Shown here one piece after another: positions 1 through 64,000 of a stretch of 64,000 nucleotides of DNA. The notes below the pieces were generated by a model that ran no database searches, was not told the origin of the DNA, and worked only from the letters and a program-made list of their open reading frames with translations. The stretch spans positions 62,001 through 126,000 of the forward strand of contig CDMY01000311.1 in the NCBI GenBank assembly GCA_001179505.1, read 5' to 3'. How positions within the stretch are numbered: the stretch's first letter is position 1; each line of letters opens with the position of its first letter. The stretch is from Vitrella brassicaformis CCMP3155 (taxonomy: Eukaryota > Protista > Chromerida). Position numbers and translations under genes: made by a program.

Positions 1-942
1 GACGAGGGACGGGCATTCTGACCAACACACAACACAACACGCCAGACGGGAGGGAATGGGTGTGGCGTAGTGGGGTGGGGGNNNNNNNNNNNNNNNNNNN
101 NNNNNNNNNNNNNNNNNNNNNNNNNNNNNNNNNNNNNNNNNNNNNNNNNNNNNNNNNNNNNNNNNNNNNNNNNNNNNNNNNNNNNNNNNNNNNNNNNNNN
201 NNNNNNNNNNNNNNNNNNNNNNNNNNNNNNNNNNNNNNNNNNNNNNNNNNNNNNNNNNNNNNNNNNNNNNNNNNNNNNNNNNNNNNNNNNNNNNNNNNNN
301 NNNNNNNNNNNNNNNNNNNNNNNNNNNNNNNNNNNNNNNNNNNNNNNNNNNNNNNNNNNNNNNNNNNNNNNNNNNNNNNNNGGGGGGGGGGGGGCATGGT
401 GCCAGGCTGATCTAATCTACCTGGTCTTGGTTGTTGTTTGGGTTGTTTTGCTGCTGCTGCTGCTGCTGTTGTTCCTGTCTCCTGCGCTCTTTTTCCTCCT
501 TTTGCTTCTTGCGGAGCTCCTCCTCGTCCTTGGTCGTCCGTATGGCGTCGTAGATGGCCTGCTCGTCACGCAACGCCTCCAGACGCTCCTGCGGCAACCA
601 CTCCACGAAGTTCTCACGCACTGCAGCCATACGCAAACCCACCACCCCACACGACAGTACACACATAGGAAGGTCCTCATGTGGTGTGTGGTGTGTGGTG
701 TGTGTGTCTTACGGCTATCTTCAGCCAAAGGGTCCTCGGGCTGGAGTGGGTGGAGTCCCCGCGCGACGCGGAAAGTGCGCTGGAGGCGCTCCTTGCGGAA
801 GGGCGTGACGGGGCGGGCCTTCAGGACCTCGACCTCCTTCCTCTTCGACAGACCTTTCAGGTTCTGACCCAACGAACGAACAACCCATCACACGGGCACA
901 CAGACGGAGAGAGATACACACAGAGAGGGTCGAAATGTGCCC

Positions 943-977
<35 letters not shown>

Positions 978-1016
978 CGTGCGTCTGTCTGTTTTTCGCT
1001 GCCTGCCTGCCTCCCT

Positions 1017-1050
<34 letters not shown>

Positions 1051-2997
1051 GTCTCGCTGCTGACATACATACCTCGAAAAGTAGTTTTTTGACTCTGTCG
1101 TCCATGCGCTCGAGGTCGTCTCTGGTGGGCCCCTCCTCGTCAGCAGTCGAGAAGAAGAGCTCCAGTGTGCTGCAGGGGCTGTCGCTGTCGCCGTCGGGCC
1201 TGACGAGCTCGACCATGTGCTGCTCGATCTGCTCCCGCCACTGCCGGTAGCCGTCCACCATTTCCAGCACACCGTGCCAGAACTCCAGCCACTCCTCCAG
1301 TTGGGTCTGACACACAATCCATCCATCCATGGGCTCATTCACGTTGGATGGACGCCACACCACCCACACAGAGACCACTTTTCACCTTTTTCCTTTCGTC
1401 TTCGGTGAGCGCGTCGGCCATTTTGACGACCGCACTGCCCTCCAGCTTGACCTCCTCCTTGGCCAGCACCCCCAGCTGGTCGAGCATCTCCTGCAACTGC
1501 TCGGTGCGGCTCTTGGCACTGGACGACTGTGGCTGCTTGCTATCGTTGATGACCTTCTGGGACAGCCTCCAGGCCGTTTCCTGCGGGTCACGGAGGTTGA
1601 AGCGGCGATACTCTTTGGGCAGGAGGAGCGAGATCTCCTCCAGGTGCTTGTTGACCCTGGTCAGCCACCCGGTCGCTTTCTTGCGGATCTGCTTCTCATT
1701 CTGACATACACACACACATGGAGAGAGGGAGAGAGATTTAGTGGTGGTGGTTGTGTTTGTGGTGGTGGTTGTGGTTGTGGTTGTGGTTGTGTTGTGTTGT
1801 GCTGTGTTGTGTTGTGGTGTGGTGTGGTGCAGACCTTGCGTTGCTTGTCCTCCTTGTTTTTGCCGTTCTTCTTGGCCTTCTTGCCGCCAGACTCAAACAC
1901 CTGACACACACCACACACAGACGGACGGATTGGTACACAGGGTTCCATTCCACGCCACGCTCTCTCCCTCCCTCCCTCCCTCGGTCTCTGTGCTGTGCTG
2001 TGCGCGCGTGTGTGGATGGCATGATGGCCAATATATGTGCTGGATGTGCTTACCTGGACATCTAGGCCCTCCCCCTCCTGGCCCTGCACGTGCTGCTTGT
2101 CCTCGTCGTCAACCTCGTACGCCAGCACAGCTACGTAGTAGATCCCTGGGGGACGGGACACATAACCCAACCACAAACAGCCATACACACCACACAGACA
2201 GGCAGACAGACAGACGGAAAAATTCCCATTCATTTCCCCACTCACTCAGCCCACCAGGTCCGCCCAGCCAGGAAGTGCACTTAGCCGCTCACCTGCCCTC
2301 AGCCTGACAGTGCAGGTCATCGGTTTCCGATTCTTGAGCCTCTGCCGGCGGCCCGTCCCCTCGGTGGCCTCTAAGCCGCCCTCCCCCTCCCCGGACCGCC
2401 CCTCCTCGCCCTCGTCGTCCTCACTCTCACTCTCGGAGCCGCCGTATGACTCGTCGTCCAGCATGTCCAAGTACTTGCCATCCTCCCGGTCCCAATGGCC
2501 CGCCAGCACTTCGAAGACCGTGTCGCGCTGGGACTGCGACTGCTGGGCGGAGGGAGCAGAGGTGGACTCTAGGGTGGATGTGGACGAGTTGGCAGACGGG
2601 GAGACCTGCACACACAACCACACACACACACACACACATAGGCGTGCGTCTGTCTCCCTATCGATGTGTGGGTGCATGTCCGTGTGTTCGTGTGTGCCTG
2701 TGTGCGCACCTTGACGCGTGAGACCTTAAGGTAGTAGCCGAGCCTGTCGTGGTTCTCTCGGTTGTGCTCCCACGCAAAGGTGAGCTCCTCGTCCCAGACC
2801 TCGTCAGCATGGTGGCACCGCTCCCTTCCTGCCTTGTCGCCCAGCTCCGCTTTGCTGTGCCTGCCGACCAGCTGCAGGTCGGTGCACGCGGCAATCTGCC
2901 GCTGACCGGCCCTTTGGTCGCGCGACGCCACATGCGACGAGTACTCCCGTTCGCCGTCCTCCGACCCGCTGTCCGAGTGCCTCACGGACGACGCCAT
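1..2997 (-). CDS. Multi-exon hypothetical protein, acidic and coiled-coil rich; 3' end probably runs off the window
   Basis: ATG at 2997 (MASSVRHSDSGSED). Coding-like exons at ~2725-2997, 2290-2606, 2050-2150, 1833-1900, 1385-1700, 1070-1305, 715-860 and 420-640 are bounded by GT/AG. A likely donor (CAG|GTAGAT) near 420 and an acceptor near 20 suggest it continues leftwards. No family recognised. Confidence 0.65.
82..381. other. Assembly gap (300 N); same-size gaps at 24107-24406, 50381-50680, 60287-60586 and 62806-63105
   Basis: Each gap is exactly 300 N and three are flanked by G runs. These are placeholder sizes, not real distances. Confidence 0.98.
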
Positions 2998-3265
2998 GCG
3001 GCTACCAACGTGCTACGGCAGACTACGACGAGCGGTGGGTGTCGGCTGCGATGCGGCGAGATGCATCCACACACGCCGAGGGCGGTGGATGGGAGATGAT
3101 GCTGATGGGATTGCAGGAGCTGCTGGGCAGCCGAAGGACGCGGACACTGCCGTGCCAAATGCCAAATCACTCACACTCGAGGGAAAGCGATCTCGTCAGC
3201 AAGCTCGCGCCGTTTTTTGGCTCACACATCTCGTCCAGATCTCTGCACCTGCAAAGGAGCTGATC

Positions 3266-6200
3266 ATGAGAATAGACATGCCGAGCAACCGGAGCGAGGC
3301 CTACGAGCTGGCCCTCCCCTTCCGGCCCTTCCTCGGCGGCGACGCCTTTACCGTCTACAGAATGAACTACCGCAACTTCGTAAGCCTTCACGTCACTTGA
3401 GAGAAGAAGGAAACGGCCCGCACCTCTTGCAGTCAACCGCCTCAGGTCCGCCTGCGTGTGTGTGGTGTGTGTTTGCTCATGAAACGCAGCGTCGGGGCTA
3501 CGCCAAGGGCGCGGCAGGCGAGACTGCCGATGTGGCCCGTCAGTCGAGCTACATCAATCTGCAGCACCAGTCGGCCGGCCGGGACCTGCCCGACAAGATC
3601 ATTCACGTCGACTCGGGCGAGAGCCCCGGGGGTGCCAGCCCAGGCGGCCAGTCCTACCTCATGGAGGACACCGAGATGCTCAAGATATCGTCCTTCATAT
3701 CGGTAAGCAGCCGATGGAATAGGATGGGCTGATGGATGGCTGGGATGCATGGCTGGTGCCTGCCGTGTGTACGACGTAAGTGAGTGTGGCTGCCGTGCAT
3801 TGCATTCATTTGTCTGTCTGTCAGGACTTGGACCGGTTTCGCTCGGACTATCGGAACTTCCGCAGGGGACAGTCCAAGGGCGCACAGAGGGAGCTCTCCG
3901 ATGGTACACACACACGTGTTGATTGACCACATGCACACACACGGATCTGAGTGTGTGTGTGTGTGTGTCAGTGACCAAGAACATCACCAGCCAGCACTTG
4001 GCGCTGCTGCCGGTCTCCCAGCTGCGGCAGCTCATCCTGGCGGGGTCTGAGAGCCTCAAGGGCGCCAGCAACTACGAGAAGGACAAGTCGCTCATCGTCA
4101 CCGACGGGGGCTTCCGCGACCGACTGCAGGGCCGCGGATTCAGACCCACCAAATTCCACGTCCATGTGGGTGGGCCGGCAGAGCAGAAAACACCACGCTG
4201 CGCTGCACACGGCACATCTGTCCGTGTTTGTGTGTGTGTGGGTGTTTGCTCTCTCTCTCTCTTTTCTGATTGTCGTCAGTTCGGTGCTGGCAAGTTGGGC
4301 CTCGGTTTGGTGGTGCCGTCGATGGTGGCGAGCAACAAGTCATTCGCCATCATCAACGAGCGGCTCACCAGCTGGTACCTACCCGAGAGGGAGACGAGAA
4401 GCAGACGACAAGAACGGACCAGATCATGTGTTAGGAGGGTTGGGTCGGGTGTGTGGGTGCGTGGGTGCGGTACAGGCAGAGGATCATCGAGGGCTCCGCA
4501 TCGACTGTTAACATCAAAGTCAACGGCACTCACGTCACATCCATGACCGTGTAAGCAACCAACCAACACACAACACACACATGGACCATCCCATCCTCCC
4601 TCCCTGCCCACTTCTCTCTCCTCTCCAGCCTCCGTTCTGGCGACCCCCTGCCCCCCCTCCCTCCCCCCGACGCGCCGCCTCTCCGGCTCTTCGTGGTGTC
4701 CGACGAGGACGCCAAGATCGCCCAGCTCATCTGCATGGCCACATCGTACTCCACCGCACTCGGACCGGCCATCGGGCAGATCGGCACCAAGATCGACGAG
4801 GCCTACAGCGGACAAACACGAGAGGCCGACAGTGGAGGGTTGAAGCCGACGCTGTTTGCGTGCGAGAATGACCACAAAGCGGGTGGGTGAGGTGGGTGGG
4901 GAGCTGATTGATGTGTGTATGTGTGTGTGTGTGTGTGGTGTTTAGTTGATGCGTTGACCGAGCAGCTGCGCGATCATGTGGATGTGGTGCACTGCATGGT
5001 CGACCGCATCTGCACCGGCAGGGACGTCACGGCAGAAGAGGTAAAGGACACACACAAACACACACACACACACACACAGCACACACAACACAAAAGCCGC
5101 CTTAATTACCCTCCCATCCTCCGTGTGTGAATGGAATGTGTGTCTGTGTGTGTCAGATATCTGTGACGACAGAGCCCGACGACGGCGCCATAGTGGTCAT
5201 GACGCCCTCCACCCCGCCCGCATACGCACCCGCATTCGGCGGGTCATGCTTCTCGCTCCCACTCGTGGAGGCTGAGGCCCAATACTTCGCAAATCGGAAG
5301 ATCACCATCGTCAACGGTATGTATCCGTCTGTGTTGCCCTGTGTAATAATATAATGGTCGGCGAACAAACACTGTGCGCCTGTCTCTGTGTGTGTGTGTG
5401 TGTGTGTGTGAAGGCATGCACACGACGTTGGCCTTTATGACTCTGTGCCACGCCCAGCAGGATGGCGATGACGACCCAAGTGAGCCAGAGGCACACCCAC
5501 ACCACACACACACACACAGGCACACACACAGACACACACGCGCGCGCGATGATGTGTGTGTGTTGTGTGTGTTGGTATGTGCAGGGAGTCACGATTTGTT
5601 GACGAGCGCGACGCTGCCCGAGGAGAAGCAGCGAGAGGTGTACGCCTGGGCGGTGGCCAGAGTGCTCATGATTCTCAACCAACACGATAAACACGTCATC
5701 AAGGTCTGTCTGGTCTGTGTGCCAACACACCAGATCGATCAACCCAGCCATAGCATAGATGTTATGTTCAGCATGCGCACGGCGTGTTGGAGGACGAGAA
5801 AGTGGCGCAGATCCTCATCGACTACGCCACACGCACACTGCAAAGGTAGGTACCCACCGCACTCAGTCATCGGTGTGCCGAGTACAGCCAGCCAAGGGTG
5901 TGGTGTGGTGTGGTGTGTGTGCTGTGTCGTGTGTGATGTGATGTGATATATGTGCTGTCGACAGGTTCACGACCATCCCCGACACCACCGGGCGCATCCT
6001 CAGCGGCGGAGTCACCAACCGGTCAGTCAGTCAGGATGCCAGGACTGACGTCAGCCAGGCCAGGCTGGCTGCCCAACACACCCACAATGAGCTGAGCACT
6101 CACATGGGTCGTTGGTGTGGTGGGTGTGTTTGGTGTGGGGGGTGCAGTTGGCAGACTCGTTTGAAGCCGGTGGATCTCTTCCTGATGACCTATGACGTGG

Positions 6201-6430
6201 ACGAAATCCCACTGGGCAAAACTGTCCTGCGGTGTGTACATCACACAATCACACACACAGGCACACACACACACAGTCAGATGGGTGACGTGTTGCCGTG
6301 TGCTGTGGTGGTGTGGGCGCGGCGCCTGTGCAGTTTGTCTGGCCTCAAGGAGACATTTCTGCTCAAGGCCGTCCGACGGCTCGTGGAAAACACATACAGG
6401 TGAGTTGTCGCGCGCACACACACACACAAA

Positions 6431-6463
<33 letters not shown>

Positions 6464-6612
6464 GGGGAGGAAAACGCGACGGATGCGTGTGTGTGTGCTG
6501 CAGGTTTACGGGTTTGTCGGTGGTGCATCGGCAAGCCGAGGGCTCGACGGTGCACAAGAGTGTCCTCAACAACATTCCCGCCAAGGACGCCAACACCGCC
6601 AAAGGCGCGTGA
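3266..6612 (+). CDS. M1PDH: Mannitol-1-phosphate 5-dehydrogenase (algal/protist type) with N-terminal extension
   Basis: Spliced motifs H|FGAGKLGLGL (Rossmann fold; intron between ~4165 and 4280), STALGP, LFACEND, CMVDRI and RKITIVNG|MHT match the mtlD/M1PDH motifs HFGAGNIGRG, TTAVG, IACEN, VDRIV and RKLxxLNxxH. About 12 exons; stop at 6610-6612. Confidence 0.85.
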
Positions 6613-7840
6613 CAGACACGACCCAGCTACGTACCTGCACACAGACAGACACAGAGAGAGGGGAGAGCTAAGCCTACGTTCGTACGTGTGCGTACAACGC
6701 AATCAATGCCGGCCTGCAACGAACGCATCGAGCTACCGTATGCAGTTGGCTCGCTTCATTGTACGTATCCAGACAAACATACCCTACATATGCAGAGAGA
6801 GGTGAGGTGTGAGGTGTGAGAGGGTGAGGGTCCTTCCACCCCATGCCATGCACTTTCTAGAGAGAAGAGAGCTCACATACACACATATGCACGCACGTGG
6901 CGCCATGCCCGTGAGAATCCTCTCTCTGTTCGTGTCTGTCTGTCTGTCTGTATGTCGTTACGCTCTCTTTCTAGACATATCTGAATGCGTGAGCGTCCTG
7001 CCTGACGCATGCATGATTTAAAGTTTTTCCGTGTGTGGGTCGGTCTATGTGTCTATTGTATGTATGTATGTTTGTATGTATGATGGAATCATATAATGCT
7101 TTCTGGGATGGAATATATGGGATTTGTTGAGGTGAATATGATGATGCGATGCTGCATGTGTGTGTAGATAGCATAGCCCAGTCCGGTCCGGTTGGCTCTC
7201 AATGGTGTGTGTGTCTTGGTCATCCTGCTTGCTCTCTGTGTGTGTGTAGATAGCCTAGCCCGGTCCGGTTGGCTCCCAATCAGTGAAGGATGTGTTTGTT
7301 TGTTTGTACGTGTGTTGCGTTGGTCCTGCCTTACCCTACCCTACTACTCGATCCGTTTGCTGCATCTCCCTCAGCAATATGCCGTCGAAGAGATCGGTCC
7401 AGCGGTGCGATGTCAGTTCATCGCTCCGTTGCACCATACTCGTCGGCGGCACATTGGTGGCGGAACAGGCAAGTGGGCGAGAGAATACACACACCTGTAC
7501 AAGGCCGAAATGAACAGAGAGAGGATGGGTGCTGGGTGTGCCGGCCGGCCCGGCTGGTGATTTCTCAATATATTTGACTTTCTGGTGTCTGGTGTGGGCA
7601 ATGCAATGTGTTGTGTGGACGGGACGGACAGACCAGACGTTCGTTACATTTAATGACAGTCAGCACAACACAACACATGTGTGAAAAAATGAGAGGTCAT
7701 CATTCACTCTCTCAGTGCTCCATCTATCGATAGGGGTGGGACCGAAACCGCACATAAACACTCACACAGACAGACAGGCACACGCACACGCCCTCTCCGT
7801 AGGTAGACACACACAACTCCTCGTAAGGAAACCAAAATCA

Positions 7841-8872
7841 TCATCGCAGCGGCGTGTTGAATAGGTTGTCGACGAAGCTGTCGGCCGATGATTCCCCATT
7901 GGAAGCTGTCGGCACTGCACCCACAGCAGTCAGTACAAACAAGACAGACACATTGGGATGATGCTTTGTACCGTGCGGTGCATTGGTGTGCTCCCACTTG
8001 TCTGGTTGGTGTGTTTGACAACCTTGGCCGCCTTGGCCGCCTGACACGACACACAAGCCGAGACATCCATCATACACACGACACACACACATGCCCACCA
8101 TCAATTGCCCGACCTGACCTGCCTCCCTCACTTTGTTGTCACTGCGTCGTTTCTTGGCCTCGGCCTTCTTGGCTGCATTGTGGTGGTTTGTCTGGTGGTG
8201 GTCCTGCTTCATGTTGAGCATCCCGCACACACAGTGGTTGACCGTCTTGCGCAGCCGCGCCGACCCAATGGTCTCGTCGGGCGCATAGCGGAAGAAAAAA
8301 GGCTCGCCGCCCCACCAGCCACGCACCGTCGGATGGCTCTCGTCCTCACTGAGTCGGCCGACCTTCGCAAAAACGATCTGGTCGTACTCGAACTCGCGGC
8401 CCCGGCCACCGCGCTGGCGGCTGGCGGCCGTCTGCTCGTCTGTCATCATGCCGTCTCTCCGTGTGGGTGTGATGTAGATTGCGGTGTCTTGTGGCCAATG
8501 GGGAAGGCCTCTGAGTCGCAGGCAGACGGGCGTGTGGCGGGGCAGCTTGGTGTGAGAGCGCTGCTGGTAAGCCACCCAGGTGCCGTCTGGCGTCATGTAG
8601 ACGATGGTCGGCTTCTCTGTGGCCCTCTGCCAGTCGGCAATGAGCGTGTTGGCCACGACAACTGCACACACAGACAGACAGACAGAGGCACAGACAGACA
8701 GACAGACACAGACAGAGAATCCATGGACAGACACGCAGCACATAACAGTGCTGAGTCGCCGACCGTTGACATTATCTGGCGGAGCGTATGGCAGTGCATC
8801 TTGATTGGTGTAGTAGTTCTGGGGAGGGGCACCGTAGCTGTAGCCGTCAGAATCAAAGTCTTCGGCCTCCAT
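7841..8872 (-). CDS. Hypothetical protein (multi-exon; true start may lie upstream, ~9000-9400)
   Basis: MEAEDFDSDGYSYG follows an acceptor at ~8878. There is a long GC-rich exon at ~8100-8665 (REFEYDQIVFAKVGRL...WWGGEPFFFRY) and a last exon ending FNTPLR* at 7841. Confidence 0.5.
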   Translation of the reverse strand: MEAEDFDSDGYSYGAPPQNYYTNQDALPYAPPDNVNGRRLSTVMCCVSVHGFSVCVCLSVCASVCLSVCAVVVANTLIADWQRATEKPTIVYMTPDGTWVAYQQRSHTKLPRHTPVCLRLRGLPHWPQDTAIYITPTRRDGMMTDEQTAASRQRGGRGREFEYDQIVFAKVGRLSEDESHPTVRGWWGGEPFFFRYAPDETIGSARLRKTVNHCVCGMLNMKQDHHQTNHHNAAKKAEAKKRRSDNKVREAGQVGQLMVGMCVCRVYDGCLGLCVVSGGQGGQGCQTHQPDKWEHTNAPHGTKHHPNVSVLFVLTAVGAVPTASNGESSADSFVDNLFNTPLR

Positions 8873-9494
8873 GACCTGAGGCGGCAGCACAGGACAGCCG
8901 GCGCCTGCCTCGCCGACGGCCACATGCATCCACCCACCCTGTGTGTGCATTCGTAGCTGCTCTACTGCAGATAGATACTGCAGATCTCGTCTGTGCCAAT
9001 GAGGCCCTCACAGCCACGCAGGCACCCCCTCACCACAGGATCCCGGATAACCGAAATCTGGCGGCGCTGCTCGCCAACGAGCTTCTTACTGCCGGCTGCC
9101 TCTGCGCCAGGGCTGCTGCGTGCTGCTGGTGTGTGTAGGGGAAGGCCCATTAAATATGCCACACCGAGGTCCCGATAAGCAGAGTGCTGCATGGATGGAT
9201 CGGAACGGCGGAGTTCCCTCCGAGGCGGAATGAACCATTGCCTTGCAACGTCTGCCTGTGCTTGCCGACAGACAGCTGCGCCGCCCCATCTCCTCATCGC
9301 AGGGGAAGCAGCTGGCCATATTGAGATGCAGGACGACCAAGCCGCTCGACAAACCTGCACGACACACAAGCACAGCACGTGCAACACGGACGAGAGCTCC
9401 CTGCGAGCTAAGCATGCAAGAGGGGGGAGAAGGAGGAGTCCACTGCTGCCCACAGATCCAGGCTTGTGCGCTGCAGTCGTGGCGTTAGCCGTTC

Positions 9495-10423
9495 ATGATG
9501 GAGAGTGAGGGCGATAGGCAACGACGGCTGCAGGGTCGGCCTCCTGACACGCCTCATGACGACGTTCGAGACGGATCAGCTGCTCCTGATGTTCAAGAGG
9601 AGCCTGCCAGAGACGAGAGCAGTGGTGAGACCACACATGGGCTGGGAGAAGATCCGAATGCACTTCACTTCATCAGCTGCTCTGCTTGGGTGTGCTGTGT
9701 CTGCAGGCATGGACGATCCCCCGGTGTCTGGCGCTTCGGAGCCTCCTCCTGCTCCACGGCAGCAAGCAGCAGAGATGGGGTTCGGACGCAAAACAGCGCT
9801 CTGCAAGTGAGCACGGATGACGAGCAGGAAGTGTCCCGTCGGTGACTTGCTGTTGTTTGCGTTGGTCTGTCTGTCAGGTATTGGGCTCCCCATTGGTCCA
9901 AGAATCGCTGCATCTATGGGCGGGACTGCTACTTCGCCCATGGCGAGGACGAGCTGCGACTCCCCACGCACTGTAAGCACGTCCAACAGAGAGAGGCCGC
10001 GCTCCTTCCTTCCTCTCATTTGTCGTCGTTCTCTGTGTGTCCATCTATCTGTTCGTCTGTGTCAGTGCCCAAGACCAAGCTGTGTCCCGTTTTCCTGAAG
10101 ACGGGCGAGTGCAGCAAGGGAAGGTCATGCCCCCTCGCACACGGAGACCAGGTGGGGGAGTGGGGGGGTGCAATCAGTGTGGTGCAGACCGTCATTCGTG
10201 CCTCCCTTGTGTGTCTTCTTCTCTCTCCTGATCTGTCTGTCAGGAGCGTCATGATGTGAGAGAGATGAGCGACGAGCCGTGCCGTTTCTTCTTGGAAGGG
10301 CGGTGCAATCGGGGGTCGATGTGCCGCTACTACCACGACACGGCTGACAAGCCGAAGACTGGCAGGGGCCCCATACTGGGGGACTTCGTGCCGACCGCCT
10401 ATTATCGATCACGGAGACGTTGA
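9495..10423 (+). CDS. CCCH-type zinc finger RNA-binding protein (three fingers)
   Basis: Spliced fingers: KTALCK|YWAPHWSKNRCIYGRDCYFAH, KTKLCPVFLKTGECSKGRSCPLAH and PCRFFLEGRCNRGSMCRYYH. Five exons splice in phase; stop at 10421-10423. Confidence 0.85.
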
Positions 10424-12190
10424 GCAGCTGTACTGTGTACATGCCTGCGGGCGGTGCTGGCTGGGCAGATTACTCTGTCTGCGTCGTGAGTGCGCTGGCT
10501 GCATCGAAGGTGTTGTCCCTCTGGTGGTTTGCGTGAGGTGTGCCGGCTGCGCACAGAGCGCGGTGATGACCCATCGCACTCTGAGCTCTTGTTTGAACAC
10601 CGAACGGAAACGAGCGGAGGGTGCAGTGCAGTGGCAGCGCCTGTGTATGGCAGTTGGAGCAGGCCGGGCCGGGCTGTGTGCAGTGAGTGAAACAGACAGA
10701 CAGACAGACAGACAGACAAGGGGGGTTGTGGGCTGTGTGGTGGGGACACTGTACAGACAGAAGCATGTAGGTTCATGAAATGTTTGTTACAATGGCAGGG
10801 AGGGACATTGATCGATCGATCGGCCGTGTCAGTCGACTCAGTGATGAAATGAATGAATCCTTCACCTTGAGGCACATGGATGGATGAAACACGAAGTAAC
10901 CTTCCTCTCCTCTCTCTCTGAGCGTGTGTGTGTGTGTGTTGATGGACATGGACACCGTCACTGATGCGATGCGGCGACGGGTGGGTGCTGCGGAGTTCAG
11001 AAGAGAATTTGTAGTATAAATCTATGGCTGCAGCTAGGTAGCTAGCTACTTGGCAGCTAGCTACGTGAATGGCGCACATGCAATCAATACACATGGTTTG
11101 ACCATGTTGGTTGATTTGTACGGGTGATGGTTGGTTTGTGCGAGTTGTGCGAGTTGAACGAGTCAGGTCAACACTGTAGGAAAACCATTGATTGATGCTG
11201 TCTGTCGAGAGTCCAATCCAAAGGATAGCAATGGACTGACTGGACGAAGCGCACAAATACTGACTGTCGTGTACACCAACCACAAAGCCCACGTGGGCCC
11301 CAACCTTTGTCTATCTGTCTGTCTGTCTCACCGCACACACTACCGCCCGCCCCCTAACATACACACACTGCCGTCAAGGAGGGACACCCTCCGCTCATTC
11401 GATGACATGGCCCATCCATCATCAATCAGTTCATTCAGGGTGCGATGGTGTCGTCACCGCACTCGCTCTATTCACTCACTGGCCGGGCCGGGTCACGTCA
11501 CTCCCTCACTCAAACCACCCCCCACCCCCCCATCCATCGGTGTGCGCAGTACATTCATTCGTGTGTGTCGGTGCTGTGCTACACACAGATCACATCACAT
11601 CACACCCTGTCATCGTTCCTGTTGAGGTAATCATCGCCGTAGAGCCACTTGCCGAGCCCGCGAGGTTCATGAGCCCCGAAGAGCGTTACCGACCAGTCGT
11701 AGGAACAGAGCAAGCCCACCGCCATCATGAACGTCATTATCCGCCCATAAGGCCTGAAGGAATGAATGGCACAGACTTACAGGCATGTAGGTTCGTTCGC
11801 TTCATTCGTGCAGGCGGGCCGTGTGTAGCGTGTGCAGCGTACGTACGAGTGCACGAGTCCGAAGTGTGTCTTGCCGCTGGCCCTGATCATGTTGGCTGGC
11901 GCATATCCCGACGGACCGCGGGTAAGCTTACCCAACCCCAGTCCCATGGCGATCGACGGGGGGAAGGAAGCCGGCCGAGCCAGCAAAAGAATATACCCAC
12001 CCAAGATCCCCCGTGCGCCCCCTCCTGTGGCGAAATTGACGGGTGGAGTGCCATTGAGCTCGCAAAATCTGCCTAGGGTTCTGCCTGAAACCGCTGCCTG
12101 CCGAAGGGCGACGCTGCGCTGAGGAGTGCTGCAGCTATAGAGTGGTGGGTTCGCTGAGCGAAGAAATTGAGTTGCGTTAGTTTTCTTTCG

Positions 12191-15100
12191 ATGGCGAGTG
12201 AGGGTGTGCGTCTGAATGACTTCCCGTCCGATGTGACGGCGTGGCTGCTGTCGTTCCTCTGCAATATCGACCTGGGATACGCCTGCAGAGTCTGCAGGTC
12301 CCTTCCCCGAGAAAACACACAGCGCACAGAGGCCATGGGAGTGACGTGACTGTCTTGTTGGTTTGTTTGTTTGCAGGGCGTGGTGCCGCGATGCCGCCCT
12401 CGTCTTCCGAGGCAAAACCAAACTCGACCTGCGATGTGAGCCAGCTAAGGGAGGAGGGCGTGGGGTGGGAACGACTTGTCACTGTTTGGTTTGTGTGCGT
12501 GTGGGGTGTGTCTGTGTGTCCGTGTGTCCGTATGTGTGGTGTCTTATGCAGCGCGGGTCATGCCGAGGGACCTGGAGCTCGGTAAACTGCTCGACAGATG
12601 GTCAGAATGACGAACGAGGTCTATCGCGCGTGACTCTTGCCAAGGAAGCTATGTCTGTTTGTGTGCAGTCCTCGCGCCAGTGACATAGAGGTAGACTGCA
12701 ACCGTGCGACAGAGCTGGGCGCGATGTGTCTTGACCGGCCGGCCGTCCGCCGCCTCACGCTCGCGGGGCTGGACCACCAGAGGGACACCTTCCTCTCAGG
12801 TACAAATGAACGCCGCACACGAACGAACTTGATAATAGGCCAGCTGAGCTATATGTGTGGGTCCCTGTTGGGCGTTGGGTGTGTGGTGTGATGTGGGCAA
12901 TCCAGCCCTGTCTGTGTGCGGGGGGCACCTGACGTACCTCTCGATGACGTACTTTGGGGACCACTTCACGAGAAAGTCAGTGCGTGAGCCGAGAGAGCCC
13001 TACACCCATTGCACTGCCAGCCAGGCTTGCGTGCCGCGTGTCGTGTCGTGGGGTGGGCTCGGCGGTTCGGCCTGCCGCCCGTCCGTCCAGCACTGTCAAG
13101 GTGGCCCGAGACCGATCTTGTTGCCATGCCATCGACGTCTGTTTTATATGGCCGGCCGGATAATGGCGTGGCGCGTCGGGCTGGGTCGGGTCGGGCGGGG
13201 CCCTGTCTTCTGGTGTGGCAGGTAATGCCTGACTGACTGACTCGGGGACAGAGCGGTAACTGTTCACCGACCTTAAGAGGGAGGCATAAGGAGGGCGCCG
13301 TGACAACACATGTCAGGTCACACACACACACTATTATCTCTATTTACGACACACGACACAATGGCTGCCTGCCTGCGATGGATGGATGGATGGATGGATC
13401 CCTGCATAGATAATCTCCTTCTTCACAACAACTTAATTGACCTTCTTCTCTGGGGGCGGTGGTCCTCCCTCTTGTGTCTGTGTATATGTCAGGTCGTTGT
13501 CTCGGCTGGGTGAGTCGCTGACGCGTCTCGAGTCGCTGTCCGTTGAGTTCGGCTTCAAGGCACCCTCCACAGCCATCGTCACAGCCGCCGTCAAAACAGC
13601 ATACCCCACACTCAGACAGTGAGCGGCATGGCCGACACACTGACTGGCGGACGGACGGACGGACGGACAGACCAATCTATCTATCCCTGTTTGTTTGTTT
13701 GTCTTGCGTGTCTGTCAGGTTGACGGTGACGGACATCGACCGCCCGTGTCTGCAGCTGATCGCCTCTCACCTGTCGCGTGCACTTGAGGGGCTATCATAC
13801 ACGCGGACATCACTCAACGGCATGCCCATCGACGATGAGCTCCTCCAGGTACAACAAACACGCAACACTGCCACAACCACCGCCCCTCTCTCTCTCCCTC
13901 TCCCTGTGTGTGTCAGTATATTGCTCTCCGTTTCCGCAACTTGAGCACGTTGAAGCTCATCGACAACGTACAGCCGACAGTGCTCATCGAGGCGCACCAG
14001 GCTGCGGCAGACAATGCCGAGCAGGGTGCTTGTGAAGGGAGCGGTGTGGGCGGTGGGGCGGCTGGCAGCGCGGGCAGCAGCCGTCGAGGCAGACGGCGGC
14101 AGGCCGCAGCCAGACGGGCGGCGGCGTGCGCGGCCAATGGGGGAAACCCGGCTAATGCCAGGCGGCATTTCAATGTGAGACACACACATACCATATATGT
14201 CATGGGGGAAGGAAGGGGGACACAGGAACGGATAGATGTGATGTGTCTTGTCTGTCTGTCTGTCTGTCTGTCTGTGTGTGTCAGTTCCCTCCGTTGGTGA
14301 CCGCCGGCGGTCTGTCTCACCTGAAGCGTCTGTTCGGGAAGCTGCGGGTGCTGCATCTGTGCAGGGGATTCTCGCTCCCCTTCACACACACCACCGACGT
14401 CGACCTCATGCAAACCTTTGCTGGCCTCCCAAGCAGCATGGAAGAGCTGCAGCTGGACGGGTGGGTAGGGTATCTCATGGAATCATATCGTCAATCAACA
14501 AGCCAAACCACCACACCGTTGGCTGTGTGTGTGATGTGTTCGTTCAGCTTCACCAATTTGAGCGATGCCTGTCTGCATGAGGCCCTCTTCACATCAGCGG
14601 CGCCCCCACGCTCATCGCGTCCCTCAGTCACACCCAGAGGCAGCCAGCCACCAATCCCCATCTCGATAACCACCACCACCACCACTACCACCAGCAGCTC
14701 AAGTGCGGCAGCATCGGGGTCGTCTGGTCGGCTACGTGTAGCGGCTGTCGGCAGCGGCCCTGCTGCCGGTCTGCGGCGTCTGTCGTTAGAGAACACTGCT
14801 GTGAGTGATGTGGCGCTCTTCTCCATCTCTACTATACTGGTATCTATCACCCACCACATGGCAGGCACAGCGACTCACTCAACTGGGGGAGAGGGGTAGG
14901 ATAGGATGCATCTATCTCTTATCTGTTTGTTTGTTTGTGTGTGCGTGTGTAGGGAAGTCAGCTGGAGTGGCTGTCGCTGAAGCGTTGCAAGGGCGTCAGC
15001 GAGGCGGGGCTCGCTACACTCGCTGAGCACTGCCCCGTAGGAACAAACAACACCTGACCTGATGCACTCCCAGGACAATGGAACGAACAAGTACGTGTGT

Positions 15101-16248
15101 GTGTGTGTGTGTGGCCATGCAGGAGTTGGTGTCGTTGAATCTGGGTTCGTGTTCTGGTGTGAATGACATGAGTGTGGTGGGGCTGTTTGACAGCTGCCGC
15201 AAGATCACCAGCCTCGTGCTCAACGACGCCAAGTAAGTGTAAAGATCACATCACACACACTCAGACACACAAATGAGTTCTTCCATCCATCCATCCATCT
15301 ACAGGACATCTCATCGTATGTGTGTGTGTAGGATAACGGACAGGAGTCTGCGTGCCGTCGGGGAGTATTTGGGCGACTCGCTCACAGAGCTGGCACTCCA
15401 CAGATGTGACAACATCACCAACGCAGGTAACTAACATCACCCCCTTCTCACACACACACACACACAAATGGTCCCCCCGCCGAGTTGTGTGTGTCAAATA
15501 TAATTCAGGTTTGGATGCGTTGAGCCGCGGCTGTCCGCAGTTGGTGCTGCTGTCGCTGAGTATGTGCAACCACATCAGCGACTACGGCATCAAACAAATC
15601 GCACAGCGCTGCACCTTCCTTCAGAAACTCAGACTCGACGGCACCCGAATCGTGAGCACACAAGAGGGTGTGGTGTCTGTGAAACGAATGTCCGTCGCTG
15701 TTGTGTTGTTGTGTGTGTGTTGCAGTCGAATTCTGCGGTCCGGAGCTGTTGCGAGCATCTCAAGAGGCTCCGGCAGCTGCACCTGCACAAGTGAGCAAGA
15801 GAGACTCTTTCCCAACACCTCCCCCTGTCTCTCCATCCCTCTATGTGTGTGTGTGTGTATGCCTTGCCTGTGCTGTGCAGGTGTTGGAGTGTGAGCGGTG
15901 CTGTGCTGGTAGAGTTCACCGACGACAGGCTGCCCTTCCTCAAAGTGGTCGAAATCCTCAGACACAAAGTTGAGGAAACCCAAATACATAACTTCACGTA
16001 CGCAGCACAGCACAGCAACACACACACAACGTTGCTTGACACTTCCGCACAAGCCAGCCATGGCGTAACACACCGCATCACCGATCATCATGTGTGTGGT
16101 GTTGGTTGCGTGCAGGCGTCAGATGCGGCCAGAGGTTGCTTTGGTGCTGCATGACGCCTACCAGGGCTGGTCCAAGATCGCCATGGGCGCCAAGGGATCC
16201 GCCAGCTCAGCGAGCAGTTCAGCCAGCAGCAGCTCGGCGGCGGGTTAG
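12191..16248 (+). CDS. F-box/leucine-rich-repeat protein (FBXL-like)
   Basis: N-terminal F-box LNDFPSDVTAWLLSFLCNIDLGYACRVCR|AW is followed by cysteine-containing LRRs (LEWLSLKRCKGVSEAGL, LNLGSCSGVNDMSV, LSLSMCNHISDYGI). Stop TAG at 16246-16248. Confidence 0.85.
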
Positions 16249-17054
16249 TGTGGGGTGTTTTCTTGTAGTAGGCGTCCGTACGATTGAGGGACACACACAT
16301 ACACACATGCACACACACACACACGTCTAGCCAGCCATCTGTCTGTCGACCCGCTTTGTCTCCTGCTCACTGTTGTCGTATGTATCTGGTGTGGTTGATT
16401 ACACACACACAGAGTGGTTGGGTTGATTGAGTGTGAGTGTATTGTAGAAGCCGTTCCGTAGCCCGACTTGCTTCCTTACCCATCCATGTTGTGTTGCCCA
16501 CCCCCTCATCCATCCCATCCATCTTCCGTGTGTAGTCGTCGGATGGATGCTACTTGAAAGAGTAGCTACCCAGCCAGCCAGCCAGCCAGTGTGTGTACCA
16601 TAGAATGACCGCCTTGCTTGGTTGTTAAGACAATGCATGCCACGGTGCCTGCCTGTATGTGCTGTCGTGTGCACCTTTGAAGCTCCGTTCAATTATCGTT
16701 CGATCATGTTCATCCATCATCGTGAGGTACCGTCAGTCACCTCACCCCTCCCAAAAAGTCAGTCGAGCTGCTCTTTGTTACTTTCTTCGCCAGCAAGCTA
16801 GGGCTCATCAACCACACACCTGTCTGTCCCCCGCCCGTGTAGCCACGCGTGGCAGAAGAGGGTGAGTGACAGGTGGGTGGACACGTGACCACACAGGTAG
16901 GTCACTCACGTAGAGATGGATAGACACAAGAAGGAAGGACACCTCCCTCCTGGAAAGTAAGTAGCAAACTCTCCTCCTAGCTATACAGTCAGTCATCTCA
17001 CTCCCTCCAGTACAGGCGCACAGACAGACTTCACGGGTGGGACACCTTCCTTCT

Positions 17055-18547
17055 TCAGCCCAGCCAGCCTCTCGTCTCCCTCTCCCTGCCCCCCTCTCTC
17101 TCCGCTCCTTGCCTGTCCTTGCCTTTGCTGTCGTCGAACACCAGCCTCGCCTCAGATGAGTCAGGCAGCACCAAAGCCGTCGTGCGATACTTGTCCAGCT
17201 GTGCCATGCTCTCCTCTGGGCTGACCACACGCGACGCTGCTTGTGCTTTTGAGTTGGCTGGTGGGAACTGTTTGTCGAGGAGCTTCTTGGTGGTCTCGTA
17301 GGCGCCGAAGAAGACGGCGCCGCCGATGCTGATCATGACCACACGTGGCACGACGCCTTGGAACAGGACGGCGAGGCCCTCCTCGGCCGTGACGGACGCC
17401 ACGCAGTTGAGGAACCCCGAGTACTGCCCGGGGGCGGCCGTCATCAGCCGAGTCTTGACCACATCGAGTGGGGTTGTCACCGCTGTGTGCATCAGTCAAG
17501 TCAGGCAAGACATACACGCACAGACGATGTGATGTGATGCGATGCGATGTGTTGTGCGGCCCCCAGTGACGCGCTCGCCTGCGGTGATTCCTCCGGCCAT
17601 GCTGCCGCAAGCGAATGTCTGCCAGTTGTCGAGAGTGTCCTTGCCTTGCGCCCTGGCCAGGCCCTTCTTGAAGGCTTCGTATATGGGGTACTGAATGGCG
17701 TCGAACGGCAGGTCCCGCAGGATCAGAGCGCCCAGGCCCGTCCACAGCCCCGTCACGCCCTTGGTCTTGACGAGGGATGATACGCAGGCCGCTATGGTGG
17801 GATCCACGCCAGCTTGCAGACGCTGCACAATGAATGCACACAAAGGCACAGACAGACAAACACCCACATACGCCTGGCCTGCACACAGATGGATGACTGT
17901 GTGTGGTGTCACACGGACCGACCGACCTGTTTGACGGCTTCGAACGGTGTCCTGACGAGGCTCTGCGCCAGGTTGCCGCACACAGCGGCAAGGCCATTCC
18001 CGAACGGCCTTATCGCAGTCGGCAGAGCGGGCGCCACAGTGCCCCTGAACCAGTCATAGCTGCTGAAAAAGGCTCCAGCACTCGGCGCCGAGGCGAGCAT
18101 GGCGGGCAGCAGGCCGGTCCACACGCCTCGCATGAGACCGCCCTTGACGAGTGTACCGCTCTGCAGGCGGGTTTTGACGGTGTCAATGGGGTAGATGACG
18201 AGGTCGACCACCGTCCCAGCCACCGCACCAGAGCCCAGACCGATGAGGAATGTCCGCAGGGCGCCCTTCTGCTGCTGCTGCTGCTGCTGATCTATCGATG
18301 CTGCTGACGCCGGTGCTGCCGCAATGGATGCATCTGCAGATCTTCTTGTTTCTTGCTCTCTTCTGAGTGCCTCCATCAGCGCTTTCAACGGTCTTGTGTG
18401 CCTGCGGACCGAGGCGGGGTGTCTTCGGTGACGCTGATGGTTGTCGGTGATCAGCGGCTGTGCGAGAGGGTGCCGCTGCCGCTGATATAATGATGAGCCG
18501 AGCACCCCCCAGAGAGATGCAACGAGCGCAAACACGAGGCGAAGCAT
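17055..18547 (-). CDS. S-adenosylmethionine carrier (SLC25A26/PET8/SAMC-like) with bipartite presequence, likely plastid-targeted
   Basis: Three carrier signatures: PIDTVKTRLQ, PFEAVKQ|RLQ and PLDVVKTRLM. ILRDLPFDAIQY and PRVVMISIGGAVF are typical of SAM carriers. The N-terminus is a signal peptide plus an Arg/Ser-rich transit-like segment. The exact C-terminus is uncertain. Confidence 0.85.
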
Positions 18548-18558
18548 TCGGTTTCGTC

Positions 18559-18566
18559 TGCGAGCT
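18559..18566 (-). promoter_or_regulatory. AGCTCGCA motif in a 95-bp bidirectional spacer
   Basis: TGCGAGCT lies between the SAM-carrier ATG (18547) and the membrane-protein ATG (18643). Confidence 0.55.
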
Positions 18567-18642
18567 CGAATCCATCGGCCCCAAACAGGTGGGGGCGCAG
18601 GTGGCCAGTCTCAGGTTTTTTGCGTTTTCTCGTGGCCGAATC

Positions 18643-20326
18643 ATGGCGGGTAAGGAAGTCAGCATCGACGCCCCCCAGGCGCAGTACCGTGTCAGCAACG
18701 AAGAGTGCCAGTTCTCCCAGCTCCTCCACGACAAGGCTGGTGACGGCAAGGTGTCCGTCGATGACGCCATATCGGCCTACCGCCAGCTGAACACTTCCAC
18801 GAGCCGCACCTTTAAGGCCCCTCTGATCGCTCTGTGCGCCATCGGGTACCTCGTGACGGTGGCCATCCTGTTCTCGCTGGTCATCGCATCGAACGAGCTG
18901 ACCAAGGTGGGGCTGATGTTGGATTGGAAGGGAGGAGACGGTAAAATGGCGTGTCTCGTGTCTCTTCATGATGCAGGACCTGTCTGTGGGCCCTCAGGGG
19001 AGGCTGATGCGCGCCTTTGGTGGCGGCTGGTTCGGCGGCAAGGCCGACCCAGAGCCAGTGAGGACCATTGATATCCAAAGAAAATGCGCAAGAAACACGC
19101 AGCCAGCCGGTGCATGTTTGTGTCGGTTTTTCGCTTGTGCTGGTGCAGGTGAGCACGAAGGAAGCCTATGACGAGTTGGAGATGTTTGATTTCCTCGAGA
19201 TGCCGCTGGCGGACCTCTACAAGGCGGAGTCGCTCTTCCTCACCTTCACGCTCGCCGGAGAGGTGAGTGAGGACACACGGCACAGACACTGCAACCTGGC
19301 TCATTGATTGATGCCTGTACGCATCTTTCATGTGTGCGTGTACGTATACGGATGAATGAATGTATGTGTGTATGTGTCTATATGTGCGTCCGTGCAGCAC
19401 ATTGAAAAGTTCTACAAGGTCGCCGAGATCACGCGCAACGTCGACCGCAAACTGGTGGAGATGCACTTCTTCTCAGGTAGCCGCGACAAGACACGGAGAC
19501 ACACAGGGAAACGGACGTGGACACATTCGGCTGCTGCATGTATGTCTCCTGTCTCTTTGGCTGTCTGGCTGCAGGTGAGAAGCTGGTGATGATGCCCCAG
19601 GGTGCCAACCTCTACGAGGCTGGCCCCTTGTTCTACAAGAGACCCCTGGCCATCTTCAAGGTATGTACCCCAGCCGCTCCACTCAAGCCTCTACCCGCCC
19701 CTGTATGTTTGGTCAGGGCCCAGCGTTTGACGAAGCCCTGTCTGACGAAGACAACTTCCTCGTGCGCGACGTCGACAATGACAAAGCCAACACCGGTATA
19801 CATATATTTGATGTGACGGAGAGAGGCGATCATTAAGTCTCTCCTCTATGTCTGTCTCTTCTTATTGCTTTGTGCGTCCGCCTGTGTCTAGATGAGAAGA
19901 GTGACGTAGCTGAGGACCAGTTGGTGCCTGCAGCGGACAGCACTGACGACAGAGCTCTCCAGAGACGATCGCGGTTCGGCACTGGGGCGGGATCGGGCAA
20001 CATCTACTTCAACAGCGGACGTGTAAGACACACTGCCTGACCTGATTCATCCCTGACTCCCACACACGAGCAGAGAGGCATGGATGGATGGATGGATAGA
20101 TGTTGCCATTGGGTGTCTCTTTGTGTATGTGTGGGACCAGATGTATGACCGTGGCGGGATAGTGGATGTGGGCCGGCGCCAGCGATTCAATGCCGTGGCC
20201 GTCAGAGGACGATGCAGTAAGGCACACCGCACACACATGTGGCAGAGACAAGGACACTGACTTGGTGGTGTTGCCTTTGTGTCTCTGTCTGCAGGAGGCA
20301 CGCGTTTCCAATGCAGAGGCTACTGA
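18643..20326 (+). CDS. Hypothetical membrane protein (degenerate EF-hand-like loop followed by a hydrophobic helix)
   Basis: MAGKEVSIDAPQ...DKAGDGKVSVDD...LIALCAIGYLVTVAILFSLVIASNELTK. About 9 exons with canonical splice sites; the last exons are uncertain. Confidence 0.6.
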
Positions 20327-21030
20327 AGATGACACACACATCCACACACATCCACACAACAGACACGCACACTTTCACTTCCACAGACACTTACTTTGAC
20401 AGACAGACACACACACACACACATGGACATCGTTTTTGTTTAACACACCAGCCAGCGGGACCAGTGCCACATTCCGCCACAGCATGCAGGCATGTTATGT
20501 ATGCATTACGGGGTCCACACGAGCGTTTTCCAGCTATTTTTTCGTCCAGTCGATCTTTTTGCGTCCGAAGGACGCTTAAGGGCAGGCAGGCAGGCAGGCA
20601 GACATCACACGTCAGTCAGCTGAGGAATGATGCATGCAGCGGTGCTTAACGCTATAGGGGGCTGGGAGGGGGAAGTAGGGGAATGGGGGAGAACCGCACA
20701 AGGGAAGACAGAAATGAGTCAAAGACACGTACATGGAGATCTTGAACGGCACACACATGTACAGGTCTCGACGGAGGGGAGGGAACGAAACAATTGGAAG
20801 AACGCGCCGCTCCCTCGGATCTCCCAAAGCTAAGCTCGCTTGTGACCCCCAGTCTTGCAGAACCGATTTGAAGACACCAAAATGATATCAGACGAGTGAG
20901 CGCAACTCTTCCTTCGAGCCGCCTCCTTCACATACACACCAGCCCCATCCATCCATTCATTTGTGTGTATGTGCCTGTTGACTGACATACATGTAGGTAT
21001 GAGCAGCATCTGCAGCAGGTGGCCAACGCC

Positions 21031-23458
21031 ATGGCTGACGAGGCGGCGGCCAAGGAGGAGGCCGACGCCGCCAGCCAGGAGAGAGCCAGAAAGAGAGCCG
21101 AGGAGCACAAGGCTAGACCGCAGAGCACACGCTCGTCCTACCGCATAGGACCGAGGTTCATCATCAAGTAAAGGAGACAGACAGACACCGACGACATCCA
21201 TCCACCGCACCGCATGCACCACGTGTGTGTCCGGTGTTCTTTTGGTATGCAGCGAGTCTGCCGGTGAGGATTCGGATGTGTCGACGTTTGTGCGGCAGCC
21301 GGCGCCGGGACGTGTGGGGACCGGCCTGGAGATATACTCGCTCCGGTTCTCACCCGAAGGGGACCTCATTGCTGCGGCGTTTGCCGATGGGGTCGTCAAG
21401 GCAAGTCACAATTAACACTTACTTACATGCGTGAATGAAGAGGGGCAGGCGGGCCTTGTGTCCGTATTGTCATGATCACGTGCAGTCCATGTCTTAATTA
21501 ATTGCGTCGTCATGTCTTGTGTGTGTTGCAGGTCTACGCCAGCCTGACTGGCAAGGAGAAGGCGGCCCCAATACACACCGGTAAGGCGAGGCGCACACAC
21601 GGACGGAAACTGAAGGGACAGTGACGACGGGGGTGACTGTCTATGTGTCTTTCGCGTATATGGATGGGGTCCGTCCATCCACACCAGGTGGCCCGGAGCA
21701 CCTGCCGTGCATGCAAGTGCGGTGGCGGCCGCACCTTGCCACCAGTAGCAAGACCAGAAACGTTGTCGTCACAGTCAGTAAGACAAGACACACCAGATAA
21801 CAGACAGACAGACAGACAGACCCGCACAGGACAGAGCACCGAATGTACGTGTACGTGTCTTGGTAACACACACACAGACGCGCAGGGCAAGATTCAGCAG
21901 TGGCATGCGGCGTCGTCCAAGCTGCTGAGCGAGGTGTGGTCGCCCGAGGAGCAGTTCTACTGCATGGACTACACCAAGGATGCCACCACCTTCGCAGCCG
22001 CCGGCAAACTCAAACAGGTGACGACAAAGAAATGACCACCACACGCAACACAACACACGCCTGGAGAGACATCCATCGCTGCATGCGTACGTGTGTGTGT
22101 CAGATCAGTGTGTATGATGAGGAGACGCGTCAGCTCAAGCAGGTCATGAAGGGCGGGTGAGTTAACTAAAGCAGACAGTCAGACAGACAGGGCAAAACTG
22201 ACTGCATGTGGTGCTTTGCTTCCTTTGTACATGCCATGCAGCGATTACACGACGGCAGTGGGCCATTCGCTGCGCGTCTTTGCCCTCAAGTTCCACCCAC
22301 AAGACAGGTAGGTAGGTCGGGGGATAGGGTACCATACATACCCCATCGAAGCATCCACACACACGCGCGTGTCTTGTCTCGTGTGTATGCAATCAAATCG
22401 CTCAGCAACGTGATAGTGACGGGTGGGTGGGACCAGACGGTCCAGCTGTGGGACTGCCGCCTGAGCCGAGCCGTCCGATCGATTCACGGGCCTGACATTC
22501 AGGGAGACGCTGTTGACATTTCGGAAGACGGTCAGTCAGCCAGTGCTCACCACACAACATATTCTGATATTGTTTGTGCCTGAGTGCTGTCGATACTGAC
22601 TGCATGGCATGGATCGGCTGTGTGTGTGCTGGCTGGGTGTGTGCAGGGAAGACCATTCTGACAGGCTCGCATCGCTCCAAGGAGGCCCTCGAGGTGCGTG
22701 AGACACACACACACGAGAAGAGGAGAGGGCGGGCATACCCGGATGGATGGATGGGTTGCTGTGCCTGCGTGAATTGAAGCTGTGGGATGTTGGCTCCCTG
22801 AAGCGCACCGACCTGATTGAATGGATGAAACCGGTGGGTGAGCAAAGGACACACAGAGACACACACGCATGTGGGCGCGGCGCGTGTGTGTCTTGTGCAT
22901 CAGGACGGCACCCCTGCCGATGAGGGCTGTCCTCTCTACTCGGCGCAATTCAGCAAAGTAAGTCGGATACACCAGAATGAATGGCCTGTTGTGTGTGCAC
23001 GTGTGTGCATGTCTCCCTTTCTCTATGTCCATGATCATCTTCACTGCTATCAGGACCCCCAGAGCCGCCTCATCGCCGCTGGTGGCGGGAGCGGCGGAAT
23101 GCCCGGAGAGGCGCAGTTCTTCGACCGCACATGCTTCAACGTCGTAAGTGCTGGCTGATGCAAGTGACGCCTCTCAACACACAATAAATTGCTACCGGCC
23201 TGTCCATCCATCCCATTCTGTCTGTGGACGAGCAGGCGTTTGGTTTGATCACGGGTATGGCCAAGGGATGCTTCACAGTCGACTTCTCGCCCGACAACTC
23301 AGCGGTTGGTTGGTTGACCCACCACATCAATCAATCACACACGAGATACACAGCCACTTACATATCTGGTGTCTCTCTCTCCTTTCCGCCCTGGTATGTA
23401 TCGTCAGATCGCTACTGCCGGTGCGGACAGCACCGTGCGTGTGCTGCAGATCTACTGA
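21031..23458 (+). CDS. WD40-repeat protein
   Basis: IYSLRFSPEGDLIAAAFADGVVK, VIVTGGWDQTVQLWD, LWDVGS, LYSAQFSK, FTVDFSPD and a final IATAGADSTVRVLQIY* (TGA at 23456-23458). Confidence 0.85.
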
Positions 23459-23878
23459 TTGGTTGATGTGGGAGTGACATCGCTGGGTGGGTGCCTGTGG
23501 TGAAGGCAGAGAGGGGCCGGGAGTGCTGGACTTTTGAGCATTGTGTCGCTTGTCGACTGACTGACTGACTGACTGACACCATTTTTCATTCAAACGACGT
23601 GGTGGCTGAGATGAGAGGCCGCCGAAAATCTCCCATGCATACGCGCAAGCAGCGCGAGGAAACAAAGCATCAACAAGAGTCATGCGACGAAGAGAGATAG
23701 AAAACACAAGAAGAATACAGTATATGCGTAGCAAACCACATGTAGCTCCCCTAGCTATTCTGCTGCTGCGAAAACACCCACCCATGCATCGCATCAATCA
23801 ACAGCAAAGGGCAAGGAGGAAAACCGAGGAAAAAGCAAGGGGAGACAGACAGAGTGTGTCCAGGTTGGTATGGCTTTC

Positions 23879-25914
23879 TCATGAGCCGTTGACGTCGCCA
23901 TCGGTCTTGGTCTTCTTTCTGGGCGGCTCCCCCGCCCCACTCTGGTCGAACACTGGGTTGGTTTGCTGCGTCACCCGCACAAAGGTGGTCCGCTTGGACA
24001 GCTCCTTCAGCAGGGATGCACCCACATATGTGCACGCAGACCTGGGAGGGAAGAAGGAACACAAACCAGGCAGGCGGGGCGGGATGGATCAGCTGAGGTG
24101 GGTGGGNNNNNNNNNNNNNNNNNNNNNNNNNNNNNNNNNNNNNNNNNNNNNNNNNNNNNNNNNNNNNNNNNNNNNNNNNNNNNNNNNNNNNNNNNNNNNN
24201 NNNNNNNNNNNNNNNNNNNNNNNNNNNNNNNNNNNNNNNNNNNNNNNNNNNNNNNNNNNNNNNNNNNNNNNNNNNNNNNNNNNNNNNNNNNNNNNNNNNN
24301 NNNNNNNNNNNNNNNNNNNNNNNNNNNNNNNNNNNNNNNNNNNNNNNNNNNNNNNNNNNNNNNNNNNNNNNNNNNNNNNNNNNNNNNNNNNNNNNNNNNN
24401 NNNNNNGGGTGGATAGGCGGGTTGGTGGGCGTGGCCTGACCGACGCGCCCACCTGAGTCCGCCGAGTATGTCCATGATAGTGTGTTCAATCGGCCCTCTG
24501 TATGGCACCTTGACGGTCTTGCCCTCGCTGGCACGGTACTCAGCCACCCCGCCGGCATACCGATTCATCGCCGTTGCCGAACTCATCCCTGCGGCAGCAG
24601 GCACATCACATCACACCCGTCCGTCCGCAGATCATCACATTCAAGCATGCGGCCCTGTTCTCGTCTGGCTGGCTGACCGTAGAAGATCTTGACTTTCTTG
24701 CCGTTTTCTTCCACAATGTCGCCCCCAGACTCGTCATGACCGGCAAGCATGCCACCTGAACAGAGAAAAGAACCACAGGCAGGCGACCATAGGTGGCTGG
24801 CTGCTATGTAGTCCTTGCAAGCATCACTCACCGAGCATGACAAAGTCGGCTCCGGCACCGAACGCCTTTGCAACGTCGCCAGGATTCGCACAGCCACCGT
24901 CCTGACACATAACACGGGCCCACCTGGTGGGCGTAAGGTAAGGCGTGACGCAGATATGTCGCTCACTGATATGATGTGTCCCCCCAGTCCGTGTGCAGCA
25001 TCGGCACACTCAATCACGGCCGACAGCTGCGGATAGCCCACACCTGACACACAATGATGTCTGCAGTGCGCGGATGCAAACAGCTCTCTTCGCCCTTCTA
25101 CCTACTCACCTGTCTTTGATCGTGTTGTGCAGACAGACCCGGGACCGATTCCCACCTGACCATGCAAGGCAAGGCACGGTACACACTGAAACTAACTGCA
25201 TGTGTTCACTCACGCCGACCACACGCAGAACGCACCTTGACGATGTCAGCGCCGCTGATGACGAGTTCCTCGGTCATTTCGCCTGTGACGACGTTGCCGG
25301 CCATGATGGTGTGGTTGGGGTACTTGGCGCGGATGTCACGCACGGCCTTGACGAACGTCTCGGAATACCCGTTAGCCACATCAACACAGATCATCTTGCA
25401 GCCGCTGGCCTGAACCACCTGATCAAACAAACACAACACCACACACACAACACAATCTCACACAACACGGTGACGGCCTCTGCAAATGTGTGTGTGTGCG
25501 TGCCTTGTCGAGTTTCGCCAGGTCCTCAGATCCGATGCCCGTGCTGACGGCGTAGAAGTCGGTCAGCGCCTTGCCTTTTCCGCCCGCCCAGGCGCTCCAG
25601 TCCTCGACAGAGTAGTGCTTGTGGATCTGCAGACACACACACACGCATGCACATCTCGCCTCCCTCTCTCTCTTTCGCCCACCGGACCGCACCGCAGCGA
25701 CGAGTTTGTGTTTGGCGAAGGCGTCGGCGATGTCGAATGTGCCGGTGGTGTCCATGTTTGCCGCGATGACGGGGACGCCCGTCCACACCTGCCGGGAGTG
25801 CTTGAACGTGTAGGTCCTCTCCAAGTTGACCTGGGACCGCGTCGCCAGTGTGCTGCGCTTCGGGCGGATCAGCACATCCTTGAAATCCAACTTGATGTCG
25901 GCGTCGATACGCAT
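23879..25914 (-). CDS. guaC: GMP reductase (long type, like E. coli GuaC and human GMPR)
   Basis: [45 protein letters not shown], catalytic [12 protein letters not shown] (exon ~25107-25153), [24 protein letters not shown] and RSACTYVGA...TTFVRVTQQ. An N gap falls inside an intron. Confidence 0.97.
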
Positions 25915-26026
25915 GTCACACAATGCACGCGATGGATCGGAGATGAGAAAAACGAGAAAAGATTTGCGCGAAACGGCCCAAGCTGATGCTGCGGATCCGA
26001 GTGGCGAAGGAGGGGAAGTCCCGCTA

Positions 26027-26048
26027 AGCTTGCAGGGTTTGAAACCCT
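26027..26048. promoter_or_regulatory. AGCTTGCA variant overlapping a head-to-head telo-box palindrome AGGGTTT-G-AAACCCT
   Basis: Located ~115-135 bp upstream of the GMPR ATG. The same palindrome occurs at 59651, 60250 and 61133. Confidence 0.5.
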
Positions 26049-27208
26049 AGCCCCCATCACCCCCCAACGCATTCGAGTGCCTTTTCGGCTTCTCACACGT
26101 TTCATTCGACGTCAGCGAGTCTTCTACGCCAACATCGTTGCGATTCCTTCGGTTATCTTCGCCCAAAGGTCAGCGCACACTGAGTCTCCTCCCCCACGGC
26201 ACATGCAACACCCCGCCTGTTGCATCGCCTTTTTTCGCATGGCCCCAGCTCCCACGCAGCCTGTAGACAGCAAGCAGCGAGGTCCAGTAGCTGTGTGTCG
26301 CTGGGAGCCGAAAACCGTGTGCAGCAGCAGTCAGAGACTGTGCTTGCCTTGCGGGGGCACAGTGACTCCTGGGCAGTCAGAGATAGCTTGTTGCAGAATC
26401 AGTGGGACGGCATGGGAGGCGGGGAGGGGCGCAATGCTCGTGGGGGAAGAAGAGCAGAGGAGCGAAGCGTCCTTCTGATATCTTGTCTTTTTGTCTGCTT
26501 TGCTGCTGTTGTGCGACGCAGGTCAACGTCAACAGAGAGTGTCTTACTCTATCAAGTCACACGCGTCGGCTCTCTTCGGGCTTCGCGGACACCTCATTGA
26601 AGTCTGTCTTCAAGAGACTCAAGTAGGCGACGTCAGGCCGGACCCAGAGATGGCTCGCGGGTTCATGCTTCTTTGTCCTCTAACCATGTGCCCAGAACGG
26701 GACTTTCCTCTTTCTCTAGTTGTTGGGTTCAAAAAGGGCTTGCATCTCTCACAAGACTTCTTTTCCGCTTCAACGGGCAACTCCCTTGCTAGGTGGGGTT
26801 CCTGAGCCATCTCCGATCGGAGAGAGACGGCGCACCTCTCCATCTTCCTTGCTCTCTTTGTGCTGTGTGTGTTGCTGTTCATCAGACTTCTCCATTTCGG
26901 GACTCATTGAGAAATACCCTTGCTGACTCACGTGGCAACCTACCTTTGCTGCTTCAAGTAGACCACACGGCGTCAAGCAGCCATTTGTTGTTGCTCTCAC
27001 ACCGACTTCATGTCTCTTGCTGTGGCGTTCCAGATTTTCCTCACTCCCTCTTTCTCTCGACACACCCGATCCCTTCGGCGTCCTTTCTCCTCTGTTTGTG
27101 AGCGGTAAGCACTCTCATGCCCTCCTTTTCTCTGGGTGCCTACAGGCTGTGTTTCCGTATCTCCTGCGTCTTTCTCACTGATTGACTTATCGATCAGGTC
27201 AATTCATC

Positions 27209-27620
27209 ATGGGGATGGCCACTTGTAAACGCAACTGCTGGAACTGGTCGTGTTTCTGCTGCATCTTCTTCGGCTGTGCGGACCGAGTCAAGTTCGAGGA
27301 CGAGCATGAACTCACGTACGCCAGCCTATTCCACACACACCACGCACACACGGAGAGAGAGAGAGAGAGAGAGAATTTTTGTTTGCCTTTCCTGTCTGTG
27401 TGCCTGCGGCATTGTGGAGCCCAGCGTGAAGCGTCCGCCGAGCAAGGAGGAGGTGGCGAGTGTGACAATTCAGGCGGGGTTCAGGGCCATGAAGGCCCGG
27501 GAGGAGGCCACGAGACGCCGCTACTCGCGCGACGATGACGACAACGCGGTGGCCAAGGTGGTCAAGGACGAAATTGGCGAAGACGAAGACAACGCAGCCG
27601 CCAAAGCCACCTCGGGCTGA
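27209..27620 (+). CDS. Small (~100 aa) Cys-rich, probably acylated IQ-motif protein
   Basis: Exon 1 (27209-27315) reads MGMATCKRNCWNWSCFCCIFFGC...; intron 27316-27424; exon 2 reads VKRPPSKEEVASVTIQAGFRAMKAR (IQ motif) followed by an acidic tail. Confidence 0.7.
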
Positions 27621-28328
27621 TCGATCAATGCGTGAGGACATCCATGCGTATGTGCAACCGGCGGGCCAGCCATTGGTGGCCGTTGCCGCATCCATCCATG
27701 TATTCCTCTTTGCCCTTCCTTGGCCTTTGTTCCTTTGCACTCACTGCAATGATCGATCTGTTGCAGTGGACATATATACGTTATGTATACCTACCTGCGT
27801 ACAAGTGTATTCTGGGCGTCTCCTCTCTCTCTCTCTCTCTCTCTCCTGCGTTGGCCCTCACTCATCCCTGCCTGCCTGCCTGCCTGCCTGTCTGCCTGTC
27901 TACCTGCCTGCCTCTATCGTGCTTGCCAAGGTAGGCTTTGGGCCGTCGTCTGGTTGGTTGGTTGTCTCTTTTTCACACCAGTATACATACATACATGCAT
28001 ACATAAATAGATAGACGACATGAACGGTCGTGAGTGACATCGTGCAGTGTGCATGCCCACACATGTATGTGATCGATGAATCCCTCCAATATTCAACGCC
28101 TCGACCGCATCTATACGGCTCCGCGCCGTGCTTGGCAGCCAGGCAGCGGCGGCCTATTAGAGTTGGTGATTACACTGTGCGGCGTGGAGTGTAATTCGCT
28201 AATGTATTGGATGGGCACAGACCTCCCAATCTCCTTCTGCAATGAACTCGACCTTATCCCTCACCTTTAGCTCGCAATTTGATCTCAGATTCGCTTTTCG
28301 TCGCCTTCCTTCATGGACAGCAACAACA

Positions 28329-29993
28329 ATGGCTCTTCAGGCCTCGTCGTCGACCAGCAGCTTCTCTTGCTGCTGGGACTATTTCAAGTTCATGACAACG
28401 TAAGTGATGACGGTCCGTCACTGTCCTTGTAGCTCTGATTTCTCACACAAATTGGCTTCTGTGCTCTTCACCTGCAGCCCCGCACACCAAAACACCGACC
28501 AAGAAGCCCTCACGGAGGTCAGTGACTGATCAACACAGAGCTCGGTCATCGACATTGTTTAACATGATCTGTGCTTGCTGTATTGTTTGCAGGCCGTCCC
28601 TCGCCATCGACCGGTGCTGCCGGAGGTGCCGCGGCGCCATCGCCGTTGCCCTCGGCATCGCCCGCATCTGCCCACCGAGGCGCCCCGACGGGCTCGACGG
28701 CAGCGGCCACAGACACATCCCCAGCCACAGCCACAGCAAGCACCACAGCCAGCGCACCCCCAGCCGGCGATCACCGCCACCGCCCCTCCCCCTATCATCG
28801 CCCCTGTCCCAGCCCCCGTCCCCCCTCCCCAAAGGGCTATCGTGCCTGCCCCACCCCACCCCGACCGCATCACCCCACACCAGCGCGCCATCCGCAACCG
28901 CATCGTGCAGTTGATCGAGACGGGCAACGATGCAGCAGCGGGCAGCGAGGCAGTGCGCCTCATCCGCAACAACCGGGACGTCCCCCTGGCCGGAAAGGAT
29001 CTGTTCCGTCGGCTGGCTGCCTATGCGCGCCTCCTGCCGTCTGAGCAGAAGTTCCGCATCGCCACGGCCATCCTCGACCATCAGCCCGCGCTCGCCAACG
29101 AGATCGACGAGCACCCACACCAAAGCGGCCAGGTGGCGATCCACCACTTCAGCCAGTACCCGTTGCTATTCGACGGGCATCAAGAGGCGCTTCTGCGCTT
29201 GCTGGTGGCCAAGGGAGGGGCGGGCATCGTCAGCCTGCGGGACGACAACGACCGCCTGCCGCTGCACATCGCTGCCGCTTCCTACCACGACGACTGCACC
29301 ACAACGAGGTGGCTGTGCGAGAACGGGGCGGCGGTCGACATCAACACCCCCAACGGCGACAACCTCACCCCTCTCCGGCTCGACGCCGACAAGAACGACC
29401 CGGCCTGGGGGAGCCCGCTCTACCGCCGGCTGACGCTGCTGGAGTTCGGGGCATCGGTGGCCGGGGCGGGCGTGCGGCCACTGCCAGTGCCGCATCGGGT
29501 GTTGTGGGAGGAGAAGATCCTCGACGCCTACCGCCACCATCTCGAGTGGAGCCTCATCAAGCGCATCCTCGCCATTGCCACCACTGCCCTCGGCGCCCAG
29601 CAGATCCCCCTCCCTGCCGGTGTGCTGCAGCGGGTGCTGGAGATGGCGGTCCCACAACTCCCCACCATCGCCGACCCGCCCCTCTCCACCCGCATCAACA
29701 CGGCCCTCCTGGCGTTCCTTGACGCCGCCACGAGGGAGGACAGCCAGCGCGAGCTGAGGAGCGGAGTGGGGGGTTTCCGCTGCTTCCGCGCGCTGACGGG
29801 GCTGCGATCTCGCCCAGTCAGCCTGTGTACCGTCGTGAATCGCGCCATTCGCGACGAGGCGCGGCGGTATGGGCTGACCCTCGGGCGCATCAGGGGGCAG
29901 AGCAGCGATGCGGCCAACAACGGGGCTGGGTGGGACTGGAGGAGGCTGGGGGTGGTCAAGGAAGGGGTGTTTAAGCCGCTTTATCTGAGTTGA
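28329..29993 (+). CDS. Ankyrin-repeat-like protein with Pro/Gln-rich N-terminus
   Basis: Two short exons (28329-28399, 28478-28517) splice in phase into a ~1.4 kb exon containing DDNDRLPLHIAAAS...WLCENGAAVDINTPNGDNLTPL (ankyrin consensus). Confidence 0.75.
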
Positions 29994-30656
29994 TGGCTGG
30001 GCTGGTCGGTGTGGGCGAGGGCGGGAGAGAGGGGAAAGGGAGTTAGAAGTTTTCTCGAAGTCAGTCAGGGATGTTGGGTGTGGTTTGGGCAGGTTTGGGC
30101 GAAGAGGCGGTCGGTTGGTTGGTTGGTTGGCTTGCTGACGCATTTCATGTGTGTATGGTGACGGTCGGGCGGTTGATTCGCTTGTGTACTTGTGAGTTTG
30201 TTCCGTGGACATTAATGTGCATCTGTGGCCTGGTGTGTGTCTCGCTTCCAAATGTGTTCGTCACCTACGCCAGGCTTACAACAAAACCTCTTCAGTAGTA
30301 TGTAGCAATGTACCACGAATGTCTGGCCAACCCGACGTCAGTCAGAAGCTTCATGTAACGTACCAATCGACAGCCACCGCAACCACAACCACCACCACAC
30401 AAACGCGGAGATCAGCGGACAGATCATGATGCTGCTCAATGAGATGTACCAACAAACGCACCACCACCCACCCCTCTATAGACAACAGAGAAGGACGATA
30501 GCAGCGGGCGGCATGTGTATGTGTGTGAGAGCAAGAGAAAGGACACGCACCATCCCACTGCACGTCTTTCTTCTCTGGCGGACTACACAAGTAGAGTCAC
30601 AGTCAGTCTGTATACACCGGGCGACCCATCCCCCGCCTGTCTGTCTCTCTGTCTGG

Positions 30657-31165
30657 CTACTGGTACTTGTACTCGGCTTTGTTGTGCATTATCAGCCGGT
30701 CCTCCACGAAATAGAAACTGCATACCCACACACATGGATGCACCAAGTACACGTGTGTGAGTGTGCCGACCGTCATTTCTCGCCGTCTCTCATGTGCTCC
30801 ATCTGCTGTGCTGTGCAGCCACCTCCCCTCCCTCCCTCCCTCCCTCCCTCCCTCCCTCGGCACGCACCTGTCGCTTTTGGTCTCGTATGGGTGTGCGATG
30901 ATGTCGTTCCTGAGGGCCTCCGACAGCTCCGGCAGCTCATACATGGCCTGTGGTGGGCGGCACACATAATGGTGCATGACCGTCCCTTGCTGTGCTGTGC
31001 TGACTGACCTACCTCCCACTCGTTGACGGTGTGCGGGATGCAGAAAGGCAGCGTGAAGTCGAACGACTTGAGCAGAGTGTTGCGAAAATAGTGACGCTCC
31101 ATCAACTGGAAATTAGTGATCGCCTCGCTCCCCACAGTGAAATGCAGACTGATGATTCAATGAAT

Positions 31166-31203
<38 letters not shown>

Positions 31204-31974
31204 AGAGAGAGAGAGAGAGGGGAAAGAAGCAGAAGCTCGTGTGCGTGTGCGCGTGGGTGGGTGCGGCCGTGTCTGTCTGTCTGCTGCTGTTTACTGCCGT
31301 ACTTACGTGGTGCCGATGTTCCGTTTGCCGAGGAAGTCTGCAGGGAACTTGTATCGGATGCTGCGGACGGGCTCAGTCGAAGCGTCGGCCTCCGTGGACG
31401 TGCTGCCCGACTCCTCAGCAGGCGGCTGCATGTCACAGGCAGACATGAGTGCGATGGCCAGTCGCTCGTCCCATTGCAGACGTGTGCGTGCGTACCTTTG
31501 CGATGGAGAATATCTCTTGGTTCGTGTCGCAGTCCCGAACCTTGAAGGCGACGAACTCTATGTTGTACACATTGGCAGTGACCGGACAGAGGAAGTCTGC
31601 ACGAACCGGACACATAGCAGCAGCCACAAACACGATTGCACTGCACAAGACATTGCATTGAATGCATTGCCTTTTGTGTATTTCCGACCTTGTGTCGGGC
31701 CATTGAGTGCACACACGTACGCTGGCGTGATCTGCACGACAGCGAACCGACAACAGACAAAGAGCGAGGATGACCGCCCGCCTTTGGCGCTTGTGGCCAT
31801 CCATCGTGATGCTTGCCTGCCTATACATACCTGCGTGTGGTCCGGGTGTATCTGTGACGGCTCCCTTGCCCCGACACTGACGCCACCGACGCTCACATGG
31901 CCAATCGACGACTCAGAGGGCACCGCATCGCTCTCGTCCTCAGCTGCTGCTGGCGTGTGCGTCGTGCCAGACAT
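30657..31974 (-). CDS. UNC119: UNC119 homologue (PDE-delta family myristoyl-cargo chaperone)
   Basis: ITPAYVCALNGPTQ|DFLCPVTANVYNIEFVAFKVRD, RSIRYKFPADFL, MERHYFRNTLLKSFDFTLPFCIPHTVNEWE, HPYETKSD|SFYFVEDRLIMHNKAEYKY. The start at 31974 is inferred. Confidence 0.93.
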
Positions 31975-32009
31975 CCTCTCCGCTTTTTCCCTCCCCTCCC
32001 GCACCTCAG

Positions 32010-32028
32010 TTGCGAGCTCAGCTCGCAA
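32010..32028. promoter_or_regulatory. Inverted pair of the AGCTCGCA motif (TTGCGAGCT-C-AGCTCGCAA) in a 70-bp divergent spacer
   Basis: Perfect 9-bp inverted repeat with a 1-nt spacer between the UNC119 ATG (31974, inferred) and the Rieske oxygenase ATG (32045). Confidence 0.65.
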
Positions 32029-32044
32029 ACTCTTTTGGGAGTTG

Positions 32045-34285
32045 ATGGTGGCGGCTGCAGGGCTGCTGTTGCTGTTGTGCGCCTGCACAATTGCATGCGC
32101 TACTGGATCCACGCATTCATCCAGCTTCCTATCGCAGCCATCTCCCGCTGTGCGTCGGTCTGTCCGCGAGCGCATCTTCCGTACCGTGAGGCTCCAGCAG
32201 CCGCAGCAACTCGACTATGTGGCCGAGGGCAAACAGCACCTTCAACAGCAACAGCAGCCTCAGTTCGGTGTGAGTGTGGAGCACCGCCATGCAGCGCAGC
32301 CGCATCAGCAGCACTACCAGACGGACTGGCTGCAGCAGTGGTACCCCATCGCCGTCGAGAAATTCACTGACAGAAGGGTCAGATACACACCCCACACACG
32401 CGATGAGAACGGGCAAGTGGTTTATGCAGTCAGTGGCTGGGTGTCTCTGTCTGTCTGTCTGTCTGTGTGTCTGTCTGTCTGTCTGTGTGTGCAGGTTCCT
32501 CACGCCATGAATATCATCGGCCGTCCGTTTGCGTTTTGGTGGGACGACCAGCAGGAGGCGTGGCACGCCATGAAGGACGTCTGCCCACACAGACTGGCGC
32601 CGCTGTCTGAAGGAAGAGTCACCGACGAGGGACACATCGAGTGTCCATACCACGGATGGCAATTCGATGGCGAGAGCGGTGCCTGCACTGTCGTGCCGCA
32701 GAAGGAGGGCCCGCCAGACTCACGCTGCAACGGGAAGGCCTTTCCTTGCGTCGCTAAACAGGTCAGTCAGGGAACCAGGCAGCAGACAGAGGCAGGGCGA
32801 TGCAGTTAGGCATCCACACTGACGGATGGATTACCAGTGTTTCCTGTCCTGTGTGACCACCAGGGCCTGATATGGGTGTGGCCGACAGCCAAGGGTGAGG
32901 GCACGGTGCAGCCGGCCGAGTCGCTGATCCCGACCCTGAAGATCTACGAGGACCCTGATGTTGTCTCGCTCGACATGTCACGCGACCTGCCCTACGACTA
33001 CAGCACGCTGCTCGAGAACGTCCTCGACTCTGCACACATCCCCTTCACACACCACAAGACGATCGGCAAGAGGGAGAGGGCCGTGCCGATCCCACTGAAG
33101 CTCGACGGCCATCTCGACCCTGTCCACGGCTTCTCGGGCAGCTGGACGTCCGCACCACCTCTCATGACAGGCGGGGGCAAGACCAAGGAGGGGGTGTACC
33201 GTCGGTCGACGCGGTTCGTGCCGCCAGTGCTCATGTACCACCGGCTGGAGGACTCGGCAGAGAATGCCACCATGTGGACGGTGGTGTACGCCGTGCCCAC
33301 TTCGCCCGGCAGGAGCAGAATAATCGCGAGATTCCCGTTCCGCTTTGGAGAGGGGTCGAAACCGATGGCAAAGTTTGTGACGTGAGCAGAGCAAGCCAGG
33401 CACACACATGACATGCTGCGCCGCGCCCCTGACAGCAGTGCAGTGTCCTGATCTGGTGTGTATGTATGCAGCTTCATGCTGCGGTTCGTCCCGGATTGGC
33501 TGCAGCACATCAACCAGAACCTGGTCATGGACGACGACGCCATCTTTCTCTACCTGCAGGAGCACCGCATCTCGTCTGAGGGCGATGGAACCACCCTCCC
33601 GCAACTCTATCATATGCCGTCTGCCTCTGACACGTACGTGGCCCACTTCAGAAAGTGGCTCAAGAAATACGGCGGAGGGGGCCCGCCATGGCTTGAGACG
33701 TTCGGGCGGCGCTGACAGCCTCTCATGGACGGCGTGAGTGCGATCAGCAGGGCGGGGTGCATCGACCGGTACCACCAGCACACCATCCACTGCTCCTCCT
33801 GCAGCGAGGCACTCACAAACATCAAGTGGGTCAAAGAGAATGCCATGGCTGTGTGAGGGAGGGGCTGGCTCACTGTTATCTGTGTGGTCTGAGTGCACTG
33901 CAGGCGTGTTCAGAAGTGGGCCATCGGCGGTCTGATAGCGGCGGCCGCGTATCGTCAAATCGCTCTCATGGCTCTGGCCTTTGTGGTTATCCAAGTGGCC
34001 CAGCAGCTGGAGCAAGGATTGACGAAAGGTACCAACCAACACGCGCGCAGACGCACAGACACACGTACGTACGACACAGACGCAGCCGCCTGTGTCTGTC
34101 GTACGTGTGTGTCTCCATTGCCCTTATCAGGTCCTTACCCCCCTCCGCGCAACATGCCTCTGCCTGACCGGCATTTGATGAAGAAGCGAGTGGACGGCGT
34201 GCAGGCGGTGCTGCGTCAGGCGCTGCTGGCCGTCATGATGCGCCTCGAGGGGCTGCTGATACGCACCTCCAGATGGGGCAAGTGA
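32045..34285 (+). CDS. Plastid-targeted Rieske non-heme iron oxygenase of the PAO/Tic55/PTC52 family
   Basis: Signal peptide plus transit-like segment; Rieske motif CPHRLAPLSEG...ECPYHGW; mononuclear iron motif ENVLDSAHIPFTH; C-terminal HTIHCSSC (CxxC); hydrophobic tail followed by GPYPPPRN. Confidence 0.9.
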
Positions 34286-35148
34286 GCCGGAGCGGCAGGC
34301 AGGCAGGCAGGCAGCGCCACACACATATATCATAGATAGGTATGTGGAGGCAGAGATAGTTGCACAATCCGTCCGTAATTGTAGAGTATAGACAGACACT
34401 GGTCATAACGCTGTGCTGTATGAATTTGTGTATGTATGTATGTACGCATGCATGTTGTAACTATTCATCATTCCGTAATGAGCGGAGAGATCCGATCCAT
34501 GCCATGCATCGCATCGTAAGCGGACGAGACGAGTGTGCAGGGGTGGCAGGCAGGTCAGGTCGGTTCAGTGTATTTTTCCTGATTGCTGTGCTGTGCGCGT
34601 ATGCATGTGTGATGTCATGTATTTTTCGCCACACACAACGTGTGGCAGGGCTGGCTGCTCGGCTGTCTGTCTGTGTAGTTGTTGGTTGTGAATAAAGAGA
34701 GGATGGGAGAGAGGTGAGGCAGGCCGCCATCTCTGTCGGTTGATGGGATGGGATGGGATGGGTGTGAGTGAGTATACATGTATGTGTTCATGTGGTGCGC
34801 CCTAGTGGGTGCGAGGGTCGAATGTCATCGATGCATCACACACACACGGACGGACGGACATCGCGTGGAAGGCTCTGTCTGCTCACTCATTCAAGACTTA
34901 CTCGCGCAAGCAAGTAGATATTGACACACACGACGCACAGCGTCTGTGGCTACGGCCTCTCTGCAAAATGTCCCTCTGCCTCGCATCGCATCGCACAACC
35001 AAACACACTCACTCACGGGCACACATATGCATCTACACAGCTAATTATCGTGCCACCCACCGGTTTGTCAGCCCAGTCATGCACCCATCCCATCCCATCG
35101 ACGTGCATCGTCCGTCCTCTCCCACCACTAACTAGTTGACTCGATCGA

Positions 35149-38100
35149 CTAATTGACAGCCACCCCCGCCCCCTTGCCCTCAACTATCGTCAGGGCCTTG
35201 CGCGTCCCCCGCACACTAGCAGGCCCGCCACTGCCACCGCTTTCCTCCTCCCCTGCATCGGACGGACCGATCAGGCGCACAGTGGGGATCTTGGAATTAT
35301 CATCGGCTGCCGCCCCTCCCCCTGCTGCTGTGGACGCTGACTCGGGCGCTGCTGGCCGGACGGGGGAGACGATGGTGATGGCGCGTGTGGGGCGGGCCGC
35401 ACGCACCCCCTCGTAGGCGTCAGGGTTGGTCACCTGCACACGCAATGAAGACCGACCGACCGGCATCTATCTGGTTTTGTGGTCGGTGTGTAGCCAGATT
35501 ACTTACCCGTGTGTCTGTGTCGGCGATGGAGATTTGGTGGTCGAGGTGCGGCATGCCTGTTTCCTTGATGGACTGGAGGTGGAAGGGCAGGTCTAGCGGC
35601 ACGGGGAACTGGCCCTCCAAATCCTCACCTGCCCGCACACACGTGTGTCCTCTTGCCGGTATCTCTGTAGCGCCGGCCGCGTCCGTCCGTACCTTCGTAG
35701 GAGACGAGTGGTGATATCTCGCATCGCAGCACTGGGTCGTCCGTCGCTATCACTGCACACACATCCATTCATCCTCATTCATCCGCTGGTCTGTCTGTCT
35801 GTCTGTCTGTCTGTGTCCAGTCAATAGACGTACCCCCTTTGCGGAAGGACCCGCCCGCCTTGACTATCCACCGCTGATGCAGCTGCGGTGGTCAATCAAC
35901 ACATGTATCCACCATGACCGGATTGCAATCCACAGCGTCTCACCCACCTGTCCCATCAGAATCACGGCCGTGGTGGGCGAATCGGCACCTGCGATTCGCC
36001 AGACACCAAGACACTCACACATGCATCGCATCGCATCCACAAACACATGCCAGCCAGGCTCACTCACCTGTTGCGTTTTTGACGGGTGCGAATTCGTCCT
36101 GCCTTGACACCTCCAGGCCCACGACGTGGTGGGCGAACTCGAAGCAGTCGAAGATGAACAGCTCCAGCTTGATGCCGTTGGGCTCTGAGGGCTCCACCCG
36201 CTGACCCGTGGCCAGATCGATGTGCGGGATCTTCTTCTTGGCGACGTGATACCTGACCACACACACACATACACGTACACATACACATACGCGACACGTG
36301 TATGTGTGATTGTGTCGCATATGTGTGATTGAGGGAGGTATGTCTGTTTGACATGCATGTCATGAAGTCTTCTTTGACGAGTCGGTCGACGAACGACACC
36401 CTGAAGTAGTGGTTGGCGATGTTGCCTGAACCAACGAACGAACGAACGAAGAGTGAGTGAGCGAACCGGACATACCGCACCGCCAGGCGACCAGGCACAC
36501 CATGGCTGCCATGGATGCACTCGTTTCTGCCCTACCTGCCCCATACAGCAGTGATCCCGTCGGCAGCCGGGACCTCTGCCACACAGACAGACAGACAGAC
36601 AGACAGAGAGACAGAGAGATGGTGCTGACTTGACCTGACGCCGATATATATGGCGAGTGCTGTGCTGTGCTGTGCTGTGCTGGGGCGGTGGGGTGGGGGA
36701 GTGGCTCACTGACTCACTCACTGACTGACTGACCTTCAGTTCCACCGGCAGCTCAGAGTACTCGACCACACACGCCTTCTCCACTTCACCGCCCTCATCC
36801 TGAAGAATTTGCATTGGTGATGCCAAGGAAAGGAAATGACACGCCACGTCACGCCACGTCACGTCACGTACACACAGCCACACAGATGGCAATGACGAGG
36901 TGTGGATGGATGGATGGATGGATGGACACACATGCGATCGATACGTACGTGTTTGCGTCTTGAGCAGAAGACGCCCACTTTCTCCTCAGGGCTCGTCTGA
37001 AAGATACACACATACACACACACACACACATACATTCGGGTGTTTGGTGTTTGGTTTGAATGCATCGGGCAGGTGTCCTATCCGACCTTTTCGACGCATT
37101 TGGTGCCGACGTCTGCGTCGGTGGCCTCGCAGTAGCCGACGAAGAGCGGGTCAGCCACCTTGCACAGCACATTGTCGACGCTGAACACGTGCATACTGAC
37201 ACACACACACACACACACATGGCACAAACCACACAGGACAAGAGAAGAATGGTTGGACGTGGGTGTAGTAAACGTGTGTGCGTGTGTGTCTGTGTGTGTG
37301 TGTGTGTGTGTGTGTCTGTGTGTGTGTGTGTGTTGAGCTGACCCCACTACGCCGCGGCGCTGCATGTCGTCCAGCATCCCTGCACACTCATGAAGGCACA
37401 GACAGACCGAACGGACGATGCCTTCATGTCTATTCCGTCCTTCTGGTTCTCTCACCGGTCGTTTCCAGCGCCTCGAAGATGCCTCCGTTGCCATTTGGGT
37501 TCTTGGCCAGCTGCAGTCACCAACCGCCCCACCCAGCACATACACACGAAGGGGAACACACACACACACACACACATACACACACACTCGCACCTTATGT
37601 TTGTCCTCGAGCAGGAATCTTCCGTCGAAGTCGAAGCACGGGATGAGGCGCTGCGGGAAGAAATGCACATCATCTGACGGCAGACCTGCACACACCAACC
37701 ACGGCAGATGGTTTAACACGGGAAAAGCTAAGCTAGCTTCGTTGTGAGTGCACTGACTGACTGACTGACTTACCGAAGAAGCTGTGTTGTTTGAAGAAGT
37801 CGACGGTGTCCTCGTGGTTGATGGGGGAGGTCATGATGTACAGGGGCAGCGACACACGCTCGCCAGTGGGGAACTCACGACCAGCTGACACACACATATA
37901 CACGCACAGAGACAAGACGCAAACAAAAACGAGCTAGCTACAAACACACACATATATCACACATATGTGTGTGCGCCCGTCCCTACCAACCAAGGTGTTT
38001 GAGTCGTCTGGTGCGTTCGCAGAAGAGCTGAAATAGCGACTTGGACGACAGAGGGGACGCGCAGAAGCAACCTACGTAGGTAGGTACATCGACCAACACA

Positions 38101-39055
38101 CCACAGGGAGGGAACTTAGGGACACCACACCCAACGCATCCAGGAGCACCTACCTTTTGGCTTGTCGAGCCCCAGCCGCGTGCCCTGCCCGCCAGCCATG
38201 ATCACCGCAGCAACTGCAGACCACAGCACACCATCACCAACACAGCCAATTGATTGACACACTCGGGGGCGCGGCATATATGCATCTCAGCGAGGCCCTT
38301 CCCTCCCCTGCACCGCACCCTCTCCATTTGCGATGTGGTAGAGTCCCTTCCGATGCCATTCCAGTAGCCGCTTCTCCGGCACCTCTGACACCTTGGTCAA
38401 ACTACACGACCTGGTTGATCCATTCATGCATTCATCAAATCATTCAACTCACGTGTGTCATGGATGCGACGTGTGTGTGTGTGCGTGTGTGCGAGTGAGT
38501 TACTCACTTGAGGCCGGGTGTCTTTTTGGTTTCCCAGTTGAGTATGGTGGGCGGCCGCATCTCCCACCCCTGGTCCATATCCTCACGGCCGACAGCCTCG
38601 TCAAATATCTGCCGACAGACACCACCGAAGCGAAGCAGCACAAACAGGCCAACAGGGAGGGGCACATCAGTCATGTGCAGTCCAACTGCACTGCAGCAAG
38701 GTGATTGTTTTCGCCTGGCTGACCGCCTCCATCTCATCGATGTCGACGGCCTCTACATCTTCTACCAACACCTGCAGCCGGCCCGTCCCACAACAAGTTT
38801 GAAAGGGGAAACAAGGCAGATCAGCAGCTGGCGGTGCAGCCTGCTTGCTTCCTTCGAAGCGCTTTGGTCATTTCTCACCCTTCGCTCCTCGGCGTCGAGC
38901 TCATCGAAGAACTGATAGATGTGCTGCTGACTCCGGGCGGACAGATCCTGTGGACAATCACAGAAACACAAGCGAGAGAAGCACTATTTCTTCGCCCGTT
39001 CTGCGTCCGTCCTTACCAGTTGGTGCTCTTGTCCGGATCTTTGCGTGGCGCTCAT
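35149..39055 (-). CDS. UAP1: UDP-N-acetylglucosamine pyrophosphorylase
   Basis: AVIMAGGQGTRLGLDKPK, LYIMTSPINHEDTVDFF, HVFSVDNVLCKVADPLFVG, EKVGVF, VVEYSEL, SGNIANHYF, NGIKLELFIFDCF, EFAPVKNA. Confidence 0.95.
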
Positions 39056-39131
39056 CTCGTTGGTGCAGCACATGCTGGACCGCAGAAATCTTGACAAACC
39101 TGAGCCACCCATCGCCTCCTCCCCTCCTCGA

Positions 39132-39139
39132 AGCTCGCA
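39132..39139 (+). promoter_or_regulatory. AGCTCGCA motif in a 119-bp bidirectional spacer
   Basis: Lies between the UAP1 ATG (39055) and the methyltransferase ATG (39175). Confidence 0.55.
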
Positions 39140-39174
39140 AATGGGGCTGGCGGCGAGGGCGGAAAAAACTCATC

Positions 39175-40162
39175 ATGATCCCTCGAGACAATCAGCAATA
39201 CGCCAAGAGGGAGTACTGGGACGAACGGTGTGCCAGATCTGGCGGGAATGCGTTTCCATTCATCTGCTTCCTTTCCCTCTGCCTCAGGTTCGCATCTGAG
39301 GAGAGCTACGAATGGTTGGTGTCATTCGATGGCGTCAAAGGGCAGCTGACGCCTCTGCTGCGGGAACAAGATGACATCTTGGTCGTTGGTAAGCCACGCA
39401 CAGAGAACAGTTAACCACTCACAGAGTCACACACATCCCGCCATCTCTCTCTCTCCTTGTTTGAAGGCTGCGGCAACTCGAGCTTCTCGGCTGACCTGTT
39501 CGATGCCGGCTATCGTCACGTCACGAGCATCGACTACTCATCGAGGGTCATCGAGCGCATGACGGCCCGGTACCCTCAGCTCAAGTGGCTGTGTGCCGAC
39601 ATGACGAAGCTCGAGGACAGCTTCCCTGCCGGCAGTTTCGATGTCGTCATCGACAAGGCCGCGATGGACGGTACCACTTACTAAGGATATGGTAACACGC
39701 AGTGACTGGGATGCATTCCAGAGGGCCTGACCGGTAGCCGTGATTGGTGGTTTACGCAGCGTTAGTGTGTGAGGAGGGTGACCCGTGGAACCCCAATGAG
39801 AGTGTCGTCCAATCCTGCGACGCCATGTGCAGAGGTACGCAGGGGAGCCGCACACACTCAGTCAAGAACATCGTTAATTGCGGCTGCCTGTGCGAATGTG
39901 TGTAGGTGTGCGGCATGTGCTCAAGCCATCGTCTGCTGGCGACCCGCCCAGCCCTTCTCGGTTCATCCAGATATCGTTCGCACAGCCGCACTTCCGGCGC
40001 CGGTATCTGTTGGGCACTCATGGCAGGCCGAGGGAAGCTGACAAACCGAATGAGGAAGGGCTGCATGTGAGCGAGAAATATCAGTGGACGCTGAGGCATC
40101 AAGACATCGTGTCCGAGAGTGGAGCGTTCAACAACTTTTTATATGTCTGCTGCTGCATGTGA
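39175..40162 (+). CDS. Class I SAM-dependent protein-lysine methyltransferase, EEF1AKMT4/METTL13-N-like
   Basis: YAKREYWDER|F...YEWL, ILVVG|CGNSSFSADL, TSIDYS, CADMTKL, FDVVIDKAAMD|AL...DPW, VLKP...FIQISFAQPHFR. Confidence 0.88.
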
Positions 40163-40358
40163 GGGGTGTATATAATATTGTGTTGTGTGTTGGACTGGCG
40201 GGCTGCTGGTGAGACTTTTAATTGTGTTGTGATGTGAATCGATTGAATGCACAATCACGCACCGCCAGTCGTCTTTCACTTCCACCAGCGCTCATGTATG
40301 TATCGTATTGTCAGTCAGCTCTGTGTCAGTCAGTCCATCCATTCATCCGTCCGTCGAT

Positions 40359-41529
40359 TCACTGCTGCAGGTGCACTGTGACGTCGTCGATGCCCCACGA
40401 GACGATGTCGGCATTGGACTCAGTCAGCGTCGAACCAAACACCTGCACACACACACATACGCACACACACAGACACGGCTGCATTCATTGTTGTGCTGGT
40501 GTGTGTGTGTCTCGTGTGGTGCTGACGAGGTTGAGTGTTGGTGTGCAGTGCGGGATGGTGACGTCGACAAGGACACTGAGCCGGTCGGGCTGACTGGCGC
40601 CGCACACATTCACGCCGAACTCACGGCAAGTCAAAGTGGTCATGGTGGGGCACTGCATGAATCCACAGTCATCCATCCATCCATCACACCCACACATGGA
40701 TGCGGTGCATTCGCTGCTTCTCTCTCTCTCACAGTGACTGACCCAGTTGTGTGAGCGTGCCCACACGATGTTGTTGCCGGCCTTCAGGTACACACTCTCG
40801 CCCGTCCACCTCCACACACCAATGCAGTGCACACGTCCATTTGCATGTCGTGTGGTATGTATGGGTGGCTGATGTTCCCACTCACCTGTCGAAGTAGTGT
40901 ATGCGTGCAGTGATTTTGACGTGTCTGTGTGGCGGGAGGTTCTTGTACAGACGCGACACGCTGCCCCTCGCCAGTTTGCCGAGGAAGACATCCGTCGAGC
41001 CGCACGTCGACCGGTCAGCCCGATCCCACTGATTCACACCATCCTACACACAAACCAACACAGTCGATTGCCAAGTGGCGCTGTGTCTCTCTCTGCGTGT
41101 GTGTGTCATACTTGCCATGGTGTCGAGTGAGAAGAGTGAGAAGGGCGTGTTGCGGTGGACCATCAACTCGCCATTGTCCATGATCTTCAGCATTCCGGCC
41201 ACCTTGACGCTCGCGGCAATCGTCGTGGCCACGTCGCTCACATTGAACACAACGACGTCCTGGTCCTCTCGACGAAAGAGCAACTCACTGTTCTCGCTGA
41301 GCAGCTCGAGAGGCGCCAATGACGGACTCGCGTCACTCACAAACTCTGCATGCACGAATGACACAACCACAATCCCATGAGTGTGTCTTTGTGTTTGTGC
41401 CTGTGTGTGTGTCTCTCGCTAACCCATGCGAACGATGTTGGCTGCGTCAGGCCGGATGGTGATGCCACAGTCGACATGGCGACAGAACGAGGCGACACAC
41501 ACCAAAGCGACAAGCACACGTGCACTCAT
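40359..41529 (-). CDS. Secreted hypothetical protein with a C-terminal beta-rich domain ending SWGIDDV
   Basis: Signal peptide MSARVLVALVCVASFCRHVDC. The spliced frame gives YKNLPPHRHVKITARIHYFDR|WTGESVYLK...GVNVCG...VDVTIPH...FGSTL...SWGIDDVTV and requires a GC-AG intron at 41029-41115. Confidence 0.75.
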
Positions 41530-41870
41530 CACAGCTGCAGTGTTTGTTTGTGTGACTGAGTTGATTGATTCTGTGCCGTGGCTGTTGCGTCGTGTTTGCT
41601 TGTCCGTTTGCATACATACGTATGATTAAAGTTGTGTGAAAATAATGTGTATACAACTGTAATTGATTTTCACTCTCCTGCCCGTATTCCGTCATCGCAA
41701 GGGCTGCACCGCCATAGTCGATATTCGTCCTTCGCCGGGTGGGTGCATGGACTGATGGCAGACAGGCAGACAGACCGTCGATTCAGCTAGACAAGCGATG
41801 GTTGGCTCTTCTCCCTGTTGCCCCTCTTCTCCCTCCTCCCCTCTTCGATAAATTTACAATCCTGTGGCTA

Positions 41871-41895
41871 AGCTCGCAGCTGTGACCGCGCGAAA
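41871..41895 (+). promoter_or_regulatory. AGCTCGCA motif plus an E2F-like GCGCGAAA upstream of the LHC gene
   Basis: AGCTCGCA at 41871-41878 and GCGCGAAA at 41888-41895, ~80-105 bp before the ATG at 41976. Confidence 0.45.
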
Positions 41896-41975
41896 GATCT
41901 AAGGCGTTGGACTCATCACTGCTCTACCAAGGCAGCCAGGGGAGATCCGGACACCGGCCAGGAGCAGCAGCAGTG

Positions 41976-42704
41976 ATGCGCCAGCTCATCTCCCTCGTCG
42001 TGGCGACCCTCTGCCTCGCTCACCATGCTGCTGCATTCGTCCCCTCCCCTCTTCTCAAGACCTCTTCATCACAGCCCCAGCAGCGGTCGTCGTCCCGGCT
42101 CACCCCCCAGATGCTGCAGCTGAAAGGCGAGGCGTCCACAGCGCTTCCCTTCCTTCGCAGGCCGCCAGCGCTCGACGGCTCGCTGCCCGGCGACGTGGGA
42201 TTTGATCCCGTGGGATTTTCCTCGCTCGACAAGAACTCTGACGGCAACCCGGGTTTGGATTTCTACTGGTTCAGGGAGGCGGAGATCAAGCACGGGCGGA
42301 TCGCGATGCTTGCCACGGCGGGGATCCTGTTTGTGGAGCTGGTGGGAACGATGCCCTTCTTCCCCTACCCCAACAAGAGCCAGATGGACGTCTTCTGGGA
42401 CGTCTACCGGGACAAACCCGCCCTGATCTTCTTCTCCATCATCATGATTGCCGTCATGGAGATCACTTCCGGATTCGCTATCACGGCGGGGCGCGAGAGC
42501 GGTCTGAGGGAGCCGGGCGACTTCAAGTTCGACCCTTTGGGCTTCGCCAAGAACAAGTCGCCCGAGGCCATGAAGACCATGGCCACCAAGGAGGTCAAGA
42601 ACGGCCGGCTGGCTATGCTCGCGGCGGCAGGCATGATCCTCCAGGGGCTCGCCACACACAAGGGGTGCCTGGAAAACCTGAGCTCTGCGCTCACGGGCAA
42701 GTAG
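41976..42704 (+). CDS. Light-harvesting complex protein (red-lineage LHC), intronless, bipartite plastid targeting
   Basis: Signal peptide ending AAA-F (ASAF-type cleavage); PGDVGFDPVG, REAEIKHGRIAMLA and KEVKNGRLAMLA chlorophyll-binding helices. Confidence 0.97.
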   Translation: MRQLISLVVATLCLAHHAAAFVPSPLLKTSSSQPQQRSSSRLTPQMLQLKGEASTALPFLRRPPALDGSLPGDVGFDPVGFSSLDKNSDGNPGLDFYWFREAEIKHGRIAMLATAGILFVELVGTMPFFPYPNKSQMDVFWDVYRDKPALIFFSIIMIAVMEITSGFAITAGRESGLREPGDFKFDPLGFAKNKSPEAMKTMATKEVKNGRLAMLAAAGMILQGLATHKGCLENLSSALTGK

Positions 42705-42999
42705 AGCGAGCGATGGTGTGTGTATGGATGGATGAAGGGCGAAAAGGGGGCCACGACAGATTTTCGAGAGTGCTGTTTTTGCTCGTGATATGATGGTGTA
42801 CACAGTCAGTGGGGGTGGGTGGGTGCTCTCGGGTGGTGGTGGTGGATTGATTGATAGCTGGTTTTGTCTGCGCGTGAGCGCGACTGACTGACTGACTGAC
42901 TGATGGACAATGAAACTCTCGATGAGACCGTAGTGCGCGCGCGCGATTGATGACAGAGAGAATTTTTCGCCTGTGAAATGACATGTCTTGGAAGCAAAT

Positions 43000-44550
43000 T
43001 CATTCACTCATCAATCTGTCCACACACACCAACACAACACGTTCATCGGTCTCTCCTTACCTCACGACATACACGAGCGAGCGCCGACCGACACTTCCTC
43101 CCATCCACCCAACACAAACAGGCAGATAGACAGAGACTCATGCAGGACCAACCTGACCTCGCTTGTTTATCTCTCCTGACATAAAGACTGACCGACGGAC
43201 GCAAAACATACCACCACACGCGCAACGCACACGAGAAAGCTTCAGTCGTTATGCACGCCCACATGCATTCAGGCAGGCAGGCAGGCAGGCAGTGAGTGCT
43301 TAAATAGTCAGTCAGTCGCGGTCACCGATAGAGCGACGCCTCCAGCTAGACACGCACGCACGCACGCACACGAAGGCACCGTATGGTATGCATGCATACA
43401 GGAGGGGAGGAGGAAAAAACATCTCTCTGGATGTGATATGTGATGTGATGCAGATCGATAGAACTCGTTCGCCTAAATCCCACACTTACGGCCTAATGGA
43501 TTATCATCCATTGCTCTCTCTTCACTTCTCTCTCTCTGTGCGACAGCCATCTGCCAGTCAGTCGGTCGATAGAGCCAGCCAGCCAAAGAAAACCGACGTA
43601 CGGGTGCTGTGCTGGTGAGACGAAAACCACAAAAAGGTGTACAATGCAATGCATGCACCGCAGACAGACAGACACCGATCAGACCAAGGAAAAGCAGGAA
43701 AAGCGGCCGATGCTGCAGACAGACAGCTAGGTATGTACTATAAAGCGCCCGAGGGCCCGTGTTGACCGGATGGGTGAACGACATTTGGCTGACTGCCCGT
43801 GGGTGAGGTGACCCAACCCGACTCATACATACAAATATGTATGCGCTGTGCTGTGCTGTGCTCGTCCCGCCCTCTCTCCCGCCCGACCACCCCACCCTCC
43901 TCGTTGACCCGACGGATGGGAAAATCGCCCGAGTGGCGTGGATGCATGCTGATCTATCTGCGCATCGCATGCAGGCACGCCACTCTCTCCGGCACCACAC
44001 ACGCTTACACACATGTACAGAGACACCGCACACGTAGACACACATGGATGCATCGACGGACATGAAACACACGTCTGATCAGCCAACCAAGCGACCGACC
44101 GACATACAGACACCAAAAACCTCTTTCTCTCTCTCCCCAATCAAGCTGACCTCAACCAACGAAACCCTGAGAGACTGCACCCACCCACCCTTGCCCCTCT
44201 CTCTGTCTCTCTCTGGTGGACACATTCGATCGAAAGACACACACGTGCTCAGCTCAACATGAAGGTCTGTCTGGCGAGAAAAAGAGAGATGAGGGAGGGA
44301 GGGAGAGAGGGAGGGAGGGGGGGCAAGAGGGACGATACAGCACAGCCAAGCTAGAGAGGCCGCAAGGATGGTGTGTAGGCATCGTGAGCATGTGTCAGGC
44401 AATGTGTGTACGTACGTATGAGCGTCGCTCAGTCCGGCAGGCCAGGCCAGGCCAGGCCGTTTACAGAAAGTAGTACGGGTAGTATGGAAAATTGAAAGCT
44501 CACTACGCACGCACACAACACACCAAGTCATGCCATGCATCCCATCCACT
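43000..44550. repeat. Microsatellite-rich intergenic/3' UTR spacer between the convergent LHC and secreted-protein genes
   Basis: Runs of CA, GACA, GGCA, GCAC and GGAG; no coherent coding exons. Confidence 0.55.
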
Positions 44551-44637
44551 CGTCACGCTAAGATGATGTCCTGCATACACACACACACAGACACTCGCGA
44601 GGTGTCCATGTGTATGCCTCTCTTTCTCTGCACTCAC

Positions 44638-47600
44638 TCAGCTGACCTCGGTAGCGGGTGGCCTGGGGTAGTATGCATTGGCAAACCTGTTGTCGTCCTC
44701 ATGGCCGCTGAAGGCGTGGCCAATACCGCCATACGAACCTGGCCGATCCATCACACGATCCATCCATGGACAGGACACGCGACAGATGATATGATGCGTG
44801 TGGTGTGCGTGGTTTGATATGCTGTCCGTGTTTGTTGTGGCTGAGCTGACTGATGCGATGCTATGTGGCTGGGCTGGCTGACCTTGGAATACTTCCTTTG
44901 GTGACTTTGGCAGGCACGCGCCGTTGTAGCATTTGGTGCCGTCGGGGCACTGCACCCACCGGCACTTAAAGTCCTCGCTCCCCTGCACACATCACATCAC
45001 ACGAAAACAGAGCACCCCACTCCCTCCCTCTCTCGCAGTCTGTGTGGGCTGGGCTGGGCTGGGATGTGCTGGGTGTGTGGGTGCCTTCATTTGTTTTGTT
45101 TGTACCATGTTGCCGACTTGGTCTTTGTTCTTGCATATCCCATAGGAGCACACCTGGTCGTCGGGGCACTTGACGAACTTGCAGAAGGTCTCGTTGTTGT
45201 TGGGGCCAGGCGGAGCGGGCGCCTGCTCGGCACCGACCTCTGCCACCACACACAAACACATACGTGCGGAACGGAATCATCAGCCAGCCATTCCATCCAT
45301 CCCATGCATCCGTGTAGAACACCCACCAGCAGCACTCAGCAAGGTGTTGGCCGCCAGCGACACAGTGCCTTTCGCCATGGCCTCGGATGCCGCGGCGAAC
45401 GAGCCCTCCTCCTCCTTAGGCCCCTCCGACTCGTCAGCGACCTCGTCGAGCTTCTTCTCGATCTTGTCGGCGTCGCTCTCCTTCTCGCCTTCGCCCTCCT
45501 CCTCCTTCTCCTTCTCTTCCTTCTCTTTCGCTGGAGCGCTGGCGCCAGGGATGTACTGCGAATAACCGCCTGCACCACCTGTGTAGTGAGTGCATGCAGA
45601 GAGGCAGAAGGAAGAAGACGTCATGTGTATGAGGAGGGGGGGGGGGGCCTTCGGGGTAGTTACCTTGTCCGCCCATGAATTTGCTGTAGTCGAATCCGCC
45701 TGCGCCGCCTGGCAATGCGAGCGAGAGAAGGAGGGTATCCATCGGATGGACGGATGGCTGTCTCGTCTCTCTCTCTCTCTGTGTATGGGGGAGGGGGTAC
45801 CTTGGCCGCCTTGCCCGCCCATGAACTGGCTGTAGTCGAACCCGCCTGGGGCGCCGCCGCCGCCAGTGTTGTTGCCACCTAATCACAGGTAGATAGACAG
45901 ACACAAAGACGCACCACCACACAACTAACCAATGGCTGAGAATCCGTGTCTGTGTCCGGTGCGCGGTCTGGCGTTAACACCTCCCATGTATGGTGCGGTG
46001 TAGGAGCCCCAGTCGAAGCCGCCCCCAGAGGCTGAGCCCCCGGTGGCCGCACCGCTGCCCTGGCCCGACCCGCTGCCCATCCCGCCGCCGGGGAACTGCG
46101 AGGCCGTGTCCTCACTCGATGCGGCTTCATCAGCCCTAAGACACACGAGAAACAAAGAAGGGTTTGAGAGGAAGCGAGAGAGTACGTCAGTCAGCCAGGT
46201 GTGATGTGATTGATGGTGTGATCTGATGTGCTGGTGGCTGTGCTGTGCTGTGGCTCACTCGGCCATCTGCACGGCTTCGGCGTCCTTCGGTCCTGCTCCC
46301 TTTTTCTTGTGCTTCTTCTCCGGCTGCGGTGCAGCTCCGCCCATGCCGACGGTGAACTGGCTGTAGTCATAGCCGCCATAGCTGGTGCCGCCAGAGCCCC
46401 CCTTCATGTACTGCGAGTAGTCCATGCCCCCATAGCCGCCGGTGCCGCCCTGGCCGGCCTTGGTGTACTGCGAGTAGTCCATCCCGGGGCCTGTGCCGCC
46501 GCCCGAGCCTGAGCCTGGCCCGCCGGAGGGCGACATGTAGCCCTTGGTGTACTGGGAGTAGTCGAAGCCGCCGGGTGCGCTCGCGCTGTCTTCTTTGCTG
46601 CCTTTCTTGGACCTGGAAGGCACATGAACGAATGAAGCACTGATGGATATGCTGCAACGGGTGTGGTGTGCCTGGTGCGTACACAAGGTTGGTGGTCTCT
46701 GGCGGAGTCTTTTCGTCCTTGCCATTGTCGTCCTCGGTGCTCTCACCGCCGCCGGCAGCGGGCTGGCCCCCCGCGCCGCCCATGAACTCGGAGTAGTCGG
46801 GCACGTACTGGCTCCAATCCATCCCGGGGCCGCCACCCATGCTGCCCGGACCTCCACTGACATGTCAAACACAGACAGATACACACATCACATCATCACT
46901 CGTGCGGATGTGGCGGGTGGGTGTGGTGTGGTGTGGGTGGTGTGCTGACCTTGCCCCGTGTGGTCCGGCCTCGCTGCCTCCGCCCCCGACTCCGCCAGTA
47001 CCGCCCCCACCGCCTCCCTTGGAAGTGTCGTTGCCCGACGGCGCACCGCCGCCCGTGCCGCTGCCCATGAAGTGGGAGTAGTCGGGGACGAAATGCTGCC
47101 AATCCGGAACAGCTGAGAAACGGACAGACGCACAGAGGGAAAGGGGGCGTCCATAGAAATCACGGATGGGGGTGTCTTTGGTGTGTGTTTGGTGTGTTCA
47201 GCTCGCCTCGCCCACCTCCTGGTGGTGGTCCGCCCTGGCCGCCTTCGGGCGATGGGGTGGTTTCCTCCTCGGCCTCGGGCTCGGCCGCCTCGCCCTTCTC
47301 CTTGGGGGCCTCGCCCTCCTCCTTGGGAGCCTGCTGTGCGAGAGTTGTGGCACTTGACACAGCCTGATAGGGACGGAGAAAGATGAGATGAGTGGATCGG
47401 GTGAGGTGTGTGTGTGTGTGTGTGTGATTCTTTGGTTACGTCCATGACTGCCATTCTGAGGCAGGCGACCTCCATCTCGGCACTGCCCACCTCACTGGGG
47501 CTGCACGGATCTGTCAAGTCAGTGGGAGCCATACACACCAGACACACACGACACGCACCCACATTGTCTGATGGCTTCTGACTGACTCTTGTACTTAACA

Positions 47601-48185
47601 CAACTGAGTGACTCCCTTCCGTCCGTCCGTCCCACTCACTCTGCCTACCTTGGACGTCTGCAAGCGTCATGGGGATGCGTTTCGCCCATGCGTTTGTGAG
47701 AATCCACCTGTTGAAGCTGCCACGGTGACACGCAGCGACCACCGCTGGGTAGGCCGTCGGCTGCACAACACAACACAACGCAACGCAGACAAGGCATGAA
47801 TGCCTTGCTTGTATGTATCGCTAAGCGCATGCATTACCACCACGCTGCACTCAGCAAACACGAGGTCCACGGCCTCTGCAGCTGCACCGCACCGGGTGAA
47901 GACGTCACAGACATCAATCACACACAGTAAGTAGCGTCACACACATTGTTGTGTCTGTCTGTGTGTCACCCACCACCCTCGAAAGAGGCTCATTGGCTCA
48001 CCGGTTTTCGGCTCTCTGCTCTTCATCGCCGCCTTGCGGTAGTCCTTGGGCACGTACTCGCCGAACTCCTTGGGCGACATCTCGCCGTGGCTCTTGGCCG
48101 AGTACTCGGGCATCGAAGACACCAACTCGGTGGCACCGGATGTGGCAGAGGGCGCCTCACCTGCCACACACACACCGACACTCAG

Positions 48186-48219
<34 letters not shown>

Positions 48220-51200
48220 GAGTGCGTTGCATGGTTGCGTGTGAGCGGCTGGGTGGGTTTAGGAGGTGGGTATGGTGTCGTACGTACCTTCTGATGTGTC
48301 TGTGTCGATGGTGCGTGACTTCTCTGCCTGTTGCCTGAATGACTCCGGGACGTAGGCGCCCCAGTCGCTGGCCGACAGCTCGCCGTGGCTGCTGGCGCTG
48401 TAGCCAGCTGCAATCCATCCATCCAATCATTGCATCACATACGCGTGTGTGTGTGTGTGTGTGTCCGTGTACCTGACTGCTCTTGTGCTCCAGAAGTCTC
48501 GACGGCCATGGTGGCGGACGACTTGTCGGCTGAACACAAAGACAGACACCAACGCACATATATTTGTAGACACGATAGATGTGTTTGTTGTTCTTTGTTG
48601 TCTGTCTCATGAGTGACGTCAGTCAGTCAGTCAGTCACGTGTGTCGCTTATTTACTTTTCCTGCTGGCCGCGGCCTTTTTCCTGTAGTCGGCGGGCACGT
48701 ACTTGATCCAGTCGGCCGTCGGCAGCTCCCCGTGGAAGTCCTTGCCGTACTCCTTGGACAACAAACTCGTCCCTGAAGACAGACACAGACATAGAGCGGG
48801 GGATGCAGGTCTGTCTGTCTGTCTCCCTGTCTGTCTGTCCGTGTGGGTGTCGGTGTGTATGCGACCTGGAGGGCCAGCGGGGTTCTCGTGTGTCTTCTTT
48901 GCGGCCTCTCTGAAGCCTGGCGGGATGAAGTTCTCGTACCCAGGCATCTCGCCGTGGTTGCTCATACTGTAGCCACCTGTGTGTGTTAACGAGTGTGTGG
49001 ACAGAGAGCATTTGTGGCTGTCTTGGTGTCAGTATGTGTGTGTTGCGGTGGGTACCTGCCTCGCCGCCGCCCATGGGTGGCTGCTCGGGCTGCTCTGGCT
49101 GAGCACCAGTTGCCCCGGGGGCCTGACCCAATGCTGCGCACCGCACACGCATTTACACACACACTCATCCGTAACACACAGGGTGACCGACCGCTGACAC
49201 CGTACCAAACATTGAAGACGGCCCCCCGCCGTAAGTAGGGTCTTCGTGAGTCTTCTTGGCGGCCCCGCGGAACTGCTTTGGGACGAAGTTCTCGAAGCCA
49301 GGCATCTCGCCGTGGCTGCTCATGCCGTATCCACCACCTACACAGACAGACAGACAGACAGACAGAGGCACAGACAGGTATAGAACGGCTCGTACGAGTG
49401 GATACCTGGCTGCTGCTGTTGCTGAACCGCTGCACGTGAGCGACAACAAAGAAGAGAAGAACAAGAAGAAGACAGTCCTTCTGTGTGTGTCTGTGTGTGT
49501 GTGTGTGTGTATGTGTGTATGGGTGAGCGCTGCGTTGCGTACCCAACATGGATGGAGGGCCAGCGGGGTTCTCATGTGTCTTCTTTGCCATGTCCCTGAA
49601 GCCCGGCGGGATGAAGTCCTCGTACCCAGGCATCTCGCCGTGGTTGCTCAGACTGTAGCCGCCTGAAGAAAGATGTCAGTGCGGGTTTGTGTGTTGGGGG
49701 GGGGAATGTGTGTGTTGCGGTGGGTACCTGCCTCGCCGCCGCCCATGGGCGGCTGCTCGGGCTGCTCTGGCTGAGCACCAGGTGCTCCGGGGGCCTGACC
49801 CAATGCTGCGCACACACACACAGACAAAAGACCCATTCACCGACGTGTGTGTGTGTGCAGAGATCTCTCAGACCCTCAGAGCAGGTGACCTACCCAAGAT
49901 TGAGGGCGGGCCAGCGGGGTTCTCGTGTGTCTTCTTGGCCATGTCCCTGAAGCCTGGCGGGATGAACTGGTCGAAGCCAGGCATCTCGCCGTGGTTGCCC
50001 ATGCCGTAACCACCTGCACACAAAGAGATGCATCCGAATGAGGGCGCTCCCTGTGTGCCGGCTGAGTGAGGTACCTCCCGGGAACTGCTGCTGGGGCTGC
50101 TGAGGTTGCTGCAACAGCACACACACACACAGGCACACACACGCACACACACTGACATCAGAGAGAGGACATAACGACACACACATGCACAGCAACGCAC
50201 CTGTGGCTGCTGTGGCTGCTGCGGCTGTTGCGCCTTTTGGGGCTCCTGGGCGAAGAGGCGCACTCTCATTGTGGTGGGTGAGGGCCGGTCCACCGTCAGG
50301 TCGTCCAACAGAGACTCGGAGCTCCATCCCTAGCACACATACACACAGATACAAACACAATAAATGCATCTCTAGGGGGGNNNNNNNNNNNNNNNNNNNN
50401 NNNNNNNNNNNNNNNNNNNNNNNNNNNNNNNNNNNNNNNNNNNNNNNNNNNNNNNNNNNNNNNNNNNNNNNNNNNNNNNNNNNNNNNNNNNNNNNNNNNN
50501 NNNNNNNNNNNNNNNNNNNNNNNNNNNNNNNNNNNNNNNNNNNNNNNNNNNNNNNNNNNNNNNNNNNNNNNNNNNNNNNNNNNNNNNNNNNNNNNNNNNN
50601 NNNNNNNNNNNNNNNNNNNNNNNNNNNNNNNNNNNNNNNNNNNNNNNNNNNNNNNNNNNNNNNNNNNNNNNNNNNNNNNNGGGGGGGGGTTGGCGTCTTG
50701 TCTGTCGGCTCACTCACTCACCATTTCGTCACAGGCCTTGTCAGCCCATGGCTCGACGGTTAGTGCAGCAACGGCCCCGGTCGCGCACACATCGACACTG
50801 CAGACACACACACATGGATGGATGGATGGATGTGTCTATCTGGTGTGGTGTGTGCCTGTCAGACATTATTACCATCCGAGGTTTCGGATGGTAGTGTGTT
50901 TGGGGTGGCAGGTGCACTGTTTGCCGCTCTTATCGCCCGTGCAGTGGTGCTCCTTCCCATCCCCATGGCCGCAGCCGCAGCCTTGCTTCTCGACGGCCTC
51001 GATCAGGTTCACGGGCATCACTGCAGGCAGAGACACCACACACACACACACACACACGAAGTGAGGGAGGGAGGGAGAGAGGGTGGCGTGGGGCACCCAG
51101 ACTGACCGTCAGAAGCGTCGTTGAGGTAGTGTTTGTAGGCGTCGAAGAAGCGGTCTTTGTCGCCGTTGGTGGCGGCGTCCATCATGTCGTTCTGATACCG

Positions 51201-54200
51201 CTGAGCAAGGGACACAAACTGCTCCCATGACACCTCGGTGCCTGCACGACAGACAGACAGACAGACAGACAGAGGGGCATGTGTGTCGTGTGGGGGAGTG
51301 AGTGGTTGGAGGGTGCCGACCAACCGACCGACCCACCGATGAGTATCTGTGACGAGATTTCCTCTGGTGAGGGTTTCTCGTAGACGTCGACCTTGTATCT
51401 GCCTAGGTTGCCCAGATCCACCATGCGGGAGGTCTTGAACTCAGTGTACCTGTCCACCACACACACACACACACACACAGAGACATTGCTGAGTCGGCAC
51501 AAGTGGGTGTGTGGGTGTGTGCTGACCCTTCCTCCTCGCAAGTGCCGCTCTTGAGTGTGCCGAGGCTGAGGGCCAGCACGCGCAGGGTCACATTGAGCTG
51601 CAGACAGTTCTTGGCCACGATGCGGTAGGCAGGCACCACCTGACACACGAACGACACACAAGTACGCCGCAATGCACATACATGCCCTCCCTCTGTGTGT
51701 GTGTGGGTGTGTGGGTGTGTGTGTGTGTGTGGCTGTGACCTCGTCGAGTGGGTCGTCCATGCCGACGAGTATCATCATGCTGTCGAGGGCTGCGGTGGGC
51801 TGGGGGGCCGCAGATGACGTCGATCGCAGAGAGGGCCCTACGGCTGACGTAGTGTGTGTGATCAGGACACAATTCGGCACACAAGTATGGATGGATGGGC
51901 ACAGACGAGAGGGCGTGTGTGTGTGTGTACATTTCTTGGCTTGTCCGAGGAACTGCTTCCAGTCGTTGACGAACTCGTTCCATTTGGCATCTGCATGTGT
52001 GTCATGACACACGCATCGCATCCATCACCCATCCCCACACAGACAGACAGACAGACAGAGAATGGACTGAGTGTACGTAGCTGTCTGCATGGAAGCACAC
52101 ATATATACATGTTTTGTTGGAGAACTCGTTGGCCGCGTTGCCGAACTTGTCCCAGTCGAAGATCTCCTTGCCTGACACACCAAGAAGACAACACACACAC
52201 ACACACACAGATGAGGGCGGCTGGTGAAGCGGTGTGCACTCCGGTCCACCCACCAGATGGGTACATCGCCTTGGTGTCTTGGACCTCTGAAGTGTCGCCC
52301 TCGGGTCTGGTGTAGGTTGCCAGCTTGAAGTCACGACCTCCCAACCTGCACACACACACAGACACACACAGACAGAGAGAGAGACAGAGTCCACACCTGG
52401 TCGATTTGTGTGCATCAGGGTGTGGTGTGTTGTGTGAAGCGCACTTGACTGTGGTGTCTGTCGATGGCTCCGTGAAGCCCACGGCCGAGCACGGACCTGG
52501 CGCACACACACAACCAGGTGGGTGGCTCCCATGGTGGCTGGTGTCGGTATGTGTGTGCAGACCAGACCTCACCCTCATGGAAGACCCCCAGTGAGAGCAT
52601 GACGAGCTTCTTGGGCAGACACGCATCGCCGCACTCCTTGCCTGACACACACGGCGCACAGATGTTGGATGGATGGATGGATGGCAGCAGCCGCATGCAC
52701 CTGCACCTACCAACGATTCTGTGCACCACAATGCACTCATCGTCGGGCTCCTCTGCCACGTCTGCGTCCTCGGTGACCAGCGTGGTGGCGCCGGGGCCGT
52801 TCGTGTCGTCGTCTTTGTCGTGCTCGTGCTCGGGCAGCGCTGCACATCCAACAAACACACAATCCCACAGCACACACACAGACGAAGAGAGGGCGATGTC
52901 GCGACGCATATATATGCTATGCGACAGGGTGGTTCGGTTCGGTTCGTGTGTGTGCAGACATGTGTACATTCTTTGGCCTCGTGGACAAAGTGTGCCCAGT
53001 CCTGCTTGAACTTGTCGAAATTGGTATCTGACGCAGCGCAGGCAGCCACAAAGCAGCGAGCGTCGATGGCGCATGTGTGTAGAGAGAGATACCTACCGAG
53101 CTCTGTGTGTGTGTGTGCGCCTACCGTTCTTGGCGTTGCCGAGGAACTTTTTGGCTGCGTCGGTGAAGCGCTTCAGATCAGGCACGTCCTGCGGCTGTCA
53201 GTCACGCAACCACACACACATGGCCTGGCCCCCGTGTGGTGTGCATCTCTCTCCCTGTGTGGGTGGGTGGGTGGGTGGGTGTGATGTGATGTGTTGCAAT
53301 GCACCTGTTGGGTTTGTTCGACGAGTGTCTGTGTTGAGCCCTCCTGGTCGTAGACCTGCACGTAGTACACGCGAGAGGTGGCGTTGGCGAAACTGACGCA
53401 ACGCACCACCAGACCAACGCACACAACAGAGAGAGAGGTGTTCTTGTGAACACACATATGTGTGCTTGTGTCGGTCGGTGGTGGCTCACGATTCTTTGAT
53501 GAAGTCCTCAGAGATCAGCCTCGTGAAGCCCGCATCACGGCACGTGCCCTGACACACACATATACACATACACACAGGGGATGGATGGATGGAGAGATGG
53601 AATGGAATGCACCTCGCCGTGTGTCTGTGTGTGTCTGGGAGCGGAGTTCGTGTGGGTACCTTACCTGTGGTAGCATAGAGAGGCTTGCGAGTGTGGGCGG
53701 GAGGCAGGCCTCGACGCACTTGGCGCCAGAGACCTTGACGTGCTTGTCGACGGCCACGTGCATCTTGGGACCAGTCACACGCATCACCGGCACACACTTG
53801 CTCTGCACAGCACACATGGCAAGGAGGGAAGGTCGGTGGCCGGACAACACAACAGACATACAGAGAGTGAAGAACATGGTGTGTGCATGCACACCTTGGG
53901 GTCCTCTGCGCGGAGGGCGAACAGCAGGTGGGGCACGGCTGCACGCCACATAAGAGAGAGAGATGGTCAGTGAGTGGTCCGACCCACCGCACTCCATCCC
54001 ACTGACTGGTAGAGATTAGATACGTGTGTGTGTGTGTGTGTGAGGGCATGCGATGCGATGCTTGGCGTACATTTGTATGCGTTGTTGACGAAGTCCTTCC
54101 AGTCGGACACAAACTGATCCCAATCCACATCTGCCAGACGGACAGCCACACACACGCACACACAAGCAACAATCATGCACAGTCGCATGGCATGGATGGC

Positions 54201-54719
54201 GCCTCGAGACACACTTAACTTACACACACACGGATGCGCCTCTCCCCCCCTCCCTGCCTGCGTGTCCCTCCCTCCCTCTGTCTCGTCGGCGGCGCACCAC
54301 ATGCACCTCACGTCGCAGCGCACCGACGCCGCCTGTCTGGAGGTGTCTGTGTCTGCCTGGCCTGCACATACCCTTCTTGGTCTCATTGAGGAAGTGGTGT
54401 GCGGCGTGGAGGAACTTGGTGAAGTTGAGCTGCTTCTGCTGCGGCTGCTCGGGCTGCTCCCCCATAACGGGCTGGTCATTCTGCAGCCGCCGGAGGTGAT
54501 CTCCATCTGCAGACACGCACCGCCCACACGAGGCACATGCACACACACACACACGAGCATCTCGCTAGATAGATGCATGTGTTGATTGCATGTATGTAGT
54601 GCGACCCCCGTGGTTGCCTCACCCTGTGTGTATGGCTGTTGCTGGTGCGCCTCACTGGGCAGTGGTGACGCCGTGAGTGCGAGGATGGCGCCACAGAGGC
54701 AGAGGGCGAGAGATGGCAT
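44638..54719 (-). CDS. Very large secreted modular repeat protein (probably one gene, ~40 exons)
   Basis: Signal peptide MPSLALCLCGAILALTASP at 54719. A chain of short exons follows, with repeated Cys domains, HGEMP repeats, Gly-rich DYSQY repeats and C4C repeats; stop at 44638. Continuity across the 50381-50680 gap is supported by matching phase (DEM|GWSSE). Continuity across ~47400-47950 is less certain. Confidence 0.7.
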
Positions 54720-54909
54720 GGCGACGATGGATCCCCTCCTGTTAGCGACAGGGGATCTGCGGAGAGAAAGAGGGGAGGGAAGGGAAATTGAGCAGTCCAG
54801 CGAGCTTAAAACTGACGATCGCCGCAGTCTCCCTTCAGCCCCTCTGCAGAACGCAGCGAAATTCGCTGGAACGAGAGATGGATCTCAGTTTGACCTGCCT
54901 GTGATCGTC

Positions 54910-57599
54910 ATGCTCCCATCAGTCTTCCTTCCCCCCCTCCCTGGCAGCGTCCCTGCATCACAGGGGGAAGATGAAGAAGGTCAGGAGGAGCATCCGCGGC
55001 GTGCGTCCGATGAGGGCCCCGTCCTCCCTCTTCCCTCGTCCAGCCACACCAACAACCACACCCAGATGACCGTCGACACGGTACACACCACGGGCGGGCA
55101 GTATCGGCGGTCGTCGGCGCCTGCGCTCTTCTATGAGCGGCAGAAGTGGGACGCCGACTCGCCCAAGTCGTTGATGGAGCTGACTAAGGAGGAGCAGGAG
55201 CAGCTGTTGAAGTATGGTTACCCCACGGACAAGTACGAGCCGGACAACGAGCAGGACCGGCTGGCCTGCACCATGACGTATGGCATACTCGACTCACCAC
55301 CAGAGGTACTGTACACAAGAGCGAGCGATACACTACCCTGTCTGTTTGTTTGGATGGATGGATGGATGGATGGATGGATGGACGGCATCACGGCTGGCAG
55401 GAATGTTTTGTGAAGATATGTGAGATCGCGTGCAAATTGCTCAAGGTCCCCAACGCGAGCATCAACATCATCATGAAGGACACACAGGTCTTCTTCACAG
55501 GTAGGTAGGGAGGCAGGCGGGAAGCAGGGGCCGGGGAAGGGGAGGAAGCGGTCTCTACTTCTCTGCAAACCAATACACTAACTACTGCATGTGTTTATTT
55601 GATCGATGGAATGGTTGCCATGCCTGAGCTCAGGAAACATCCCAGGAGGCGAGGAAAGAATCATTCCAAGAGGCGAGTAAGGCCCTTCTCACTTGACCCA
55701 TCTCTGTGCGAGATTGTTCCATCGACCCATCTGTCCACTTTTGCAGATCTGTCTGGTGCGTCCCAAATTGCCGCCATGGCCACTTACACATGCGTGTGTC
55801 GGTGTCTCTGCCTGATTTTCATCCATTGGTTGCCAATGGCTGGTCAGCACTCACACCATCAACTATCGCGAGCCGCTGCTGCTGTACGACTTGCCGTCCG
55901 ACGAGCGCTTCAAGCACAGGGCATATGTCTCGGGCGACCACCAGCCACACATGAAGGTCTATCTGGGGGCACCCATCACCACCTCGGAGCACCACAACAT
56001 CGGTTAGGGCGTGGACAGACAGACAGAGAGAGAGACAGACAGACCCCCGCGCTCCGCCCACTCAGGTGCGTTTTGTGCGTACGACATCAAGCCAAGGCCT
56101 GACCTGGAGCAGAATGAAGACATCAAGGCAACCGCGGGGACACCTAGACAGGCCCGTGGATCCGTGGATCTGTCAATGGCTGCATTCTCTCTCTCTCCCG
56201 CAGACGCTGATGGAGTATTTCGCCATAATGGTGCGCGACCAGCTGGAGCTGCGGCGGCTGGCGCACGCACACCTGGCCGCCCTGCAGCAGAAGGGCGAAC
56301 TGTTAGAGAAGCACCAGATGGTGGTCGAGGTGCTCGAACAGGGCGTGGAGAGCGTGCTGTCTCCTTCCGCCCTGCTCATCCAGCGACTGAAGAATGAAGC
56401 CACCAGACAGTAAATACACGCGGCCCGGGGCACCGCACGTTTGTATACTAAGTCAAGTGACTTGGTCACAGGTATTCCTTTCTGGCCTTGGATGCGGTAC
56501 GCTTTGTCTTGGCGGTAGTGTCGTTCGCTTTGCTGCTGGACTCGGCCATCGACGAGGGCGGCCGGTGGGACTATACCCTCGCCGCCACACTCTACGGCAT
56601 CATCTTTGTGAGCACACAAACAACACAAGGCCGACCCGCCGGCCATTCGTTTGTTCATCGGTGGGTCTGTCCTGTCTGGGTCTTGACGAATGTCAGGTGG
56701 GCGTGTCATTTGGTGTGTGCAAGAGTGTGCTGGCTCGTCTGCGGTTGCTGAAGGAGATCAAGCGACAGCGGACACACGGGAGCAGGTCTTTTTTCTGGCG
56801 GACGCTGCGGCTGGGGTCCCGGCTGGCTTTGGGGTCCCAGAGCTGGGGGCACGACGAGGAACAGCCTCAGGTTCCTGAGGCTGAAGCGAGGAAGGTCGAC
56901 ACAAAGGACATCGACACTCTAGAGGTAGGTGAGGTCCGCTGTGTGGACGGATGGATGGAAGCATGCATGTCTCTGCACACGAATGCAGGAGAAGCTGGAG
57001 ACATGTGAGAGGCAGCTGCTGGAGGCCAAGGCCATGGTGTGGACGGCGCTCCTCGAGGACATGCCATCGGTGTTTGTGCTCTTCTGGATCATCGACTGGT
57101 TTATCATCAGCAAAAAGGTCCGCGCCTGCACTGCAGGCAGACGATAAACAGAGTCTGGTCAGATCCAATACTCCCTCTCTCTGTGTCTGTGCGTGTCGTT
57201 TGTTGGGCTGACGAACTGACTGGCAGGACAGCGAGGAGGTGTTCTCCCGTGGCCTGATGCTGCACCTGGGTGCGGCGCCGCTGCTCCTCGCTCTCCTCTG
57301 CAGCGCCCTGGCCTTCGGCTTCAAGATGTTGCTCGCATTGCGGTACTTCGAGCTCAAAAACGAAAAGGAAGAGGTGCGTGGAAGACCAGCTGCCCAGCCG
57401 GAACGACACAGCACCACACAGAGACATCCATCCATCCATCCGTCCATGCATCCGTCCATCATGTGTGTGCTGTATGTATCTATGGGTGGCGAATGCAATG
57501 CAGCTGCGTCACGAGCTGTTCAGCGACTACGACCCGTCCAAGCTGCAGCTGTCCGAGATACGCATGCGCAAGGAGGGGGAGGCCAAGAAGACGGCCTGA
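54910..57599 (+). CDS. GAF-domain protein with coiled coil and C-terminal multipass membrane region
   Basis: EPDNEQDRLACTMTYGILDSPPE|ECFVKICEIACKLLKVPNASINII...HTINYREPLLLYDLPSDERF...YLGAPITTSEHHNIG|AFCAYD matches the common bacterial GAF consensus. It is followed by QLELRR and about 4 hydrophobic helices; stop at 57597-57599. Confidence 0.8.
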
Positions 57600-58636
57600 C
57601 TGACTGACCACCGGCTGGCTGGCTGCATGACATGGCTCGCCTGCCTACACACGCGACAGACAAGACCTACACACCGGGGGAGGGACGGGGCACGCAATCA
57701 TAGATTGGTAGACAGGTGGCCGGCTAGGTCTTACCTACCTTTGTGAGTCCTTCTGGTTTTATCTTTTGGCCCCCGCACAGTCAGTAAGTACATTACACCA
57801 GTGGGTGCCGTGGGTACACATGACTGACAAGTGTGGGAGGGGTGTGGCGTGGGTTGGTGGTGGGTGAGAGTCAGTTGTTTCTTAATTGAGGTCTAGCTAA
57901 AGACTTGGAAAGGGTGTGTGTATGAACGGTGCGTTGCTTCGTGTCTTGTCGTGAATGCATACAAGTGAGACCCAGTAATGATGTATGTCATGAATGCGTG
58001 TTCTGTTTTGGTCAGTGCATTCACCTCCATCATTTAGTATTCAGTGTTTGTGTGTCTACCGTTCTCTCGCCGGCATGCGACGCGACTTCACTGGCGACCT
58101 CAGACACACAGACAGCCCGACAGGCTGGCCGGCCTCTGTGTGTTTGAGATCCCTCTCCCTCGTCGGCGACAGCCGGCCAAGTAAACTGGGAGAGCACAAG
58201 ACCAAGTAGGAGAGGCAGCACCTAGTTCTTTACATGGACTGACTACATCGCCTACCAGCCCCACCCCTACTCCACTCAGTCAGACACTCAGACACACATT
58301 TCTCTGTTGTGGTCGCTCATCCATCTACAGCGAGTCAGTCAGTCTGTCAGTGATACAAAAAGACTGCACAGTCAGTCAGCGATCCATCCGCCACACCAGC
58401 CAGCCTAGTAGTATGTGTGTCGTCTCCCTCCCTCCCTCTCCCCCTCCCAATTTCAGTCCGTCCGTCTGTCCGCCGTCGACTGAAAAACCGATACGTACAA
58501 ATAAACAAATCTACACAGACCACCCCAATCCAATCAACCGCCGGCAGCAAGTAGCCAAGGCAGCGATTAAGCTAGTGCCAAGCCGCCCCACCCTCCTCAA
58601 GCCATCCATCCATCCATCCATTCATCCAGGGCCTCC

Positions 58637-59326
58637 TCATTCCATTGGTGTGATCTCCTCCTGCTGCCCCAGCGTGTCCATGCCTGTGTCCGAGCGCCCC
58701 AGCCTCAGCTCGGTCACCTCGCGCGTCGCCTCGCCGCCGCCGCCCGTGATGTGGGCCAGCCGCTGAGGTTCGACGGTCAGCGACGCCAGCATGGCCGGCT
58801 GCCGCACCGCCAGCTGCCGGAACTCGCTGAAGTCGATGAACCCGTTGTGGTTGACGTCGGCCTGCCGGAACGTCTCGTCGATGAGCGAGGCGCTGTTGAC
58901 GACTCGCCGAGTGCTGCCGTGGCCCTGCAGGGAGGCCTCCACGAGCTGCGCCAGCTCCTCCCGCGAGATCTGCCCATCCCCGTCGATGTCATAGATGCGG
59001 AAGGCCAGCTTGACCTTCTCGTCGAGTGAGCCGAGGCCGAGCACCGAGAGGCCGTTGAGGTACTCGCGGAAGTTGAGGACGCCGTCGCCATTCGTGTCGA
59101 AGACCCGGAAGATCTGTCGTGAGAGCTCGTTGCTGCCGTCCATGCCGATGGCGCAGCAGAATTCCCCCAGGTCGATGACGCCATCGTCCTCGCCGATGGC
59201 CGAGAGCTGCCGGAAGTGGTGAAAGATGCTCAGCACCTGGTCGGCCGTGAAGTGCGTCTCGTCGGCGAACAGCTTCAGCTCACTGGTCGTCAACCCAGTC
59301 TTGGGACGCGATATGCCAATTCCCAT
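58637..59326 (-). CDS. Calcineurin B-like (CBL-type) EF-hand calcium sensor, intronless, N-terminal MG
   Basis: MGIGISRPK; EF1 with the long CBL-type loop SAIGEDDGVIDLGEF; canonical loops DTNGDGVLNFRE, DIDGDGQISREE and DVNHNGFIDFSE. Confidence 0.88.
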   Translation of the reverse strand: MGIGISRPKTGLTTSELKLFADETHFTADQVLSIFHHFRQLSAIGEDDGVIDLGEFCCAIGMDGSNELSRQIFRVFDTNGDGVLNFREYLNGLSVLGLGSLDEKVKLAFRIYDIDGDGQISREELAQLVEASLQGHGSTRRVVNSASLIDETFRQADVNHNGFIDFSEFRQLAVRQPAMLASLTVEPQRLAHITGGGGEATREVTELRLGRSDTGMDTLGQQEEITPME

Positions 59327-59545
59327 CGGCCGCGCGGCCACACGATGTCATCCTGCACACATGCGCCGCTGCCGATGCCGCCGTCAGCTGTTGACTGCAG
59401 TCAGCGAAGGCGGCAGCGGCGATGCTCTCGAAGCTCGAGGCCAGGACTGCCTGACGGCAAAACAAACCATGCCGCATGACAATGATAGGAGTGGCTGAGG
59501 TCCGCTCACACCTCTGTGTGTTCTGTGTGTTCGATGATGAGTGGA

Positions 59546-61604
59546 CTTCGGTCGACAGATCTCGCCACCTTGCACCGGGAAGTGAAGCGGTCGTGGAGAA
59601 GAGAGGGAGAGAGCTGTCGAGAGCCAAGTTGAAGGGTTTTGCGAGATCGCAGGGTTTCAAACCCTGGTTTGCGAGAGGAAAAGGATGAGAATGCAGCGCT
59701 CCTCGTGTGTGCATCCGCGTCCCTCATACGGCTTTGTGCCGTACCAGCCCGCTGTGTACCACCCCATGCCCCCCTTGCATGCCTTATCTGGAGCGCCGGC
59801 GGCCGCACTGCCCATGAGAGGCTTCTACTACCACCCGCCGCCGCCTCCATACCCCCCTGCTGGCTGGAGCAGCTTCAGCGCCCACCCGAAGCCACGCCGC
59901 ATGGTCCCTCCCACCACCAGAAGGGCTGCCCAGCACCCTCCCATCGCCGCATCGATGCGGCCACACCATCGGCAGCCAGCACAGCCACGGGAGGCCATCG
60001 GTTATGTCGGCCGGGGCCAGCAGGGGTCAGAGAAGGGAGAGGGGATGGGATTCGTGTATGCATGTTGCGGCGGCCAGCCGCATCGCCGGGAGAGGGAGAG
60101 CGCGGCGGAGCTCGTCGTCGGGGAGGAGGAGGGCATCGAGGAGGCTTCGGTTGACAGATCTCGCCACCTTGCACCGGGAAGTGAAGCGGTCGTGGAGAAG
60201 AGAGGGAGAGAGCTGTCGAGAGCCAAGTTGAAGGGTTTTGCGAGATCGCAGGGTTTCAAACCCTGGTTTGCGAGAGGAAAAGGATGNNNNNNNNNNNNNN
60301 NNNNNNNNNNNNNNNNNNNNNNNNNNNNNNNNNNNNNNNNNNNNNNNNNNNNNNNNNNNNNNNNNNNNNNNNNNNNNNNNNNNNNNNNNNNNNNNNNNNN
60401 NNNNNNNNNNNNNNNNNNNNNNNNNNNNNNNNNNNNNNNNNNNNNNNNNNNNNNNNNNNNNNNNNNNNNNNNNNNNNNNNNNNNNNNNNNNNNNNNNNNN
60501 NNNNNNNNNNNNNNNNNNNNNNNNNNNNNNNNNNNNNNNNNNNNNNNNNNNNNNNNNNNNNNNNNNNNNNNNNNNNNNNNNNNNNNAAGGATGAGAATGC
60601 AGCGCTCGTCGTGTGTGCATCCGCGTCCCTCATACGGCTTTGTGCCGTACCAGCCCGCTGTGTACCACCCCATGCCCCCCTTGCATGCCTTATCTGGAGC
60701 GCCGGCGGCCGCACTGCCCATGAGAGGCTTCTACTACCACCCGCCGCCGCCTCCATACCCCCCTGCTGGCTGGAGCAGCTTCAGCGCCCACCCGAAGCCA
60801 CGCCGCATGGTCCCTCCCACCACCAGAAGGGCTGCCCAGCACCCTCCCATCGCCGCATCGATGCGGCCACACCATCGGCAGCCAGCACAGCCACGGGAGG
60901 CCATCGGTTATGTCGGCCGGGGCCAGCAGGGGTCAGAGAAGGGAGAGGGGATGGGATTCGTGTATGCATGTTGCGGCGGCCAGCCGCATCGCCGGGAGAG
61001 GGAGAGCGCGGCGGAGCTCGTCGTCGGGGAGGAGGAGGGCATCGAGGAGGCTTCGGTTGACAGATCTCGCCACCTTGCACCGGGAAGTGAAGGAGCTGTG
61101 GAGAGCCAAGTTGAAGGGTTTTGCGAGATCGCAGGGTTTGAAACCCTGGTTCGCGAGAGGAAAAGGATGAGAATGCAGCGCTCGTCGTGTGTGCATCCGC
61201 GTCCCTCATACGGCTTTGTGCCGTACCAGCCCGCTGTGTACCACCCCATGCCCCCCTTGCATGCCTTATCTGGAGCGCCGGCGGCCGCACTGCCCATGAG
61301 AGGCTTCTACTACCACCCGCCGCCGCCTCCATACCCCCCTGCTGGCTGGAGCAGCTTCAGCGCCCACCCGAAGCCACGCCGCATGGTCCCTCCCACCACC
61401 AGAAGTGCTGCCCAGCACCCTCCCATCGCCGCATCGATGCGGCCACACCATCGGCAGCCAGCACAGCCACGGGAGGCCATCGGTTATGTCGGCCGGGGCC
61501 AGCAGGGGTCAGAGAAGGGAGAGGGGATGGGATTCGTGTATGCATGTTGCGGCGGCCAGCCGCATCGCTGGGAGAGGGAGAGCGCGGCGGAGCTCGTCGT
61601 CGGG
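59546..61604 (+). repeat. Tandem array of a 576-599 bp unit (at least 3 near-identical copies, interrupted by an N gap)
   Basis: The unit marker AAGGATG(AGAATGCAGCGCTC) recurs with its ATG at 59685, 60284 (cut by the gap), 60591 and 61167. Copies differ by a few SNPs and a 23-bp indel. Confidence 0.9.
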
Positions 61605-61640
61605 GATTTGATTGTCATCTTCTGAGATGAACCATTCTCG

Positions 61641-64000
61641 ATGGCGGACTTGTTCGGCGAGCCGGCCGATAGTATCGTCGCAGTGGAGGATGTCTTCAGT
61701 GAGCCGGCCGCCGCCAACTTTGCAGCCAGGGGCAGGACAACAACCGCACCACCCAAGCAGCCCCGAGAAGACTCGCCGCCGCCATCGCCAACCTCAAGCA
61801 GCCGCACACCGTCCCCGCCCGCATCGCCAGCACAACCAGTCGTCCCCGCCACCTCGCCAGCGGCCGCGAACCAGCCCTCCCACCATCTCAAGCTGGACAA
61901 CTTCAGGTTCTTCGAGGCCACCAAGGGGCTGCTGCGCGGGGGGAGGGGCGACTTTGACGTGACAGCGGGCCGTGTGGTGTCGGTCGACGGCGGCGAGCAG
62001 GAGGCCATCTTGAACGCCATGTCCAGGGAGGCCGAGAAGACGGCCGGGTGGAGGGGGGAGAGAGGACGCCGGCAGGTCGGCCAACTCACCCACCGGCTGC
62101 GGTGGGAGGCGGTCCGCTTGGAGGAGCTCAGCCAGGAGCCCGCCATGCCGCCCCAGCCGCAGTTGGTCTACGAGCCGACCACAGGTGCGGTGTCCCGCCA
62201 GGGCACTCGCCGGATGGTGCCCGAGGTGCTGGCCATCGTGTCGGACGCCGAGGAGCTGCGGCCGCACATCACGGTGGTCGACGACGAGAAGGAGGAGACC
62301 CCCAAGGTAGAGGAAGAGGGAGGGACTGAGGGAGGAAGGTGTGTGAGCCAAACCAACCACATGGTTCTCTCTCTCTCTCTCTGTCGTGTCCCCTCCCTCC
62401 CTCCCCCTCCTCCGTGCATTGCAGATGCGCCGTCGTGGGTTCCTGCGCTGGCCGTGGCGCTGCCTAGGAGCTGCCGACAAGTGCGGCAAGACCGAGCCGG
62501 CTGCCGAGGGGCTGGGGCTCATCATGGAGCGGGTGCCCAACGGCCAGGACGTCGAGACCTACAGCTGGACCAGCAGCAGAGACCCCTCCCATCCCCTCCT
62601 GGATGACGTCATCAGCGTCAATGCCGTGGAGCAGATGGTCGCCATGCATGGCCGTGGCCTCAGCCACAACGACCTGCACGGGCGCAACATCTTGCTCCGC
62701 GGCACCAGGGGGGAGGTGGCCATCATCGACACCGAGAGCGTCGGCCTCCTCTCGCCAGACCACCCCGCCAGCGGCCAGGCCCCCCCGCACATCACCAACC
62801 CGCCCNNNNNNNNNNNNNNNNNNNNNNNNNNNNNNNNNNNNNNNNNNNNNNNNNNNNNNNNNNNNNNNNNNNNNNNNNNNNNNNNNNNNNNNNNNNNNNN
62901 NNNNNNNNNNNNNNNNNNNNNNNNNNNNNNNNNNNNNNNNNNNNNNNNNNNNNNNNNNNNNNNNNNNNNNNNNNNNNNNNNNNNNNNNNNNNNNNNNNNN
63001 NNNNNNNNNNNNNNNNNNNNNNNNNNNNNNNNNNNNNNNNNNNNNNNNNNNNNNNNNNNNNNNNNNNNNNNNNNNNNNNNNNNNNNNNNNNNNNNNNNNN
63101 NNNNNACCCTGGACTGGATCCGGACGCGCCATCGGGCAAAGCGGGAGGTGCTGGCCGGGACGGCAGACAAGATCCCGCTGACGCCCAACGACAACGTCGC
63201 CAGCGACTACCTCTGCATGGCCTGGACCGTCCTGCTGCTCGCCATCCCCTCCTACCGCGTTGGCAACGTGCTTTACGACGCGGCGAAGAAGGTCAAGGCC
63301 ATGCTCGACAAGCTTATTGGCAAGAGCGGCGTCACGGAGGGCCGGCTGGAGGCCGAGTATATCCAGGCCTTGACGAAGGCCTACGACGACGCCTGGGATT
63401 ACTCAACGAGGGAGGGGCGGACCGCCAAGCTGCCGGCATTTGAGTTTTTCCGGAAGGTGGCCATCTACGGCCACCTGATGGACGAGGAGGCGCTCAGGAG
63501 GGCGGCCGACGACTTTTGCGCCAAGACGATCGCAGGTATGTCTCTGCGTGAGCATGTAGCCAGGCACACAGTGCACTCACACCCGGCGAATTCGATCGCA
63601 TGTCTGTGTGCTTGCTTGAAGGGATGGAAGTGGACGAGTTGTCGACCACCGCTGCAGCGTCGCCCGCCTCCTCCCCCGTATGCCCCGAGTGACTCAAGGA
63701 CACCACAGACGAGGGGTAAGGCGGCGTGGGGTTGCCGAGTGAGCAGCAGATCGAGATGCGGGTGCAGGGGGTCATCGAACAGGCCTATGAGGAGCTGGTG
63801 GAGCCCACCAAACACGAGGAGGAGGCCGCCCGAGAGGCCGCCATAGCCGCACAGCCTGCCGTAGTCACAACTGAGGTGGAGGTCGAGGTGGCCGCATTCG
63901 AGTACGAGGCGCTGCCCGTGCTGCTGCCATCAGCTGAGGGGGAGGGCCAGAGAGAGACGCCGACACAAGAAGAGCAGATACCCGAGAAGCAGCCGGAGGA
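61641..64000 (+). CDS. Atypical protein-kinase-like protein, 3' truncated, with an N gap inside
   Basis: Pro/Ser-rich N-terminus, then GLIMERV (hinge), HGRGLSHNDLHGRNILL (catalytic loop) and AIIDTE (in the DFG position). Confidence 0.7.

Follow-up and report, generated by a model that had tools for sequence, protein, structure and literature searches.

Does a long chain of minus-strand exons in the genome of Vitrella brassicaformis CCMP3155 represent one gene, and what kind of protein would it encode? Chromerids such as Vitrella are free-living photosynthetic relatives of apicomplexan parasites. An initial annotation of the window, a 64,000-nucleotide stretch of contig CDMY01000311.1 (positions 62,001 to 126,000), had described the chain as a giant secreted repeat protein of four modules and a candidate building block of the cyst or sporangium wall or matrix. 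We compared the locus with transcript and metagenome sequences, reconstructed its exons and searched for related proteins and folds.

A single spliced gene on the minus strand

Spliced alignment of a transcript contig (L004; JGI 3300017148) to the window gave 48 blocks with 100% identity and revealed a single reading frame from the ATG at 54719 to the stop at 44553, which takes in all modules. After removal of intron 42 (45980-45879), which L004 retains, the whole coding region (44553..54719, minus strand) comprises 49 exons and encodes 1707 aa; 22 of the 47 internal exons are of phase 1-1. The proposed exon chain with its signal peptide and four modules was recovered in one frame of a spliced transcript, and a split into unrelated genes was not seen. 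The previously given gene end at 44638 results from an open reading frame that reads through the donor at 44647. Exons 48 (44738-44647) and 49 (44570-44553) complete the gene and encode a C-terminal tail (44553..44738, minus strand; aa 1673-1707), so that the coding sequence ends at 44553 and the protein terminates with DIILA.

Could the locus instead hold more than one gene, or could L004 be a chimera? L004 positions 1-2693 are colinear with window positions 41880-44572, and its unspliced 3' stretch (41880..44552, minus strand) runs antisense across a convergent LHC gene (41976-42704, plus strand). This fusion with the convergent LHC transcript and the one retained intron fit such an explanation; however, all 48 junctions correspond to GT-AG introns of 61-392 nt, the frame is continuous, and L004 contains no unspliced intergenic block between modules. 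An ab initio model recovers the one-gene chain, and the NCBI model, made independently, is also a single gene that begins at 54719 and stops at 44553, as in the transcript. We consider several genes or a chimera very improbable: the locus is one nuclear gene of V. brassicaformis, transcribed and spliced.

The NCBI product (no Pfam domain) has 1722 aa compared with the 1707 aa derived from the transcript, a difference of 45 nt; alternative splicing of the intron retained in L004 was ruled out as its source. The ab initio model, based on splice signals and codon usage, misplaced several small exons and one frame, an error that came to light when synonymous and non-synonymous changes were counted against L001, a metagenome contig from a close relative. 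The transcript-derived structure was therefore preferred.

Intron 21 (50330..50721, minus strand) bears an assembly gap (50381-50680). In the transcript, position 50722 is joined directly to 50329; exon 21 (50797-50722) and exon 22 (50329-50201) meet in phase 0. L001 is continuous at this site, with about 38 nt compared with N300 plus 33 nt in the window. Because L001 reads across the site, the true gap is a short tract rich in C rather than 300 nt. Exons are 94.8% and introns 85.8% identical to L001, pN/pS is 0.25, and the exon indels measure 21, 3 and 3 nt. The exons thus evolve under purifying selection; the coding sequence is real and constrained.

Signal peptide and modules of the predicted protein

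The first 24 aa (54648..54719, minus strand) form a predicted signal peptide, MPSLALCLCGAILALTASPLPSEA, with HQQQ following the cleavage point. Its hydropathy is the maximum of the protein (KD19 1.77; next highest 1.56), and residues -3 and -1 of the predicted cleavage site are small. The ATG at 54719 is the first one of the transcript ORF; the stop-free stretch upstream lacks an in-frame ATG, and a divergent gene starts 190 nt away. The signal peptide claimed for this start accordingly looks genuine, being the only strongly hydrophobic segment and lying directly behind the first ATG. A hydropathy scan and inspection of the C-terminus revealed no transmembrane segment, KDEL or transit-peptide-like sequence in the 1707-aa protein. 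The predicted mature protein is acidic (about 178 kDa, pI 4.9) and has nine N-x-S/T sequons and 30 cysteines, all of them within modules of conserved spacing. Given the signal peptide, the lack of an anchor or retention signal, the cysteines and the sequons, we therefore predict that it is soluble secretory cargo.

The N-terminal body consists of four alpha/beta units of about 150 aa, with four conserved Cys in the beta part; the fourth unit is divergent. Unit U1 (53305..54438, minus strand; aa 56-207, exons 2-7) comprises two helices and the 4-Cys beta part. U2 (52254..53194, minus strand; aa 208-365, exons 8-13) is 33% identical to U1 and carries an acidic insert, and U3 (51337..52171, minus strand; aa 366-516, exons 14-18) is 28-29% identical to U1 and U2 and retains two of the four conserved Cys. 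U4 (50201..51241, minus strand; aa 517-678, exons 19-22) spans the gap-bearing intron, has eight Cys and shows 15-21% identity to U1 and U2; the invariant columns F, A, F, A, C, L, C, G and R are kept. AF2 models of single units reached a pLDDT of 56.4 for U1 and 64.6 for U2 (core about 80), the latter with the order H-H-EE-h-E-h-EE, and the order of secondary-structure elements is consistent between the two models. Helix 2 is modelled to contain the aromatic motif NFDKFKQDWAHFV (pLDDT about 80). The helix-pair and Cys-domain repeats of the initial annotation thus stand as units; several Cys at the ends of helix exons in raw ORFs, by contrast, arose from reading into the GT of an intron, and the four conserved Cys of the real units lie in the beta part.

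The HGE(M/L) array (48002..50013, minus strand; aa 690-1062, exons 24-34) has seven units, four canonical (64-82% identical to the first) and three divergent, with spacer exons encoding LGQAPG...GGGEA (twice), VQQQQQP and DKSSATMAVETSGAQEQS. H7, G8 and E9 do not vary among the seven units, and of the 373 aa of the array 11 are His and 17 are Met. L001 has five units where the window has seven, a difference of 686 nt. Chance expectations for this and the other motifs were obtained from 2000 shuffles of the protein; HGE[ML] occurs seven times versus 0.03 expected, so the seven proposed repeats lie far above chance.

A hydrophobic 4-Cys module of 76 aa follows (47440..47881, minus strand; aa 1062-1137, exons 35-37 of the transcript), which differs from L001 by six synonymous changes and one non-synonymous change. 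It is followed by an acidic Pro-rich linker (47216..47363, minus strand; aa 1138-1187, exon 38) with 22% E, 18% A and 16% P. The Gly-rich region (45533..47112, minus strand; aa 1187-1516, exons 39-45; 31% Gly) contains eleven D[YW]xx[YF][MTV] motifs. Its D[YW]SQ[YF] form, on which the earlier description of this region was based, was found six times versus 0.0 in shuffled sequences. Between this region and the C-terminal Cys units lies an acidic Glu/Lys-rich stretch (45327..45532, minus strand; aa 1517-1594, 3' part of exon 45) with 24% E, 18% A and 13% K. Two C-x4-C-x5-C-x4-C units (44883..45239, minus strand; Cys 1613-1629 and 1645-1661, exons 46-47) were confirmed near the C-terminus, none being expected from shuffling. 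All four modules originally listed are therefore present, while the 76-aa 4-Cys module and the two acidic linkers had been missed.

Relationship to other proteins

Pfam searches with ten exons and both spliced parts gave no significant match. For the 238-aa C-terminal part and exons 46 and 47 they listed only sub-threshold hits (FOG_N 0.044, DUF7107 0.084, EB module 0.16), and the Dictyostelium spore-coat repeat family was not among them. PDB sequence searches with the profile of the alpha/beta unit and with the C-terminal part returned nothing. Foldseek searches of the unit models against PDB (best E 0.31) and a wide VIA-align search (best Z 4.0) gave no fold match either, which is weak evidence for a new fold because confidence in the AF2 models is modest. 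Pfam, PDB sequence and fold searches pointed to no catalytic or binding domain. The earlier assessment that the architecture lies outside named families agrees with these results, and the protein holds three sequence elements without family assignment: the alpha/beta unit of about 150 aa and two aromatic repeats.

A profile search with the HGE unit in 1.84 billion proteins found neither an annotated full-length protein nor an orthologue in Chromera; its matches were limited to three ORF fragments from a relative and four proteins that distantly share the motif. Database searches overall returned no full-length homologue. Word searches with the Gly-rich exon found nothing, nor did one with a 1468-aa version of the protein (words from the first 500 aa); as the database also missed the gene's own annotated product, these empty results carry limited weight. 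A scan of JGI metagenomes with six peptide patterns revealed no relatives, and a literature search on motif strings gave unrelated matches only.

The only relatives found are five uncharacterised environmental protist proteins (P0004-P0008; Tara/MERC and JGI metatranscriptome) without names or Pfam domains. They share with the Vitrella protein an HGE-unit core, G-Ar-x-x-[FY]-[VI]-P-x-x-Ar-R-x-A-A (profile E 4.5e-8 to 4.5e-4; BLASTP of the HGE array with P0006, E 3e-5). P0006 and P0008, the latter being the sole match in a word search from P0006, also contain GG-[DN]-Y-Q-Q-Y-M repeats that resemble the D-Y-S-Q-Y-M motifs of Vitrella (BLASTP of the Gly-rich region with P0008, E 3e-5). The complete sequences P0005-P0008 begin with a signal peptide like the Vitrella protein, whereas P0004 is a 166-aa fragment without one. 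Behind its signal peptide, the Vitrella protein carries five copies of the G-Ar core and eleven of the aromatic motif, the repeats proposed to characterise the group. In contrast to the Vitrella protein, which lacks a transmembrane helix, P0005-P0008 are 256-716 aa long and end with such a helix and a short tail. These nearest motif sharers are type I membrane proteins and not obvious wall proteins, which speaks against a wall reading. P0005-P0008 also lack several parts of the Vitrella protein, namely its four alpha/beta units, the H-G-E part of the repeat and the 4-Cys units. At the sequence level, the likeness is confined to short repeats and does not imply common descent of the whole proteins. 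A dinoflagellate spliced leader was absent from the contigs of these relatives.

The C-terminal Cys units had been likened to the C4C motif of Dictyostelium spore-coat proteins. The Dictyostelium C4C module reads C-x4-C-x5-C-x6-10-C, the avian eggshell-membrane protein CREMP has a third interval of x8, and in known cases C4C is a disulfide-rich structural unit of secreted proteins (PMC3068167). The first two intervals (x4, x5) are shared by the Vitrella units, the Dictyostelium spore-coat proteins (SP75 etc.) and CREMP. The third interval in Vitrella, x4, however, falls outside the x6-10 of C4C, and in contrast to the long tandem arrays of C4C proteins the unit occurs just twice (exons 46 and 47). 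The analogy thus extends to the first two Cys intervals and fails for the third interval, the arrays and a Pfam match.

A second suggested parallel was the Tyr-rich, dityrosine-linked proteins of coccidian oocyst walls. GAM56 and GAM82 have a signal peptide and Tyr-rich region(s) of about 55-77 aa, and are processed into smaller peptides that become dityrosine-linked (PMC2726925). The Vitrella protein likewise has a signal peptide and comes from an alveolate, and one of its stretches might be likened in size to these Tyr-rich regions; unlike them it is three to four times larger, possesses Cys modules and uses Tyr interchangeably with Phe or Trp in its motif. Its Tyr content is 14.7% in one 75-aa stretch only, compared with 3.3% protein-wide. 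Because Phe stands at six of the eleven motif positions where dityrosine would need Tyr, dityrosine formation is not a general role of the aromatic motif, and the coccidian analogy would apply at most to the 75-aa stretch. Database searches, made with Vitrella queries only, returned no homologue of any kind that would connect the protein to GAM56 or GAM82.

The diatom protein AC3362 is Tyr-rich, modular and secreted, and is located in the insoluble wall matrix (PMC4220933). Like AC3362 and the cingulins, the Vitrella protein is modular, repetitive and secreted by prediction, with aromatic-rich domains and no transmembrane segments. The diatom proteins are Lys-rich and silica-associated, whereas the Vitrella protein is acidic. 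To our knowledge, Vitrella makes no silica. Plant glycine-rich cell-wall proteins and resilin combine Gly-rich spacers, regularly spaced aromatic residues and a signal peptide; the likeness to Vitrella is compositional only, as D-[YW]-x-x-[YF]-[MTV] differs from the GGY/GGX repeat.

Possible functions

Our best reading, with about an even chance of being right, is that the protein serves as scaffold material in the wall of the cell or sporangium or in an extracellular matrix; it draws on predicted features and on analogy with known structural proteins. After secretion, the many copies of [DN]-Ar-x-x-Ar-hydrophobic could permit multivalent self-association, the motif being helical inside the folded units and, in the C-terminal half, set between Gly spacers. 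Chains may be stabilised or linked by the disulfide-bonded modules at either end, and the Tyr-rich exon 41, and possibly the invariant His and Glu of the HGE units, might provide sites for oxidative or metal-mediated cross-links. The wall is one among several possible extracellular or luminal destinations.

A more far-reaching and rather doubtful version sees a single aromatic heptad-like motif, [DN]-Ar-x-x-Ar-hydrophobic, frequently doubled as D-W-x-x-F-V-x-D-[WY]-x-x-F-[VM], as the basis of the whole protein. In the four folded units this motif would form a packed helix, in the HGE units it would form the core, and between Gly spacers it would lie exposed as a 'sticker'; the exposed copies would bind in trans, either to folded units or to other stickers, and so produce a self-assembling extracellular network. 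If so, the occurrence of the same two stickers in unrelated uncultured protists would mark an undescribed, widespread type of surface or matrix repeat.

The secretory features would equally fit an adhesive or mucilage component that attaches or coats cells or sporangia and is not an integral wall layer, as would the Gly/Tyr/Lys-containing low-complexity repeats without an anchor. Tyr- and Gly-rich secreted diatom proteins were indeed chosen as adhesion candidates, but the sole one that was localised proved to be a wall-matrix protein (PMC4220933). Together with the acidic nature of the Vitrella protein (pI 4.9), this makes an adhesive unlikely. We assign a still lower probability to a polyprotein precursor that would be cut into small peptides at dibasic sites found in most HGE units and in exon 41 (KKHKKK). 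All but one of the seven HGE units do contain KK or RK, whose position is constant among the four canonical units, and the protein has 18 dibasic sites altogether; the exon-per-unit structure is compatible with processing, and Eimeria GAM56 and GAM82 are cut into smaller peptides before incorporation (PMC2726925). Lys pairs are, however, expected anyway in Lys-rich repeats, and here KK lies inside the conserved R-x-x-A-K-K-T-H-E (A-E-R-Q-H-K in P0006) rather than at the borders between units.

Another alternative is an extracellular protein that binds metal or is cross-linked by it, in which the invariant H-G-E and the Met and second His of canonical units would coordinate Cu, Zn or Fe. This could account for the invariance of the triplet and the His and Met content of the array. 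It appears improbable, as Pfam matched no known metal-binding family and P0004-P0007 have the aromatic-Pro-Arg half of the unit but lack H-G-E. Chromerids have apical secretory organelles, and a soluble secretory protein without an anchor could be luminal cargo of an extrusome, dense-granule or microneme-like organelle and not a wall component. Since neither Pfam nor word searches revealed similarity to a known cargo family, and Gly/aromatic low-complexity repeats are atypical of such cargo, we give this explanation little weight. The structural scaffold remains our preferred reading; should the protein not be structural, it would be an ordinary lineage-specific orphan.

A literature search found no named wall or sporangium protein of Vitrella, and in the portion of the chromerid genome paper considered here COWP-type domains are the only wall-related item (PMC4501334). 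The gene is a conserved candidate confirmed by a transcript, and its well-delimited modules lend themselves to separate expression and tagging. Because secreted proteins of uncultured protists carry the same repeats, a result on localisation or assembly would also annotate environmental 'hypothetical' proteins.

Gene structure and transcript of the giant-protein gene

The window is eukaryotic: its GC content is ~0.58, and its GT-AG introns are short, with abundant (CA)n and (TG)n. A dynamic-programming model of splice sites and codons gave a single minus-strand chain from an ATG at 54719 to a stop at 44553, and NCBI (GCA_001179505.1, contig CDMY01000311.1) likewise lists one minus-strand gene with this start and end, already annotated as a hypothetical protein of 1722 residues with no Pfam hits. 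Using the exact sequence of the neighbouring light-harvesting-complex (LHC) ORF, we retrieved a spliced transcript contig of 7973 nt (L004; JGI sample 3300017148), which aligned to the window in 48 blocks with 100% identity and zero mismatches. All block junctions are GT-AG introns of 61-392 nt, and the contig begins 74 nt upstream of the ATG, so that the 5' UTR extends to at least 54793. A single open frame spans all modules, apart from the effect of intron 42 (45980-45879), the only one of 48 introns that is retained. Its retention cuts the ORF to 1486 aa (1469 aa plus 17 intron-encoded residues, then a premature stop), and the product deduced for this form is without the last Gly motifs and both C-terminal 4-Cys units. 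Downstream of intron 42 the ORF shares its stop with the NCBI model; removal of the intron gives 49 exons and 1707 aa, with 22 of the 47 internal exons in phase 1-1. The two products, identical in start and stop, are 15 aa (45 nt) apart, and a search of 44553-54719 did not locate the position of this exon-choice difference. A single colinear transcript therefore carries all modules in one frame once intron 42 is removed, as the initial annotation had assumed, and a split or chimeric locus instead of one gene is very unlikely.

The assembly gap within the gene (Ns at 50381-50680) lies between poly-C tracts. The sequence on its 5' side comes after a gtgagt donor and is rich in GACA; that on its 3' side is rich in TG and runs up to an acceptor. 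The gap is a short homopolymer problem within an intron and leaves the coding sequence untouched, because in the transcript exon 22 (50329-50201, starting in phase 0) immediately follows exon 21 (50797-50722, ending in phase 0), and L001, a metagenome contig from a close relative, reads straight through the site with ~38 nt in place of the 300 Ns plus 33 nt.

Module topology and a recurrent aromatic motif

The protein begins with a signal peptide (aa 1-24; KD19 1.77), outside which no segment is strongly hydrophobic (KD19 at most 1.56), followed by a Gln/Pro linker (aa 25-55) and four units of ~150 aa (U1-U4; aa 56-678). A Gln-rich stretch (aa 636-690), the first 43 aa of which overlap the end of U4, leads to seven HGE(M/L) units (aa 690-1062), a hydrophobic 4-Cys module (aa 1062-1137), an acidic, Pro-rich linker (aa 1138-1187) and a Gly-rich region (aa 1187-1516; 31% Gly) with eleven D[YW]xx[YF][MTV] motifs. 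A Glu/Lys-rich stretch (aa 1517-1594) precedes two C-x4-C-x5-C-x4-C units (Cys 1613-1629 and 1645-1661) and a 35-aa C-terminal tail (aa 1673-1707) ending in DIILA. The four modules read from the sequence initially are all present; that list had missed the 4-Cys module of aa 1062-1137. The proposed secretion also agrees with these features, as the mature protein contains neither a TM segment nor KDEL; in contrast to a plastid transit peptide, the residues that follow the signal peptide are acidic and rich in Gln. With a mass of 178 kDa and a pI of 4.9, the mature protein contains 30 Cys and nine N-x-S/T sequons. Several exon-end Cys of raw ORFs arose from read-through into intron GT and are not in the protein.

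Pairwise identity among U1-U3 is 28-33%, and that of U4 to U1 and U2 is 15-21%; in each unit, two helices precede a beta-rich portion that contains four conserved Cys. The HGE array comprises four canonical units, 64-82% identical to the first, and three divergent ones, with spacer exons interleaved; all seven retain Y, H, G, E, P, R and A. All motif counts lie far above shuffled expectation, and within the window the HGE, aromatic and C-x4-C-x5-C-x4-C motifs are confined to this gene.

An aromatic motif recurs in three settings: in helix 2 of the folded units (D-W-D-Q-F-V-S-D-W-K-D-F-V, N-F-D-K-F-K-Q-D-W-A-H-F-V, K-W-N-E-F-V-N-D-W-K-Q-F-L), in exons 39 and 40 of the Gly-rich region (D-W-Q-H-F-V-P-D-Y-S-H-F-M, D-W-S-Q-Y-V-P-D-Y-S-E-F-M) and in divergent HGE units (D-W-I-K-Y-V-P-A-D-Y-R, D-W-G-A-Y-V-P-E-S-F-R). 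Position 2 of the Gly-region motif is Y in eight copies and W in three, and position 5 is F in six and Y in five, which argues that its conserved feature is aromatic character and not the phenol group.

Searches with ten exons and with both parts of the spliced protein revealed nothing significant in Pfam, and PDB sequence searches with the unit profile and the C-terminal part gave no match. An AF2 model of U2, based on an alignment of the other three units, reached pLDDT 64.6 and pTM 0.57 with the element order H-H-E-E-h-E-h-E-E, and placed the aromatic motif in a helix (27-43; pLDDT ~80); a model of U1 repeated this order but was less confident. Neither Foldseek against PDB (best E 0.31) nor VIA-align against 48,161 chains (best Z 4.0) detected a fold match, which at such model quality is only weak evidence for a new fold. 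The architecture, initially described as unrecognised, thus has no match in Pfam, PDB sequence or fold searches, and these detected no enzymatic or known binding domain. The gene product is a transcribed, conserved, soluble secretory protein of repeat modules.

Conservation in a close relative and similar repeats in environmental protists

L001 (ENA ERZ893784, k147_1923462; 2831 nt) was found via three ORF fragments from an exhaustive HGE profile search. It is ~86% identical at the DNA level to 51205-47344 and colinear, introns included, with 94.8% identity in exons and 85.8% in introns. Exon indels measure 21, 3 and 3 nt, and pN/pS is 0.25 (14 exons). Exon 47760-47649, in the transcript frame, shows five synonymous and no non-synonymous changes; the strongest constraint measured is that of the 4-Cys module at aa 1062-1137 (6 synonymous : 1 non-synonymous). 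Five HGE units in L001 against seven in the window, a 686-nt difference, indicate that array copy number differs between close lineages. The contig is also evidence for an uncultured, Vitrella-like close relative of the sequenced strain in an environmental metagenome.

Among 1.84 billion representatives, the HGE profile detected seven proteins only: the three L001 fragments and four uncharacterised proteins (P0004-P0007) from Tara and JGI metatranscriptomes, which resemble the HGE unit in its G-Ar-x-x-[FY]-[VI]-P-x-x-Ar-R-x-A-A half. P0008 was the sole relative of P0006 detectable by word-based search, and the GG-[DN]-Y-Q-Q-Y-M repeats of both resemble the D-Y-S-Q-Y-M motifs of the Vitrella protein. 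In pairwise BLASTP between Vitrella and environmental proteins, both repeat types reached 3e-5. Each of P0005-P0008 starts with a signal peptide, ends with a TM helix near the C-terminus and lacks Pfam hits; their contigs vary in GC content (0.41-0.54), come from differing samples, and none carries a dinoflagellate spliced leader. Profile, word-based and metagenome-pattern searches revealed no full-length homologue or Chromera orthologue, the word-based blanks being soft because that database missed the gene's own product too. Beyond the TM helix, the cytoplasmic tails of P0006, P0007 and P0008 have a short motif in common (R-x-x-V-Q-x-P-L-L / V-Q-T-P-V-I-M). It may serve in sorting, and it suggests that these proteins are a genuine family of type I membrane proteins.

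Possible function and neighbouring genes

The protein may have a structural role in the wall or extracellular matrix, a reasonable inference to which we give an even chance. Such a protein would self-associate multivalently through its many aromatic-motif copies, its disulfide-bonded modules would stabilise or link chains, and oxidative or metal cross-links could form at exon 41 (14.7% Tyr over a 75-aa stretch) and perhaps at H-G-E sites. Known systems offer partial precedents. The C4C modules of Dictyostelium spore coats (C-x4-C-x5-C-x6-10-C) and CREMP (C-x4-C-x5-C-x8-C; PMC3068167) have the same first two Cys intervals, whereas the third Vitrella interval is x4 and only two copies are present. 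GAM56 and GAM82 contain Tyr-rich regions of 55-77 aa, undergo processing and are presumed to be dityrosine-linked (PMC2726925); AC3362, a Tyr-rich diatom protein, is located in the insoluble wall matrix (PMC4220933) and is likewise a partial precedent. The sections consulted in the chromerid genome paper list a COWP-type Cys-rich domain and are otherwise silent on chromerid wall proteins and the present gene (PMC4501334). Less probably, the protein is instead a mucilage or adhesive component, a polyprotein that is processed, a metal binder or the cargo of an organelle. New here are the verified exon structure and the resolved gap, the orphan domain in four copies together with the extra Cys module, and the unifying aromatic motif that recurs in uncultured protists.

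A look-up through a downstream EF-hand gene, which also placed the NCBI start of the giant-protein gene at 54719, revealed a divergent GAF-domain gene annotated by NCBI (54910-57599, plus strand; 568 aa) that starts 190 nt from the ATG. This spacing and the length of the 5' UTR point to a common, very compact bidirectional promoter region. The intronless LHC ORF (41976-42701, plus strand; 41976-42704 as a gene) is convergent with the giant-protein gene. Positions 1-2693 of L004 correspond to 41880-44572 and run unspliced from the last exon through ~1.8 kb and then antisense across the LHC gene, representing either a very long 3' UTR overlapping that gene or two convergent transcripts that overlap and were fused by the assembler. 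Logan contig L005 (ERR558149; 3000 nt) passes the LHC gene into part of the spacer, to ~44320. At 59685-61625 (plus strand), across a gap at 60287-60586, a long open frame contains three almost identical units of ~200 aa (MRMQRSSCVHPRPSYGFVPYQPAVYHPMPP...GGQPHRRERESAAELVVGEEEG...), the product either of tandem duplication in the recent past or of faulty assembly. Rich in Pro and Gln at its N-terminus, an intronless 472-aa ORF at 28575-29993 (plus strand) contains ankyrin-like repeats (…LPLHIAAASYHDDC…NGAAVDINTPNGDNLTPL…).
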